A stretch of DNA of 64,000 bases from an uncultured Candidatus Rokubacteria bacterium (GTDB lineage Bacteria; Methylomirabilota; Methylomirabilia; Rokubacteriales; CSP1-6), in the NCBI GenBank assembly GCA_963762145.1, contig CAVXJS010000019.1, positions 160,001 to 224,000 on the forward strand, in the 5' to 3' direction. Both the position numbers and the translations under genes were made by a program. Position 1 is the stretch's first letter. Each line of letters begins with the position of its first letter. A model generated the notes under the pieces. That model was not told the origin of the DNA. It did no database searches and saw nothing but the letters and a program-made list of their open reading frames with translations. Shown here one piece after another: positions 1 to 64,000 of this stretch.

Positions 1-1297
1 GCTTCCGGACGGTGCGGGCCAGGTGGTGGGCGAAGCGCCGGTAGATCGCCTCCGGCGCGTAGGCGGCGCCGATGCAGCGCCGCCACATGTCGAGGACCTT
101 CGCCTCGGGGAGCCGGAAGACGACGTTGGACTCGCGGCCGCCGTCCGCGAGAATGCGCCCCTCCCGGGCCAGCCGATCCCACAGCGGGGTCTTGGGCAGG
201 GCGTAGAGGATGTTGATCGTCAGCATCGGGATCTGCGAGGCCTCGATGAAGTCGATCAGGTGTCCCGCGGTCGCCTCGGTGTCGGTGTCGAGCCCGAGGA
301 TGATGCCCGAGACCACCTCGAGCCCGTACTCGTTCAGCCGGGCGACCGCCTCCAGGATCGGCATGCGGAGGTTCTGGTCCTTCGACATCGAGCGGAGCGC
401 GTCGGGCTCGGGCGTCTCGATCCCGCAGAACACCGCGTAGAACCCGGCGTCGCGCATCAGGGCGAGCACCCGCTCGTTCTTCGCGATGTTCAGCGTGGCC
501 TCGCACGCGAAGCGCACCGGGAACCGGTTGCGGCGCTGCCACTCGACCAGGTGGGGGAGCAGCTCCAGCGCGGCCTTCTGGTTCGCGATGAAGTTGTCGT
601 CCACGAAGTAGATGGTGACCGCGCCGCCCGCCACCAGCGCGTCGAGCTCGGCCAGCACCTGCGCGGCGGTCTTGAGGCGTGGATTGCGCCCGTAGAGCGC
701 GGGGATGTCGCAGAACTCGCACGAGTAGGGGCAGCCGCTCGAGAACTGGATGCTCGAGATGAAGTACTGGGGGAGCTGGATCAAGTGGTAGGCGGGCAGC
801 GGGAACTCGGTCAGCGGCGTGCGCGTCCCGGTATCGAAGCGGAGCTGCTCGCGCGGCCGGCCGGTATGCCCGTCGAGCCATTCGATGATCGCGTCGGTCG
901 AGTCGCCCATCTCGCCAACCTGGATGAGATCGGCGCCCGGGTAGTGCTCCGGGCAGCCCGAGACCGAGGGGCCGCCCAGCACCACCGGCTTGCCCAGGCG
1001 GTGGGCGCGCGCGATGACGTCCTCGATGAAGGGGCGCTGCACGTGCATGCCGGAGAGGAAGATCGCGTCGGCCCAGGCGAGCTCGCCGGGGCCGGCCTCG
1101 CGCGCGTTCTCGTCCACGAAGCGCACCTCCCACGACTCGGGCAGGTAGGCCGCGATCACCAGCAGCCCCTGGGGCGGCATGAAGGCGCGGATGCGCCCGC
1201 CGAAGAGCGGGTAGGAGTAGTGGAACGTGCCGAAGGACGGCGCGTACCGCGGCGAGACGCAGAGGATGCGCCGGCGGTTCAGAGGCGCGTAGCTCAT
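1..1297 (-). CDS. hpnP: Hopanoid C-2 methylase, B12-binding radical SAM (3' end runs off the window; not in the ORF track)
   Basis: Manual translation: MSYAPLNRRRILCVSPRYAPSFGTF...AFMPPQGLLVIAAYLP...SGMHVQR...QFSSGCPYSCEFCDIPALYGRNPRLKT...YFVDDNF...FACEATLNIAK...SGIILGLDTD...ALPKTPLWDRL. CxxxCxxC motif plus blocks that match HpnP as I recall it. Alternative start at 1303. Confidence 0.88.
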   Translation of the reverse strand, partial: MSYAPLNRRRILCVSPRYAPSFGTFHYSYPLFGGRIRAFMPPQGLLVIAAYLPESWEVRFVDENAREAGPGELAWADAIFLSGMHVQRPFIEDVIARAHRLGKPVVLGGPSVSGCPEHYPGADLIQVGEMGDSTDAIIEWLDGHTGRPREQLRFDTGTRTPLTEFPLPAYHLIQLPQYFISSIQFSSGCPYSCEFCDIPALYGRNPRLKTAAQVLAELDALVAGGAVTIYFVDDNFIANQKAALELLPHLVEWQRRNRFPVRFACEATLNIAKNERVLALMRDAGFYAVFCGIETPEPDALRSMSKDQNLRMPILEAVARLNEYGLEVVSGIILGLDTDTEATAGHLIDFIEASQIPMLTINILYALPKTPLWDRLAREGRILADGGRESNVVFRLPEAKVLDMWRRCIGAAYAPEAIYRRFAHHLARTVRK

Positions 1298-1352
1298 GCG
1301 CATCAGGCGCGGGGAGAGGACAGGAACCGAGACGACCGCGCGGCCGGTCCGC

Positions 1353-2241
1353 TCAGGCGGAGCTCGCGGCGCCGGCGGGCTGCTCGATGTCGAGCGTGGT
1401 GACCCGGCGGAGCTCCCGGCGGTACTTCGCGTCGTCGAACGGGCGCGCCCGGTGCATGGTGGCGCGGTTGTCCCAGATCACGAGATCGCCCACGCGCCAC
1501 TGGTGGCGGTAGACGAACTCGGGCCGGGTGGCGTGCTCGATCAGGTCGCGCAGCAGCAGGCGGCCCTCGGGCACCGGCCAGTCGATGATCCGCGACGCGT
1601 GGGAGGCGACGTACAGCGAGCGGCGCTTCGAGCGCGGGATCGTCCGGATGAGGGGATGGATCGCGCCCTTGAGCGCGTCCTGCTCGCTCTCCGAGAACTC
1701 GAAGCCGAGCGTCTGGCGGGAGTGGGCGATCGAGTGGTGCACGCGAAGCCCCTCCAGGCGCGCCTTCTCCTCGTCGGGGAGCGCGTCGTAGGCCGCGCGC
1801 ATGTCCGCGTACTCGGTGTCCGCGTCCACCGGGGGGACGACCTTGGCCGAGAGCATCGAGTACCGGCCGGGCGGATCCTGGAAGGAGGCGTCGGTGTGCC
1901 AGAGCCGGTTGCCGAGCCCGTACATCCGCCGGCGGCTGTCGGACCTCATGATCTCGCCGTTCTCGTCGAGGTTCGAGATGTCGCCGAGCGCCTCGTTGCC
2001 GAACCGGTTCTTCTGGATCGCGCTGCTACCGAGCTTGGTGTGGAGCGCTCCGTCCAGTCGCTGGGCGAAGTCGAGCTGCTCGGCGATCGGTGAAGGGCTG
2101 GTCGTGGAAGACGAGGACCGCGTACTCGTCCATGCCCGCGCGGATCTCCGCGAGGGTCTCCGGATCGTGGACCCGGCGCAGGTCCACCGGGCCGACCTCG
2201 CCGACGAAGTGCGGGTGAAGCTTGCGGAATGTCAGGGCCAT
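1353..2241 (-). CDS. TauD/TfdA-family Fe(II)/2-oxoglutarate dioxygenase (one frameshift near 2085)
   Basis: ORF 2026..2241 (N-terminus) joins ORF 1353..1949. WHTDASF (HxD) and WDNRATMHR motifs. Confidence 0.88.
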
Positions 2242-2259
2242 GACATGTCTCCCGCCACG

Positions 2260-2288
2260 AATCTAGGCCGACCGGGCCGGGGAGTCAA
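2260..2288 (-). promoter_or_regulatory. sigma70-type promoter for the dioxygenase-hpnP genes
   Basis: Minus strand TTGACT-N17-TAGATT, ending about 19 nt before the ATG at 2241. Confidence 0.6.
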
Positions 2289-2357
2289 GCAAACGGTCGG
2301 TCCCGTCGACAAGCCGCGCGGGACCGTGCCAAGATGCGCGCCGGGAGGCGACCTGAC

Positions 2358-3290
2358 ATGAACGTCGGATTCATCGGACTGGGACTCATGGGCGCCAGCA
2401 TGGCGTCGAATCTGCAAACCGCCGGCCACGCGCTGTTCGTGCACGACGTGCGGAAGGCGGCCGCCGCCCCGCATCTGAGCGCGGGTGCGGTCTGGAAGGA
2501 CAGCCCCCGCGCGGTCGCCGAGGCCGCCGAGGTGGTGTTCACGTCGCTGCCCGGCCCGCCCGAGGTCGAGCAGGTCGCCATCGGGCCGGACGGGCTCCTC
2601 CACGGCGTCCGCGCGGGCTCGGCGGTCTTCGATCTTTCCACCAACGCGCCGGCCCTGGTGCGGCGGCTCGACGGGCTCTTCGGGGCCCGCGGAGCGCATG
2701 TGCTCGACGCCCCGGTGAGCGGGGGGCCGACGGGCGCGCGGACGCGCCGGCTGGCGATCTGGGTGGGCGGCGAGCGCGCGGTGTACGATCGCTACCGCCC
2801 GCTGCTCGAGGCGATGGGCGATCAGCCCTACTACGTGGGCCCGGTGGGCGCGGGCGCGGTGGCCAAGCTCGTGCACAACTGCGCCAGCTTCACGATCCGC
2901 GCCGTGCTGGCCGAGGTGTTCAGCATGGGCGTGAAGGCGGGCGTGGCCCCGGAGCTGCTCTGGCAGGCGGTGCGCCAGGGCAACAGCGGTCGCCGGCGCA
3001 CCTTCGACGTGCTGGCCGAGAAGTTTCTGCCCGGGGAGTTCGAGCCGCCGTCCTTCGCGCTCCGGCTGGGTCACAAGGACGTCTCGCTGGCCACCGCGCT
3101 CGGTCGCGAGGTCGGCGTGCCGATGCGGCTGGCCAACCTGGCGCTCGAGGAGATCACCGAAGCGCTCGGCCGCGGCTGGGGCGACCGGGACTCGAGCAGC
3201 TTCATGCTGCTGGAGGAGGAGCGCGCGGGCGTGACGATCAAGGTGCCCCGGGAGCGCCTCCAGCAGATCCTCGAGCAAGACGGACGGTGA
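2358..3290 (+). CDS. NAD(P)-dependent beta-hydroxyacid dehydrogenase (3-hydroxyisobutyrate DH family)
   Basis: GFIGLGLMG, DAPVSGG and KLVHN motifs; GGAGG RBS upstream. Confidence 0.88.
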   Translation: MNVGFIGLGLMGASMASNLQTAGHALFVHDVRKAAAAPHLSAGAVWKDSPRAVAEAAEVVFTSLPGPPEVEQVAIGPDGLLHGVRAGSAVFDLSTNAPALVRRLDGLFGARGAHVLDAPVSGGPTGARTRRLAIWVGGERAVYDRYRPLLEAMGDQPYYVGPVGAGAVAKLVHNCASFTIRAVLAEVFSMGVKAGVAPELLWQAVRQGNSGRRRTFDVLAEKFLPGEFEPPSFALRLGHKDVSLATALGREVGVPMRLANLALEEITEALGRGWGDRDSSSFMLLEEERAGVTIKVPRERLQQILEQDGR

Positions 3291-5326
3291 AGCGGCCCGG
3301 GCTCGCGCTGCTGGGCGCGCTGATGCTCTGGCCGGCGGCGGCCAGCGCGCAGGCGCCGCCGAGCCCCGCGCTGACGAGCTACGTGCAAGGTCTCGACGCG
3401 CTCCGGCAGGGCCGCTACGACGAGGCGGCCGCGGCCCTCGGCCGCGCGGTGCAGGCCGGGCCGGATCCCTCGTTCGTCCTGGCCCGCGGGGTGGCGCAGT
3501 GTCTCGGGGAGAAGCCTCGCGAGGCGATCGCCGACTTCGAGCAGGCCAAGCGGGCGGGACTGCGCTCGCGCGAGGCCGATCTCTGGATCTACACCGCGCA
3601 GATGATGAGCGGAGGCCGCGAGCGGAGCAGCCTCGACAACAAGGGCCGCGGCGGGCAGGGCTGGTTCGGCGGGGCGCCCGGCCACGTCATCCAGGGACGC
3701 GACGACTACCCGACCGACTACGCGTCGTTCGTGTACTACGAGATGGCGACGCCTTACAGCAAGGGCGTGACACCGGCGGTGCGGCACGCGATGCGGCAGG
3801 CCGGCGCCTGGTTCGCCAACCGCGCGGCCACGCGCGCCGACCTGGCCCCCGTGCACCTCGCCCGCGCCCGCGAGCTCTTTGCTCAAGGGAGCTACGCGGC
3901 GGTGCTCGACTCGCTCGCGTTCGTGCGCGGGGTGTACCCCGCGAACGCGGACGTGCACGCCTACTCGGGTGGCGCGTGGCTGCAGCTCGGCCGGTCGGCG
4001 AGCGCGCGGCGCGAGCTGACCATCGGGCTGACGCAGCAGACCCGCGCCCCCGACGTCTACGTGAGCCGTGCGGTGGCGGCGGCGCGCCTGGGTGATGGCG
4101 CGCGCGCCCGCTCCGATCTCGAGACCGCCTCGCGGTACGACGCCGCCCTCGGCGCCCGGGTCCGCGCGCAGGTCGAGAAGGAGATCGCGGCGGGCCGGGC
4201 GGACGGCCAGCCGGAGTCCCTGCTGGCGGCGCTGGAGTCGAGCGCCCGCGGCGGCGCGCCGCAGGAGACGCTGGTCGGCCAGGCCCTGACGCTCCATCGG
4301 GCGCTGGCGCCCCGGCGTCTCCGCTACGACGAGTGGTACCAGGACCGCATGCGTGAGCTGGAAGACGCTCAGCGCGCCCCGCCCAAGTCGCCGCCGCCGT
4401 ACGTGGCGCTGGCCCGCTTCCTGATCGAGGAGGCGAACCTGGCGTACCGCGGCGAGGACGTCGAGCCGCGGCAAGGGCCGCAACCCTTCCGCTGGCAGCT
4501 CTCGCGCCAGGCCGAGCTGCGCCGCGCGGTGGTGGTGTGCGACGAGGCGCTGGCCGCGCAGCCCGGCCACATCGGGGCCCAGACCGCGAAGGCGATCGCG
4601 CTGGTGCGCCTGGGCGACGCGGCCACCGCCGAGCAGATCGTCAACCGCGTGCTCGCCGACGCGCCGCAGAACCCGGAAGCCCTCCGGCTGCGGGGGAAGT
4701 TCCTGGTGGAGCGCGCGGGGGCGCTGTACGCGCAGGCCGCTGCGCTCCGCGCCCCGCGCATCGAGACCAGCTCGCATACCGAGACCCGCTCCGACGGGGT
4801 CTACCGCGTGACCCAGACGACCTACCATGCCCCCACCGGCGACGCCCTGGCGCAGGCGGCCCAGCTCGAGGCCCAGGCCGCGGAGCTGATGCGCGCCTCG
4901 CGGGCCGCGCTCGCCGCCGCGCTCGCGGTGCTCAAGGACACCTTCGAGGGCGACATGCTCCAGGCCGAGGTGGACTTCGCGGCGGGCCGTCACGAGGCGG
5001 CCTTCGCCGATCTGCAGAGCGCGCTCCGGCGACAGCCGCGCTCGCTCGACGCGGCGGCGAGCACGGACGAGGCGGGGCGCGAGATCTCGGTCGCCCTCGT
5101 CAATCGCGACCGCGACCTGACCGCGACGATCGAGGTGACGGGGGCGGACGTGGCGGGGCCGGTGCGAGTCTGGGAGGTGAACGGGCCCGACGTCGGCGCG
5201 ATGAACTCGTTCGAGGCACCGCGCCGCGTGGACGTGCGTGAGAGCCGGGCCACCGCGCGGAGCGGCGGGCTCGACCACGTGTGCCCGGCGCACTCCATCA
5301 CGATCCTGCGCCTGACCGCCCGCTGA
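3287..5326 (+). CDS. Secreted TPR-repeat protein with a C-terminal GH51 arabinofuranosidase C-terminal-like domain
   Basis: Signal peptide (…AASA-Q), several TPR-like helical repeats; the last ~95 aa (SVALVNRD…MNSFEAPRRV…PAHSITILRL) resemble Alpha-L-AF_C. Confidence 0.65.
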   Translation: MKRPGLALLGALMLWPAAASAQAPPSPALTSYVQGLDALRQGRYDEAAAALGRAVQAGPDPSFVLARGVAQCLGEKPREAIADFEQAKRAGLRSREADLWIYTAQMMSGGRERSSLDNKGRGGQGWFGGAPGHVIQGRDDYPTDYASFVYYEMATPYSKGVTPAVRHAMRQAGAWFANRAATRADLAPVHLARARELFAQGSYAAVLDSLAFVRGVYPANADVHAYSGGAWLQLGRSASARRELTIGLTQQTRAPDVYVSRAVAAARLGDGARARSDLETASRYDAALGARVRAQVEKEIAAGRADGQPESLLAALESSARGGAPQETLVGQALTLHRALAPRRLRYDEWYQDRMRELEDAQRAPPKSPPPYVALARFLIEEANLAYRGEDVEPRQGPQPFRWQLSRQAELRRAVVVCDEALAAQPGHIGAQTAKAIALVRLGDAATAEQIVNRVLADAPQNPEALRLRGKFLVERAGALYAQAAALRAPRIETSSHTETRSDGVYRVTQTTYHAPTGDALAQAAQLEAQAAELMRASRAALAAALAVLKDTFEGDMLQAEVDFAAGRHEAAFADLQSALRRQPRSLDAAASTDEAGREISVALVNRDRDLTATIEVTGADVAGPVRVWEVNGPDVGAMNSFEAPRRVDVRESRATARSGGLDHVCPAHSITILRLTAR

Positions 5327-5329
5327 CGG

Positions 5330-6556
5330 TCAGCCCTCGGCCGCGACGGTCTTGAAGGCGCGCTCCGCGGCCTCGAGCGTGCGCGCCACGTCCTCCTCAG
5401 TGTGGGCCGCCGACACGAACCAGTTGTGGGTGGGGTGGGCGTAGGCGCCGCCCGCGGTCACCAGCCCGCACCAGCGGCGCGTGCGCCGCCGCTCGGGGTC
5501 GTCGACGAAGCGGATCACCGGCATCGCGGGCTGGCCGACCGGCATCAGCGGGACGCCGTGGCGCCGCGCCTGCTCGGCGAGGCCGTCGCACAGGAGCGCG
5601 CCGGTCCGCTGGATGCGCGCGATCGCGTCGGTGCGCGCGAGGACGTCGAGGGTGGCCAGCGCTGCCGCGAAGGAGGCGCTCGCGAAGAAGAACGAACCGG
5701 TGAAGTAGATGCGCTCGGCGGCCGGGCGGAGCGCCTCGCGCGCGAGGCCGGCGGAGAGGGCGTGGCCGTTGGCGATGGCCTTGGAGTAGCAGATCAGGTC
5801 GGGCGCGGCCCCGAAGTGCTCGCACGAGCCGCCCAGGTTGAACCGGAAGCCGGCGCGCACGTCGTCCATCGCGAAGAGCGCGCCGTGAGCGTCGCAGAGG
5901 GCGCGGAGGCCCGCGAAGAAGCCGGGGGCGGGGGCCGCGCCGGTCACGTGGTCGAACGGGGCGGTCATCACCACCGCGATCTCGCCCGGGTGCGCGGCGA
6001 ACAGGGCGCCGAGCTCGTCGAGGTCGTTCCACGCGAACTCGAGCAGGTCGTCGCGATAGTGCGCGGGCACGCCGGGGAGGTGGGGGAGGGCCCACGGGCG
6101 CGCGGCGTGGTAAGCGCCCCGGACCCGGGCGATCCGCGGCCGGCCGGTATGCCCGCGCGCCACGTCCACCGCCCAGCTCGTCGCGTCCGCGCCGTTCTTG
6201 CCGAAGACGGCGAAGTCCGCGCGTGGCGTGACGGCGACCAGCCGCTCCGCCAGCTCCACCATGCGCGGGCCCGGCAGGGGTAGGCAGTCGCCGCCGGCCC
6301 GCTGCTCGGCCACCGCCGCCTCGATCGCGGGGTGACCGTACCCCAGGATCATGGGTCCATAGGCGCACATCCAGTCGACGTACTCGTTGCCGTCGACGTC
6401 CCAGACGCGGGAGCGCTCGGCGCGGGCGAGGAACCGGGGATGCTCCTCCCCGAGGGCGGCGCCGTTCTGGTGGCCGTAGACGCCGCCCGGCATGACCCGC
6501 CGCGCGCGCTCCCACAGCGCGTGGCTCGCGGCGAGGCGGGGGGACGGAGTGTCCAT
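5330..6556 (-). CDS. Class III PLP aminotransferase (GSA aminomutase-like)
   Basis: WDVDGNEYVD, GPMILG, DDVRAGFR and YSKAIANG (PLP lysine). Confidence 0.88.
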   Translation of the reverse strand: MDTPSPRLAASHALWERARRVMPGGVYGHQNGAALGEEHPRFLARAERSRVWDVDGNEYVDWMCAYGPMILGYGHPAIEAAVAEQRAGGDCLPLPGPRMVELAERLVAVTPRADFAVFGKNGADATSWAVDVARGHTGRPRIARVRGAYHAARPWALPHLPGVPAHYRDDLLEFAWNDLDELGALFAAHPGEIAVVMTAPFDHVTGAAPAPGFFAGLRALCDAHGALFAMDDVRAGFRFNLGGSCEHFGAAPDLICYSKAIANGHALSAGLAREALRPAAERIYFTGSFFFASASFAAALATLDVLARTDAIARIQRTGALLCDGLAEQARRHGVPLMPVGQPAMPVIRFVDDPERRRTRRWCGLVTAGGAYAHPTHNWFVSAAHTEEDVARTLEAAERAFKTVAAEG

Positions 6557-6593
6557 CGCCGGGCATGATAGCACCCGGCCGCGGACAGCCGCG

Positions 6594-6983
6594 CTAGCGC
6601 TGCTCGAGGCCCAGCGCCATCACGGTCGCCTGATCCGGGCGGCCGGTGACGCGGAGCCCATGACGGCGCTGGAAGGCGCGCAGCGCCTCCGCGGTATGGG
6701 TGTTCATCATCGCCTCGGTCGGCCCCGCGGAATAGCCCCGCTCCTTCAGGGCGGCGCGCACCGCCCGGAGGCGCTCCTCGTATCGGGTCACCAGTACCGA
6801 CGGCTGGTGCTGGCGGGAGTACTCCATCCGGTGCATCAGGTCGCGCTCCCAGCGGCCGGTCATGGTGAGCCCGATCTCGATGACCCCGTACACCACGAGC
6901 ACCGCGAGGCCCGCGACGAGAGGAAAGAAGACCACCGGTCGAAGGATGTGCCGCCGTAGCGGGCCGCTCAGTTGGTCGATCAT
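6594..6983 (-). CDS. Membrane-anchored peptidoglycan-binding domain protein
   Basis: N-terminal TM helix; ALKERGY…TAEALRAFQRRHGLRVTGRPDQATVMAL is PG_binding_1-like. Confidence 0.75.
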   Translation of the reverse strand: MIDQLSGPLRRHILRPVVFFPLVAGLAVLVVYGVIEIGLTMTGRWERDLMHRMEYSRQHQPSVLVTRYEERLRAVRAALKERGYSAGPTEAMMNTHTAEALRAFQRRHGLRVTGRPDQATVMALGLEQR

Positions 6984-6996
6984 GCCGAGCGGCAAT

Positions 6997-7012
6997 TGCA
7001 ACCGGTGTGCCG
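6997..7012 (-). promoter_or_regulatory. sigma54 -24/-12 promoter motif
   Basis: Minus strand CGGCAC-ACCGG-TTGCA (GG-N10-GC), just upstream of ATG 6983. Confidence 0.65.
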
Positions 7013-7118
7013 TGGGCGAGGCCTCGAAAGTCGGGGAAATTCGCGGGTCGTCCGGCGCGAGGAGTTCCCGGCGGAAGAAACTACCGAGAACGGAATGACC
7101 GGCAGCTGCGCGCGGGTG

Positions 7119-8006
7119 CTAGAGGTGCGGGAGAACGGTGGAGGCGAAGAGCCAGGTGCCTTCGGGCCGGGGCACGTCGGCGAAGTTGACGGTGAGCCGG
7201 CGAGCGCCCTGCTTGATGATGCCCCGCATCGTCTCGGTCACCTGGGCGGGGGTGCCGACGATCTGGATGTCGCTCAGCGAGCGGGTGCCCGGCGCCTTCT
7301 TCAGGCGCGCGATCTCTCGCTCGTTCTCCGCGATCAGGATGCCGACGCGGACCACCTGCTCGATCGTGTCGTAGTCGCGTCCCACGTCGCGACAGTGGGC
7401 CTTGAGCACTTCCTGCTTGTGGGCGTAGGCCTCCGGCCCTTTCCAGACGTAGTTCCACCAGTCGGCGTGCGCGGCCACCACCCGCAGCAGGTACTTCTCG
7501 CCGGAGCCGCCCACCATGACCGGCGGCACCGGGCTGGGCCGCGGCTCGCAGTAGGCGCCCGAGATCTGATAGTGCTCGCCGCGGTACTCGGCCGGCGCTC
7601 CGGCCCACATGCCCCGGATCAGCTCGATGGCTTCCGCCAGCTGGGCGATGCGCACCCGGGCGGGCGGGTAGGGAAAGCCGTAGGTCCGGTACTCCTCCTC
7701 GTTCCACCCCGCGCCGATGCCCAGGATCACCCGCCCGCCCGAGAGGGCCTGCGCGGTCGCCGCCATCTTGGCCAGGTGGGCCGGGTTGCGGAAGCTGTTG
7801 CAGAGCACCTCGTGGCCGCAACGCTTGTCGGGATAGCGGGCCAGCGCCCAGGTGAGGAGCGTCCAGCCCTCCGCCACCTTGTGGGCGCCGTACTGCAGGT
7901 GGTCCGGCATCCAGAGGATGTCGAAGGGCGAGACGGTCTGGTCGAAGTACGGGAAGGTGTCCTCGACGAGCCGCGACCAGATGTTGAGCCCGACGGGAAC
8001 CGCCAC
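7119..8006 (-). CDS. LLM-class flavin/F420-dependent oxidoreductase
   Basis: WMPDHL, RNPAHLAKMAAT, SGGRVILGIGAGW, PVMVGGSGE; GTG start inferred. Confidence 0.88.
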   Translation of the reverse strand: MAVPVGLNIWSRLVEDTFPYFDQTVSPFDILWMPDHLQYGAHKVAEGWTLLTWALARYPDKRCGHEVLCNSFRNPAHLAKMAATAQALSGGRVILGIGAGWNEEEYRTYGFPYPPARVRIAQLAEAIELIRGMWAGAPAEYRGEHYQISGAYCEPRPSPVPPVMVGGSGEKYLLRVVAAHADWWNYVWKGPEAYAHKQEVLKAHCRDVGRDYDTIEQVVRVGILIAENEREIARLKKAPGTRSLSDIQIVGTPAQVTETMRGIIKQGARRLTVNFADVPRPEGTWLFASTVLPHL

Positions 8007-8017
8007 GGTGGGAGCCG

Positions 8018-8998
8018 CTAGCCGCGGAAGTGGCGGCGGTCGCCCGCCCGGAGCCAGAGGCGCACGAGGTGCCGCCGGTCCTCGGGGCGCTCGGCGTCCT
8101 GGTACGGGGTCCGGCCGTGCACGATCACGCGGTTGTTCAGCACCTGGATCTGGCCGCGCTCGATCCAGAGATCGAGGCGATGGGCCGGATCGCTCAGGAA
8201 CGCGTCCATGAGGCGCACCGCCTGCGCGCCGTCCGCGTCGAGCGCCCGGCCGGTCTTCTCGTAGCCGCGCACGATGTGCCGGGCGTTGAAGCGAGTCCGG
8301 AGGCCGCTCTCCCACGCGAACACGGGCCGGAAGTTGGTCGCGGCCGCGTCCGCCGCCTGGTACTCCTGATGATCGCGGTAGAACGCTTCGTACAGGCGGC
8401 GCAGGAGCGCGGGATGCTCGCTCAGGAAGTAGTTGTGGGCGGCGGCCGCGCTCGACACGATGCTCATGCCGCCGGCCCGCGCCGGCCGCAGGCAGAAGAG
8501 GCTCACGTAGTTCGGCGGCGCTTCGCCCATGCTGCTGTCGGTGTGCATCTCGAGCCCTTCCGGAGTCAGCGCCGCCCGCGTGTCCTGCGTGTACTCCTGT
8601 CCGTCGTGGCGGACATCGTAGATGACGGTGCCCTTCCACTCCTGCGCCACCGGGGGCTCGAGGAAGCTCATCAGCAGCCAGTACAACGCGATCGCCTCGT
8701 CGCGGCTCATGGCGTCCACCGGGAGGCGGTCGAGCATCACGAAGCCCGGGCCCTCGTCGAGCCGGCGGCGGACCTCGCCCATCCACTGCGCGGTGGCCGC
8801 GAGCGGGAAGTGCTCGGGCAGCAGCAGGAGAGTCGGAACCGGCGCTCGACGCAGCTCGGCGAGGGCGCGCTCCAGCTCGCTCAGCACCGCGGCGGGGATC
8901 CGGATCAGGTAGCAGTCGGCGGCCAGCGTCGGGCCGTGCCAGGCCGCGGGCTCCGGGATGAGGGCGGAGAGCATGGCGGGCGCCTCGGTGGTCGTCAC
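8018..8998 (-). CDS. TauD/TfdA-family dioxygenase (clavaminate-synthase-like)
   Basis: MHTD, NNRVIVHGR, RHLVRLW; GTG start 8 nt after a TAGAAT -10 (or ATG 8974). Confidence 0.85.
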   Translation of the reverse strand: MTTTEAPAMLSALIPEPAAWHGPTLAADCYLIRIPAAVLSELERALAELRRAPVPTLLLLPEHFPLAATAQWMGEVRRRLDEGPGFVMLDRLPVDAMSRDEAIALYWLLMSFLEPPVAQEWKGTVIYDVRHDGQEYTQDTRAALTPEGLEMHTDSSMGEAPPNYVSLFCLRPARAGGMSIVSSAAAAHNYFLSEHPALLRRLYEAFYRDHQEYQAADAAATNFRPVFAWESGLRTRFNARHIVRGYEKTGRALDADGAQAVRLMDAFLSDPAHRLDLWIERGQIQVLNNRVIVHGRTPYQDAERPEDRRHLVRLWLRAGDRRHFRG

Positions 8999-9152
8999 GG
9001 CTCCGTATTCTAGCAGCCCACGCCGGCGCGCTGGGCCTTTACCTGGTCGGGGCGAAGCGCTAGCATGGCGCCGGCTCAGGGCGGACCCGTACGCGTCCGC
9101 GGGAGAAGAACCCGCAGCACCCAGGGTCCAGAGACCCAAGGGGAGGATCGCC

Positions 9153-10409
9153 ATGATAGGAGCCTCGATGACGCGGCTGATCGTCCGGACGATCGTCGCC
9201 GTCAGCGGTCTCGCGCTCGTCGCGTGGCCGGCCATTGCTCAGCAACCCACCTCACCACCGGCTGAGCCTCCGAAGCAGGAGGAGGTGCCCTTCTGGGCCA
9301 TCGGCCGACCCAAGGACGGGCCGGGCGCGCAGATGGCGCCGGTGCCCGCGTTCCCGATCCCGACGCCGGCCGACAAGCTGCCGATCTCGAAGATGAAGGT
9401 CCCCGCCGGGTTCAAGGTCGAGCTGTTCGCGGCCGAGGTCTTCGACGCGCGCGGGCTCCGGCAGGGCGACAAGGGCACCGTCTTCGTCAGCTCGCTGTTC
9501 GGAGCGGGCAAGATCTACGCGCTCGTCGACAAGGGCGGGAAGCGCGAGGTCAAGGTGATCGCCGAGAAGCTGATGCTCCCGAACGGGATCGAGTTTCACA
9601 GGGGCTCGCTCTACGTGGCGACGCCGAAGGAGATCACCCGCTACGACGACATCGAGGCCAAGCTCGACAATCCGCCCGCGCCGGTGAAGATCTACGACCA
9701 GTTTCCGGGCGAGGTGCCGCACGGCTGGAAGTTCATCAAGATCGGCCCCGACGGCAAGCTCTACGCCCCGGTGGGCGCCCCCTGCAACATCTGCGAGCCC
9801 GACCCGGAGAAGTACGCGAACATCCGCCGCATGAACCTGGACGGCAGCGGCGTGGAGATCGTGGCGCGCGGCGTGCGCAACACGGTGGGGTTCGATTTCC
9901 ATCCGAAGACCGGGGAGCTCTGGTTCACCGACAATCAGCGCGACTGGCTCTCCGAGGATCTGCCGCAGGACGAGCTGAACCGCCTCGCCAAGTCCGGCCA
10001 GCACTTCGGGTATCCCTACTGCCACCAGGGCGACTTCGCCGACCCGCAGTTCGGGTGGGGGAAGGCGTGCGGCGATTTCGTGAAGCCCACCCTGCTGCTG
10101 GGGCCGCACTCGGCTCCGCTCGGCATGCGGTTCTACACCGGCAAGATGTTCCCGGCCAAGTACCACAACGCCATCTTCATCGCGCGCCACGGGCCCTGGA
10201 ACAAGACGAAGAAGTACGCGGCCGACGTGGTGGCGGTCTTCCTCAACCCCAACGGCACCGTGAAGTCCATGGAGCCGTTCCTCACCGGGCTCGTGGAGAA
10301 CAACACCTATCTCGGCCGTCCGGTGGACGTGCTGGTGATGAAGGACGGCTCGCTGCTCGTCTCCGACGACCACGCGGGGGCGGTCTACCGCATCAGCTAC
10401 GGCAAGTAG
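9153..10409 (+). CDS. Secreted PQQ-dependent sugar/sorbosone dehydrogenase family protein
   Basis: Signal peptide; GAPCNIC, GVRNTVGFDFHP, PHSAPLG, GRPVDV…DGSLLVSDD beta-propeller motifs. Confidence 0.88.
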   Translation: MIGASMTRLIVRTIVAVSGLALVAWPAIAQQPTSPPAEPPKQEEVPFWAIGRPKDGPGAQMAPVPAFPIPTPADKLPISKMKVPAGFKVELFAAEVFDARGLRQGDKGTVFVSSLFGAGKIYALVDKGGKREVKVIAEKLMLPNGIEFHRGSLYVATPKEITRYDDIEAKLDNPPAPVKIYDQFPGEVPHGWKFIKIGPDGKLYAPVGAPCNICEPDPEKYANIRRMNLDGSGVEIVARGVRNTVGFDFHPKTGELWFTDNQRDWLSEDLPQDELNRLAKSGQHFGYPYCHQGDFADPQFGWGKACGDFVKPTLLLGPHSAPLGMRFYTGKMFPAKYHNAIFIARHGPWNKTKKYAADVVAVFLNPNGTVKSMEPFLTGLVENNTYLGRPVDVLVMKDGSLLVSDDHAGAVYRISYGK

Positions 10410-11035
10410 TGACCGCCCGGCGCGGGTCGGGGACGAGGTGGCGATCGTTCCCGGCCCGCGCCCTCGTGCCCGGCCTGCTGGCGGCGCTGCTGCTGCCGGT
10501 GGGCTCGGCGCATGCGCAGTCGGTGGACGAGCGGTTCCAGGTCTGCCTGGCCTGCCACGGTGCCGACGGCCAGTCGCGCATTCCCGAGACGCCGTCCCTC
10601 GGCGGTCAGCCCGGCTTCTTCGTCATCGCCCAGCTCTTCCTCTTCCGGGAGGGCCGCCGCGACAACGCAGCCATGGTCGCTGCCGCGAAGGGCCTCACCA
10701 ACGACGACCTCCGGGCCTTCGCCGAGCGCATCACCCGGCTGCCGCCCCCACCGCCCCCGGAGGATCCCCCGGATCCGGCCCGCTTCGCCCGCGGCCGGAC
10801 GCTGACGCTCCGCCACCCCTGCGGGGTCTGCCACAACCCGGACTTCTCGGGGCGGGAGCAGATGCCCCGGCTCGCCAATCAGCGCGAGGAGTACCTGCTC
10901 AGGACCATGCGGGAGTACAAGAGCGGCACCCGGCTGGGCTACGGGGGGGCCATGGCGCAGGAGCTGGCCGGACTCAGCGACCAGGATCTCATCGACCTCG
11001 CCCACTTTCTCGCCCACCAGAAGCCAACTAACTGA
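10409..11035 (+). CDS. Di-heme cytochrome c (c4/c553-like)
   Basis: Signal peptide; CLACH and CGVCH; PSLGGQ and PRLANQ; start overlaps the upstream stop. Confidence 0.88.
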   Translation: MTARRGSGTRWRSFPARALVPGLLAALLLPVGSAHAQSVDERFQVCLACHGADGQSRIPETPSLGGQPGFFVIAQLFLFREGRRDNAAMVAAAKGLTNDDLRAFAERITRLPPPPPPEDPPDPARFARGRTLTLRHPCGVCHNPDFSGREQMPRLANQREEYLLRTMREYKSGTRLGYGGAMAQELAGLSDQDLIDLAHFLAHQKPTN

Positions 11036-11058
11036 TCAGCAAGACCAGGTCCGCGAGC

Positions 11059-13407
11059 CTATGGCCGTGCTGCAGCAGTGGCGGCGCGCAGCGCGTGCCA
11101 GACGCGCGCGGGGGACATCGGCATGTCCAGCTCTCGCACCCCGCGGCCGGCGAGGGCGTCGAGCACCGCATTCACGGCGGAGGGTAGCGCCCCGGCCACG
11201 CCCGACTCGCCGGCGCCCTTCACGCCCAGCGGATTGGTGGTGCAGGGCACCCCGTGGTGCCCGACCCGCAGGGCGGGGAGGTCGTCGGCGCGCGGCAGCA
11301 GGTAGTCCATGAACGAGGCGGTCAGCAGCTGGCCGTCCTCGTCGTACACGACGTGCTCGCCCAGGACCTGCCCCAGGCCCTGGGCGATGCCGCCGTGGAT
11401 CTGCCCCTCCACGATCGTCTCGTGCACCATCCGCCCCACGTCGTCCAGCGCCGCGTAGCCCACCACCGCGACCCGTCCCGTATCCGGATCCACCTCCACC
11501 TCGGTGACGTGGCAGCCGTTCGGGAAGCTCATCTGGGGGGAGACGAACTTGGCCGTGCTGTCCAGGCCGTCGACGAGCTCGGGCGGGGCGTTCGGCAAGG
11601 TCCGCGCCCGGACCGCCAGCTCGAGGAGGTCGATCGCGCGGTCCGTGCCCTTGACGCGGAAGCGCCCGTCCGCGAACTCGACGTCGGGGACGGCCGCCTC
11701 GAAGTGATGCGCCGCCGCGTGGCGCCCCTTGTCGATGGCGGCCTCGCAGGCCATCACGGCTGCGCTGCCCGCCATCATCATGGACCGGGAGGCCACGCTG
11801 GGCGTGCCCGCCGGCACCAGGTCGCTGTCGCCCTGCACGAGGCGCACCGCGGAGGCGTCGATGCCGAGCCGGGCCGCGACCAGGAAGGGGAACGTGGAGA
11901 GGTGGCCCTGGCCCATCGGCTGGGCGCCGGTGTGGAGCGCCACCGTGCCGTCGTCGGCGAAGCGCAGCTCCACGACCTCGTCGAGAATGCCGCCCGCGAC
12001 CTCCAGGAAGCAGGCCAGGCCGATGCCGCGCAGGCGGCCGGCCCGCTCCGAGGCCGCGCGCCGCTGCGGGAACCCCGGCCAGTCGGCCAGGACCAGCGCC
12101 CGGTCCATGATCGTCTCGAACTCCCCGCTGTCGTAGACGGGGCCGTTGGGCGTGCGATAGGGCATGGCGGCGGCCGGGATCAGGTTGCGCCGCCGCAGCT
12201 CGACGCGGTCCACGCCGGTGGCCCCGGCCGCCTGATCGATCAGGCGCTCGATCAGGTAGAGCGCCTCCGGGCGCCCGGCCCCGCGATAGGGCCCGAGCGG
12301 CGCCGCGTTGGTGAACGCCAGGGTGACGTCGATGGCGATCGCCGGGATGCGGTACACGCTCGACAGGCAGTTCTTGGTGTTGTTCGTCCCGAACACCGCC
12401 GCGAACGCGGTGACGTACGCGCCGATGCCGACCCGCGTGCGAACGCGCAGGGCCAGGAAGCGGCCGCGCGCGTCGAGCGCCAGCTCTCCCTCGAGCATGC
12501 CGTCGCGGCCGTGCGTGTCGGCCAGGAAGCTCTCGACGCGGGTCGCGCGCCACTTGACGGGCCGGCCCACCCTCCGCGCGGCGAAGAGCAGGGCCGCGTA
12601 CTCCGGGTAAGCCTGCACCTTCATGCCGAAGCCGCCGCCCACGTCGGGCGTGATCACGCGGAGCTGCGAGGGCGGGATCTTGAACACGCCCTCGGCCAGG
12701 AGCCGGCGCACCACCGCGACGCCCTGGGTGGAGGCGGTGAGGGTGAAGCGCTGGGTGGCCTCGTCCCACTGGCCGATCGCCGCGCGCGGCTCGAGCGCGG
12801 AGGGCGCCAGCCGCGTGTCGTGCAGGCGCACCCGCGCCACGTGCGCGGCCCCGCGCATCGCCACGTCCACCGCGGCCGCGTCGCCGTCGGTCCAGTCGAA
12901 GGCCACGTTGTCCGGCGCCTCGGGCCAGATCGGGTGCGCGCCGGCGGCCAGGGCGCGGTCCACGTCGGCGGCCGCGGGCAGCGGGTCGAGCTCGACCCGC
13001 ACGAGGGCCGCGGCGTCGGCGGCCTGGGCGGCCGTCTCGGCGACCACGATGGCGACCGACTCGCCCACGTAGCGCACGCGGTCCACCGCGAGCGGGGGGA
13101 TCGGAGCCGCCGCGAGGGGTTTGCCGCCGCGGCCGGGGAAGGCGGCGGCGGGTGGGATCGCGCCCAGCCCCGCCGCGGCGGCGTCACGCCCGGTCAGGAC
13201 CGCGAGCACGCCCGGCGCGGCGAGCGCCCGGCGTGTGTCCACGGCGCGAATGAGGCCGTGAGCCACGGTGGAGCGGGCGAACGCGGCGTGGACCTGGCCG
13301 GGCAGGTCCACGTCGTCGGTGAAGCGGCCGCGGCCGGTGAGGAGCGGACCGTCCTCGCTGCGCCGCCCGCCGGCCGCGGAGCCGAAGCGCAGCGAGGACT
13401 CGGTCAA
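11059..13407 (-). CDS. Xanthine dehydrogenase/CoxL-like molybdopterin-binding large subunit
   Basis: LLTGRGRFTDD, DVGGGFG, PYRGAGRPE, GQIHGGIAQG, NPLGVKGAGE; TTG start overlaps the aldolase stop. Confidence 0.9.
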   Translation of the reverse strand: MTESSLRFGSAAGGRRSEDGPLLTGRGRFTDDVDLPGQVHAAFARSTVAHGLIRAVDTRRALAAPGVLAVLTGRDAAAAGLGAIPPAAAFPGRGGKPLAAAPIPPLAVDRVRYVGESVAIVVAETAAQAADAAALVRVELDPLPAAADVDRALAAGAHPIWPEAPDNVAFDWTDGDAAAVDVAMRGAAHVARVRLHDTRLAPSALEPRAAIGQWDEATQRFTLTASTQGVAVVRRLLAEGVFKIPPSQLRVITPDVGGGFGMKVQAYPEYAALLFAARRVGRPVKWRATRVESFLADTHGRDGMLEGELALDARGRFLALRVRTRVGIGAYVTAFAAVFGTNNTKNCLSSVYRIPAIAIDVTLAFTNAAPLGPYRGAGRPEALYLIERLIDQAAGATGVDRVELRRRNLIPAAAMPYRTPNGPVYDSGEFETIMDRALVLADWPGFPQRRAASERAGRLRGIGLACFLEVAGGILDEVVELRFADDGTVALHTGAQPMGQGHLSTFPFLVAARLGIDASAVRLVQGDSDLVPAGTPSVASRSMMMAGSAAVMACEAAIDKGRHAAAHHFEAAVPDVEFADGRFRVKGTDRAIDLLELAVRARTLPNAPPELVDGLDSTAKFVSPQMSFPNGCHVTEVEVDPDTGRVAVVGYAALDDVGRMVHETIVEGQIHGGIAQGLGQVLGEHVVYDEDGQLLTASFMDYLLPRADDLPALRVGHHGVPCTTNPLGVKGAGESGVAGALPSAVNAVLDALAGRGVRELDMPMSPARVWHALRAATAAARP

Positions 13408-14183
13408 TTCCGGAACGAGGAGTCGGTTCGGTCCAGCCGGCGCAGGAGGCCCGGCCACACGAGCTTGCCCTGGCCGCCGTTGCGGCGCTGGTTGGCCACC
13501 GCGTTGGCGTAGCCCTTGTCCATGACTTCCTTGGGGACCGAGATCAGCTCGCCGCCGCCGGACTGGGCGCGCACCTGGATCTGGCAGGAGGCCTCGAGGT
13601 AGTACATGTTCACGAAGGCGTCGGCCACCGTCTCGCCCACCGTCAGCAGCCCGTGGTTGCGGAGGATCAGGCAGCGGTTGTCGCCCAGGTCCGCCACCAG
13701 GCGCGGCTTCTCGTCCTCGTCGAGCGCGGGCCCCTCGAAGTCGTGGTAGCCCACGCTGTTGAGCACGAACAGCGAGTGCTGCGAGATCGGCAGGAGGCCG
13801 GCCCGCTGGGTGGCGACCGCGACCCCGTTCGCGGTGTGGGTGTGGAGCACGCACTTGGCGTCGTGGCGGGCGCCGTGGATCGCGCTGTGGATGATGAAGC
13901 CGGCCGCGTTCACGTTGAACGGCGAGTCCTGCACCTTGTTGCCGGCCTGGTCGATCTTCACCAGGCTCGACGCGGTGATCTCATCGAAGAAGAGGCCGTA
14001 GGGGTTGATCAGGAACTGGTCCTCGGTGCCGGGGACGCGGGCCGAGATGTGAGTGAAGACGAGGTCCTCCCAGCCGTAGCGCGACACCAGGCGGTAGGCG
14101 GCGGCCAGGTCCACCCGGACGGCCCACTCCTCCTCCGATACCTTTCCCTTGAGCGACGGAATCTCGAGCGTGGTGGCGGTCAT
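13404..14183 (-). CDS. Class II aldolase/adducin family protein
   Basis: THISARVPG, AGFIIHSAIH, VLHTHT, LRNHG. Confidence 0.9.
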   Translation of the reverse strand: MTATTLEIPSLKGKVSEEEWAVRVDLAAAYRLVSRYGWEDLVFTHISARVPGTEDQFLINPYGLFFDEITASSLVKIDQAGNKVQDSPFNVNAAGFIIHSAIHGARHDAKCVLHTHTANGVAVATQRAGLLPISQHSLFVLNSVGYHDFEGPALDEDEKPRLVADLGDNRCLILRNHGLLTVGETVADAFVNMYYLEASCQIQVRAQSGGGELISVPKEVMDKGYANAVANQRRNGGQGKLVWPGLLRRLDRTDSSFRN

Positions 14184-14196
14184 GGGGTCCTTTCGC

Positions 14197-15345
14197 TCAG
14201 CGAAGGTTGTAGAGCTTGACGACGTTGTCGTAGGTGATCTTCTTCTGGACGCGCTCGGGCAGGTTGCCGAGGTTCTTCTCGAGGTGCCGGCGCGAGTCGG
14301 GCCACACGCAGTCCGGGTGCGGGTAGTCCGCGCCCCAGATGATGTTGTCCTCGCCGATCAGCGGGATGATGGGCTCGAGGAACTGGTCCTGCTGGTAGGT
14401 CACGTAGCCTTGCCGCCGGAAGTAGTCACTCGGCTTCATCGAGAAGCCGAGGCCGCGGGCCCGGTCCTCGTACTCGGTGTCGAAGCGATCGAACACGTAG
14501 GGGAGCCAGGTCACCCCGGACTCGCCCAGCACGAACTTGAAGTCGGGATACTTCTCGCACGCCCCGGAGGTGATGATCGAGACCAGCACCTCCATCGTGT
14601 CGAGCTGGAAGAGCGAGGAGCGCACCAGGCGCCACTGCAGCATGTACTGCTGCTCCATCGCGGGGGAGTCGGGCGCGCGCAGGGCCTTGAAGCCGGTCGA
14701 GTGGAACGCAATCGGGAAGTGGCACTCGGCCGCGGCCTCCCACAGTGGATACCACTCGTGCTGGTAGAGCGGGATGCTCATGCTCTTGAAGCCGAGGTCG
14801 CCGCCCTTGAGGCCCATCTTGGCGCAGCGCCGCACCTCGGCCGCGGCCACCTGCGGATCGTTGCTGGGCACGATGGCGAGGGGAAAGATCCGGTTGGGGT
14901 CCGACTTCTTGGCGAAGTCGGCGGCCCAGTCGTTGTAAATCGCGTTGGCCCAGGCCCGACGCTCCCCGCTCGCGATCATGTCGTTGATCATGAGGCAGCC
15001 GTACACCACCTCGGCGTCGAGACCGTCGCGGTCCAGGTCGGCCAGCCGCAGCTCGGGCGTGGTGGGCCGGGGCCGGGCGCCCGCGCGATGGTCCCACTCG
15101 AAGCCGCACGAGGCCATCTCGTCGATGCGGGCGAAGGCGCCGGGGGTGCGCTTGAGGAAGCCGGGGCCCACCCCGTTCCACATCCCCTTGTCCTGCGCCT
15201 CCACGAACCAGTGGCAGCCGTCCTCCAGCTCCTCCACGCGGGGCACCAGGAGCTTCCACTTCGAGGGCGCCTGGCTGGACCAGAGGTCGGGTGGGCAGTA
15301 GGTGAGGTCGATGTGGTTGTCGCCGGAGATGAGCCGCTCTAGCAT
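14197..15345 (-). CDS. Amidohydrolase_2 family protein
   Basis: SGDNHI, YNDW, ESGVTW, WGADYPH. Confidence 0.88.
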   Translation of the reverse strand: MLERLISGDNHIDLTYCPPDLWSSQAPSKWKLLVPRVEELEDGCHWFVEAQDKGMWNGVGPGFLKRTPGAFARIDEMASCGFEWDHRAGARPRPTTPELRLADLDRDGLDAEVVYGCLMINDMIASGERRAWANAIYNDWAADFAKKSDPNRIFPLAIVPSNDPQVAAAEVRRCAKMGLKGGDLGFKSMSIPLYQHEWYPLWEAAAECHFPIAFHSTGFKALRAPDSPAMEQQYMLQWRLVRSSLFQLDTMEVLVSIITSGACEKYPDFKFVLGESGVTWLPYVFDRFDTEYEDRARGLGFSMKPSDYFRRQGYVTYQQDQFLEPIIPLIGEDNIIWGADYPHPDCVWPDSRRHLEKNLGNLPERVQKKITYDNVVKLYNLR

Positions 15346-15420
15346 GACGCCCTCCTTGGCCGGGTGGGGAGCAACCTGTCGCGGTGATCGTACTCCCGAA
15401 GCATCCGCCAGGACAAGAGA

Positions 15421-16128
15421 CTACTGGCGGGCCGCGCCGCCCCTCCGGGACAGCAGGTCGAAGTAGGTCCTGTCGCGCCGCCTGGCCACCAGGTCGAGCG
15501 GGGTTTTGCCGTCCTTGCTCCGGAGGGTCGGGTCCGCCCCGTGGCGCAGGAGCATCTCGATGTGCCGGCGGTCGCTGTTCTTCTTGAGCACCATGTGCAG
15601 CGCGGTCACGCCCTTGCTGTTCTGGAAGTTGACGTCGGCGCCGTGGCGGAGCAGCCGCTCGGCGGCCGAGAAGCGGCTCCACTTGATCGCGCCCAGGAAT
15701 GGGGTCTCGTCCTCGACGACCGGGTCCAGCGACGCGCCGCTCTTCACCAGCAGGTCGATGGCCTCCAGATTGTCCGCGAAGGCGGCCGCCCACAGCGAGT
15801 TCTCCGGGGTCGAGCCGTGCTTCAGGAGAAACCGGGCGAGCGGCAGGTTGCTGCCCCGCGAGATCGCGTACCAGAGCGGGGTCGCCTGGAACGCGCCCTC
15901 CGCGAAGGCGGGCGCGTTGACGTCGAGGCCGGCGTCGAGGAGCCGCCTCGCCAGGGCGAGCGCGCGGGCGCTCGTTCGGGGATCGGCGGGGAGGCTGCAG
16001 AGGAAGTGGAGCAAATTGCGGCGGCGGTCGTCGACGGCGCGGATGAGCTCGGGCTGTGCGTGGAGCAACCCGGCGACCGCGTCCGCGTCGAGGGCCTTGA
16101 TGGCCTGGAAGAGTCGCGTCTTGCTCAT
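15421..16128 (-). CDS. Ankyrin repeat protein
   Basis: TPLWYA, GADVN…GVTALH and GADP…GKTPLD repeats. Confidence 0.85.
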   Translation of the reverse strand: MSKTRLFQAIKALDADAVAGLLHAQPELIRAVDDRRRNLLHFLCSLPADPRTSARALALARRLLDAGLDVNAPAFAEGAFQATPLWYAISRGSNLPLARFLLKHGSTPENSLWAAAFADNLEAIDLLVKSGASLDPVVEDETPFLGAIKWSRFSAAERLLRHGADVNFQNSKGVTALHMVLKKNSDRRHIEMLLRHGADPTLRSKDGKTPLDLVARRRDRTYFDLLSRRGGAARQ

Positions 16129-16150
16129 GGTGGGCGGGCTCCCTTGGAGG

Positions 16151-18874
16151 TCAGCCGGTGTTGCGCAGGCCGGCCGCGATGCCGTTGATGGTCACCACGA
16201 TGATCTCGCGGTGCTGCGCGGCCTCGTCGCCATCCTGGTCCGTCAGCGCGCGCAGCCGGCGAAGCATCTCCACCTGGAGGTAGTTCAGCGGGATCCACGT
16301 ACGGGTTCCGCAGGTGCACCGAGCGCTGGATCACCGGGTCGCCGTCCATCAGCTCGGCGTGGCCGGTGGCGCGCAGGATGGACTCCCGCGTGCGCACGAA
16401 CTCGCTGCCGATGCGCGTGAACACCGCGGTGGCCAGCGCCCGGCTCGGCACCAGCTCCGAGTAGAGCGCGGCGATGCCCATGTCGGCCTTGAGCAGGGAC
16501 ATCTCCGCATTGTCCAGGATGGCCCGGAAGAATGGCCAGCCCGCGTACATCTCCCGCAGCCGGCCCGCGTCCGCGCGGGCCAGCGCGGTGCCGAGGCCGT
16601 ACCAGCCGGGCAGGTTGAAGCGGCTCTGCATCCAGGAGAAGACCCACGGGATCGCGCGGACCGCGCTCCGCGTGAGGCCGCCGCGCGCGGCGCACCGCCG
16701 GCCGCGAGCCCAGGCGCAGCCGCGAGAGCTCCTCGATCGGGGTGGCCGCGCGCCAGTACTCGAGGAAGCCGGGCGTGCGCTCGACGAGATCGTGATAGGT
16801 CTCGCGCGCGGCGCCGGCCATGAGATCCAGGGCCTCGCGCCAGGCGGGCGGCGAGCGCCACCGCCGCTTCCGCGTCGTCCGCGGAGGCCAGGAGCACCGC
16901 GCTCACGATCTGCTCGACGTGGCGGTGGGCGAGCGCGGGATCGGCGTAGCGCGAGGCGATGGTCTCGCCCTGCTCGGTCACGCGGAAGCGGCCCTCGCAC
17001 GGTGCCCGGCGGCTGCGCGCGGATCGCGCGCCCGGCGGGGCCGCCGCCGCGCGCCACCGTGCCGCCGCGACCGTGGAAGAGGGTGAGCCCGACGCCGTGC
17101 TCGCGGCAGACGCGCGCGATCGATTCCTGGGCCCGGTAGAGCGCCCAGTTGGCGGCCAGGTAGCCCCCGTCCTTGTTGCGAGTCGGAGTAGCCGATCATC
17201 ACCATCTGCTCGCCGCCGCAGGAGTCCAGGTGCGCGCGGTAGACCGGCAGCGCGAAGAGCGCCTCGAGGGTGCGCGGCGCCGCGTCGAGATCGTCGAGCG
17301 TCTCGAAGAGCGGCACGATCTGCATGCCGGCCGCGCCGCCGGCCCAGCGGGCCAGCAGCAGCACCGTGAGCAGGTCCGCCGGCCCGCGGGTCATCGAGAC
17401 GATGAAGGGGCCGAGCGACTCCCGCCCGTAGATGGCCTGGGCGCGGCCGAGCAGGCGGAAGAGGCGCCAGGTCTCGGCCGGCAGCTCGTCGAGCGCGAGC
17501 GCCGAGATCTCCGAGGCCTTGGGCGCCTCCTCGGCCAGCAGACGCAGGAGCACCGCGGTCGCGGGCCGGCGTCGTCGCGCTCGGCGAAGCCGGTCTCGAG
17601 ACCCAGGCGGGCCAGGATGCTCGCCGAGCGCGGCGGCGAGCCGCCCCGAGTCTTCCCGGATGTCGAGACGAGCCGCGTGCAGGCCGAAGGCCTCGAGCTG
17701 ATGCTCGAGCGCCCGCACCCGGTCGCCGGCCAGCGCGGGCGGGACGCCCTGGGCGACCAGGTCCACGACCTTCCGGACCTCGGCGACGGTGGCGCGCGGC
17801 GGGTGCGGCGCCTCGTCGAGGAGGCGCGCGGTCATGTCCTCGCGCGAGGCCGCCTCCAGGTCGGCGGCGAGCAGGGACAGCGCGAGGCGATAGGGCTCGC
17901 CCGCGTAGCGCTGCTCGAGATAGGCCACGTGCGCGGGCAGGGGCCGGCGCGCGTCGAGCCAGGCGGTCAGGGCCTCGGGCGGCGGGCAGCGCCGGCCGCT
18001 CACGCTCAGCCGCCGGGCGAGGTCCTGCAGCGGAGCGCCGGTGCCGCTCCACCGCGAGCCCGCGATGCAGTCGCAGGGTCTCCGCGGTCAACTCGGTCAC
18101 CACCGAGGGATTGCCGTCGCGATCGCCGCCGATCCACGAGGCCACCGTGAGCCATGCGGGCGGCGGGAGCAGGCCGGGGTAGTGGCGCGCGACCGCCGCC
18201 TCGAGATCGGCGGCGATGCGGGGCACGAGATCCCAGAAGACCTCGTCGACGAAGTAGAGGCCGGTGCGCACCTCGTCGGTGACCGCGGGCCGCGTGGTCC
18301 GCGCGCGGTCGGTCAGCCAGAGCGCGGTGATCTCGGCCTGGAGCCCGGCCAGGAGCTCGGTCCGCTCCCGGGGCAGCAGGTCCAGATCCTGAAGGCGGCG
18401 CAGCCCGTCGCTGATCCGCTGGAGCTTCGAGAGCACGGTCCGGCGCTTGGCCTCGGTCGGGTGCGCGGTCAGCACCAGCTCGATGCGCAGCTCGCGCAGC
18501 AGCGTCGCCATCCGCTCGACGCCGACGCCACGGGCCTGCAGGCGCGCGACCGCCTCGCCGATGGATTCGCCGATCGGCGCCGGGTGCTGCGCGCGCTCGC
18601 GAGCCCGCAGGGCCTGGATGCGGTGCACCTCCTCGGCCAGGTTGATCAGGTCGAAGTAGACTGCGAAGGCGGACGCGGTCGCGCGCGCGGCGTCCGCCGG
18701 GAGATCGGCCACCGCCAGGGGCAGGCGGACCGCCGCGTCCATCTCGCCGGCGCGCCGCGCCTTGGCGAGCGCGCGGATGCGCTCCTCGGTCTCGAAGAGC
18801 GCGACGGACTCCTGGGCGCGGAGGATCTCGCCGAGGGCTTCGCCCAGCAGGTGGATGGTGGCCGAGAGGTCCAC
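16151..18874 (-). CDS. ppc: Phosphoenolpyruvate carboxylase (several frameshifts, probably sequencing errors)
   Basis: VLTAHPTE, SWIGGDRDGNP, PLFET, QMVMIGYSDS, FHGRGG, TEQGE, RAIPW and C-terminal INGIAAGLRNTG, spread over several frames. Confidence 0.92.
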
Positions 18875-18921
18875 TGCGGAGCCCTCCCCGTGGCTCGTGT
18901 GGGCTCGCCGCTACGGCCGAG

Positions 18922-20175
18922 TCAAGCGGGCCCGGCGAGCGGGCTCTTGTGGAGCGCGCCGTCCTTCATGATCATCCGGATCGCGGCGCGGTCCTGCAGG
19001 ATCGCGATGTCGGCGAGCGGATCGCCGTCCACCAGCAGGAGATCGGCGAGGGCGCCCGGCTTGACGACTCCCAGCTCGCCGGGAAAACCCATGATCTCGC
19101 CGCCCAGCCTGGTGGCGGCCACCAGCGTCTCCATCGGGGAGTAGCCGAGGACCTTGACGAAGAGCCAGAGATCGCGCGCGTAGGTGCCGTGAGGCGTGTA
19201 CACGAAGCCGTAGTCGCCGCCCGGCAGCACGCGGATGCCGCGCGTGCGCATGCGGGCGATGGTCTCCACGGTGGCGGCCAGCTCGCGCTCGAAGCCCTCC
19301 GCGCGCTCCGGAGTCACGCCCCACTGGCCGTGGGCCTGGGTGAGGTTGTAGGTGATGCCGAGCGCGGGCGCCACGAAGACGCGCTCGCGGGCACCCTCGA
19401 GCGCGTCGAGCGCGGCCTCGTCGCAGTAGTTGGCGTGGTAGATGATCTCGATGCCGTGCTCGACGGCCATGCGCACCGAGTCGCCGCTCCGGCAATGGGC
19501 GCACACGCGGAGCCCGCCCGCCCGCGCCACCTCCATGGCCGCCGCGACCTCGGCTGGGGCCATGGGCGTCAGCTCGGACGACCACGCCGACGTGCCGAGA
19601 TCACCCGAGAGATTCAGCTTGAGCAGGTCCACGCCTTCGCGGGCGAGCAGCCGGCAGACCCGGCGGATCGCGTCGGGGCCGTCGGCCACCCAGCAGAAGG
19701 TCGGTGTCTCGTGGTGCGGCAGGTGGAGCAGGTTGGTGTCGCCCAGGCCGCCGGTCACGGTGATCTCGGGCCCGTTGGCGAGCAGGCGCGGGCCGGGGAA
19801 GCGGCCCGCCTCGATCTCGCGCTTGACCACCACGTCGAGGCGCGGCTTGGCCGCCGCGGCGGAGAGCGCGCTCGTGTAGCCGGCGTCCAGCATGGTGCGC
19901 GCGTTGCGAAGGGTGGCGAGCAGGTGCTCCTCCGGCGGCAGGCGCGTCATCTCGTACGACGTGATGTCGGCGAAGCTGAGGTGCGCGTGCGGCTCGATCA
20001 GGCCGGGCATCAGCGTGGCCCCGCGGCCGTCGAGGACGCGCTCGCCGGGGCGCGGCGTCGCCGGCTCCTTCGTGACGTCGGCGATCTGGTTGCCGTCCAC
20101 GCGTACCGCGCCCGGGAACGGCTCGCGGCCGGAGCCGTCCAGGATGCGTACGTTCGTGATCAGGAGGCTGGTCAT
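18922..20175 (-). CDS. Metal-dependent amidohydrolase (Xaa-Pro dipeptidase-like)
   Basis: MPGLIEPHAH, CAHCR, GGDYG, GALADLLLVDGDPL. Confidence 0.88.
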   Translation of the reverse strand: MTSLLITNVRILDGSGREPFPGAVRVDGNQIADVTKEPATPRPGERVLDGRGATLMPGLIEPHAHLSFADITSYEMTRLPPEEHLLATLRNARTMLDAGYTSALSAAAAKPRLDVVVKREIEAGRFPGPRLLANGPEITVTGGLGDTNLLHLPHHETPTFCWVADGPDAIRRVCRLLAREGVDLLKLNLSGDLGTSAWSSELTPMAPAEVAAAMEVARAGGLRVCAHCRSGDSVRMAVEHGIEIIYHANYCDEAALDALEGARERVFVAPALGITYNLTQAHGQWGVTPERAEGFERELAATVETIARMRTRGIRVLPGGDYGFVYTPHGTYARDLWLFVKVLGYSPMETLVAATRLGGEIMGFPGELGVVKPGALADLLLVDGDPLADIAILQDRAAIRMIMKDGALHKSPLAGPA

Positions 20176-20213
20176 GTGAGTCGGAGTCTAGCATCGCGGG
20201 GCGCGGGCGGCGA

Positions 20214-20229
20214 TGGCATCCCTCTTGCG
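20214..20229 (+). promoter_or_regulatory. sigma54 -24/-12 promoter motif
   Basis: TGGCAT-CCCTC-TTGCG, 30 nt upstream of the small ORF at 20259. Confidence 0.7.
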
Positions 20230-20258
20230 TCCCATCTCGGAACCCAGAGGAGGGACCG

Positions 20259-20432
20259 ATGCCGACCTACCTGATGAGCTGCACCCATTGCGCTTACGAA
20301 GTCGCGTTTCGGACGGAGCCGGATGCGAAAACCGAAGGAGTTCGGCACCTTCTACAGTTCCCGGCCCACGGCGTGAAGGTCACGCCCAGTGAGGATGCCA
20401 TTATCCGGGATGAGGAAAGAGTTACCGCGTAA
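20259..20432 (+). CDS. 57-aa putative Zn-binding small protein (below the ORF-track cutoff)
   Basis: GAGGAGG RBS; MPTYLMSCTHCAYEVAFRTEPDAKTEGVRHLLQFPAHGVKVTPSEDAIIRDEERVTA, with CxxC and two later His. Confidence 0.65.
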   Translation: MPTYLMSCTHCAYEVAFRTEPDAKTEGVRHLLQFPAHGVKVTPSEDAIIRDEERVTA

Positions 20433-20441
20433 TACCCAAAA

Positions 20442-20909
20442 TTACAGGTACTGCCCCGGCTCCCGGAGAGGGTCTCCGGGCGCCGGGGGCAGTCCGCGGT
20501 GCCGGCGCATCTCCTCGATCTCGGCCCGCGCCTGCATCTGCTGCGTCCACAGCGCGGCCTGGATCCCCTGAAAGAGTCCCTCGAGCCAGCCGACGAGCTG
20601 GGCCTGAGCCAGCCGGATCTCGGACTCGGTCGAGCTGCTGTCGAGCGGGATCGTGAGCGTGTCGAGCTCGTCCTGCAGGTCCTTCGACACGCCTTCCTTG
20701 AGCCCCGCGAGCGCCCGCTGGTAGACCTCGCGCACGCGCTGCCGTCCCGCCTCGTCCGGCTTGGACTGGCGGACGTCCGCGAGCATCTCGCGGATCATCG
20801 ACGCGATGCGGATCAGCTTGGCCGGCTGCTCGATCGTCGGCCCTTGCGGGATCTGGGCCGGGAGAACCTCGGGATGCTGGTCCGGATGCGCGTCGTCGTT
20901 GGGCGTCAT
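20442..20909 (-). CDS. bpa: Bacterial proteasome activator (Bpa/PafE)
   Basis: EQPAKLIRIASM, RLAQAQLVGWLEGLFQGIQ, and the C-terminal GQYL proteasome-docking motif. Confidence 0.9.
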   Translation of the reverse strand: MTPNDDAHPDQHPEVLPAQIPQGPTIEQPAKLIRIASMIREMLADVRQSKPDEAGRQRVREVYQRALAGLKEGVSKDLQDELDTLTIPLDSSSTESEIRLAQAQLVGWLEGLFQGIQAALWTQQMQARAEIEEMRRHRGLPPAPGDPLREPGQYL

Positions 20910-21046
20910 GGCTCCGATGCTACCACGCGCTGCTCCAGGGCCGGTCGCCGTGGATCGGTCGAATCAACACGGTAAGGCGTTCCGCTCCGATGGGGGGCGC
21001 GCGTGGCGCGGGGCGACAAGCGACTGATCTCGTGGGCTTTCCGCGC

Positions 21047-21062
21047 GGGCACGGCCTTTGCG
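21047..21062 (+). promoter_or_regulatory. sigma54 -24/-12 promoter motif
   Basis: GGGCAC-GGCCT-TTGCG, 40 nt upstream of ATG 21102. Confidence 0.65.
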
Positions 21063-21101
21063 ATGTCCGGCCCCAAGACGCGGCACCGAGGAGGAGCGAC
21101 G

Positions 21102-21449
21102 ATGACTCGACGGATCACGACGGGGCTGGCGATGGGCGCGGTGATGCTGGGAGCGATGATCGGATCGGCGGCGCCGGCGCTCGCCGCGATGGCCGCGATC
21201 ACCACGGTGGCCCCGGTCGGCGACGACGTGACGGAAGAAGGCGTGAAGGCCGCGGCCGCGAGCGCGCTGGGACGGGCAGTGCGCGGGGCACAGGCGATGG
21301 GCCTCGACGAGGTCATGCTCAAGAGCATTCGCATGGTGCCGGGGACCGGCGTGGTGGTGGAGATCGTCGCGACCGATCAGGACACGTCTCTGGAGGAGTC
21401 GGCCGCCGAGCGGGAGCCGGTCGCGCCGTCGGGCGCCCCGCGGATCTAG
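21102..21449 (+). CDS. Small secreted hypothetical protein
   Basis: GAGGAGG RBS; signal peptide ending in ALA. Confidence 0.7.
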   Translation: MTRRITTGLAMGAVMLGAMIGSAAPALAAMAAITTVAPVGDDVTEEGVKAAAASALGRAVRGAQAMGLDEVMLKSIRMVPGTGVVVEIVATDQDTSLEESAAEREPVAPSGAPRI

Positions 21450-21853
21450 CCCTTCCGGGGCTTCTCCGCGACCGGGTAGCCCTTCTTCTTCCACTCCGCG
21501 AAGCCGCCGTCCATCTCCACGACCGCCTCGAGGCCCATCTGCTGGGCCACGTCGGTGGCCAGGGCCGAGCGCCACGCGCCGTTGCAGTAGAAGACGAACT
21601 CCTTGTCGGCGGCGGCGAAGACGTCCTTGTGATACGGGCTGTCCGGATCCACCCAGAACTCGAGCATGCCGCGCGGGCAGTGGAAGGCGCCGGGGATCAT
21701 GCCCTCGCGCTCCAGCTCGCGGACGTCCCGGAGGTCGACGAACACGACCCGGTCGCTGCCGAGACGGCCCTTGGCCTCCTCGAGGCTGATGGTCTTGATG
21801 CGCGACTTGGCCTCGTCCACCATCTGCTTGAATCCCTTGCGTGGGCTCTTCAT
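21446..21853 (-). CDS. Rhodanese-like domain protein
   Basis: VDLRD, GMIPGA, RGMLEF, FYCNGAWRS, MDGGFAEW. Confidence 0.9.
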   Translation of the reverse strand: MKSPRKGFKQMVDEAKSRIKTISLEEAKGRLGSDRVVFVDLRDVRELEREGMIPGAFHCPRGMLEFWVDPDSPYHKDVFAAADKEFVFYCNGAWRSALATDVAQQMGLEAVVEMDGGFAEWKKKGYPVAEKPRKG

Positions 21854-21867
21854 GGTCGCTCCTCAGG

Positions 21868-22563
21868 TCAGACTTCCAGGTTCTCTCTGCGCACCGCCGC
21901 GTTGGCGGCCAGGTCGGCGGGCGTCCCATCGAACACGATACGCCCGTGGCCCATCACGTACACGCGGTGCGAGATCTTGAGCGCGATCGTCAGCTTCTGC
22001 TCGACCAGGAGGATCGAGACCCCGCGGCTCGCGATCTCGTCGAGGAACCGGCCCACCTGGGTGACCAGCATCGGGGCGAGCCCCTCGGTGGGCTCGTCGA
22101 TGATGACCAGCTCGGGGTCGCCCATGAGGGTGCGGCCCATGGTCAGCATCTGCTGCTCGCCGCCCGACAGTACGCCGGCCAGGTTGTCCTGCCGCTCACG
22201 CAGGTGCGGGAAGAGCGCGAACATGTCGTCGAACGACCAGCGGCCGAACCGTCCCGCGCGTTTCTGGCCGAGCTCGAGATTCTGGCGCACGGTCAGGGTG
22301 GGGAAGACCTGGCGGTCTTCCGGCACGTAGCCGATGCCCGCGTGGGCGATCTGGTCCGGGCGCAGCCCGACCAGGCTCTTGCCCTTCCACAGGACCTCGC
22401 CCACCGGCTCGACCAGCCCCATGATCGCCTTGCAGGTGGTGGAGCGGCCGACGCCGTTGCGCCCGAGCAGGCTCACGATCTCGCCCGCGCGCACCTCGAG
22501 GTGCACGCCCTGCAGGATGTGGCTCTTGCCGTAGAAGGCGTGGAGATCGCGGACGGTCAGCAT
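21868..22563 (-). CDS. livF: Branched-chain amino acid-type ABC transporter ATPase (LivF-like)
   Basis: GRNGVGRS, LSGGEQQM, DEPTEGLAP. Confidence 0.88.
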   Translation of the reverse strand: MLTVRDLHAFYGKSHILQGVHLEVRAGEIVSLLGRNGVGRSTTCKAIMGLVEPVGEVLWKGKSLVGLRPDQIAHAGIGYVPEDRQVFPTLTVRQNLELGQKRAGRFGRWSFDDMFALFPHLRERQDNLAGVLSGGEQQMLTMGRTLMGDPELVIIDEPTEGLAPMLVTQVGRFLDEIASRGVSILLVEQKLTIALKISHRVYVMGHGRIVFDGTPADLAANAAVRRENLEV

Positions 22564-22576
22564 CGGAAGGCTCGCA

Positions 22577-23347
22577 TCAGGCGATCTCCGCGGGGACCCC
22601 GAGATAGGCCTCCTGCACCGCGCGGCTGGCCCGGATCTCGGCGGGCGGCCCGGACGCGATGACCTGGCCGTAGACCAGCACGGTCACCACGTCGGCCACG
22701 TCGAAGACCACGCTCATGTCGTGCTCGACCATCACGAGCGTCTTGCCCGCGGTCACGCGGCGGATCAGGGCGACCGCGTGATCGGCCTCGCTGCGGCTCA
22801 TGCCCGCGGTGGGCTCGTCGAGCAGGATGGTGTCGGCGCCGCCCGCGATCGTGATGCCGATCTCGAGCGCGCGCTGCTCGGCGTAGGAGAGGAGGCCCGC
22901 GGGCACGTCCCGGCGTGCTTCCAGATTCACGTCGGCGAGCAGGCGCGCGGCCGCCTCGTTCAGGGCGCGCTCGCCGCCCAGCAGGTGCCAGAACGAGTAG
23001 CGGTAGCCCCGCGACCACAGGAGCCCGCAGCGGATGTTCTCGAACACGGTCATGCGCGCGAAGATCGAGGTGACCTGGAAGCTCCGGGAGAGGCCGCGCC
23101 GGTTGATCTCGTGCGGGGCCAGGCCGTCGAGGCGCCGGCCGTTCAGCTCGATCGCGCCCGAGGAGACCGGGAAGCGCCCGCTGATCAGGTTGAACAGCGT
23201 GGTCTTGCCCGCGCCGTTGGGCCCGATGATGGCGTGACGCGAGCCCCGGGCCACGTCGAGGCTCACGCCCATGATGACCGCGGTGGGCCCGAAGCTTTTG
23301 TGCACGTCGGTCAGGCGCAGGGCAGGCGCCGCGACGGGAGCGCTCAT
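22577..23347 (-). CDS. livG: ABC transporter ATPase (LivG-like)
   Basis: GPNGAGKTT, RSFQ, LLDEPTAG, VEHDM, VQEAYLG. Confidence 0.88.
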   Translation of the reverse strand: MSAPVAAPALRLTDVHKSFGPTAVIMGVSLDVARGSRHAIIGPNGAGKTTLFNLISGRFPVSSGAIELNGRRLDGLAPHEINRRGLSRSFQVTSIFARMTVFENIRCGLLWSRGYRYSFWHLLGGERALNEAAARLLADVNLEARRDVPAGLLSYAEQRALEIGITIAGGADTILLDEPTAGMSRSEADHAVALIRRVTAGKTLVMVEHDMSVVFDVADVVTVLVYGQVIASGPPAEIRASRAVQEAYLGVPAEIA

Positions 23348-24675
23348 GCCCGCGTCCCCATCGCCTTGATCTCCTCGGTCACCGCGCCCCACGCGGCGCC
23401 GATCCGGCGCATCTCCCCGCGTAGCCAGAGACCGCCCGCGGCCAGCAGCAGGACGGCGGCGATCCAGGGCGTGGCGCTGCGCGGGTCCACCGTGACGCCC
23501 GAGAGGGTCAGGCTCTTGCCCTGGGCCGCGCCGATGGTGAGGAACGAGCAGAGCTCGATCGCGAGCACGAAGCCGACCACCACGAGGAGCGTGGGAACGA
23601 CCAGGCGGGCGTAGGGGCCGGCCAGGCGCCCGAGGCGGCCCGCGCGCCAGATCGGCTGGTGCATCATGACGAGGCCCGCGATGCCGCCCGGGGCGAAGGT
23701 CACCATCATGATGAACAGCACGCCCGCGTAGACCAGCCACGAGTTGGAGAGCAGGCTCACCCAGCTCTGGAGCAGCACGATCAGGACCGCGCCGATGACC
23801 GGCCCCGCGAAGGCCCCGACGCCGCCGATGTAGGTCATGAGCAGCGCGTTGGCGGCCATGCCCCCGCCCACCGTGTCGTAGGTGACGATCTCGTAGGTCA
23901 GGGTGTAGAGCGCCCCCGCGATGCCCGCGAAGAATCCGGAGAGGGAGAATTGGACGAAGCGCACCATGCGCGGGTCGTAGCCCACGAACTGCGCGCGCTC
24001 GAAGTTGTCCCGGCACGCGTTGGCCATGCGCCCGAGCGGGGTGCGCGTGAGGAGCAGCATCAAGGCCACCGCGACCACCGTCCAGGCCACGATCAGGTAG
24101 TAGACCTGCAGCGGCTGCGCGTAGCCCACCCCGAACACGCTACGTCCAATCATGCGATTGGTGCTGACGCCGCCCTCGCCGCCGAAGAAGGTCTGGAACA
24201 TGAGCGCGCACGAGGTGACGAGCTCGCCGATGCCGAGGGTGATCATGGCGAAGGCGGTGGCGCGCTGCTTGGTGGCGAAGTAACCGAAGAGGATCGCGAA
24301 GACGAGGCCGCCGAGGCCGCCCGCGAGGGGCGTCAGCTCGAGAGGCAGCCAGAACGTGCCCGCCTTCACCGCGTTCAGGGTATGCGCGGTGACGTAGCCG
24401 CCCAGCCCCAGGAAGACCGCGTGGCCGAACGAGAGCAGCCCGGTCTGGCCCATCTGCATGTTGTAGCTGAGCGCGAAGATGATCATGATGCCCATCTGGC
24501 TCAGCATGGACACCATGAAGCCGGAGTGCCGCCCGGTGCTCCAGTCGTAGGAGAGATACGGCACCAGCAGTGCTACCAGGAGGGCGATCAGCCACGGCCA
24601 CTGCCGGCCGAGGAAGCCGAGGGTCTGCGACGCGCCCAGAGTGCGGGCGGCGGGTTGGGCGATCGGCTCGCTCAT
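23344..24675 (-). CDS. livM: ABC permease (LivM-like)
   Basis: GQTGLLSFGHA, FAMITL; multiple TM helices. Confidence 0.88.
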   Translation of the reverse strand: MSEPIAQPAARTLGASQTLGFLGRQWPWLIALLVALLVPYLSYDWSTGRHSGFMVSMLSQMGIMIIFALSYNMQMGQTGLLSFGHAVFLGLGGYVTAHTLNAVKAGTFWLPLELTPLAGGLGGLVFAILFGYFATKQRATAFAMITLGIGELVTSCALMFQTFFGGEGGVSTNRMIGRSVFGVGYAQPLQVYYLIVAWTVVAVALMLLLTRTPLGRMANACRDNFERAQFVGYDPRMVRFVQFSLSGFFAGIAGALYTLTYEIVTYDTVGGGMAANALLMTYIGGVGAFAGPVIGAVLIVLLQSWVSLLSNSWLVYAGVLFIMMVTFAPGGIAGLVMMHQPIWRAGRLGRLAGPYARLVVPTLLVVVGFVLAIELCSFLTIGAAQGKSLTLSGVTVDPRSATPWIAAVLLLAAGGLWLRGEMRRIGAAWGAVTEEIKAMGTRA

Positions 24676-25619
24676 GTGTCGCGGGTGCCCATGAGGCCGC
24701 GCGGCTTCACGAGCAGCACGAGGATCAGCATGAGGTAGGGCAGGAGCGCGCCCACGCGGGGCAGCGGGATCGTCAGGAATTCGGCCAGCGGCGTGGCGGA
24801 CGTCACCGGGAGCCCGACCCGGGCCAGCAGGTCCGCGAACGACACGTCCAGGACCACCGCGAAGGTCTGCACCAGGCCCATGATCAGCGAGGCGATGAAG
24901 CAGCCCGCGAGCGAGCCCAGGCCGCCGAACACCACCACCACGAACACGATCGGGCCCATCGTGATCGCCATGGACGGCTCGGTCACGAGGAAATTGCCCC
25001 CGATCACGCCGGCCAGGCCGGCCAGGGCCGAGCCGCCCGCGAACACGATCGTGAACACGCGGGGCACGTTGTGGCCGAGGGCGCCCACCATCTCGGGATG
25101 CGTCAGGGCCGCCTGGATGACGAGGCCGATGCGCGTGCGCGTCAGGAGGAGCCAGATCGCCACGAACATCAGCGCCGAGATCAGCAGCATGAAGCCGCGG
25201 TAGGCGTGGAAGTTCGAGCCGTAGATCGTGAAGAGGGGGCCGTCCAGCAGGGCGGGCACGCGGTAGGGCACCGGCAGCAGGCCCCACGCCATCTGCACGC
25301 CCTTCTCGATGATGAAGGCCAGCCCGAAGGTGAAGAGCAGCTCTGCGATGTGGCCGTTCTTGTGCACGCGGCGAAGCGCGTACATCTCGATGAGCGCGCC
25401 CAGGAGGCCGCAGATGGCGGGGGCCAGGACCAGGGCGGGCCAGAAGCCGGTGACCCGGCTCACCGAGTATGCGAAGTAGGCGCCCAGCATGTACATGCTG
25501 GCGTGGGCGAAGTTGAGCACGCCCATCATCGAGAAGATGAGGGTGAGGCCGCTCGCCAGCATGAAGAGCAGCATGCCGTAGACGAGGCCGTTGAGCAGCG
25601 AGACGAGGAGGACTTCCAT
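24672..25619 (-). CDS. livH: ABC permease (LivH-like)
   Basis: SGLTLIFSMMGVLNFAH, GGLGS, KPRGLMG. Confidence 0.9.
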   Translation of the reverse strand: MEVLLVSLLNGLVYGMLLFMLASGLTLIFSMMGVLNFAHASMYMLGAYFAYSVSRVTGFWPALVLAPAICGLLGALIEMYALRRVHKNGHIAELLFTFGLAFIIEKGVQMAWGLLPVPYRVPALLDGPLFTIYGSNFHAYRGFMLLISALMFVAIWLLLTRTRIGLVIQAALTHPEMVGALGHNVPRVFTIVFAGGSALAGLAGVIGGNFLVTEPSMAITMGPIVFVVVVFGGLGSLAGCFIASLIMGLVQTFAVVLDVSFADLLARVGLPVTSATPLAEFLTIPLPRVGALLPYLMLILVLLVKPRGLMGTRDT

Positions 25620-25649
25620 ATGAAAGAGCCTTCCCACACCTGCTCCCTC

Positions 25650-25720
25650 GCCCCCTCACCCTGCCCTCTCCCCTTCGGTGAGAGGGTTGGGTGAGAGGGG
25701 AGAGGGCCGGGGTGAGGGGC
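25650..25720. repeat. REP-like palindromic hairpin (CCCTCACCC…CCCTCTCCC type)
   Basis: GCCCCCTCACCCTGCCCTCTCCCCT … AGGGGAGAGGGCCGGGGTGAGGGGC imperfect inverted repeat between the binding-protein and permease genes. Confidence 0.75.
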
Positions 25721-25737
25721 CTCCTAGTTCCTGAGCG

Positions 25738-26997
25738 CTACGACGACGGCCGCTTCATGTTGCAGGTATTGGGCTGGTCGAGGTCCTTGGGCAGGACGGT
25801 GGTCTCCGTCTTCCAGCCGAGCCCGGTCTTCTCCGAGTCGTACTTCACGCCCTTGGTGAAGACCCCGACGAAGTACTCGCTCAGGATCTGGTGGTCGGCC
25901 TTCCGCATCGTGACCTGGTGGCCGAGCATGTCGGTGATGGTCAGGCCCTCCAGGGCGGCCGCGAACTTGACCGGATCGGCGGAGCCCGCCTTGTTCATCG
26001 CGGCCTGGAGGAACTCGAAGATGGTGCGGAAGCCGCCCGCGTAAAAGTCGAAGTCGTGGGTGGAGCGGAACTGCTTGGTCCAGCCCTCGGTGTCGGGCTT
26101 GTTGGTCTCCACCGCGATGTTCTCGTGGAAGGCCATGACCGAGCGGACCTTGCCGTTGCCGGCGGGGCCGATGGCGGTCGCGCCGCCGCCCAGGTGGGCG
26201 TACATCGTGTAGTAGCGGATGTCGAGGCCCGCGTCCATGCCGCCCTTGATCAGCAGCGTCATGTCGGGTCCCCAGTTGCCGGTGAGCAGGGCCTGGGCGC
26301 CCGAGGCCTTGACCTTCGTGATGTAGGGCGAGAAGTCCTTCACCTTGCCGAGCGGGATCAACTCGTCGCCCACCACCTTGACGTCGGGCCGGAGCTTGGT
26401 GAGGAAGGTCTTCACGTCGCGCTGCACCGACTGGCCGAACAGGTAGTCCTGGTTGAGCAGGTAGACCTTGTTCACGTCCTTGGGCAGGGCGCGCACCATG
26501 GTCTCGGCCTTCATGCCCACGTGCGCGTCCATCCGGAAGTGCCAGTAGCTGCACTTCTCGTTGGTGAGCTCGGTGGCCACCGCGCCGCAGTTGACGTAGA
26601 CGATCCGGTTGGTCGGGTTCCGCTCGTTGTGCTTGTCCACGCCCTCGATGAGGGCGGCCGCGATGTTGGAGCCCGAGCACTGCATGATCACCGGGATGTT
26701 CTGGTCGGTGGCCGCCTTCAGCGCGAGCAGCGCCTCGGAGGGCTGCGACTTGTTGTCGAAGGAGACCAGCTCGAACTTGCGCCCGAGCGCCCCGCCGCGG
26801 CCGTTGATGTAGTCGATGATGTACTTGAACTGCTGCAGGTTCTGGTCGCCGACCTGCGCGAAGGGGCCCGACAGCGGGTCCGTGTACATGATCTTGATCG
26901 TGTTCTGGGCCTCGGCCGGCCCGGCGCCGACGGCGAAGCCGGTGGCCAGGAGAGTGCCCAGCAGGGTGGATATCAGTCGCTTGAGCCGGTCGCGCAT
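25738..26997 (-). CDS. ABC substrate-binding protein (LivK-like)
   Basis: Signal peptide; DPLSGPFA, INGRGG, NQDYLFG, TGNWG, MRKADHQ; AGGAGG RBS. Confidence 0.88.
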   Translation of the reverse strand: MRDRLKRLISTLLGTLLATGFAVGAGPAEAQNTIKIMYTDPLSGPFAQVGDQNLQQFKYIIDYINGRGGALGRKFELVSFDNKSQPSEALLALKAATDQNIPVIMQCSGSNIAAALIEGVDKHNERNPTNRIVYVNCGAVATELTNEKCSYWHFRMDAHVGMKAETMVRALPKDVNKVYLLNQDYLFGQSVQRDVKTFLTKLRPDVKVVGDELIPLGKVKDFSPYITKVKASGAQALLTGNWGPDMTLLIKGGMDAGLDIRYYTMYAHLGGGATAIGPAGNGKVRSVMAFHENIAVETNKPDTEGWTKQFRSTHDFDFYAGGFRTIFEFLQAAMNKAGSADPVKFAAALEGLTITDMLGHQVTMRKADHQILSEYFVGVFTKGVKYDSEKTGLGWKTETTVLPKDLDQPNTCNMKRPSS

Positions 26998-27054
26998 GAG
27001 GCCTCCTCTTTGAGTGGCGCGGGTCGCGCCGCCGTCCATGATTCGAGCAGGGCG

Positions 27055-27083
27055 AGGGTATCCCCGTCCGTGGCGCAAGTCAA
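27055..27083 (-). promoter_or_regulatory. sigma70-type promoter of the ABC operon
   Basis: Minus strand TTGACT-N17-TACCCT. Confidence 0.5.
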
Positions 27084-27105
27084 AGAAGATAGTAGGATAG
27101 CGCTC

Positions 27106-28107
27106 ATGCTCAACGTCCTCGTGACCATGCGCTTCGACCAGGGCCAGCTCGACCGGCTGCGCGCGGTGTCCCCCGAGATCGCGGTGTCGCAGGCCGATCC
27201 GGACGCCGCGGACTACGCCAGGACCGACGTCCTCTACGCGGGCGCGCCGCCCCGCGATCTCTCGCGGGCTCCCGGGCTGCGCTGGGTGCAGCTGCACATG
27301 GCCGGGGTCAACGGGCTCGCCGACCATCCGCTCTACACGGAGACCGCGATCCCGCTGACCACCACCAGCGGCGTGCACGCGGCCACGATCGCGGAGTACG
27401 CGGTGACCATGCTGCTGGCCCTGGCCCACCGGGTGCCCCGCATGGTGGAGTGGCAGCGGCGCGGGGGCTGGCCGCCCGACGAGCGGCGCTGGGAGCTGTT
27501 CGTGCCCGCGGAGGTGCGTGGGGCGACGCTCGGCATCATCGGCTACGGCAGCATCGGGCGCGAGCTGGCGCGCATCGCCAAGGCCGCGTTCGGCATGCGC
27601 GTGCTCGTGACCAAGCGCAATCCGGCGCAGCGGGCCGACGACGGCTACGCGCTGCCCGGCACCGGCGATCCGGAGGGCACGCTGCCCGACGAGTGGCTCG
27701 GCCACGACCGGCTCGACGCGCTGCTGGAGCGCTCGGACGTGGTCGTGCTGTGCGCGCCGCTGACGCCCGAGACCCGGGGCCTGGTCGGCGAGCGGGCGCT
27801 CGCCCGCATGAAGCCCTCCGCGTTCTTCATCAACGTGGGGCGCGGCGCCAGCGTGGACGAGGCGGCGCTGGCCCGCGCATTGCGCGACGGCCGGATCGCG
27901 GGCGCGGCGGTGGACGTCTTCGGCGAGGAGCCGCCTCCCGCGGGGCACCCGCTCTACGCGGTGGACAACGTCATCGTCTCCCCCCACGTCTCCGGCTTCC
28001 TGCCGAGCTACGACGAGAAGTGCTCGGTGCTCTTCGCGGAGAACCTGCGGCGCTTCCTGGCTGGCGCGCCGCTGCTGAACCTGGTAGACCGGGCTCGCGG
28101 CTACTGA
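27106..28107 (+). CDS. D-2-hydroxyacid dehydrogenase
   Basis: GIIGYGSIG, PLTPET, INVGRG, DVFGEEP, SPHVSG. Confidence 0.9.
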   Translation: MLNVLVTMRFDQGQLDRLRAVSPEIAVSQADPDAADYARTDVLYAGAPPRDLSRAPGLRWVQLHMAGVNGLADHPLYTETAIPLTTTSGVHAATIAEYAVTMLLALAHRVPRMVEWQRRGGWPPDERRWELFVPAEVRGATLGIIGYGSIGRELARIAKAAFGMRVLVTKRNPAQRADDGYALPGTGDPEGTLPDEWLGHDRLDALLERSDVVVLCAPLTPETRGLVGERALARMKPSAFFINVGRGASVDEAALARALRDGRIAGAAVDVFGEEPPPAGHPLYAVDNVIVSPHVSGFLPSYDEKCSVLFAENLRRFLAGAPLLNLVDRARGY

Positions 28108-29104
28108 GCGCGACCTGGTCGAGGGTGCACTGGCGCGGCGCCTTGTCGGGCCGCCAGCGCAGGAAGCGGGTGGCGTGACGGAAGCGATCTCCCGTGAAGT
28201 GGTCGTAGCTCACCTCGACGACCAGCTTGGGCTCGAGCGGCTCCCATTCCGCCGAGCGCTCGGTACTCCATCGGCTGGGCCCGCCCGGCGCGCGGCCCGT
28301 GAATCCGGGCGGCTTGATCAGGGGCTCGAGCTTGGCCAGGAGCGTCGTGCGGGCGGCGGCCGGGAAGCCGGACGTGAAGCCGACGTGATGGAGCAGCCCG
28401 TCCGCGTCGTAGAGGCCGAGGAGGAGCGAGCCCACCACCCGCGAGCCCGATGCGAGACGGAAGCCGCCCACCACGCAATCGACCGTGCGGCGGCGCTTCA
28501 CCTTCTGCATGCCGGTCCGCTCGCCGCTCTGGTAGGGCAGGTCGAGCCGCTTGGCCACGATGCCGTCGAGCGTACCGCCCGCCATGTCGAGCCAGGCGCG
28601 CGCCTGGGCCGCGTCCTCCGTGGCGGGGGAGAGCCGGACGTCGTCGCGACCGGCGAGCGCCTTGGCCGCGAAGGCTTCCAGGCGCCGCCGGCGCTCCAGG
28701 AGCGGGCGATCGACGAGCGCCTGGCCCGACGCGTCCACCAGCAGGTCGAAGACGATGAGCACCGCGGGGCGCTCCCGCGAGAGCCGCTCGATCCGGCTCG
28801 CGGCCGGGTGGATGCGCTGGAGGAGATCGTCGAAGGACAGGCGGCCGTCCAGCGGGATGACGATCTCCCCGTCGAGGACGAAGGAGCGGGCGGGCAGCGC
28901 GCGCAGGTGCGCGACCACCTCCGGGAAGTAGCGAGCCAGCGGCTGGCCGTTCTTCGACTGGAGCTCGATCCGGTCGCCGTCGCGGAAGGCGAGGCAGCGG
29001 AAGCCGTCCCACTTGGGCTCGTACTGCCAGCCGGGACCGTCCGGGATCTCGTCCACGAGCCGCGCCTCCATCGGCGCGTAGGGCGGCGCGAGCGGCAGGC
29101 TCAC
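27971..29104 (-). CDS. ligC: ATP-dependent DNA ligase (LigC-type)
   Basis: YEPKWDGFR, LDGEIV, GSLLLGLYD, FLRWRPDK; start coupled to the upstream gene; exact 3' end uncertain because it overlaps the convergent gene. Confidence 0.88.
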   Translation of the reverse strand: MSLPLAPPYAPMEARLVDEIPDGPGWQYEPKWDGFRCLAFRDGDRIELQSKNGQPLARYFPEVVAHLRALPARSFVLDGEIVIPLDGRLSFDDLLQRIHPAASRIERLSRERPAVLIVFDLLVDASGQALVDRPLLERRRRLEAFAAKALAGRDDVRLSPATEDAAQARAWLDMAGGTLDGIVAKRLDLPYQSGERTGMQKVKRRRTVDCVVGGFRLASGSRVVGSLLLGLYDADGLLHHVGFTSGFPAAARTTLLAKLEPLIKPPGFTGRAPGGPSRWSTERSAEWEPLEPKLVVEVSYDHFTGDRFRHATRFLRWRPDKAPRQCTLDQVALSSREPGLPGSAAARQPGSAAGSPRRAPSTSRRSSAGSRRRGGRR

Positions 29105-30078
29105 AGCAGGCGCTCGAGGCGGAAGCGGCCGGTCCGCGCCAGCAGGGGCTTGAACAGATCGCCGTGGCGGGCGATGCGGGCGGCCATGTTGTCCATTCGG
29201 AAGTCCTCGATCCGGAAGCCGTGCTCCACCTCCCGCCACGTGACCGGCGCCGCGACGGGCGCGCGCGGCCGCGGCCGCACCGAGTAGACCGAGGCGAGGG
29301 TGCGCCCCCAGGCGTTCTGGTTGTAGTCCACCAGCACCCGGCCCACCGGCCGCTTCGCGATGCGGTACTCGGCGGTGATCAGGCCCGGACGCGCGGTGGC
29401 GAGCGCCTGGGCGAGGGCCTTGGCCACGCCCCACACCTGCTTCTGGGTCGGTCCCCGGACGATCGGCACGTAGACGTGGATCCCGCGCGAGCCGGTGGAC
29501 TTCGGGTAGCTCGGCATCTTGAGCCCGTCGAGGGCCTCCCGCAGGACCAGTGCGGTCTGCTGCACCTGCTCGAAGTCGGCGCCCTTGACCGGGTCGAGAT
29601 CGAAGTGCAGGTAGTCGGGGCGGTCGGTGTCGTCGCAGCGCGCGTACCAGGGATTCAGGTCGATGCAGCCCAGGTTCACCACCCAGAGGAGCGAGGCCAC
29701 GTCCTGGACCATCGGGAAATCGATCACGCTGCCGGAGCCGTGCTCGATGGCGCAGGTCTCGATCCAGGGAGGCCGCGGCGAGGGCGCGCGCTTCATGAAG
29801 AAGAACGGGGCGCCCGCACCGCCCGGGTATCGCTTCATCACCATCGCGCGGTCCTTCAGGTGGGGCAGCAGCGCCGGAGCCACGTCGAAGTAGTACTGGA
29901 GCAGGTCGCGCTTGACGATGCCCTCGTCCGCCCAGAAGGGCTTGCGCAGGTTGGTCAGCGTGACCGAGCGGCCGCCGATGCGCGCCTCCACCGTGTCGGT
30001 GTCGCGCGGGAGCAGCCGCACGGGAGCGCCCGCCGCCGGCCGCGTGGCGCGCCGCTTCGCCAGGGGACGCGGGCTCAT
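29101..30078 (-). CDS. Stand-alone LigD-type primase-polymerase (Prim-PolC-like)
   Basis: LTNLRK, KRYPGG, PDYLHFDLDP, KSTGSRGIHV, VDYNQN, YSVRP. Confidence 0.9.
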   Translation of the reverse strand: MSPRPLAKRRATRPAAGAPVRLLPRDTDTVEARIGGRSVTLTNLRKPFWADEGIVKRDLLQYYFDVAPALLPHLKDRAMVMKRYPGGAGAPFFFMKRAPSPRPPWIETCAIEHGSGSVIDFPMVQDVASLLWVVNLGCIDLNPWYARCDDTDRPDYLHFDLDPVKGADFEQVQQTALVLREALDGLKMPSYPKSTGSRGIHVYVPIVRGPTQKQVWGVAKALAQALATARPGLITAEYRIAKRPVGRVLVDYNQNAWGRTLASVYSVRPRPRAPVAAPVTWREVEHGFRIEDFRMDNMAARIARHGDLFKPLLARTGRFRLERLL

Positions 30079-30695
30079 CGCAGGCGCTCGAGCCGGGCCG
30101 GCCGGCTGCCGCGTCGCTCCGCCCCCGTCACCGACACGTAGGCCAGCTCTCGCCCGGCCCGCACGCAGCGCAGGAGCAGGCCGCCCCGGCTCATGTCGCC
30201 CCGGCCGACGAAGTCGGACGGGAAGCGCAGCCGGTCACCGAGAGCCTCGGTGAGCGGATCGACGTACTTGCCGGTGGCCACGCTGCCGAGCAGGACGGCC
30301 TCGGCCGAGGGCGCGAGCGCCGCGGCGAGGCGTCGGGCGTCGCGCCGCAGCGGGCGGTGGTAGCGGACGTCGTCGGCGTCGATGTCCACCTGCGCGAAGG
30401 CGCGGAGGCGTGCCAGGTCCACCGGCTCGTCGGCCCGACGGAGGCCCTCGTTCGGCGTGATCACGTACACGCCGGCCAGTCCGGCGGGCGGCCGGGCGAA
30501 CGTCTGTGCGTAGGCGAGCTTGCCGCGGAAGTAGAGGCCGCTCAGGAACGAGAAGACCTCTCCCAGCGGCACCCCGGGCGGGCGACGGACGCGACGGGCC
30601 AGATCGAAGTCCGCGCCCTCCCGGAAGAGCAGGCCGGCCCGCTCGCCGCCGCAGTGGGCCGGGGAGAGGAGGAAGACGCGCTCGGGCACACTCAT
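30075..30695 (-). CDS. Hypothetical protein in the repair operon (possible YaaA-like fold)
   Basis: 4-nt overlaps with both neighbours; FLLSPA, FLSGLYFRGK, VITPNEGL, RGDMSRGGLLLR. Fold assignment is inference. Confidence 0.7.
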   Translation of the reverse strand: MSVPERVFLLSPAHCGGERAGLLFREGADFDLARRVRRPPGVPLGEVFSFLSGLYFRGKLAYAQTFARPPAGLAGVYVITPNEGLRRADEPVDLARLRAFAQVDIDADDVRYHRPLRRDARRLAAALAPSAEAVLLGSVATGKYVDPLTEALGDRLRFPSDFVGRGDMSRGGLLLRCVRAGRELAYVSVTGAERRGSRPARLERLR

Positions 30696-32443
30696 CGGCC
30701 CGCGGCCTGGGGCCGACGGGGGCGCGTCCGCCGGGCGCCCGTCGGAGCCACCGCGCGGACGAAGGCGTCGGCGTCGAGGGTATTGAGCACCTCGCCCCGG
30801 CGGACCCAGCCGCGGCGGGCCATGGCCACGCCGTAGCGGAGGTTACGGAGCTCGCCGGTGGCGTGCGCGTCGGTGGAGATGACGAAGCGGATGCCGCGCT
30901 CCCGGGCGGCGCGGACCCACCGCGGCTCGAGATCGAGCCGGTGGGGGTCCCCGTTGATCTCGATCGCCGCGCGTGAGTCCGCGATCACGTCGAGGATCTC
31001 CTCGACGCGGGCCGGGACCGGCGGGCGCGACAGGATCAGACGGCCGAGGGCGTGCCCCCAGATCTTGAAGCACGGGTGCTTCATCGCTCGAATGATCCGC
31101 TCGGTCATGCGATCGGCATCCATGCGGTGCCGCGCGTGGATGCTCGCGATGATCACGTCGAGCCGCTCGAGGATGGCGTCGGGGTAGTCGAGCGCGCCGT
31201 CGGCCAGGATGTCGGACTCGGTGCCCCGGAGCAGACGGACCGACACCCGCTCCTGCACGCGCGCGATCTCGTCCCACTGGGTGCGGAGCCGGTCCGCGTC
31301 GAGGCCGTTGGCGTAGAACGCGGTCGGGGAGTGGTCGGTGATCGTCAAGTAGCTCATGCCGAGCCGGTCGGCGGCGCGCGCCATCTCCTCGATGGTGTGG
31401 CGGCCGTCGGAGTAGTCGGTGTGGCAGTGGACGAGGCCGTGCACGTCGTCGAGCGCGACGAGGTCCTGCGGCAGGGTGCCCGCGCGCGCGGCCTCCACCT
31501 CGCCCGCGCCCTCGCGCAGCTCCGGCGGAATGTACGGCAGGCCCAGACGTCGGTACAGCTGCGCCTCGTCCTGGCCGGCCGCGCGCTCGAGGTCCACGGC
31601 TCGCTCCCGGGCGAGGGGCTCGAGGGCGCGGAGGTGCGCGTCGGAGCCGGTGGCGGACAGGAGGGCCGCGGCCCAACGATCGGGCGTGGTCACGCGCAGC
31701 TCGATCGGGAGACCGGCCACGAGCGTGGCGCGCGCGGTCAGCCCGTCGCGCGTGCCGCGAGAGACCAGCAGTGGAGAGGAGAGCGCGCCATCGAGGGCCG
31801 CGTCGGGCTTGCGCGAGGCGAGCACGACGACGAGGCGATCCACCGTCTCCGTCCACCGGCGCAGGTCGCCGGCCACCTCCGCCGCGGTCACGCCGGGGAT
31901 CGCGCGCAGGTGGGCGAGCACCCGCTCGGCCACGTCGAGGGCGTGGGGCAGCAGCACGCGACTGGGCGCCTTCGTCTCCGTCGCGCTGGTATCGAGGGCC
32001 CGGATGCTCTCGAGGATGCGCTGCTCGGTCTTCTCGCCGAAGCCCTTCACGGTTCGCACCCGCCCCGCCTCGCAGGCGGCCCGCAGGGCCTCGACGGTCT
32101 CGACGCCCAGCGCGGCGTGGAGCGCCTGGATCTTGCGGAGCCCGAGGTTCGGGATCCGGCCGAGCTCGCGCGCTCCGGCGGGGAGCGCGCCACGGACCTT
32201 CTCGAGGGTCTCCGAACGGCCGCCGCGGGCCAGGTCGGCGATGACCGCGGCCAAACCCGTCCCGATGCCGGCCAGCGTCGTCAGCCGGTCTTCGGCCACG
32301 AGGCGCTCGAAATCCGGGTCGGTCAGGCGCTCCAGCACCCGGGCGCCGCGCTCGTACGCGCGGGCGCGGAACGGCTCGTGGGCGGTGAGGGCGAGCAGGT
32401 CGGCCGTCTCGCTGAGCGCGCGCGCGATGGCAAGGCGATTCAT
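30692..32443 (-). CDS. polX: DNA polymerase X-PHP protein with a non-canonical polymerase site
   Basis: RARAY, HhH motifs (GIGTG, GFGEKT), TGS, YIPPELRE; PHP motifs HCHTDYSDG, TDHS, ESDI, STDAH. Confidence 0.9.
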   Translation of the reverse strand: MNRLAIARALSETADLLALTAHEPFRARAYERGARVLERLTDPDFERLVAEDRLTTLAGIGTGLAAVIADLARGGRSETLEKVRGALPAGARELGRIPNLGLRKIQALHAALGVETVEALRAACEAGRVRTVKGFGEKTEQRILESIRALDTSATETKAPSRVLLPHALDVAERVLAHLRAIPGVTAAEVAGDLRRWTETVDRLVVVLASRKPDAALDGALSSPLLVSRGTRDGLTARATLVAGLPIELRVTTPDRWAAALLSATGSDAHLRALEPLARERAVDLERAAGQDEAQLYRRLGLPYIPPELREGAGEVEAARAGTLPQDLVALDDVHGLVHCHTDYSDGRHTIEEMARAADRLGMSYLTITDHSPTAFYANGLDADRLRTQWDEIARVQERVSVRLLRGTESDILADGALDYPDAILERLDVIIASIHARHRMDADRMTERIIRAMKHPCFKIWGHALGRLILSRPPVPARVEEILDVIADSRAAIEINGDPHRLDLEPRWVRAARERGIRFVISTDAHATGELRNLRYGVAMARRGWVRRGEVLNTLDADAFVRAVAPTGARRTRPRRPQAAGR

Positions 32444-32456
32444 CCAGGAACAGTTG

Positions 32457-32472
32457 AGCAAGTGACGTGCCG
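32457..32472 (-). promoter_or_regulatory. sigma54 -24/-12 promoter motif of the polX-ligC operon
   Basis: Minus strand CGGCAC-GTCAC-TTGCT, just upstream of ATG 32443. Confidence 0.7.
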
Positions 32473-32574
32473 TCGCGCAACGAGTCGTCGCGTGGCCGGT
32501 CGGGCGAGGGCCGGGCCCCCGGCCAGCCCTACGCTGCTGCGAGGTGAGGCGTTCCTACGCGGTAAGAACGGGCG

Positions 32575-34624
32575 TCACGCGCCGCCCGGATCGGCTGGGC
32601 CGAGCACCCCGGAGTGCACCGCGCGAATCTCGATCAGCTCGCCGTCGCGGGGGGACAGCATGGCGAGGGCGTTCGGGGCGATCTCGCCGCGCCGGCCGTT
32701 GCCGGGCAGGAGCGCGGTGACCCAGGCGCGCAGTGGCGCACCGCGCGGATTGACCAGCTCCACGATCGCGCCCGGGCCCACGTCGAGCGTGGCGGCGGTG
32801 TCGGTGTCCAGCCGCAGGAGGCGGCCCCGCTCGGCGTCGAGATCGCCGACCGGCGTCAGGCGCACGCGCAGCCGGGCCGCGCGCTGCGTCTCGCGCCGGG
32901 CCTGGGTCGCGCCGGTGTCCACCGCGCCGTCGCGCCAGATCACGCCGTAGACCCGCTCCGCGGCCGCCGGGGTGACGTAGCCTTCGGCGATGTCCGCGGC
33001 GACCGCCGCCGGCTCGCGGGCGAGGGGATCGCCGAAGCCGCCGCCGCCCGAGCTCTCCATCAGGAGCACGTCGTCGCGCCGGAGCGGGAAGCCGCCCACC
33101 TTGCCGGGCAGCGGGGAGGGCTGGATCGGCTGCCCACCGCGGCGCACCCAGAAGCGATTGGTCGCGCCCGAGCCGCCGCCGCAGACGCCGAAGGGCGGCA
33201 GGACCGCCTTCTCCGCGAGCACCGACAGCCGGCTCGACTCCACCAGGATGCGGACTTCCCGCGTGAGCCCGAGGCCACCGCGCCACTGTCCCGGCCCGCC
33301 CGAGTCCGTGCGCAGGGAGGTGCTCTCGATCAGCACGGGATAGAGCTGCTCCACCGCCTCGATGGGCTGGAGCGTGGTCATGTCGCTCTCGGTCCACGTG
33401 CGGACCGTGTTGCTGCCGTCGCCGCCGTGGAAGCCGCCGGTGCCGCCCGCCGGGTACTCGTAGAAGATGAACGTCTCGCCCGTGCGCGGATCGGGCCCGC
33501 CCACGTAGCAGTGATTGCCGCCGCCCTTGAGATCGCCGGCCACCCGTCCGTCCAGGGCCTGGGCCAGCGCGCCCATCACCGCGGTCTCCACGCAGTACTT
33601 GCACCTCGACCATGCCCCCGCACGGCGCCGGGGGGTTGGCGTTGACCACGGTCCCGGGCGGCGTGATGACGGTCAGCGGGCGAAACGCGCCCGAGTTCAC
33701 GTCGGTGCCGGGATCGAGGAAGGACTTGATGATGGTGAACGCGCCGGTCGGAGCCATCGCCGGGCCCACGTTGGTGGGCGCGGCGGCCTGGGGCGACGTC
33801 CCGGTGAGATCCACCGTGATCGCCTCGCCCGCGACGGTGACGCGCGCGCGGATGCTCAGCGGCTCGAGGCGCGTCCGTCCACCCTCGAGGTGCGCCTCGT
33901 AGGAGTACTGGCCGTCGGGCAAGGCGCCGATCGCGCGCCGCATGCGCAGCTCGGCGCGGTCCATCAGCTCCACCACCGCGGCCCGGACCACCGCGGCGCC
34001 GTAGCGCGCGGCGAGCGCTTCGACCCGCTCGGCCGCCTTGCGGCAGGTGCCGATCATGGCGTCGAAGTCGCCCTTGCGCTCGCGCGGCCCGCGCATGTTG
34101 TGGAAGATCAGATCGAGCGCGGCCTGGTTGGGCACGCCGCGGTCCACGATGCGGATGGGCGGGATGCGGACGCCTTCCTGGAAGATCTCGGTGGCGTCGC
34201 CGGAGAGGCTGCCCGGGCTCATCCCGCCCACGTCACCCCAGTGGGCGCGCACCACCGGGAAGACGAACAGCCGGCCGTCCGCGAAGAGCGGATAGATCAT
34301 GGCCACGTCGTTCAGGTGGGTGCCGCCGGTATAGGGGTCGTTGTGCAGGAAGATGTCGCCCGGGTGGATGTCGTCGCCGAACTTCTCCTTCACCGACTTC
34401 ATCGACCAGCTGATCGGCACGATGTGGAGCGGGTGGTCCTGGCCCTTGGACATCGCGACGAGCTGGGCGTCACCGTCCATGAGCACGCAGGAGAAGTCCT
34501 CGCCCTCGTAGAGGATCGAGGAATAGGCGGTGCGCACCAGGGTCACGCGCATCTCGCGCACGATCGAGGAGAAGGTCTCGCGCAGGACCTCCAGCGTGAT
34601 CGGGTCCACCGCGGGGGCGCTCAC
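32575..34624 (-). CDS. Hydantoinase B/5-oxoprolinase family protein (frameshift near 33600)
   Basis: DPITLEV, NDPYTGGTHLND, HWGDVGG, IFQEG, DSGGPGQWRGG, GGGGFGDP. Confidence 0.9.
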
Positions 34625-36660
34625 GCGCGGGCCTCCCGCTCGAACCGGAGATTGCCGTGGGCGTCCATCGCGCCGTGCCAGCCCGGCGGCACCACGGTGG
34701 TGGCTCCGAACTCCTCCACGATGGCGGGCCCGTGAAGCTCCGCCCCCTCGGGCAGGCGGTCGCGGTCCCACACCGGGCAGTCGTGCGCCCGGCCCTCGAA
34801 CCAGACCGGGCGACGCTCGGCCAGCGCGCTCGCCAGATCCGCGCCGGGCGCGACGTGGCGCGCCGCGGCTGGCTTGGGCACGAGGCCGTAGGCGGTCTGC
34901 CGCGCGTTCACCAGCTCGACGGCGGCCTGCGGGTTGGCGTGCCCGTAGGTGTCGCGATGCTGCCGGTGGAAGTCGGCCTCGATCCGATCTATCTGGAGGT
35001 CGGGGTCGGCGACCGGGGTGTTGAGCTCGAAGGCCTGGCCGCGGTAGCGGAGGTCCAGGGAGCGCAGGAGCTTCTGCTGGTCGGGCGCGAAGCCCTCGCG
35101 CTCGAGCTGCTGCCGCGCGACGGCCTCCATCTCCGCGAAGGCCAGGCGCAGGGCGGGGAGGCGCTCGCGGAGCGGGCCCACCCGCGTCCGGACGTCGTCG
35201 TGCTTGATGTCGGCGGCCAGCAGGCCAAGCGCCGAGAAGTTGCCCGGATGGCGGGGGACGAGAACGCGCGGGATGCCGATCTCCTCGGCCATGGCGAGGG
35301 CGTGCATCGGCCCCGCGCCCCCGAAGGCGATCAGCGTGAAGTCGCGCGGGTCGTGCCCACGCTGGATCGAGATCTCGCGGATCGCGGAGGTCATGCGCGC
35401 GACCGCGATCGTGACGACGCCCTCGGCGAGGGCCTCGACGCCGAGCGGCCGCTCCATCCGCGCCGCGAGGTCCGAGACGGCGCGGCGCGCCTGCGCCGGG
35501 TCGATCGCGATGCTGCCGCCCAGGCGGCGGCGCGTCCCGATGCGGCCGAGCACGACGTTGGCGTCGGTGACCGCGGGCTCGGTGCCGCCCTGGCCGTAGG
35601 CCGCCGGCCCCGGTGCGGCGCCCGCGCTCCGGGGGCCGACCTGGAGGCTCCCGTCCACGTCGAGCCAGGCGATGGAGCCTCCGCCGGCGCCCACCGTGTG
35701 CATGTCGATCTGAGAGACCTTGACCGGAAACGCGCCCACCATGGCGTCGGCGCTCATCAGGGGCTGGAGGTCGCGCACGAGGCACACGTCGGTCGAGGTC
35801 CCGCCCATGTCGTAGGTGATGAAGTCGCGGAGGCCCGCGGCCGCGCCCACGAAGCAGGCCTGGCTCACCCCGCCCGCCGGCCCCGAGAAGATGGTCTTGA
35901 TCGGCAGGCGGCGCGCGGTGTCGGTGGTCATCATGCCGCCGCTCGAGGCGACGGTGAGCACCCCGTAGGCGTAGCCGGTGGCGAGCAGGCGCTCCTCCAG
36001 GGAGGTGAGGTAGCCTTCCATGAGGGGCTGCAGGTACGCGTTCAGGACCGTCGTCGAGAACCGCTCGAACTCGCGGTACTCGGCCACCACGTCGGCCGAG
36101 CAGGAGACGGGCAGGCCGGGGGCGCGGCCCTTCACCGCGTCGGCCACGAGCCGCTCGTGCGCGGGATTGAGATAGGCGTGGAGCAGACAGACCGCCACCG
36201 CCTCCGCGTCGGCGGCGATGACGCCGTCGAGCGCGCGCTCGATGGAGGCCGGGTCGAGCGGGACCAGGACCGCGCCGTCGGGGCCGAGCCGCTCGGTCAC
36301 CTCGAAGCGGTGCTTGCGCTCCACCACCGGCTTCGGCCGCACGAACGTGGGGATGAACAGGGCGGGAATGTTCCGCTTGGTGCGGCCGATCTCGATCAGG
36401 TCGCGGAAGCCGCCGGTGGTCAGCAGGGCGACCCGCGCCCCGCGTCGCTCGAGCACCGCATTGGTGCCCACGGTGGTGCCGTGCACCAGGCGGCGCACGT
36501 CCGCGCTCGCGATGCCGAGGGCCGCGAGCCCGGCCAGTACCGCCTCCGCCTCGTGGCGAGGGCGCGACGGCACCTTGGTGACGACCACGCGGCCCGTCTC
36601 GGCATCCACCGCGGTGAGGTCGGTGAAGGTGCCGCCCACGTCGATGCCCACGATGTACAC
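34621..36660 (-). CDS. Hydantoinase A/5-oxoprolinase family protein
   Basis: GIDVGGTFTD, HGTTVGTNA, SGPAGG, DMGGTSTD, GAGGGSIA, FGGAG. Confidence 0.92.
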   Translation of the reverse strand: MYIVGIDVGGTFTDLTAVDAETGRVVVTKVPSRPRHEAEAVLAGLAALGIASADVRRLVHGTTVGTNAVLERRGARVALLTTGGFRDLIEIGRTKRNIPALFIPTFVRPKPVVERKHRFEVTERLGPDGAVLVPLDPASIERALDGVIAADAEAVAVCLLHAYLNPAHERLVADAVKGRAPGLPVSCSADVVAEYREFERFSTTVLNAYLQPLMEGYLTSLEERLLATGYAYGVLTVASSGGMMTTDTARRLPIKTIFSGPAGGVSQACFVGAAAGLRDFITYDMGGTSTDVCLVRDLQPLMSADAMVGAFPVKVSQIDMHTVGAGGGSIAWLDVDGSLQVGPRSAGAAPGPAAYGQGGTEPAVTDANVVLGRIGTRRRLGGSIAIDPAQARRAVSDLAARMERPLGVEALAEGVVTIAVARMTSAIREISIQRGHDPRDFTLIAFGGAGPMHALAMAEEIGIPRVLVPRHPGNFSALGLLAADIKHDDVRTRVGPLRERLPALRLAFAEMEAVARQQLEREGFAPDQQKLLRSLDLRYRGQAFELNTPVADPDLQIDRIEADFHRQHRDTYGHANPQAAVELVNARQTAYGLVPKPAAARHVAPGADLASALAERRPVWFEGRAHDCPVWDRDRLPEGAELHGPAIVEEFGATTVVPPGWHGAMDAHGNLRFEREARA

Positions 36661-36662
36661 GG

Positions 36663-37769
36663 TCAGAGCTCCGCCGCGTCGAGCACGCCCTGAGCCGCCC
36701 GCACGAGGCACGGGGCGCGGTCGGCGATGTGCGCCATGCGCGGGTCGGTGGACTCGCCGCGCACCCAGCGGCGGTGGAGCTGCACCACGACGACCACCGT
36801 CTTCCAGAGCGCGAAGGCCTCCCACCAGCTCACCGCGCCGGGATCGACGCCGGTCCGCGTGATGTAGCGGGCGGTGATCTCCGCGCGCGTTGGCAGGCCC
36901 ATGAGGGCGAGCCCCGGGCGCGTCCCGCGCTGGGTGGCCGCGGTGTCGGTGGGATCGGGCCAGTAGTTGAGCAGGGTGCCGAGGTCCACGAGCGGGTCGC
37001 CGAGGGTGGTCATGTCCCAGTCGAAGATCGAGGTCACGCGGTCGGGGTTCTCCGGGGCGAACTGGCAGTTGTCGAGCTTGAGATCGTTGTGGACGATGGA
37101 CGCCCGGCTCGGCGTCGGGCGGCGGGCGGCCAGGCGCGCGTGGATGCGCTCCATCTCGTCGGTGGCGTCGTCGGGCCGGGCGAGCGACCAGCGCTTGGCC
37201 CAGCCATCGAGCTGGCGGTCCACGAAGCCCTCGGGGCGGCCGAGCTCGCCGAGTCCGCACGCCGCGGGCGAGAGGGCGTGGAGGTCGGCCATCGCGTCGA
37301 CGAGGGCGAAGGCGAGTGCGGCGGCCGGCGTGGGGATGCGCGCCCAGGGCGGCGCGGCAGCGTGTCGCGGACGACCTCGCCGCGGCGGCGCTCCATCACG
37401 AAGAAGTCGGCGCCCAGCACCGCGGGGTCGTCGCAGAAGAGATAGCCGCGCGGGGCGCCGGTCGAAGTGCGGCCAGAGCCGCGAGAGCACCTTGTACTCG
37501 CGCTTCATGTCGTGGGCACCCGGCGCGATCTCGCCGAACGGAGGCCGGCGCAGCACCACCTCGTGAGGCGCCCAGCCGGAGCAGATACGTCAGGTTGGCC
37601 GAGCCGTTCGGGAACTGGAGCACCTCGAGAGGGCCGCGCGCGGCCGGGCAGCACCTCGGCGAGCCGCGGGGCGCAGCCACGCCTCGAGCGCGGCCCAGTC
37701 GAGCTGCTCGCCGGGGCGGACCGGCGCGACCTCGGCCGGCGCCTCGACCGCGGACGGGGGAAGGGTCAG
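36663..37769 (-). CDS. Aminoglycoside-phosphotransferase-family protein (several frameshifts)
   Basis: GSANLTY, VLRRPP, AHDMKREY, HNDLKLDN, FDWDM, GDPLVDL; start approximate. Confidence 0.82.
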
Positions 37770-38533
37770 GCGACTCCTCCGTGGATGCCGAGCACCGCGC
37801 CGGTGGTGAAGCTGGAGGCGGCTCGAGGCGAAGTAGAGCGCGGCGCCGACGACCTCCTCCGGCTCGCCCCCGCGGCCGAGCGCCATCGTCGCCCGGGCGC
37901 GCTCGCGGAACGCCTCGAGGTCCCAGGCCTTCGAGATGTCGGTGAGGAACGGGCCCGGCATGATGCAGTTCACGCGCACGGTCGGGCCCGAAGGCGCGGG
38001 CGAAGCCCACGGTCATCGCGTTGACGCGCGGCCTTGGCCGCCGCGTAGGGGATGACGTTGGCGGTGGGACGGATCGCGGACGTGCTCGAGACCATGATGA
38101 TGGACCCGCCCGCGCCGGCCGCCATGCGCGCGCCCACCATCGCGGTGAGCCGGAACGGGCCCTTCAGGTTCACGTCGAGCACCTTGTCCTAGAGATCCTC
38201 GGTCACGTTCTCGATGCGGTCGTAGAGCGGGGACATGCCCGCGTTGTTGACCAGCACGTCGACGCGGCCGAACTCCGTGTACGCGGTCTCCGCGAGCGCT
38301 TCCACCTGGCCCCAGTGGCCGACGTGGCAGGCGACCGGGAGCGCGCGCCGGCCGGTGGCCTGGCGCACCTCGGACGCGGTCGCCTCGCAGGACGCGAGCT
38401 TGCGGCTCGCGATGATCACGTCGGCGCCGGCCTGGGCGAAGGCCAGCACCATCGCCCGGCCGAGCCCGCGGCTGCCGCCGGTGACGAGCGCGACCTTGCC
38501 GCTCAGATCGAAGAGACCGGAGGAGCCGGCCAT
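37766..38533 (-). CDS. SDR oxidoreductase (in-frame TAG at 38189-38191 plus frameshifts)
   Basis: TGGSRGLG, VNNAG, YAAAK, RVNCIMPG. Confidence 0.82.
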
Positions 38534-38537
38534 GCGA

Positions 38538-39254
38538 TCAGCAGCCGAGCTTCAGGGCGAGCTCCACGAAATCGCTCGCCACCACGTCGAACGGCTGCCC
38601 GGCTCCGGCTGCGAACCGGGGCGGCCGGGCCCGAACTCGAGCGGGCGCGGCACGAAGGCGGTGCGCAGGCCGCAGCGCGCCGCCGCGGCCAGATCCGCCG
38701 GGTGGGCGGCCACCATGAGGCACTGCTCGGGGCGGAGCCCCAGGGCCTCGGCGCTGCGCAGGTAGGCCTCGGGGGTCGGCTTGTAGCGCGCGCGCGGCCT
38801 CGGCGCCGAGGATCGCGTCCCACGGCAGCCCCGCGCGCTTGGCCATGTCCACCATGAGCGCGATGTTGCCGTTCGAGAGCGTGGCCAGGGTGAAGCGCTG
38901 CTTGAGGCGGGTGAGACCGGGGACCGCGTCGGGCCACGGATCCAGCCGGTGCCAGGCATAGTTCAGGTGATCGATCTCGGCCGGGGAGACGCCGGTGATG
39001 CCGAAGTCCCCCAGCAGCCGCACGAGGCTCTCGCGGTGGAGCTCGTCGAGCTTCGCCCACGGGCGCCGCCCGCTGCGGACCTCCTCCATCGCGGGCTGGT
39101 AGAGGCCCCGCCAGGCGTCGGCGAACTTGGCCCAGTCCACCGAGAGCTTCCGGGGCTTGCCGAACGCCTCGCCCTCCCGGGTGACGCTGGTGCGCCAGTC
39201 CACGACGGTGCCGAAGACGTCGAAGGTGAGCGCGCTGATCGAGGATGGGTCCAT
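38538..39254 (-). CDS. Haloacid dehalogenase type II (compensating frameshifts near the 3' end)
   Basis: FDVFGTVVDW, LSNGN; YKP and MVAAH lie in an alternative frame. Confidence 0.85.
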   Translation of the reverse strand: MDPSSISALTFDVFGTVVDWRTSVTREGEAFGKPRKLSVDWAKFADAWRGLYQPAMEEVRSGRRPWAKLDELHRESLVRLLGDFGITGVSPAEIDHLNYAWHRLDPWPDAVPGLTRLKQRFTLATLSNGNIALMVDMAKRAGLPWDAILGAEAARALQADPRGLPAQRRGPGAPPRAVPHGGRPPGGSGRGGALRPAHRLRAAPARVRARPPRFAAGAGQPFDVVASDFVELALKLGC

Positions 39255-39383
39255 GGTGGTCTCCCGTGAGGTGGCTCTCGTCGGGGATGCTACGACGGCC
39301 GGATGGGCAAGGCAAGCCGCGGCGAGGGCCGGGGCCGTGCTAATGTCGGCGGCGATTCACCACTACGAACCGGGAGGGCGACC

Positions 39384-39701
39384 ATGCTCGCGATCTGGGT
39401 GAAGGTGAAGATCAAGGCGGCGATGCGGGACAAGTTCCTGAAGGCCATCGAGGCCGACGCGCTGGGCTCGGAGCGGGACGAGCCGGGCTGCCTGCGCTTC
39501 AACGTGCTGCAGGACGAGAAGGACGAGAACGTGTACTACTTCTACGAGGTCTACAAGGACCAGGCCGCGCTCGAGGCGCACCGCAACACGCCGCACTACG
39601 CGATCTGGCGCGGGGTGGCCGACGTGCTCGAGGGCCCGACCGAGCCCACCCGCTGCAAGCCGGTGTTCCCGGCGGCCCGCCAGTACTGGGGAAAGGTCTA
39701 A
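39384..39701 (+). CDS. ABM-domain protein (putative quinol monooxygenase/LsrG-like)
   Basis: EPGCLRFNVLQD, YEVY, AHRNTPHY; GGAGG RBS. Confidence 0.88.
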   Translation: MLAIWVKVKIKAAMRDKFLKAIEADALGSERDEPGCLRFNVLQDEKDENVYYFYEVYKDQAALEAHRNTPHYAIWRGVADVLEGPTEPTRCKPVFPAARQYWGKV

Positions 39702-39720
39702 CTTAGCGACCCTCGATCGC

Positions 39721-40276
39721 TTACCGCTCGCCCTTCGCGCGGTTGGCGACCTCGACGGTCTGCTTGTCGACGTCGAAGCGGTGGGTCTCCTTCGGACTCC
39801 ACGTCGCCGCCGGTGACGCGGATGAAGAAGGTGTCGTCGCCGAACTCGATGGAGTGGATGTCGCCCACCGCGAAGGCGGCGGCGTGGCCGGGCTCGTTCA
39901 TGAACTCGCGCTGCAGCGTGAGCTCGGCGTGGCCCGGCCGGCTGCCGTCGTCCAGGCGGCGCCAGCGACGCATGCGCGTGGCGTTCTGGTAGTTGCCGTA
40001 GACCACCCAGCAGGGGCCGTGGTCGTGCACCGAGGACTTGCTGGCCTTCGGGCGCGCGTGGACGAGCACGTGCACGTCGGTCTCCGGATCGTGGCCGATG
40101 GTGGCGCGCTCGACGTAGGGCACCGGATCTCCCAGGTGCTTCTTGAGCAGCTCCGGGTTGTGCAGGAGCTTCTCCAGGTGATCGCGGATCTCGGCCAGGC
40201 CGGTCGGGATGCCCTTGGTCTGGATGGTGGCGCGCGTGTCGGCGAGGAACTGATCGAGGGAGTAGGTCGTGTCCAT
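39721..40276 (-). CDS. Cupin, cysteine-dioxygenase-like (probable frameshift near 39795; uncorrected ORF ends at 39698)
   Basis: SVHDHGPCWVVYG…GDIHS His motif; AAGGAGG RBS. Confidence 0.7.
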
Positions 40277-40335
40277 GGCCGCCCTCCTTGGGTGACGGCC
40301 GAATCATAGCAGAACGTCGTGTACAATGAACTCCC

Positions 40336-41563
40336 GTGTCCGCTCCCACCGATCGTCCCGATTTCCGCCCCGGGTTTCGCAATGACGTTCGTGTCATCGG
40401 CCTCATCAGCGCCGCCCATTTCTTCAGCCACTTCTTCCAGCTCACGCTGCCCCCGCTCTTCCCGCTGCTGAAGGAGGTCTGGGGCGTGCCGTACGTGGCG
40501 CTCGGCCTCGCCATGAGCGTGTTCTACGCCGCGTCCGGCATCGGCCAGCCCCTCTCCGGCTTCCTGGTGGATCGGCTGGGCGCGCACCGGGTCCTGCTGG
40601 GCGGGATGGCGCTCTTCTCCGCCTCGATCGTGCTGGCCGGTCTCGTGCCGGTCTACTGGCTGCTGCTGCCGGTGGCGCTGCTGGCCGGGCTCGGCAACAG
40701 CGTGTTCCATCCCGCGGACTATTCGATCCTGAACGCGTCGGTGGACCCGCGGCGGATCGGGCGCGGCTACAGCGTGCACTCGATCTCCGGCAATCTCGGC
40801 TGGGCGGTGGCGCCCATCGTGGTGGTCGGCCTCACCGCGCACTTCGGCTGGCGCGTGGCGCTGGTGACGGTGGGCGCGGCCGGGCTGGCGGTGGTCGCGG
40901 TGCTGGCGACGCAGCTTCGCGCCTTCACGGGCGGGCGGCCGGCGGAGCGGGCCCGGAGCACGACGGGATACGGGGTGCGCCTGCTGCTGACCGCGCCGAT
41001 CCTGTCCGCGTTCGCCTACTTCGCGCTGATCGCCACCGCGCTGATCGGTCTGCAGACCTTCGGCGTCACCACGCTGATGCGGATCTACGACACGCCGCTG
41101 TCGGTGGCCACCGGTGCGCTGACCGCGTTCCTGGTGGGTGGGGCCGCGGGCATCCTGGCCGGCGGCCTGCTGGCCGACCGCACGCGGCGGCACGATATCG
41201 TCGCGGTGGCGGGGCTGATCACGGCCGCCGGATTCATGATGCTGCTGGCTACCGGCGCGCTGGCCCCGGCGATGCTGCCGATCGTGCTCGGCGCTGACCG
41301 GTCTCTGCCACGGGGCGACCGGGCCCTCGCGCGACATGCTGGTGCGGTCGGCCACGCCGCCGGGCGCCTCCGGCAAGGTGTTCGGCTTCGTCTACTCCGG
41401 GCTCGACCTGGGCGCCTGCCTCACGCCGCTCGCCTTCGGCTGGCTCCTCGACCACGGTGACCCGCGTCTGCTCTTCGTCGCGGTCGGCATCCTGATGCTC
41501 TTCACCATCGCCACCGTCGTCCAGGTCCGCCGCAACGCCCAGCCCGCCCCCGCCAGCGCCTAG
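40336..41563 (+). CDS. MFS transporter (frameshift near 41290)
   Basis: GFLVDRLG and GNSVFHP; TM pattern split across two ORFs. Confidence 0.85.
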
Positions 41564-41580
41564 CCTGGGGCGCCTAGCCC

Positions 41581-41664
41581 GGGGTCAGGTCTTGAATTAC
41601 GACATTTCTCTCCCCGTCCGTTTCTCACTCGCCAGAAGAATGTCGTATTTCAAGACCTGACCCC
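41581..41664. repeat. 84-bp inverted-repeat element (REP/REPIN/MITE-like), copy 1
   Basis: GGGGTCAGGTCTTGAATTACGACATT-N32-AATGTCGTATTTCAAGACCTGACCCC between convergent genes. Confidence 0.85.
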
Positions 41665-41667
41665 GGA

Positions 41668-42635
41668 CTAGAACCAGCGGGATTTGTCCACCACGTTGCG
41701 AAGGGGCTGGTCGGCCAGGAAGCGGCGGCAGTTGTCGAGCAGGATCTCGCAGCGGCGATCGTCGAGATAGGGACCGTAGCCCGCGGTGTGCGGGGTGATC
41801 AGCACGTTCGGGGTCGTCCAGAGCGGGTGATCGGCGGGCAGGGGCTCCTGCTCGAAGACGTCGAGCGCGGCGCCCGCGATCTCCCCGGCCCGCAGGGCCG
41901 CGACCAGGTCGTCGAGCCGCGTGGTCAGGCCCCGCCCGATGTTGATGAAGAACGCGCTCCGCTTCATGCGCTGAAAGCGCGCGCGATGCATGAAGCCCTG
42001 GGTCTCCGGCGTGTGCGGCACCGTGAGGATGACGAAGTCGGCCTCGGGGAGGAGGCTGTCGAGCGCGTCCGGGCCGTCGAGCTTGGACACGCCGGGCGGC
42101 GCATCGCGCCGCCGCGCGTCGATGCCGATCACGCGCATGCCGAAGGCCTCCGCCAGCCGCGCCGCCTCGCTGCCGATGCCGCCCACGCCCACGATCAGCG
42201 CGGTGGCCTCGGGCAGGTGCACCACGCCGGTATCGGACGGCGCGGGCTTCCACTCGCGCCGGAGCTGGAGCGGCAGGTAGTGGTGGAGCCCGCGCGCGAA
42301 GGCCAGCACGAAGGCCATGATGTGCGCGCCGATGTGGTCGTTGTAGATCTCGCGGAAGTTGGTGACCACCACCGGGTGCGCGATCAGCTCGTCGTGGTAG
42401 TAGCCGGCGGGCGGCGCGGCCTGCGGCGCCTGCAGCCACCGGAGCCGGCCGGCCTGGCGCGAGCAGCGCCGGCGTCGGCGTGCCGAAGGCGGCCTCGGCG
42501 CGGCCGATCTCGCGCGCGGCCTGCGCCTCGTCCTCTGCGACGACGACGGTCAGCTCGGGCAGGGCGGCGCGCACGCGCGCGGCCCAGGCGCGGGTCGTCG
42601 CGGTCTGGGGCGGGAAGCATCAGCAGGGTGGTCAT
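41668..42635 (-). CDS. D-2-hydroxyacid dehydrogenase (frameshifts in the 5' part)
   Basis: GVGGIG, PHTPET, INIGRG, LDVFEQEP, TPHTAG. Confidence 0.85.
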
Positions 42636-42703
42636 GGCCCCACACCATACCACCCGCGGTCGATTTGGAGACAGACCGGCCGGGGCGCTACGATCGAAAG
42701 AGC

Positions 42704-43791
42704 ATGGCGAGCCGGATCGGCGTCCTCGGCTGGGTCACCGGCGTGCTCTCGGCGGTGCTGGGCGCGCTCGCCTTCGGGGCGGTGCTCTGCCTCTGGTTTC
42801 CCGCCGTCCTCACCACGCCCGCGCTGCGCGACGTCTATCCGATGGAGATCGTGCGGACCACGATCAAGATCACGCTCGGGGTGGCCTTTGTCCTCGGCCT
42901 GCTGAGCATCTTCCTGAAGCGCCGCAAGGCGCTGGGCCTCACCGGGGCCGGGCTGGCGCTGCTGGCCACGCTCATGGGCGGGCTCCGAGGTGGCGGTGGC
43001 CACGCCGGTGGCGCGCGGGAGCCACGTGGGCCTCGACTGGTTCCTGCTCGATCTCTTCCTGCTCTCCGCCATCTTCGTGCCGATCGAGCTGCTCTTCGGC
43101 CGGCTGCGCCAGCAGCCGATCTTCCGGCCCGAGTGGCGGACGGACCTCTGGCACTTCGGGGTGAGCCATCTGCTCGTGCAGCTCACCGTGTTCCTGACCA
43201 TGGCGCCCGCCGCGATCTTCTTCCGCTGGGCGGTGGCCCCGGAGCTGCAAAGCTGCGGTGGCCGCGCAGCCGCTGGCGCTGCAGTTCGTCGAGGTCCTGC
43301 TGGTCGCCGATCTCACCCAGTACACGGTGCACCGTCTCTTCCACCAGGTGCCCTGGCTCTGGCGCTTCCACGCGATCCACCACTCGAGCCGGCAGATGGA
43401 CTGGCTGGCCGGCTCGCGCCTGCACCTGGTGGACATCGTGGTGACGCGCGGGCTGTCGTTCGTGCCGCTCTACGTGCTCGGCTTCGCCCAGGGCGCGGTC
43501 TTCGCGTACGTGCTCTTCGTGTCGTTCCAGGCGGTGCTGATCCACGCCAACGTGAGCTGGCGGTTCGGGCCGGTCCGCCACCTCCTGGCCACGCCCCAGT
43601 ACCACCACTGGCATCACGCGGTCGAGCCGGTGGACGTCAACTTCGCCGTGCACCTGCCGGTGATCGACCGGATCTTCGGCACGCAGTACCTGCCGCGCGA
43701 CCGCTGGCCCGAGGCCTACGGCCTCGCCGGCGCGGCGGTGCCCGCCGACTACTGGAGCCAGCTCGCCTATCCCTTCCGGCGCACGCGCTGA
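42704..43791 (+). CDS. Sterol desaturase/fatty acid hydroxylase family protein (frameshifts near 42985 and 43250)
   Basis: His boxes HRLFH, HAIHH and HHWHH; TM helices. Confidence 0.85.
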
Positions 43792-43803
43792 CGGACGGCG
43801 CGG

Positions 43804-45006
43804 CTAGAAGCGGCCCGCGCGGTAGGTCTCGGGCGCGAAGCGGCCGAAGAGCAAAGCCATCGTCGACGAGCAGGATCGCGGTGCCGGCCAGCGCGGCGTC
43901 GATGCCGGCCAGGTCGGCGGCCAGCCCGAGCGCGATCGGGCCCACCACGTAGCCGAGGTCGGCGAGCATCCGGTAGGTGCTGACCGCGGCCGCGTTCATG
44001 CCCGGCGGCGCGGTGTCGGCCGCGTAGGCGGCGGGCGCGGCGCCGCTGATCCCCATCGCGACGCTCCATGCCGCGCAGCGCGGCGAGGAACCAGCCGTAG
44101 GTCGGCGCGAGCAGGAAGAGGACCAGCGAGAGGCCGGACAGGATGGTCGCGGGCACGATGATGATCTTGCGGCCGTAGCGGTCCACGAGCACCCCGGTCG
44201 GGATAGGCCACGACGAGGCCCACCACGCTGGCGAGGGCCAGGCCGAAGCCGATGCGATCCGGATGCAGCGCGAGCCGGTCGCGCGCCAGGATCGGGACCA
44301 CGTTGAAGAGCGCGCCGGTGCGGGCCACCGCGTTCACGAAGGCGATGCAGCTGACCAGCATGAAGCCCCGGTGCGCGGTGAGCAGGCGGAGCTGGGCCCG
44401 GTACGGCACGTGGGCCGGTTCGGGCTCGTCGGCGGGCCGGACCGCGCGCGTCTCGGGAATCGCGAGCCAGGCCACCGCCGAGGCCACCAGCGAGGTGACC
44501 GCGTAGGCCAGGAAGGGCGCCGCGAGGCCCCAGTGGGTGGCGAGCAACCCGCCGGGCAGCGGCCCGATGCCGACCGCGAAGATGAACGCGCCCTGGTAGG
44601 CCGACATCATGCGCCCGCGATTGGAAGGCGTGGAGATATCGGCGATCACGATCAGGCCGGTGGTGAGGACGAGCGCGGCGCCTGCGCCGGCCACGAAGCG
44701 CGCGCCGACGAAGGCGGGGTAGGTCGGCGCGAGCGCGCAGAGCACGTTGCCCAGGGCGGAGAGGACGCCGCCGATCGCCAGCGTGTTGCGCCGGCCGAAT
44801 CGGTCCGCGAGCTGGCCCGCGGGCACCGCGACGAGGAAGCGGGCGAGCCCGTAGATCGCGATGGCGAGCCCGATGGCGGACTGGGTGACGTCGAAGGAGC
44901 GCGCATAGAGGGCGAGCGCGGGGATGATGCTGCCGAAGCCGAGCTGGTTGACGGCGATGAGCACGCACATCCAGACGAGGATGCGGATGCCCGCGGGCTC
45001 TCGCAT
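43804..45006 (-). CDS. MFS transporter (frameshifts near 44200, 44075 and 43855)
   Basis: GQLADRFGRR and VDRYGRK motif A repeats. Confidence 0.85.
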
Positions 45007-45342
45007 GACCGTCTGGGTGTATCACTAAATCGGCAGGGCCGTCCACGGCTGCCGGGGGGGCCCGGAAGCTCCTGGGCGGCTATACCCGGCTTTCGCCGCT
45101 CTCGAGCCCGATACTTCCGTAGTGAGCGGACCCGGGCCGTGGGCTGGTACCACGGTCTGGTGGGCGCCCCACCGCCCGGTTACCGCCCGAGGTCGCCTTT
45201 CTCGCGGCGTTCTTGCGGAAAGCTGCCGGGTCGAGTCTCCATGGTATCCACCTCGACTCTTAAGATAGACGACAGAGGTTACACGTGCCGCCTCGAAGGC
45301 AGTTTGCCGAAGGAGGGCCATGATTCGCGCGGTGCTCGTTCC

Positions 45343-45726
45343 ATGATCGGCGTGGGGCGTCTGGTGAGTGTGGTGGCGGTGTTCTGGGCGGTGGCCGGTT
45401 TCGCGCCTGCTCCCGTGGGCGCGCGGATCGAGTTTCCTGGCAATACCACCGTCCCGCGGGCGGTGCAGCAGTTTGCCTGGCGAGTGATCGAGACGCGGTG
45501 CAACTACCAGTCATACGAGCTCGAGCGACGCTCCTTCTGGGCCTACAGCGTGGAGACCAGCAGATCCGGCACGACTGTCGCCTACTCGATCCACATCGTG
45601 TCGGACCTGAGGTGGAAAAAGACAGAGCCTCCCTCCACCATCGACATGACCGTCGTGGACGATGGCAGCATGAGGCTCACGTCGCTGAAGTCCACCTTCG
45701 TCGTCTGCGAATCGCCGCTGAGCTAG
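45343..45726 (+). CDS. Secreted hypothetical protein in a lower-GC patch
   Basis: Signal-like N-terminus and two Cys; no family recognised. Confidence 0.6.
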   Translation: MIGVGRLVSVVAVFWAVAGFAPAPVGARIEFPGNTTVPRAVQQFAWRVIETRCNYQSYELERRSFWAYSVETSRSGTTVAYSIHIVSDLRWKKTEPPSTIDMTVVDDGSMRLTSLKSTFVVCESPLS

Positions 45727-45863
45727 CGGGATGGGCGCAGGGTCCGAGACGGCGCAGGCACCTAGCTCAGGGTGATGCCGCGCTAGGGTGTGTCCCGCAA
45801 TGCCGTGGAGCGCAGGCCCGCCGAGGCGTATGATCGGGCGCACCACACGAACAGGAGGCCGTC

Positions 45864-46646
45864 ATGGCGACCGGCACGGCAAAGGGATTCGCGGTATTCG
45901 CGGGGGTGACACCGGAGATCATCCGCGCCTCGGCCCGCGAGGCCGAAGCGCTCGGGTATCGCTCGTTCTGGGTGAACCATCCGGGCCCGGTGGACGGCCT
46001 CGGATCGCTCGCGCACGCGGCGGCGGAGACGCGCCGGGTGGACCTGGGCGTCGGCGTCATCCCGCTGCACACGCGCGGACCGGAGGCCATCGCGGACGGG
46101 GTGCGTGGGCACGGGCTCGCGCCGGAGCGGCTGCTCCTGGGTGTGGGGAGTCCGAACCCGCAGGCCCTCAAGCGCGTGCGCGACGGCGTGGCCGCGCTGC
46201 GGGCCAAGCTAACCACGCGGATCATCGTGGCCGCGCTCGGGCCGAAGATGTGCCAGCTCGCGGGCGAGGTCGCCGACGGCGTGCTGTTCAACTGGCTCAC
46301 GCCGGAGTACGCGCGCCGCTCCGCCGAGCTGGTGCGCGCGGGCGCGGAGGCCGCGAAGCGGCCGATGCCGCGGCTCTACGCGTACGTGCGCGTGGCCCTG
46401 GGCCCGGCCGCCGCCGAGCGCCTGGCCGACGAGGGCGGGCGCTACGACGCGATTCCGGCATACCACGCCCACTTCGTCCGCATGGGCGTGAAGCCAGTGG
46501 ACACCGCCATCGCCGCCACCTCCGCCGACGGCATCAAGCGGGCCCTGGCCGCCTGGGACGGCGCGGTGGATGAAGTCGTCCTCCGCGCCATCACCGCCAA
46601 GGACACGGTCGAGGACCACCTCACGCTGGTGCGCGCGGCCGGCTAA
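45864..46646 (+). CDS. LLM-class oxidoreductase
   Basis: AEALGYRSFW, VAALGPKM, ADGVLFNW; AGGAGG RBS. Confidence 0.85.
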   Translation: MATGTAKGFAVFAGVTPEIIRASAREAEALGYRSFWVNHPGPVDGLGSLAHAAAETRRVDLGVGVIPLHTRGPEAIADGVRGHGLAPERLLLGVGSPNPQALKRVRDGVAALRAKLTTRIIVAALGPKMCQLAGEVADGVLFNWLTPEYARRSAELVRAGAEAAKRPMPRLYAYVRVALGPAAAERLADEGGRYDAIPAYHAHFVRMGVKPVDTAIAATSADGIKRALAAWDGAVDEVVLRAITAKDTVEDHLTLVRAAG

Positions 46647-46666
46647 GGCCGGGGTCGGCTAAGGCC

Positions 46667-46750
46667 GGGGTCAGGTCTTGAATTACGACATTTTTCTCCC
46701 GAGACGTGTTCAGCGCCCAGCGGAAATGTCGTAATTCAAAACCTGACCCC
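46667..46750. repeat. 84-bp inverted-repeat element, copy 2
   Basis: GGGGTCAGGTCTTGAATTACGACATT-N32-AATGTCGTAATTCAAAACCTGACCCC; it supplies the stop codon of the convergent MetE-like gene. Confidence 0.85.
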
Positions 46751-47773
46751 ATCTAGCTCGTGGCGGACGAGGCGGGCGCCTTCGACGAGGGCGGTCAACT
46801 TGAGGCGGGTGGCCCAGCGGGGGGTCTCCCAGAAGCCGCAGTCGGGGTTGAGCCAGAGCTTGTCGGGGGCGACGTAGCGGAGGAGGGCGCGGATGCGCTC
46901 GGCGACCTCCTCGGCGGTCTCGGCCTTGAAGGCCTTCACGTCGATCACGCCGGCGCCCAGCTCCTTGTCGGTCGGGAACTCCTTCCAGAGCGCGAGGTCG
47001 TCCATGCCGCGGTTCGCGTACTCGAGGACGACCTGGGACGCGGTCAGCTCGTGGATGGCCGGGTACACGTTGCGATAGCTGCGCACCGGCTGGAACGGAC
47101 GGCCGTAGAGATTGCCGAAGCAGACGTGGACCGCGATCTTGGCCCGCACGCCCTCCACCGCGCGGTTGACGCCCTGGGCGAAGTTGGGCGCGGCGCCCGC
47201 GTACATGCCGCTGTGCGGCTCGTCGATCTGGATGAACTCGGCCCCCGCGGCCACCAGCGCGCGGCACTCCGCGTTGACGATGCCTACCAGGTCGGCCAGC
47301 AGCGTGTCGCGATCGCGGTAGCCGGCGCCCAGCCGCAGCGGGAACATCAGCGTGTAGGGGCCCGGCACGGTGGCCTTCAGGGGCTTGCCGGTCAGCGCCC
47401 GCGCCAGCTTGAACTCATCCACGATGCCGAGCCCGGCCGGAGCCGTGATGCGCTCCACGACCTCGAAGGGCGTGTTCGTGTCCCAGTGCGGCTGGCCCAG
47501 CTTGCGGGGCTCCTCCATGGTCCGGAGGCCCTTCAGGTGATCGTAGAAGCCGATGATGAAGCGGACCCGGCCCATCTCGCCGGTGGTCAGGACGTCGATG
47601 CCGGCCCGCTCCTGGTCGAGGAGCGCGACCTGGGTGGCGTCCTCCATCAGCTCGCGGACGTCGGTGGCGCCCAGGCGCCCCGCCTGGAGCGCCTCGCGGG
47701 CGAGCCAGACCCAGCCGGGCAGCCCATGGCTCCCGACGACCGAGGTGGGCAGGAGCGTCGAGGGCAGCGTCAT
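46736..47773 (-). CDS. Cobalamin-independent methionine synthase II family protein (MetE C-terminal core only)
   Basis: TSVVGS, TGEMGR, IQIDEP; Zn ligands HVC, E and PDCG. Confidence 0.88.
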   Translation of the reverse strand: MTLPSTLLPTSVVGSHGLPGWVWLAREALQAGRLGATDVRELMEDATQVALLDQERAGIDVLTTGEMGRVRFIIGFYDHLKGLRTMEEPRKLGQPHWDTNTPFEVVERITAPAGLGIVDEFKLARALTGKPLKATVPGPYTLMFPLRLGAGYRDRDTLLADLVGIVNAECRALVAAGAEFIQIDEPHSGMYAGAAPNFAQGVNRAVEGVRAKIAVHVCFGNLYGRPFQPVRSYRNVYPAIHELTASQVVLEYANRGMDDLALWKEFPTDKELGAGVIDVKAFKAETAEEVAERIRALLRYVAPDKLWLNPDCGFWETPRWATRLKLTALVEGARLVRHELDGVRF

Positions 47774-48528
47774 CGCGGGGGTCCTTTCCTTCGCTGGCGG
47801 ATCTCGTCCATGGCCGCGCGGTGCTCGGCGGAGTCGAGGCAGTCGCGGAAGCCCGCTTCCATCTCGCGGCGGAACGCCTCGAACGGGAGATCGAAGGCGC
47901 GCGCCAGGAGGCGCTTGCTCACGCCCACCGCGGTCCTGGGAAGAGCGAGGAAGCGGGCCACGCACGCGTCGAGCGCACGGGGAAACTCGGACGCCGGGAC
48001 CACCTCGTTGACGAGCCCGTAGTGCGCGGCCCGGTCCGCCGAGATCGGCTCGCCGGTGAGGATCATCTCGCGCGCCCGCGCCGCCCCGATCAGCCGCGGA
48101 AGGCGATAGAGCGCCATGGACGGGATCAGGCACTCCTTGACCGCGGGCAGGCCGATGATCGCGTCCGCCGCGGCGAGCCGGTAGTCGCAGACCAGGGCGA
48201 GCTGGAGGCCGCCGCCCAGGCAGTGGCCGTTGATGGCCGCGAGGAACGGGATGGGCATCCGCTCGATCGCGGTCATCGCGTCCTCCCAGGCGACGAAGTG
48301 GGGCAGGGTCATCTCGCCCGCGGCGAGGGACCCCAGATCGACGCCGGTCGAGAAGGCGCGCCCGGCCCCCGTGATGACCGCGACGCGCACCTCGCGGAGA
48401 GACCCGACGCGCGCGACGACCTCGACCAGCTCGGCCACCCAGGCCGGATCGCCCGCGTTCAGGACCTGGGGCCGGTTCAGGGTGATGCGGGCCACGGGCC
48501 CGTCGAGCTCGAGTCGGACGGCGTCCAT
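47770..48528 (-). CDS. Enoyl-CoA hydratase/isomerase-fold protein with atypical catalytic residues
   Basis: ITLNRP, AFSTGVDL, AAINGHCLGGG, EMILTGE. Confidence 0.85.
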   Translation of the reverse strand: MDAVRLELDGPVARITLNRPQVLNAGDPAWVAELVEVVARVGSLREVRVAVITGAGRAFSTGVDLGSLAAGEMTLPHFVAWEDAMTAIERMPIPFLAAINGHCLGGGLQLALVCDYRLAAADAIIGLPAVKECLIPSMALYRLPRLIGAARAREMILTGEPISADRAAHYGLVNEVVPASEFPRALDACVARFLALPRTAVGVSKRLLARAFDLPFEAFRREMEAGFRDCLDSAEHRAAMDEIRQRRKGPPR

Positions 48529-49847
48529 CACTTGCCGAAGAGCAGCCGCGGCAGCCAGATGGCGACGGGCGGCACCAGCCAGACCACCACCAGCATCAGG
48601 AGGCCGAAGAGCAGGTAGGGCGTCACCGCACGGTAGACCTGACCCATCGAGATCTCGCGGGGCGCCACGCTCTTCATCGTGAAGAGCAGCATACCGAATG
48701 GCGGGGTCAGGAGCCCGAGCTGCAGACAGATGAGGAACATGACGCCGAACCAGACCGGGTCGAACCGGTAGAGCTCGACCAGCGGCATGAAGAAGGGCAG
48801 GGTGATCAGCATCATGCTCACCTGGTCGATGAAGCAGCCCAGCACGAGGAGCGCCAGCATCATGGCCCAGAAGACCACCACCGGGCTGAGCTGCGCCTGG
48901 CTGATGAGGGTGACGAGGCCGTTGGTGGCGCCCGAGAAGGCGAGGATCTGCGAGAACGTGGTCGCCCCCACGATGATGAGCAGGATGATCCCGGAGATGG
49001 CGGCCGTCCCGAGGAGCGCCTTGAGCAGGCTGGGCCAGGAGAGCGACCGGTAGAGGGCGGCGACGAGCGCGGTGGCGACCGCGCCGACGGCCGCCGATTC
49101 GGTGGGCGTGGCCCAGCCCGCGGACATGGCGAGGACGACGACCCCGAAGATGAGCAGCAGCGGCAGCACGTACGCCACGAGCGGCCACCAGCGCGCCCAG
49201 CGCGTCACCGCCTCGCCCTCGAAGGGCGGCGCCAGCGCCGGGTCGAGCGAGGTCCGGATGACGATGTAGCCCACGAAGAGGATCGACAGCAAGACGCCGG
49301 GGACGATGCCCGCCACCAAGAGCTGGGAGATCGAGATACCGGCGAGGCTGCCGAGAAGCACGGTGAGGGCCGAGGGCGGGATCAGCATGTCCACGCCCCC
49401 GATGGCCATGATCGGGCCCATGGCCATGCTCGGGTGGTAGCCCCGGCGCAGCATCTCGGGGAGCATCAGGCTGCCGAGCAGCGCGGTGGTCGCGATGGTC
49501 GACCCGGAGATCGCGGAGAACACGGTGCCGGCCACCACCGCCACCACCGAGAGGCGGCCGGGCACGCGCCAGATCAGACGGTCGATCGCGTCGATGGCCT
49601 TCATGGCCACGCCGGTGTGGAAGAGGATCTCGCCCATCAGCACGAAGAACGGGATCGGGGTGAGGGAGAAGCTCGCGATGGAGGCGACCCCGTTGCGGAT
49701 CATCTGCACGAGCCCCGCGTCCCCGCCGAGCCAGACCCACGAGCCGATCGCGTTGATGCCGAGGAAGGCGAAGGCCACCGGCAGGCCCACCAGGAAGAGG
49801 GCGGTGAGCACGCCGAAGAGCACGAGGGCCGCGAGGTACCAGGTCAT
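48528..49847 (-). CDS. dctM: TRAP transporter large permease
   Basis: IPFFVLMG, ISGS, LIPPS, TPTE, TPPFG. Confidence 0.92.
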   Translation of the reverse strand: MTWYLAALVLFGVLTALFLVGLPVAFAFLGINAIGSWVWLGGDAGLVQMIRNGVASIASFSLTPIPFFVLMGEILFHTGVAMKAIDAIDRLIWRVPGRLSVVAVVAGTVFSAISGSTIATTALLGSLMLPEMLRRGYHPSMAMGPIMAIGGVDMLIPPSALTVLLGSLAGISISQLLVAGIVPGVLLSILFVGYIVIRTSLDPALAPPFEGEAVTRWARWWPLVAYVLPLLLIFGVVVLAMSAGWATPTESAAVGAVATALVAALYRSLSWPSLLKALLGTAAISGIILLIIVGATTFSQILAFSGATNGLVTLISQAQLSPVVVFWAMMLALLVLGCFIDQVSMMLITLPFFMPLVELYRFDPVWFGVMFLICLQLGLLTPPFGMLLFTMKSVAPREISMGQVYRAVTPYLLFGLLMLVVVWLVPPVAIWLPRLLFGK

Positions 49848-49850
49848 CGG

Positions 49851-50318
49851 CTATGCGCGCGCGAGGAGCCGCCGCAGGAACTCGACGGCGAGGAAGGCGA
49901 AGCTCACCGGCACCGGCGCGAAGAGCCACCATTCCGGGAACACGACGGACTTGATCACGAGCGAGCCCTGCTGGACGGAGCTGGCGATGGCCCGGATCCC
50001 GTAGACGACGAAGACGGCGGACACCGCGAACCCGGCCGCGTCGGCCGCCCGCTCGAGCGCGCGGCCCAGCCGGCGGGGCAGAACGGTCATCAGGGCGTCC
50101 ACCCGCACGTGCTCGCTGCGGGCCAGCAGCCACGGGGCGATGAGGAACGTGGCGAGGGGCAGGCAGTACTCGGAGACCTCGAGGATCCAGGGCAGGGTGC
50201 CCCAGTCGAGGTTGCGCGCCACCACGTCGGCGGTGACGAGGAGCGCGAGGGCGCCCAGCAGCAGGGCGGCGGCCACCGCGCCGGCGTGGAGCAGTCCCAG
50301 GTAGGCGCGGGCCGCCAT
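49851..50318 (-). CDS. dctQ: TRAP transporter small permease
   Basis: DVVAR, EVSEY, HVRVD; four TM helices. Confidence 0.88.
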   Translation of the reverse strand: MAARAYLGLLHAGAVAAALLLGALALLVTADVVARNLDWGTLPWILEVSEYCLPLATFLIAPWLLARSEHVRVDALMTVLPRRLGRALERAADAAGFAVSAVFVVYGIRAIASSVQQGSLVIKSVVFPEWWLFAPVPVSFAFLAVEFLRRLLARA

Positions 50319-50335
50319 TCGGACCGGGGATCCGG

Positions 50336-51319
<984 letters not shown>

Positions 51320-51345
51320 TCAGGTTTCGCGTGGGCTGCGGGCGG

Positions 51346-51374
51346 AGAGTAGGGGAGCCCGCGCCGGTTGTCAA
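51346..51374 (-). promoter_or_regulatory. sigma70-type promoter of the TRAP operon
   Basis: Minus strand TTGACA-N17-TACTCT. Confidence 0.65.
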
Positions 51375-51442
51375 TTCCCGACGCCCGGCCGGTTGGCGGT
51401 CGCCGGACCGCGTGCTAACCTTCCGCGCAGGAGGGCCTTCGG

Positions 51443-52768
51443 ATGCTGAGCCGTGAGGACAACGAGCTCCTGACCCGGACCGGGCCGGGCACCGCGATGG
51501 GCGACCTGATCCGCCGGTACTGGATCCCGGTGGTGGAGTCCCGGGAGCTCGAGCCGGGGGGACGCGTGAAGCGCGTGATGCTGCTCGGCGAGCGCCTCAT
51601 CGTCTTCCGCGGCCGCAGCGGGCGCACCGGCCTCATCGGGGAGTTCTGCCCGCATCGCGGCGCCTCGTTCTACTACGGGCGGGTCGAGGAGAACGGGATG
51701 CGGTGCGCCTACCACGGCTGGAAGTTCGGCCTGGACGGCCAGTGCCTGGAGATGCCGAGCGAGCCGCCCGAGTCGAGCTTCGCGACCAAGGTCGCCCACA
51801 CCGCGTATCCGTGCGTGGAGAAGGGCGGGGTTGTCTGGGCCTACATGGGGCCGGCCGGCGCGCCCCCGCCGCTGCCCGAGCTCGAGTTCACGCTGCTGCC
51901 CGAGGGGCACACCTTCATCTCGCGGCGCGTGCAGGACTGCAACTGGTTCCAGGCGATGGAGGGCGGCATCGACTCGAGCCACATCTCGTTCCTCCACGCG
52001 CCGATCGATCACCGCAACAGCGAGGTCACCGAGGACATGGACCGGGTCAGCTTCGGGGTGGGCGCCGCGGTCTCGACGGGCGACCGCGCGCCGCGCTTCG
52101 AGGTGGCCGACACCGACTACGGGGTGGTGATCGGGGCGCGCCGGGCGAACCCCGACGGCCGGTGGTACTGGCGCATCACCCAGTTCCTGCTGCCGTTCTA
52201 CACGATGCCGCCCACCGATCTGGACGAGCGCATCGTGCAGTCGCACATCTGGGTGCCCATGGACGACACGCACTCGGTGAACTGGATGGTGACGTGGCAT
52301 CCCGACCGCAAGCTGACCGACGAGGAGATCCGGCTCAACGTGGAGGGCAAGGGCGCGCACGTGTGCGACTACGCGCCGGCCACCTCCGAGCCCTACGGCG
52401 ACGTGCGGACCGCGGCCAACCGGGCCAACGACTACTTCATGGACTGGGAGGTGCACCGCACGCGGATGTACTGCGGGATCCCGGGCTTCGGCGTCCAGGA
52501 CCAGGCGGTGCAGGAGAGCCAGGGCGAGATCGTCGATCGCAGCCGCGAGCGCCTGGGCTCGAGCGACACCGCGATCATCCAGGTGCGTCGGCGCATGATG
52601 ACGGCGGCCCGGGCGCTGCGCGATCACGGCGCTCCCGCGCCCGGCGCCAACCCGCGGTCCTTCCTCGTCCGGTCCGCCTCCGTCGTGCTGGCTCCGGGCG
52701 AGAGCTGGGTCCAGGGCGCCATGGCGCGCATGGTGGTGAGGGCGGGCGACCAGCTCACGCTCGCCTGA
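51443..52768 (+). CDS. Rieske non-heme iron oxygenase (phthalate 4,5-dioxygenase/LigXa-like)
   Basis: CPH…CAYH Rieske motif, EGGIDSSHISFLH, QDQAVQESQG. Confidence 0.92.
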   Translation: MLSREDNELLTRTGPGTAMGDLIRRYWIPVVESRELEPGGRVKRVMLLGERLIVFRGRSGRTGLIGEFCPHRGASFYYGRVEENGMRCAYHGWKFGLDGQCLEMPSEPPESSFATKVAHTAYPCVEKGGVVWAYMGPAGAPPPLPELEFTLLPEGHTFISRRVQDCNWFQAMEGGIDSSHISFLHAPIDHRNSEVTEDMDRVSFGVGAAVSTGDRAPRFEVADTDYGVVIGARRANPDGRWYWRITQFLLPFYTMPPTDLDERIVQSHIWVPMDDTHSVNWMVTWHPDRKLTDEEIRLNVEGKGAHVCDYAPATSEPYGDVRTAANRANDYFMDWEVHRTRMYCGIPGFGVQDQAVQESQGEIVDRSRERLGSSDTAIIQVRRRMMTAARALRDHGAPAPGANPRSFLVRSASVVLAPGESWVQGAMARMVVRAGDQLTLA

Positions 52769-53544
52769 TGCCGGGCCGCATGGCCGGCCGCGTGGCCCTC
52801 GTCACCGGCGGCGGGGGCGGCATCGGAGAGGCCACCGGCCGGCTATTCGCGGAGGAGGGCGCGGCGGTCACGCTGCTCGACGCCGACGCGGCCGCGGTCG
52901 AGTCCGCGGCGGCCGGCATCCTGAGCGCGGTGCCGGGGGCGCAGGTCCAGGCCTTCGTCGGTGACGTCACCCGGGAGAGCGACGTCCGTCGAATCATGGA
53001 CGAGGCGTCGGCGCGCTGGGGTGGGCTCCACACGCTGGTCAACGTGGCGGGCGTGCGCGTCTACGCGCCGCTGGCCGACGCGGACGCGGCGGACTGGGAG
53101 CGCATCATCGGGGTCAACGTGCTGGGCACCGCCCACTGCTGCAAGGCCGCGCTGCCGCGGCTCCGCGCGTCGGGACGCGGCACCATCGTGAACGTCTCGT
53201 CGGTCTACGGGGTCATGGGCCGGACCGGCATGGGCCAGTACGACACGACCAAGGCGGCGGTGCTCGGGTTCACGCGGGCCCTCGCGGTGGAGGAGGCCCC
53301 GCAGCGCATCCGCGTCAACGCGGTGTGCCCCGGCGGCACCATCACCCCCTACCACATCCGGCGCGCCGGGGCGCGCGGGGTCTCCGAGGCCGAGATGCGC
53401 ACCCAGCGCGCGGGCGACAACCTGCTCGGGCGCTGGGCGGAGCCGCGCGAGGTGGCGTACCCGATCCTGTTTCTCGCCGGGGACGAGTCGTCCTTCATCA
53501 CGGGCGCCACCCTGATGGTGGACGCCGGCCGCTCCATCTTGTGA
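52768..53544 (+). CDS. SDR oxidoreductase
   Basis: TGGGGGIG, NVAG, YDTTK, RVNAVCPG. Confidence 0.9.
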   Translation: MPGRMAGRVALVTGGGGGIGEATGRLFAEEGAAVTLLDADAAAVESAAAGILSAVPGAQVQAFVGDVTRESDVRRIMDEASARWGGLHTLVNVAGVRVYAPLADADAADWERIIGVNVLGTAHCCKAALPRLRASGRGTIVNVSSVYGVMGRTGMGQYDTTKAAVLGFTRALAVEEAPQRIRVNAVCPGGTITPYHIRRAGARGVSEAEMRTQRAGDNLLGRWAEPREVAYPILFLAGDESSFITGATLMVDAGRSIL

Positions 53545-54665
53545 CCGCGTCCGACGCGGCGGCGCGCCTGCGGTCGGTGGACGCGCTGCGCGGGCTCACG
53601 GTGGCCGCGATGGTGCTGGTGAACAATCCGGGCACGTGGAGCGCGGTGTACGCGCCGCTCCGGCACGCGGCCTGGCACGGGTGGACGCCCACCGACATGG
53701 TCTTCCCGTTCTTTCTCTTCGTGGTGGGAGTCTCGATCCCGCTGGCTCTGGGGCCGGCGCTCGAGCGAGGCGCGACCGGGCTGCCCGCGCGCGTCGTCCG
53801 ACGGGCCGCGGTGATCTTCGGGCTGGGCCTGCTGCTCCACGCGCTGCCTTTCTTCCCGCTCGCCGACCTCCGCATCCCGGGCGTCCTGCAGCGCATCGCG
53901 GTCTGCTACCTGCTGGCCGCGCTGCTCGTGCTGGCCACCGGCGGCGCGCACGGCTGGCGCGCGCAGGGGGCCGTCGCGGGAGCGCTCCTGGTGGGGTACT
54001 GGCTCGTGATGACGCGAGTGGCCGCGCCCGGCCACGTGGCCGGCGACCTGAGCCCCGAAGGCAACCTCGCCGGCTACGTCGATCGGCTCGTGCTCGGCAC
54101 GCGACACATCTGGCGGGCTTCCCGGTTCTACGATCCGGAGGGCATTCTCAGCACCCTGCCCGCCACCGCGACGACGCTCCTGGGCGTGCTGGCCGGCCAC
54201 TGGCTACGGGCCGGCCGGTCCGGAGCGCGGGTCGTCGGAGGGCTCGTGGCGGCCGGGCTCGCCGCGACGGCGCTCGGCTGGCTGTGGGGTCTCTCGTTCC
54301 CGGTGAACAAGTCCCTGTGGACCAGCTCGTACGCGCTGCTGATGGCGGGCCTGGCCGCGCTCGCGCTGGCCGCCTGCTACTGGATCATCGAGACGCGCGG
54401 CCGCCGCGGCTGGGCCGCGCCCTTCGCGGTGCTGGGGGTCCACGCGCTCACGCTGTTCTTCCTGTCCAGCCTGATGGCGAAGCTCCTGTTGATCGTCCGG
54501 GTGGGCCCCGGCGGTCCGCGGCTCCACGCGTGGCTGTTCGAGCACGGCTTCGCGCCCTGGGCCGCGCCGGTCAACGCGTCGCTGGCCTACGCGCTCGTGT
54601 ACGTCCTGCTGTGGTGGGGGCTCATGTGGGCGCTCGACCGGAGCGGGCTGCGGCTGCGGGTCTGA
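53541..54665 (+). CDS. HGSNAT/NagX-like membrane acyltransferase
   Basis: RSVDALRG, MVLVN, HAAWHG…DMVFPFF, GVLQRIA, DPEG, NKSLWT. Confidence 0.88.
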   Translation: MTASDAAARLRSVDALRGLTVAAMVLVNNPGTWSAVYAPLRHAAWHGWTPTDMVFPFFLFVVGVSIPLALGPALERGATGLPARVVRRAAVIFGLGLLLHALPFFPLADLRIPGVLQRIAVCYLLAALLVLATGGAHGWRAQGAVAGALLVGYWLVMTRVAAPGHVAGDLSPEGNLAGYVDRLVLGTRHIWRASRFYDPEGILSTLPATATTLLGVLAGHWLRAGRSGARVVGGLVAAGLAATALGWLWGLSFPVNKSLWTSSYALLMAGLAALALAACYWIIETRGRRGWAAPFAVLGVHALTLFFLSSLMAKLLLIVRVGPGGPRLHAWLFEHGFAPWAAPVNASLAYALVYVLLWWGLMWALDRSGLRLRV

Positions 54666-55269
54666 CGAGCGGCGGTCGGGCGCGGCTCACGAAGGGATTG
54701 CCCCGCAGCCAGAAGCGCCACGGCTGCGCGACCCAGTCCCCCGCGTAGTCGATGCCGACGCGCGGGCCGGCCGCGATGGCGTCCGCGGAGACGCGGCGGC
54801 CCGGCTCGAGCCAGATCCGGTCGCCGAGGAGATCGGCGCCGTCGAGCCGGCGGTCGATGCCGAGCGCGATGCAGAGCTTGCCCGGGCCGCTGGTCAGCTC
54901 GCCGGGCGCCGCGCCGCCGCGCCGCCGGCGCATCAGGTCCACGCCCTCGAGCGGCTCCAGGGCGCGCACCAGGACCGCGTGGGGCACGTCCGCGACATTG
55001 GTCACCACGTTGAACTGGTGGTACATGCCGTACACGAAGTAGACGTAGGCGATCCCGCCGCGCGCGTACATCGTCTCGGTGCGGCGGGTGCGCCGGCCCC
55101 CGTAGGCGTGGGAGGCGCGGTCCTCGGGGCCCCGGTAGGCTTCCGTCTCCACGATGATCCCGGACACGCGCCGCCCGTCGCGCGCGCGCGCCACCAGCCG
55201 GGTGCCCAGGAGCCGCCGGGCGAGCGCCACCACGTCCGCGCGCGTGTAGAACGCGCGCCCGAGCTTCAC
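54622..55269 (-). CDS. 3-methyladenine DNA glycosylase (MPG/AAG family)
   Basis: IVETEAY, YVYFVYGM, AVLVRA, GPGKLC, GPRVGI, PWRF. Confidence 0.92.
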   Translation of the reverse strand: MKLGRAFYTRADVVALARRLLGTRLVARARDGRRVSGIIVETEAYRGPEDRASHAYGGRRTRRTETMYARGGIAYVYFVYGMYHQFNVVTNVADVPHAVLVRALEPLEGVDLMRRRRGGAAPGELTSGPGKLCIALGIDRRLDGADLLGDRIWLEPGRRVSADAIAAGPRVGIDYAGDWVAQPWRFWLRGNPFVSRARPPLVRPAAAARSGRAPT

Positions 55270-57278
55270 GGCGTCCGCGGGGTGCGCGCCGCGCCCGGCT
55301 CGATCGGGAAGAGGCGGTTCTCGCGCATCAGGCGATCGGTGGTCTCGTACAGCGCGAGGAACTCGCGGGTGAGGCGGCTCGCCACCTCGGGGTGCTCGCG
55401 GGAGAGATCGGCGGGCGGCATCGCGTCGCCGTCCACCGCGAGCAGCTCGGCCTCGCCCGCGGTCAGCCGGTACCGCAGCGCGAAGCCGTCCTTGAAATAG
55501 AACGTCTCCTTGGTGTCGCCGCTGATGATCCCGGCGGTGACCGGAGGCTCGAAGAGGCTCCGCCCCATGCCCGCGTAGGCCCGGTCGCCCTCGAGGAGGG
55601 AGCCGATCGTCGGCAGCACGTCCACCTCGCTCGCGACCCGGTCCGGAAGCCCGGACCAGCGGGCGCGCGCGCGCGCGATCGGAGGCCCGGCCAGGATCAG
55701 GGGAAGGCGGAGGCGCTCGAGCGGCAGGGAGCCGAAGGTCGGGCCGGTGTGATCGCCGATCACGACCAGCAGGGTCTGGTCGAAGTCGGGCCGCGCCGCC
55801 CGCAGCCGCTCGACGAACGCCCGAATGCTGTCGTCGGCGTAGCGGAAGGTGCCGAGCGGGCTGTTGCCGAGGGGCATCGGCGCCTCGGGCGGCACCTGCC
55901 ACGGCGAATGGCTCGTCCCGGTCATCACGTAGAGGCTGAAGGGCCCCGGGGTGGCGGTGACCGCGCGCGCGGCCTCCAGGAGCAGCGGGCCGTCGTTGAT
56001 GCCGAGCGGCCCGATCGCGGCCGGGCCCAGCGGCTTCTCGAGCGCGTCGAAGCCGGCGGCGCGGAAGCCCAGGTTGCGGAGAAAGGTCGTGATCTCGGCG
56101 GTGCGGTGGCGGAAGCCGGAGAAGGCATAGTGCTGCGCGCCGGGCGAGGTCAGCATGCGCGGCAGCGAGGCGAAGTAGGTGCCCATGATCGACTGGGAGA
56201 GCCGCACGCCGCTGCCGCCCAGGGCGTGGGTCCAGTGAACGCTCGTGAGCGTCGCGAAGACCGCGCCGTCCGTGGAGGGGAAGCTCTGATAGATGCGCGG
56301 GAAGTAGAGGCCCTCGGCCGCGAGCGAGCGCAGGAACGGCATCACCGGCCCCTGCGGCTCGTCGTGCTCCAGCAGGGTGGCGCCGAGGCCCTCGACCTGG
56401 ATGAGGACCACGTTCCGGATCCCGAGGCCGGCCGTCCCGCGCAGCGTCCGCAGGAGCGGATACGGCCGATCGCCCTCCGGGAGGCCGAGCAGCCGCTGGG
56501 CGAGCGGGAGCGCGTCCACGGTCTCGACCCGATACGGCGGACGCCCGCCCCCCATCGCCACCGGCAGGTACTCGCGGATCAGGTCCCAGAGGGGATTGAC
56601 CACCGCCTGATTGAGCACGTAGTCGTCCAGCGCCATGTGGTGCCGGCTCGCGATCCACGCGACCTCCGTCTTGGGCCGGCCGCCCACCTGCTTGACCGTG
56701 ATCGGCTGCGCCATCGTGAGGGCGAACAGCGCGAGGACGCCCAGCGCGAGCGCGGGAGCGTACCACGGGCGCCACAGGTCGTGGCGGTGGCCGCCGAGCC
56801 GGCGGACGTGGCGCGCGGCGAGCGTGACGAGGCCCGCCAGGACGAGCAGCACCAGCGCCACCAGCAGCGGATGCTCCCGGAGAAAGGGTCGCAGCGCCAC
56901 CCAGATGTCGCCGGGCTCGGCGAGATACGCGAAGAGCATCTCCCAGAGGTGCTGGTTGCGCTCGCGGACGAAGAGCAGATTGATCGCCGCCACGGTGGCG
57001 TTGATCGTGGTGATCACCCAGAGCCCCGCGCCCAGGACGCGCCCGCGCACGCGACGGGTGAGCAGGATGAGTCCGCCCAGGATCAGCAGCTCGAGGCCCA
57101 GGAGGGCCAGGTCCAGGCGGAGGCCGTGGAGCAGCACCGCGGGCACCTCCCCCCACGCGGCGCGCCGGGCGAACCACGCCACGAACAGCAGGCGGTAGGC
57201 GGCCAGCAGGAGCAGGTTGAGGACGACCAGGCCGAGCGCGTGGGCGGTCAGCCGGAGAGCGCGTGGCCCCCCGCTCAT
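55266..57278 (-). CDS. LTA-synthase-like membrane-anchored alkaline-phosphatase-superfamily enzyme
   Basis: About five N-terminal TM helices; NVVLIQVEG, PSTDG (candidate Thr nucleophile), TSHSPW, RYADD, IGDH. Confidence 0.82.
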   Translation of the reverse strand: MSGGPRALRLTAHALGLVVLNLLLLAAYRLLFVAWFARRAAWGEVPAVLLHGLRLDLALLGLELLILGGLILLTRRVRGRVLGAGLWVITTINATVAAINLLFVRERNQHLWEMLFAYLAEPGDIWVALRPFLREHPLLVALVLLVLAGLVTLAARHVRRLGGHRHDLWRPWYAPALALGVLALFALTMAQPITVKQVGGRPKTEVAWIASRHHMALDDYVLNQAVVNPLWDLIREYLPVAMGGGRPPYRVETVDALPLAQRLLGLPEGDRPYPLLRTLRGTAGLGIRNVVLIQVEGLGATLLEHDEPQGPVMPFLRSLAAEGLYFPRIYQSFPSTDGAVFATLTSVHWTHALGGSGVRLSQSIMGTYFASLPRMLTSPGAQHYAFSGFRHRTAEITTFLRNLGFRAAGFDALEKPLGPAAIGPLGINDGPLLLEAARAVTATPGPFSLYVMTGTSHSPWQVPPEAPMPLGNSPLGTFRYADDSIRAFVERLRAARPDFDQTLLVVIGDHTGPTFGSLPLERLRLPLILAGPPIARARARWSGLPDRVASEVDVLPTIGSLLEGDRAYAGMGRSLFEPPVTAGIISGDTKETFYFKDGFALRYRLTAGEAELLAVDGDAMPPADLSREHPEVASRLTREFLALYETTDRLMRENRLFPIEPGAARTPRTP

Positions 57279-58663
57279 CGCACCCCGAAGAGCGACGCGA
57301 AGAACTCCACGCGCTGTCCGAAGGTGGCGGCGCTCGCGTCCGCCCAGATGCTGATGAGCGCGAAGAATGTCCATACGCCGGCGATCTGACGGATCCGCGA
57401 CGGCAGCGTGGTGGGGGTGGCCGCCCCGGCGCCCCGCCGCTGCTGCTCGCGCCGCATCGAGACGTAGATGCCGAGGCTCAGCAGCAGGCAGTAGAACGAG
57501 CGGGCCTCGAGCCACGGGCGGAGCCCGGGCAGGTCGAGGGTCAGCAGGAACGTATCGTTGAACACGATGTGGTAGTAGAGGTTGCCGAAACCCGCGGCGG
57601 CGAGGGTCGCGGCGAGCATGCGCAGCGCCGGCCGCCCCCGGAAGCGGCGCACGTAGGTCGGGAAGAAGAAGAAGTCGACCAGCATCTCCTTGAAGTAATA
57701 GTAGTAGCGGTTCCAGAACTCGACCAGGGACGGGGCCAGGAGCGGCTTGTAGGTGTTGCGGAAGATGTTGAACCCGAAGAGCCGGAGCACCCCGATGATC
57801 TCGTGCCCCCGCGCGGCCACCTTCAGCACGTCCCAGATCAGCCCGGCGTAGAGCGCGCTCCACGCCGCCGCCCACGGCGCCCCGGCGCCCGCGGGCAGGA
57901 GCGCCTCGACGCGCGGTACCCCGAGCCCGTACGCGCTCCAGGTCCCCCGCGGCTCGGCGTAGACCAGCCCGGCCATCAGCCCGAGGAGACCGTGGTAGAT
58001 CGCGGCGAGCGCGAGGAGCTTGAGCCCGGCGAGCTGCGAGCGGGCGAGGGCCTCCTCGCTCGTGGCCTCGTGCCGCGCCAGATGATCGAGCCCCTTGCCG
58101 TAGGGCACGCCGGTACCGCCGTAGGCGGGATAGAGGTAGAGCAGGTGATCGGAGAAGCGGGTGCCCGCCATGCGCCCGCGCTGGCCGGAGAGGAGGAGGT
58201 AGCCCAGGCGCCAGAGCAGGAAGGCCAGCGCCAGCACGAGCCCCGAGAGCGTGAGGGCGACCACGCCCCCGCCGTCGGGGACGAGCCAGCCCAGGACCAC
58301 GATCGTCCAGAAGGCGCCGTGCAGCCAGAGCTGGGGCCGGCCGCGCACGATCGCGGGCAGGGACGCGAAGCGGCGCGCGGCCACGTAGACCGCCACCGCC
58401 ACGACGAGGCAGAGCAGCACGATCAGCGCGGCGGCGAGCGGGCCGGCCGGGGCGCGGACATCCACCGCGGGCGCCATCTCCTTGAGGGGTCGCCGCACGA
58501 CGATGTAGAGCGCGCCCAGGGCGAGCAGCGCCCGGCGCCGCCGCGGCGTCAGGCGGGAGAGCAGCGGCCCGGTCCACGCCTGCCAGCGCGCCACGACGGC
58601 GGGATTCTCGTGGAGCTGGGTCAGTCGCCGCGTCGTGCCCCGGAAGCCCGCCGCGCCGCTCAC
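57275..58663 (-). CDS. MBOAT-family acyltransferase (DltB/AlgI-like, divergent)
   Basis: Polytopic membrane protein; LFGF…NTYKPLLAPSLVEFWNRY and GNLYYH. Confidence 0.75.
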   Translation of the reverse strand: MSGAAGFRGTTRRLTQLHENPAVVARWQAWTGPLLSRLTPRRRRALLALGALYIVVRRPLKEMAPAVDVRAPAGPLAAALIVLLCLVVAVAVYVAARRFASLPAIVRGRPQLWLHGAFWTIVVLGWLVPDGGGVVALTLSGLVLALAFLLWRLGYLLLSGQRGRMAGTRFSDHLLYLYPAYGGTGVPYGKGLDHLARHEATSEEALARSQLAGLKLLALAAIYHGLLGLMAGLVYAEPRGTWSAYGLGVPRVEALLPAGAGAPWAAAWSALYAGLIWDVLKVAARGHEIIGVLRLFGFNIFRNTYKPLLAPSLVEFWNRYYYYFKEMLVDFFFFPTYVRRFRGRPALRMLAATLAAAGFGNLYYHIVFNDTFLLTLDLPGLRPWLEARSFYCLLLSLGIYVSMRREQQRRGAGAATPTTLPSRIRQIAGVWTFFALISIWADASAATFGQRVEFFASLFGVR

Positions 58664-58911
58664 CGGACCTCCCGCTCGATCAGGTCCAGGATGCCGCTCA
58701 CCGAGGTGAGCTGCTCCGGCTCCAGGCCGACCGTCGCGAAGTCGATCCGGTACTGCTCCTCGAGAAAGGCCACGATCTCGAGCAGGGCCAGCGAGTCGAT
58801 CAGCCCGCTCTCCACGAGGCTGTCGGTCTCCGCCACCGAGTCGAGCGGCCGGTCGGGCTTCTGGATGGTGCGCAGGAACTCGAGCACCCGCTCCCGGTGG
58901 CGCTGGCGCAC
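58660..58911 (-). CDS. Acyl carrier protein (DltC-like)
   Basis: LVESGLIDSLALLEIVAFLEEQY phosphopantetheine attachment motif. Confidence 0.88.
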   Translation of the reverse strand: MRQRHRERVLEFLRTIQKPDRPLDSVAETDSLVESGLIDSLALLEIVAFLEEQYRIDFATVGLEPEQLTSVSGILDLIEREVR

Positions 58912-60420
58912 TCAGCGTCCCTGCAGGATGCGGGCGAGATCGAGGGGCGGGCGCCCCGCGCAGGCCTCGCGCACCGCCTCGCGGCTCACCTTGCCGCGCT
59001 CGGATCGCGGGATCGCGTCCACCAGCCACCACCGCGCCGGCAGCTTGCCCTCGGCCAGCCGCCCGCGGATCCACGCGTGCGCCTCGCGCACCGCCGCGTC
59101 GTCGCCTTCGGTGAGCGCGATCGCGAGGCCCACGTTCTGCCCGTAGAGCGGATCGTCCACCGCGAAGGCGCAGACGTCGGCGACGCGTGGGCAGCCCTCG
59201 GCCGCCGCGTCGACCTCCGCGGGGGAGATCTTGAGCCCGCCCTTGTTGATCTCGTCGCGCTCGCGCCCGCGCAGGTGGAGCCAGCCGCGCTCGTCGAGGA
59301 GCCCCAGGTCGCCGGTGGCGAAGCGGCCGTTCTGGATCGCCCGCCGGGTCAGGTCGTCCTGCCCGAGGTAGCCGCGCATGAGCGTCGGGCTCTCGATCCA
59401 CACCTCGCCGACCTCACCCGCCGCACACGGCGCCGCGTCGGCGCGCTGCACGTGCAGGACCGCGCCCCATGGCGGCCCGATGAGGCCGTCCGCCGGGGTG
59501 AACGGGCCGTCCGAGGTGCCCGCCACCCAGCTCCCGGTCTCGGTGAGGCCGTAGGTGTTGAAGACCTCCTGCGTGCCCGCCCAGCCGCGAATGCTCTCCC
59601 ACAGCGTCGCGGGCAGGGGGGCCGAGCCGCAGTGCACTCGCCGGAGCGTGCCGCCGCGCGGCGGGCGGGCCACCCGGAGCGCGAGGCGCCACATCGCGGG
59701 CACCGACGACAGGAAGCTGATCCGGTGCTCGTCGATGATCGTTCCCAGCCGGAGCAGCAGATCGGGCCGGAAGGGCGGCGTGATGAACAGGTCCCGGCCG
59801 GCGAGCCAGGGGAAGAGGCTGTTGCAGATGAGCCCGTGCCCGAAGTGGGTCGGCAGGAGGCACAGCGTGCGGGCGTAGGCCTCGAGGCCGAGCGCGTCCC
59901 GCAAGGCGTTCCACCGGGCGGCCAGCGAGGCGTGGGTGTGCACGACGCCCTTGGGCACGCCGCTGGACCCGGAAGTGAAGAGGACGAGCGCGTCGCACTC
60001 CGGGCGGGCCGCGTCCGCCGGCAGATCGGCGGGTGAGAGCGGCTGGGTGGCGTCGACGACCGTCACTCGGGGCGGGAGCGCGCGGGCGATCACGCCGTCC
60101 GTGCCGTCGTCCACCACCGAGAAGCGGGGCGCCACGGTCTCCACGAGGCGCTCGAGCTCGACGCGGGTGAGGGTCGGGTCCAGGGGCACCGCGACGGCGC
60201 CCGATCGCCAGATCGCCAGGAGCTCGGCGAAGAACTCGAGCCGGTTGCCGAAGTGCAGCAACACGCGGTCGCCGGGGTGGAGGCCATCGCGGCAATAGCG
60301 GGCGGCCCGGGCCGAGACCTCGCGTGTCACGACCGGCGGAGTCCAGTGCCGACCGGTCAACGGCTCGGTGAGCGGGCCGACGGTCAGCAGGACGCGCGCC
60401 TCTTCATGACCGTTCTGCAT
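58912..60420 (-). CDS. Class I adenylate-forming enzyme (acyl-CoA/ACP ligase)
   Basis: FTSGSSGVPKG, YGLTET, TGDLG, GRERDEINKGG, PRSERGK; start uncertain. Confidence 0.88.
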   Translation of the reverse strand: MQNGHEEARVLLTVGPLTEPLTGRHWTPPVVTREVSARAARYCRDGLHPGDRVLLHFGNRLEFFAELLAIWRSGAVAVPLDPTLTRVELERLVETVAPRFSVVDDGTDGVIARALPPRVTVVDATQPLSPADLPADAARPECDALVLFTSGSSGVPKGVVHTHASLAARWNALRDALGLEAYARTLCLLPTHFGHGLICNSLFPWLAGRDLFITPPFRPDLLLRLGTIIDEHRISFLSSVPAMWRLALRVARPPRGGTLRRVHCGSAPLPATLWESIRGWAGTQEVFNTYGLTETGSWVAGTSDGPFTPADGLIGPPWGAVLHVQRADAAPCAAGEVGEVWIESPTLMRGYLGQDDLTRRAIQNGRFATGDLGLLDERGWLHLRGRERDEINKGGLKISPAEVDAAAEGCPRVADVCAFAVDDPLYGQNVGLAIALTEGDDAAVREAHAWIRGRLAEGKLPARWWLVDAIPRSERGKVSREAVREACAGRPPLDLARILQGR

Positions 60421-60536
60421 GATACCGCGAGGGGCGCACGGGGAGAAAACACCACGGGCGCGGCCGAGAAGGGACCGCGCCCGTGATCCGACGCCGGCGG
60501 ACTACCCGGCGCCGCCTGCTGCGTTGGGCCGCCCCG

Positions 60537-60758
60537 CTAGCGGCGCGCTCCCACCACGAGCAGAACCACTCCGCCGGCGAGCGCCAGCCCGCCCAGGATC
60601 GGCGGGAGGGGGATCGTCCGCTCCTTGTCGGCGGTCGCCTTGATCGGGCCCAGATCGATGATCTTCTCCCGCGTGGTATAGGTGATGCCCTGGTAGGCGA
60701 GGGACACCACCCCGATGGCGATCAGCACGATGGCGATGATGAGGGTTCCGCTCTTCAT
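60537..60758 (-). CDS. Small two-TM membrane protein (DUF3185-like)
   Basis: LAYQGITYTTREKIIDLGP…TIPLPPILGG. Confidence 0.75.
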   Translation of the reverse strand: MKSGTLIIAIVLIAIGVVSLAYQGITYTTREKIIDLGPIKATADKERTIPLPPILGGLALAGGVVLLVVGARR

Positions 60759-60771
60759 GCGATCTTCTCCG

Positions 60772-61374
60772 TCAGAAGCGGGCGGTGAAGCGCCCGGCCT
60801 TGCTGTCCTTGTGGCGCTGCTCGACCACTTCCCAGTTGACGTTCTCGAGAAAGGCCTCGATGTAGTCCTCGCGGCCCCCGGCCCCGTGATCCACCATGAA
60901 GGCGTGCTCGAACACGTCGAGCACCACGACCGGATCGAAGCCGGCCGGGTGGCCCTGCTCGTGACTCGACACCCACCAGTTGAAGAGACCGCCGGTGGCG
61001 GGATCCCGGTACAGGATGGCCCAGCCGACGCCGCGCATGCCGCCGGTCTTGGCGAAGTCCTCGCGCCAGGCGCCCACCGAGCCCCAGGCCGCGCCCAGAT
61101 CCACCGAGAGATCGCTTCCCGGGGAGAGCTTGGAGCCCCCGGCGAGGTTGCCGAAGTAGTACTCGTGCAGCACGATGCCGTCGACCTCGAACCCGAGGCG
61201 CCGCTTCAGCTCGGCCCAGACGGGTGTGCCGGGCTCCGCCTTGGCGGCGCCATCGAGGAGACCGTTCGCGGCCTTGACGTAGCCCTCGTAGAGCTTCCAG
61301 TGCTGGTCGATCTGATCGTCCGAGATGCCCGCCAGCGCCTTCGGCTTGAGATGATCCTGGACCTTGAAGTTCAT
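60772..61374 (-). CDS. Fe/Mn superoxide dismutase family protein
   Basis: QHWKLYEGYV, LHEYYF and DVFEHAF metal ligands. Confidence 0.88.
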   Translation of the reverse strand: MNFKVQDHLKPKALAGISDDQIDQHWKLYEGYVKAANGLLDGAAKAEPGTPVWAELKRRLGFEVDGIVLHEYYFGNLAGGSKLSPGSDLSVDLGAAWGSVGAWREDFAKTGGMRGVGWAILYRDPATGGLFNWWVSSHEQGHPAGFDPVVVLDVFEHAFMVDHGAGGREDYIEAFLENVNWEVVEQRHKDSKAGRFTARF

Positions 61375-61388
61375 GACGTGCTCCGGCC

Positions 61389-61538
61389 CTAGATCGGCCG
61401 TCGACCCTGGATGACCCGGATCAGGACGACCGCGATGGCGATGAGGAGCAAGAGGTGGATGAAGCCGCCGAGCGTGTAAGAACTGACCATGCCCACCGCC
61501 CAGAGCACCAGCAAGACCACGAAGATCGTCCACAGCAT
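61389..61538 (-). CDS. lmo0937-family small membrane protein
   Basis: MLWTIFVVLLVLWAVG…GGFIHLLLLIAIAVVLIRVIQGRR; GGAGG RBS. Confidence 0.85.
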   Translation of the reverse strand: MLWTIFVVLLVLWAVGMVSSYTLGGFIHLLLLIAIAVVLIRVIQGRRPI

Positions 61539-61601
61539 GTGAGTCATCCTCCCATGTCCTGCGAGTAGGAATGCTCGATCCCGTTCGTGCGTGTCCAGTA
61601 C

Positions 61602-61616
61602 GCACACGATGTGCCA
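61602..61616 (-). promoter_or_regulatory. sigma54 promoter motif of the lmo0937-SOD-DUF3185 operon
   Basis: Minus strand TGGCAC-ATCGT-GTGC (GG-N10-GC; one mismatch in the -12 element). Confidence 0.6.
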
Positions 61617-61742
61617 CCCCGGGTCAAGCAGGCGAAGTGCGTGATTCGTGACGCGGAAGTCGCGTTGATGCAGCGCGCACCGGCACGACGGCGCCCGGGG
61701 GCGGGTCAGGATTACCGGGTAGAAGGGTTCCGTTCCCGCAGG

Positions 61743-61758
61743 TGGCACGTCACTTGCG
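61743..61758 (+). promoter_or_regulatory. sigma54 promoter motif (divergent partner)
   Basis: TGGCAC-GTCAC-TTGCG; the 14-nt core is identical to the one at 32458-32471. Confidence 0.65.
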
Positions 61759-61772
61759 ACCGTTCAGGCGTC

Positions 61773-62003
61773 ATGAGAACTCCCCGACCCCTGGAGATGG
61801 AGATCGTGCTGCCGGTGGCGGCGCGAGCAACGTTTGGATTCGTGGCCGGCTTCACCCGCGCGATGACCACGACACTGGGCGCCCTCGTGCTCATGACGAG
61901 CCTGGTGCCTGTGTTCGCGGTGTGCATGGCCGCGCTGGGCGCGCGGCAACCGGACGAGGAGCGATTCAGGTCGTCGGCTGACTCCGGTCGAGAATCCGCC
62001 TGA
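61773..62003 (+). CDS. Possible small membrane protein
   Basis: Hydrophobic 76-aa ORF directly downstream of a sigma54 motif; overlaps the maltokinase 3' end by 38 nt. Confidence 0.45.
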   Translation: MRTPRPLEMEIVLPVAARATFGFVAGFTRAMTTTLGALVLMTSLVPVFAVCMAALGARQPDEERFRSSADSGRESA

Positions 62004-63391
62004 TCCCGGCCAGCGGGATCGCGACCCATTCCGGGCGGTTGTCGAGCTCGTAGCGGAGCTCGTAGGCCGCCTTCTGTAGCTCGAAGGGGGCGACCGCCGA
62101 GCGGAGTGCCTCGGCGGTCGCCGGGACGAGCGGCACCGTGCTTTCCGTGACCGTGTCCAGATAGCCGGCGAGGAAGGCGTCGCGGGCCCGCGCCTCCCAG
62201 GCGGTGAGCGCGACGAGGGCCGTGGCGCGCTCGGATTCCGGGCGACGGAACGCGATCGCGTGCACCGCGTAGTCCAGGGACCGCAGCATGCCCGCCACGT
62301 CGCGCAGGGCGGGCTGTTTCTGGCGGCGCTCGCCGAGCGGCCGGGCCGGCTCCCCTTCGAAGTCGATGATCACGAAGTCGTCGGTCGTCTTGAGCACCTG
62401 GCCGAGGTGGTAGTCGCCGTGCACGCGGATCTTCACCGTCTCGCCCGGGAGCCCATCCAGCGCCGCGAGCGCCCGCGGCACGGCGTCCGCCGTCTGCGCG
62501 CCGTCGGCGCCGAGCCGCGCCCGGACGTCTGAAGCCGCCAGCTCGCGCGCGATGTCGCCGGCCCACCGCGCGACGTCGTCGTGGCCGACGGGCTCCGGGC
62601 GGAAGTCCTCGTCACGATGGTCGGAGGCCAGCGCGGCGTGCAGGCCTCCGGTGACCGCGCCCAGGCGATGGACCTCTTGCAGGAGGGGATCGGGCCGTCG
62701 CTCGATCTCAGGGCCGCGGGCCGCGAGCGCCGAGACCACGTGAGTCCATCCGTCTCCGGTATTCGGCACGAACGCCTGGAGCACCGCGAGCGCCGCGGGC
62801 TCGCCCGCGCCGGCGTACTCGACCCAGCCCGCCAGCCGCGGCACGTGGCGGAAGGCGGTGCGCGTCGTGAGGAACCGGGTGATCTCGAGATCGGGGTTGA
62901 GGCCAGGCTGGGGTCGGCGCAGCGACTTGAGCACGAGGTCGCCCACCACGATCGAGGTATTGCTCTGCTCGCCGGTGAGGCGCCGGGCGACCAGCGCGTC
63001 CGGATCGGGCGGGAATGCCCAGCCCTCCGTGGGCCGGAAGGCGAAGCGGCCGTGGCGACCCTCGGCGGAGAGGCCGGACGCGATGGCGGCGAGGACGCGA
63101 CCTCCGAAGCGCGGGTCGTGGTGGGCGTCCACCACTGCCTCCGCGCCCGCGCGCGCGAGCGTCGCCTCCGGCGCGGCCTCGGCCGACACGGTGACCGGGA
63201 CGTAGTAGCGGTCGCCGTCCACCGCGAGGAGCAGGAGCACGCACGGCCCGTCGGGATCGAGGACGGCCCAGTCGAGCACCTCCACCGCCCCGACGCCGCG
63301 GGTCTTGGCCGCGAACCAGCGCTGGCGGATCAGGAAGCGCGCGAGATCGGGGCGGCCGGGGCCCGCGAGCAGCGCGACGAGGGCGGCGGGA

Positions 63392-63417
<26 letters not shown>
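61966..63417 (-). CDS. Maltokinase (Mak/Pep2-like)
   Basis: QRWFAAK, EQSNTS, HGDYHLGQV, IDFEGEP, DVAGMLRS, YELDNRPEWV. Confidence 0.9.

Positions 63418-64000
<583 letters not shown>

Follow-up and report, generated by a model that had tools for sequence, protein, structure and literature searches.

A genome of the soil Rokubacteria type carries a compact operon that encodes an adenylate-forming ligase, a stand-alone carrier protein, a divergent DltB-like MBOAT-fold membrane protein and an LtaS/OpgB-like membrane phospho-alcohol transferase. This four-gene carrier-MBOAT-LtaS route probably decorates the cell envelope. It is unstudied in the searchable literature, where we found no description of it, in line with the first-pass annotation of this DNA, which had called the system possibly undescribed. 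We regard the chances as about even that the operon joins a Dlt-type carrier-dependent transmembrane acylation relay to an LtaS-type transferase and that the two converge on one target.

Organization of the operon

All four genes are located on the minus strand of the window, the whole stretch of 64,000 nucleotides analyzed here; neighboring genes either adjoin directly or share 4 bases. The ligase (LIG, 502 aa) occupies positions 58912-60420. Directly after its stop codon follows the GTG start of the carrier protein (ACP, 58660-58911, 83 aa), whose stop overlaps with the start of the membrane protein (MEM, 57275-58663, 462 aa) in the sequence GTGA. The MEM stop in turn overlaps with the start of the LtaS-like gene (SULF, 55266-57278, 670 aa) in the sequence ATGA. 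These coordinates, together with profile and fold matches, bear out the first-pass annotation, which had described an adenylating enzyme, a carrier with the motif GLIDSL, an MBOAT and an LtaS-like enzyme as abutting or overlapping. Since the same four genes are found in identical order in relatives, the arrangement is not due to chance.

About 30 nt upstream of the LIG start, a terminator-like hairpin on the minus strand (60451-60487, 15 pairs followed by a T-run) marks the upstream boundary of the operon. No Rfam family matched it, and no promoter was recognized. The only small upstream ORF (60537-60758) lies beyond this hairpin, which separates it from the operon, and its C-terminus does not resemble that of DltX. 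The operon includes neither an SGNH nor a DltD gene. A search of the genome, which is 88% complete, did not find DltD (PF04914); none of the four SGNH matches in the genome is located on the contig of the window, and no SGNH family appears among the annotated recurrent neighbor families of MEM loci. The lack of a nearby SGNH or DltX partner noticed at first reading was thereby confirmed.

Fold and conserved residues of MEM

MEM matches no Pfam family, the MBOAT model included, and its sole NCBIfam match is an unrelated model far under its cut-off. An AlphaFold2 model of it reached pLDDT 83.7. Foldseek returned DltB (6bug and 8jem, E 5.8e-5) as top matches. By VIA-align DltB reached Z scores of 21.1 (360 residues) and 20.4, above every other MBOAT: the others scored 12–18, with DGAT1, LPCAT3 and MBOAT7 among the strong matches at 15–18, and the next unrelated fold scored 6.6. 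A profile alignment of MEM with canonical MBOATs by hhalign gave a probability of 95.6% (E 1.1e-8, 233 columns). MEM is thus, as had been claimed, an MBOAT, visible only through profile comparison and the predicted fold.

The MEM motif EFWNRYYYYFKE..D.FFFP aligns gap-free with the canonical E(Y/F)WRRWHMTL..RDYVFLP. Tyr323, Lys325, Glu326, Pro335, Asn361 and Ser402 are each kept in 134/134 family members and His365 is conserved in 130 of the 134. His365 is the putative counterpart of the universal MBOAT histidine, judged only from its spacing and its conservation; the stretch around it is aligned differently in two sequence alignments. The position of DltB His289 is occupied by Tyr in MEM and is variable across the family. 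An FxYxxF acyl-shuttle motif within the last 25 residues was found in 1 of 270 family members and is absent from the MEM of the window. The genome's own canonical MBOAT (L081) ends in FVYANF.

The ligase and the carrier protein

LIG contains the Pfam domains AMP-binding (PF00501, E 2.2e-58) and AMP-binding_C (PF13193). Its best NCBIfam matches are the FadD7 family and long-chain ligases, every one far under its cut-off, and in the PDB it is closest to malonyl-CoA synthetase (4fuq) and to oxalate-CoA ligase (5ie0), with E ~1e-43. DltA is absent among the 60 PDB matches listed. Since the nearest relatives are FadD, malonyl-CoA and oxalate-CoA ligases, LIG is by sequence an enzyme of the acyl-CoA-ligase type and not of the amino-acid (DltA) type, which agrees with the earlier assignment. 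Its pocket motifs are conserved across 61 homologues.

ACP scored 20.7 bits against the Pfam PP-binding model (cut-off 20.8) and showed weak ACP and DltC matches in NCBIfam. In the PDB it matched carrier proteins of the peptidyl and the acyl type, at best with E 2.9e-06. The phosphopantetheine serine is presumed to be residue 40 in the GLIDSL motif. The best solved relatives of ACP are peptidyl carrier proteins, and stand-alone pairs of ligase and carrier are common in natural-product pathways. Both points would suit a function away from the envelope, in which LIG, ACP and MEM serve the synthesis or export of a metabolite bound to the carrier, with SULF as an unrelated neighbor. We consider this quite unlikely, as the recurrent neighbors of MEM loci include no condensation, ketosynthase or thioesterase genes, the conserved unit comprises three or four genes only, and the neighbors are envelope enzymes.

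SULF belongs to a separate LtaS-like subfamily

SULF consists of a hydrophobic N-terminal part followed by a sulfatase domain (PF00884, residues 288-562, E 2.1e-21). In a profile search of the PDB VP1736 was the best match (5.8e-24), followed by LtaS of S. aureus, B. subtilis and Listeria (1e-21 to 1e-22); no pEtN-transferase chain is among its 12 PDB matches. Across 20 relatives there is no variation at Glu296, Thr336, Asp509 and His510, which correspond to the nucleophile and the metal residues. With 25.6 bits SULF stays far below the cut-off of 970 of the NCBIfam LtaS equivalog, and it forms a separate subfamily with conserved N-terminal residues of its own. Only five sulfatase-family genes are present in the whole genome of 6.3 Mb. 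The first-pass annotation had seen the LtaS-like enzyme in place of DltD: this applies to its position, whereas nothing indicates that SULF does the job of DltD. No polymer-synthesis context is known for SULF. No member of the OpgG family was found in the window's genome, and OpgG-type periplasmic glucans are therefore an unlikely acceptor in this organism.

LtaS, OpgB and EptA transfer their head group from a glycerophospholipid and release diacylglycerol. This mode of transfer is the only feature known to be common to the partner subfamilies of MEM, which could point to a lipid as the substrate of acylation: MEM would acylate the released diacylglycerol or the head group of the donor phospholipid with an acyl group supplied by LIG and ACP, and the role of the module would be the homeostasis of membrane lipids or the synthesis of a new lipid, not the decoration of a polymer. 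The strong matches of MEM to DGAT1, LPCAT3 and MBOAT7 and those of LIG to fatty-acid ligases in NCBIfam fit such a role. We nevertheless hold it to be unlikely: the best structural match of MEM is DltB, whose acyl donor is a carrier protein, the nearest solved relatives of LIG use small dicarboxylates, and a small-acid lyase-type gene is found with many trios. The length of LIG, 502 aa, may also speak against it; fatty acyl-AMP ligases typically carry an insertion.

Distribution and neighbors of the trio

The trio of ligase, carrier and MBOAT recurs in many diderm phyla. Next to MEM the ligase family is encoded in 69/79 loci and the carrier in 65/79. The LtaS-like gene is a frequent, not an obligate partner, accompanying the trio in 26 of the 79 genome loci. 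In the genus of the window MEM and SULF are adjacent in all six genomes that contain MEM, and their 4-base overlap is retained throughout. The earlier interpretation is hence partly supported: the gene identities hold, but the LtaS-like gene is not a constant fourth member across the loci.

A membrane gene of the alkaline-phosphatase superfamily is located within the examined flanks of 43/79 loci, at 40/79 within 3 kb of MEM; the flanks of the other 36, some of them short contigs, show none. Other trio loci contain EptA/CptA-like or other genes of this superfamily, a lyase-type PEP-mutase-family gene, or nothing. The PEP-mutase-family gene is highly conserved and sits with many trios instead; the genome of the window has no orthologue of it, the best match being 31% identical. 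The partner enzymes fall into several subfamilies that are only about 20% identical to one another, and at least six changes of partner label are needed on the MEM tree.

The operon may also encode two envelope modifications that proceed independently and are only regulated together, with neither chemical nor physical coupling. The trio would then acylate one site and SULF would add a phospho-alcohol elsewhere, for example at other lipopolysaccharide positions. We regard this as possible but rather doubtful. It would account for the varying partner, which is LtaS-like, EptA/CptA-like, an 834-aa phosphodiesterase-family protein or missing, and for the lipid A remodeling neighbors at some loci (PMT_2/ArnT-like at 7, PAP2 at 4, and a RisS-type sensor kinase). 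SULF also outlives MEM. In close relatives (L106, L108, L110) carrier and MEM are gone with the ligase and SULF frames intact, fusion remnants of this deletion are visible in L107, L139 and L140, and the deletion is also found in genome G011. Further SULF relatives occur without MEM (L121, L125, L166) or with only a ligase alongside (L128). The relay is thus not required for SULF to exist, and perhaps not for SULF to work. Against independence speaks the genus-wide overlap of MEM and SULF. In Betaproteobacteria, moreover, an LtaS-like gene directly follows a second MEM paralogue that has no ligase or carrier of its own (L049, L053, L071); for L053 and L071, the same metagenome-assembled genome also encodes a complete trio, on a different contig (L042, L056). 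Finally, the enrichment of one superfamily next to MEM across the changes of partner label exceeds what is expected of an envelope neighborhood alone.

Patchy occurrence might suggest an accessory cassette on its way out that is non-functional in this genome. MEM is present in 5/18 other genomes of the same genus and in 0/12 genomes of other genera of the order, several independent deletion forms occur in metagenomes, and one relative carries a TGA inside SULF. We judge loss of function in this genome highly improbable, however, since all four reading frames in the window are open and of full length, the conserved residues are intact and the start and stop codons still overlap.

Proposed mechanism

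The identities of the genes, the folds and conserved active-site residues of their products, the structure of the operon and the association of the genes are observed. From them we infer the chemical steps, the acid, the acceptor, the physical coupling and the single target of a relay that would carry an acid other than an amino acid across the inner membrane to an acceptor that SULF also modifies. In the cytoplasm LIG would adenylate a carboxylic acid, probably small and not alpha-amino, and load it as a thioester onto the phosphopantetheine arm of ACP at Ser40. The loaded carrier would dock at the cytoplasmic face of MEM, and the acyl group would pass through the core of the protein to an acceptor at the periplasmic face of the inner membrane. 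Because DltX, a C-terminal FxYxxF shuttle and an SGNH enzyme are all lacking, MEM most likely acylates the final acceptor directly, like eukaryotic MBOATs. SULF, presumably co-translated, would use Thr336 and its metal site to take a phospho-alcohol head group from a membrane phospholipid and transfer it to an envelope molecule; this group is most likely glycerol-phosphate. Both activities may meet on the same target. The product would be an acyl-(glycero)phosphate decoration in a diderm, analogous to the D-alanyl-glycerophosphate of lipoteichoic acid. If true, the envelope is decorated by an unstudied route that lacks the usual helper proteins.

Comparison with known systems

In Firmicutes the glycerophosphate polymer onto which D-Ala is placed is the product of an LtaS-type enzyme. 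The Dlt system that D-alanylates (lipo)teichoic acid (DltA-DltC-DltB-DltX-DltD) resembles the present operon in that an adenylating enzyme, a small carrier and a DltB-fold MBOAT are encoded together and are linked to an LtaS-type enzyme. It differs in its DltA-type ligase, in having DltX, the FxYxxF motif and DltD, and in His289 of DltB; in the present case MEM escapes the Pfam MBOAT model, the LtaS-like gene is itself part of the operon and the host belongs to a diderm lineage. Like LtaS of Gram-positive bacteria and the Gram-negative phosphoglycerol transferase OpgB/MdoB, SULF places an extracytoplasmic sulfatase-type domain behind a hydrophobic N-terminal part, and it shares the invariant active-site residues; LtaS structures are among its best solved matches. 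Unlike these enzymes it scores far under the NCBIfam equivalog cut-offs, constitutes its own subfamily and occurs in a genome in which OpgG was not found.

AlmE-AlmF-AlmG adds glycine to lipid A in Vibrio cholerae. This system likewise uses a DltA/DltC-like ligase and carrier for the acylation of an envelope lipid in a Gram-negative bacterium; it attaches an amino acid, however, and its transferase AlmG, which acts at the cytoplasmic face, is an enzyme of the lipid A acyltransferase type and no MBOAT.

Bacterial MBOAT-SGNH pairs such as PatA/PatB, and in the model of that paper also those of alginate and cellulose acetylation, are described in PMC12148441 as using acyl-CoA as donor and handing the acyl group over to the SGNH enzyme via the shuttle tyrosine of a C-terminal FXYXXF motif. 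In these pairs the MBOAT likewise carries an acyl group across the cytoplasmic membrane to an envelope target; the present system differs in its carrier-protein donor, the near absence of the shuttle motif from its family and the lack of an SGNH neighbor. Eukaryotic MBOATs (PORCN, HHAT, LPCAT3, MBOAT7, DGAT1) take fatty acyl groups from acyl-CoA and have no carrier protein. They share the fold of MEM (Z 15–18) and transfer directly to the final acceptor without shuttle peptide or SGNH enzyme, the mode proposed here for MEM.

Operon organization

The four genes follow one another head to tail along the minus strand, in a region with a G+C content of 0.72-0.75 in which many spurious frames are open owing to this high G+C. 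The series begins with LIG, an adenylate-forming ligase of 502 aa with Pfam domains AMP-binding and AMP-binding_C (58912-60420), and is continued by a carrier protein of 83 aa with a borderline match to Pfam PP-binding (58660-58911), whose GTG start immediately follows the LIG stop codon. The GTG start of MEM, a membrane protein of 462 aa for which Pfam gave no match (57275-58663), overlaps the carrier stop as GTGA, and the ATG of SULF, an LtaS-like enzyme of 670 aa with a Pfam Sulfatase domain (55266-57278), overlaps the MEM stop as ATGA. The gene of a methylpurine DNA glycosylase follows 20 nt downstream of the operon. Converging on the glycosylase gene we noticed a gene for a membrane acyltransferase-like protein of the HGSNAT_cat/DUF5009 type (53325-54665, plus strand, E 5e-10).

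On the minus strand a terminator-like hairpin of 15 pairs with a T-run (60451-60487) separates the operon from an upstream 73-aa membrane ORF and a superoxide-dismutase-like gene. Since it is located only about 30 nt upstream of the LIG start, there is no space for a usual promoter, so that read-through from the upstream unit or a regulatory function of the hairpin is possible. A sigma-70 promoter scan recognized none, and a search of Rfam over 54000-62000 gave no match at E ≤0.1. The small upstream ORF (60537-60758, minus strand) contains two hydrophobic segments and matches DUF202 weakly. We considered it as an analogue of DltX and rejected it, as it ends in VVGARR, carries no aromatic C-terminal motif and is followed by the hairpin. 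No DltX-like ORF is present within the operon either, in agreement with the first-pass annotation, which had recognized no such peptide. Short contigs that are 90-99% alike and cover parts of all four genes were found in four libraries, of which one is a true RNA library and three are doubtful; DNA is possibly present in such libraries and these contigs are no proof of transcription. The plasmid collection yielded no match to MEM.

MEM has the predicted fold of an MBOAT

Standard models missed MEM: neither Pfam MBOAT (PF03062) nor MBOAT_2 matched at E ≤0.01, and the sole NCBIfam match was to an unrelated model, far under the cut-off. None of the 120 MEM homologues listed carried a precomputed Pfam family, and those with a source name were all called hypothetical. 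A search of the PDB with the single MEM sequence gave no matches, and with a profile of 25 sequences one match at E 1.7, which we took as chance.

An AlphaFold2 model calculated from 25 homologues reached a mean pLDDT of 83.7 and a pTM of 0.82. In Foldseek searches with this model DltB was ranked first (6bug, E 5.8e-5, and 8jem), followed by PORCN, HHAT, LPCAT3, MBOAT7, DGAT1 and ACAT, and the top 19 rows were all MBOATs. Structural alignment to DltB by VIA-align gave Z scores of 21.1 and 20.4 over 360 residues (rmsd 4.1 for the former); about two dozen MBOAT entries scored between 10.8 and 21 (those other than DltB about 11-18), the next unrelated fold only 6.6. Profile comparison pointed in the same direction. 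With hhalign, a profile of 134 MEM-family members matched a profile of 52 canonical PF03062 proteins with a probability of 95.6%, E 1.1e-8, over 233 columns; smaller profiles reached 86%. The family motif GH..G.LR..GF..FRNTYKPLL....EFWNRYYYYFKE..(D/E)FFF.P gives an ungapped alignment with the canonical ..IG....G...P.NF..P......E(Y/F)WRRWHM(T/S)L..W.RDY.F.P. The nearest cluster in the ESM Atlas was automatically named 'MBOAT family protein' and has no Pfam family, which we regard as a lead only. By modeled fold, the MBOAT fold being a core of many helices about a central tunnel, and by profile MEM is thus a member of the MBOAT superfamily, as had been proposed from the first reading of the DNA.

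The same genome encodes two canonical MBOATs: a 472-aa protein of the AlgI/DltB type that ends in the shuttle motif FVYANF (L081:1099-2517, on the contig of the window), and a 324-aa protein with EFWRRYN instead of the RWH motif (L082:1003-1977, on contig C10).

Active-site residues and the shuttle motif

For residue numbering we used a HMMER alignment of the canonical L081 protein with DltB, in which the histidine of RWH is 289 and that of WHG is 336. We take His336 to be the universally conserved MBOAT histidine, and the position of His289 to be Asn or Asp in eukaryotic MBOATs. In MEM this second conserved polar residue is replaced: Tyr321 occupies the His289 position. It could be located in 241 of 270 family members examined, where it is Tyr in 180, His in 25, Phe in 18, Asn in 6, Asp in 4 and another residue in 8. 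His365, retained by 130 of 134 members, lies 30 residues downstream of the conserved Pro335 (28 in L081, 33 in DltB). Because of this conservation and spacing His365 is a candidate for the universal histidine, equivalent to DltB His336, with the qualification that two sequence alignments disagree there: past residue 340 global and low-threshold hhalign gave two differing answers of low confidence. Tyr323, Lys325, Glu326, Pro335, Asn361 and Ser402 are invariant in all 134 members.

We discarded the notion of a catalytic histidine swapped for tyrosine, since Tyr321 corresponds to position 289 of the RWH motif and His365 may correspond to position 336. An acyl-tyrosine formed in cis at position 321 is unlikely as well, because Phe fills this position in 18 of 241 members.

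According to PMC12148441, the acyl shuttle FXYXXF carries an acyl-tyrosine intermediate in DltX and at the ends of PatA-type MBOATs. This motif was found in the last 25 residues of one out of 270 MEM-family members. SGNH enzymes, which the first-pass annotation had likewise not recognized, were missing from the places searched: a search of the 88%-complete genome gave no DltD (PF04914), none of four PF13472 matches lies on the contig of the window, and no SGNH family occurs among the annotated recurrent neighbor clusters of the MEM family. With neither a shuttle motif nor an SGNH enzyme, the MBOAT would most likely acylate its final acceptor directly. That this acceptor is simply diacylglycerol or a phospholipid head group appears improbable to us.

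Ligase and carrier

LIG matches PF00501 and PF13193, contains the motifs TSGSSGVPKG, YGLTETG and PRSERGKV, and combines an AMP-binding core with a C-terminal domain bearing the catalytic Lys motif, as expected for a member of the ANL superfamily. Its best NCBIfam models are fatty-acid ligases of the FadD type, all far below cut-offs. In the PDB malonyl-CoA synthetase and oxalate-CoA ligase score best (E about 1e-43), ahead of FadD13, feruloyl-CoA synthetase and MenE, and DltA is not among the best 60 PDB matches listed. The earlier impression of an acyl-CoA-ligase type of enzyme rather than a DltA was therefore correct. The motif PTHFGHGL aligns with a stretch that reads IYHTHGL in one of the two dicarboxylate ligases and LFHVHGL in the other. 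Amino-acid-activating enzymes have Asp at this site; judged by sequence the motif fits a non-amino acid, without naming one. The three motifs named above and the pocket motifs were conserved throughout 61 homologues, which come from many phyla. The pocket motifs did not differ systematically between 25 loci with and 36 loci without a lyase-type gene, a frequent neighbor of the PEP-mutase/isocitrate-lyase family, so that the substrate of the ligase is probably the same everywhere.

The protein encoded next to LIG carries the serine of its DSL motif at residue 40. It scores 20.7 bits against PP-binding (cut-off 20.8) and 20.1 bits against the DltC model PRK05087, far under the cut-off of 68. It is similar to peptidyl carrier proteins and acyl carrier proteins, with no more than a weak likeness to DltC. 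From these comparisons the small stand-alone protein is a carrier protein and not an orthologue of DltC.

The LtaS-like enzyme

SULF matches PF00884 at E 2.1e-21. A profile of 20 relatives found the uncharacterized Vibrio protein VP1736 as the best PDB match (5.8e-24), followed by four structures of LtaS or LtaP at 1e-15 to 1e-22; LtaS of S. aureus, B. subtilis and Listeria matched at 1e-21 to 1e-22, and the LTA primase was also matched. No phosphoethanolamine-transferase chain was among the 12 PDB matches at E ≤0.001. Glu296, Thr336, Asp509 and His510 are invariant in the 20 relatives; by motif we equate them with the residues that bind the metal and act as nucleophile in LtaS. In 19 more distant partners the column of the nucleophile contains T or S. 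By inspection, the N-terminal 200 residues or so contain about five hydrophobic stretches. The NCBIfam LtaS equivalog was matched with 25.6 bits (cut-off 970), and OpgB models were matched weakly and solely by partner proteins of other loci. A complex prediction of MEM with residues 1-290 of SULF gave a score of 0.00, which is uninformative either way.

Genomic neighborhood of the MEM family

The MEM family comprises 1053 clusters at 50% identity (E ≤0.001) and was confirmed at 256 places in 185,579 species genomes. Hosts include Methylomirabilota/Rokubacteria, Binatia, Verrucomicrobiota, Thermodesulfobacteriota and many Proteobacteria including Accumulibacter, the nearest relatives being labeled Candidatus Rokubacteria/Methylomirabilota. 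We determined the neighbors of the best 79 of the 256 loci. A ligase of the same family was present in 69 and the carrier in 65 of these, several of the misses being contig ends. The order is ligase-carrier-MBOAT in Rokubacteria, Binatia and delta-type lineages, and MBOAT-ligase-carrier in Beta- and Gammaproteobacteria, Verrucomicrobiota and Desulfarculaceae. Of the four-gene, SGNH-free system put forward in the first-pass annotation, ligase, carrier and MBOAT thus recur as a trio, while the LtaS-like gene accompanies the MBOAT in only 26 of 79 loci.

When profiles of all partner types were used, a gene of the alkaline-phosphatase superfamily was detected in 43 of 79 loci, in 40 of them no more than 3 kb from the MBOAT. 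Besides the LtaS-like enzymes these were EptA/CptA-like proteins (10 loci), an 834-aa protein of a phosphodiesterase family in 5 loci from Verrucomicrobiota, and one further sulfatase-family protein (L006). As the genome of the window contains only 5 sulfatase-family genes in 6.3 Mb, the enrichment beside MEM is large, although kin are not independent. The LtaS-like partner subfamilies share about 20% identity with one another. When the LtaS label was mapped on a quick maximum-likelihood tree (83 MBOAT rows), at least 6 changes were required; within the window's clade 20 of 25 rows carry the label.

Directly after the carrier or MBOAT, about 25-27 of the 79 loci have the lyase-type gene (of the 27 calls, 2 resemble shadow frames). 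Its product of 285 aa shows 66-70% identity across phyla and the lyase-type motif EDQKRPRRCGH. The gene is translationally coupled to the carrier or MBOAT (L007:11154-12011, L009:6525-7361 and about 25 other loci), and what the enzyme makes offers the best pointer to the acid. It does not belong to the window's operon, and the genome of the window has no orthologue, the best match showing 31% identity. Genes for PAP2, a RisS-type sensor kinase and PMT_2 (ArnT-like), which are neighbors typical of lipid A remodeling, were seen close to the trio in some loci of Betaproteobacteria and Binatia (L074:5076-5762, L068:3374-4813, L050:565-2217 and similar ones). We regard a pathway leading to a non-envelope metabolite as quite improbable.

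In a deltaproteobacterial MAG (L045:4891-10829) four tandem MBOAT-family paralogues lie between the carrier gene and the LtaS-like gene. The operon of L005, labeled Deferrimicrobiaceae, falls inside the Rokubacteria group, with identities of 82% for the ligase, 79% for the LtaS-like protein and 67% for the MBOAT; this placement could be due to gene transfer or a binning error.

Conservation, deletions and paralogues

Among 31 related genomes the MBOAT is present in 6, all from the genus of the window, and in all 6 it abuts the LtaS-like gene, which occurs additionally in G011. In the 12 genomes of other genera neither gene was found. We grouped G011 with the natural deletion forms of the operon seen in close relatives. 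In one genome of the same genus (G001:C17:30759-32747) the match to the LtaS-like gene contains one TGA, possibly reflecting a pseudogene or a sequencing error.

With an LtaS-like profile we fetched 79 metagenome loci, whose contigs possibly repeat the same populations. The MBOAT is located beside the LtaS-like gene in 20 of them. Carrier and MBOAT are deleted in 6, where either the MBOAT is reduced to its last codons (L106, L108, L110) or the first 42 or so carrier codons are fused to the last seven codons of the MBOAT (L107, L139, L140). In 7 loci (L132-L137, L150) the deletion is larger and extends from the end of the ligase into the LtaS-like gene, up to roughly residue 320, and 4 have the LtaS-like gene without an MBOAT (L121, L125, L128, L166). 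Contig ends left 14 unclassed, and 28 are distant sulfatases with at most 31% identity, without other operon genes. The deletion forms and the solitary LtaS-like genes show the cassette to be accessory, with some lineages in the process of losing it. Even so, taking the operon of the window for a decaying cassette seems to us very improbable; its conserved residues are intact.

As the same loci show, the LtaS-like gene can be retained where the relay is missing. Two independent but co-regulated modifications are therefore conceivable, and we consider this a possible, though not a favored, explanation; on the other side stand the abutting gene pairs and a set of paralogues in Betaproteobacteria. 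There, a separate MBOAT clade has neither a ligase nor a carrier of its own (L035, L047, L049, L053, L065, L071), and half of it (L049, L053, L071) is located directly upstream of an LtaS-like gene. In 5 of the 6 paralogue MAGs a full trio lies on another contig (L053/L042, L071/L056, L047/L026, L035/L068, L065/L080), so that one ligase-carrier pair may feed two MBOATs. The pairs of paralogue and LtaS-like gene are a further pointer to coupling.

Proposed pathway

We give about even chances to a Dlt-like relay with direct acylation, combined with an LtaS-like modification of the same acceptor. This reading builds on the identities, folds, residues and gene associations, from which we infer all of the chemistry. 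The ligase would activate a small non-amino acid and load it on the carrier; the MBOAT would accept the acyl group from the carrier, move it across the membrane and transfer it directly to the final acceptor, to which the LtaS-like enzyme would add a phospho-alcohol derived from a phospholipid. Periplasmic glucans were dismissed as acceptor, since a search of the genome (88% complete) for the MdoG family was negative.

A more speculative version, which we think rather unlikely, makes the LtaS-type enzyme the true extracytoplasmic partner of a shuttle-free and SGNH-free MBOAT. The MBOAT would acylate a phospholipid head group, e.g. the free glycerol of phosphatidylglycerol, with a small non-amino acyl group, and the LtaS-like enzyme (an EptA-like one in other lineages) would pass the phospho-alcohol, already bearing its acyl group, to lipopolysaccharide or to some other glycan of the envelope. 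If so, diderms of many phyla would carry a chemically undescribed, teichoic-acid-like acyl-phospho-alcohol decoration.

The direct-acylation relay, if active, would likewise equip the envelope of diderms with a novel acyl group, which is likely to affect surface charge and the resistance to cationic compounds. With four genes in the window and three elsewhere, the module is compact. In the full-text literature, with incomplete coverage and few subscription journals, we found no account of the trio or of MBOAT-LtaS coupling in diderms.

Comparison with known systems

Current models of envelope-polymer acylation in bacteria combine an MBOAT with a tyrosine shuttle motif and an SGNH transferase (PMC12148441). 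The system of the window does not belong to this MBOAT-SGNH class. With the Dlt pathway it shares the small stand-alone carrier with its presumed phosphopantetheine serine and the proposed cytoplasmic end of the relay. The DltA-type ligase, DltX or FXYXXF, and DltD were looked for and not found, and we therefore do not count it as a member of that pathway. SULF shares the LtaS-like sulfatase domain and the Thr/Glu/Asp/His set with LtaS and OpgB, without a match at equivalog level. The MEM family thus keeps the carrier-protein entry of Dlt but has neither shuttle nor SGNH enzyme, and at the far, acceptor end its proposed likeness is to eukaryotic MBOATs; if active, it would represent a third working mode for bacterial MBOATs.
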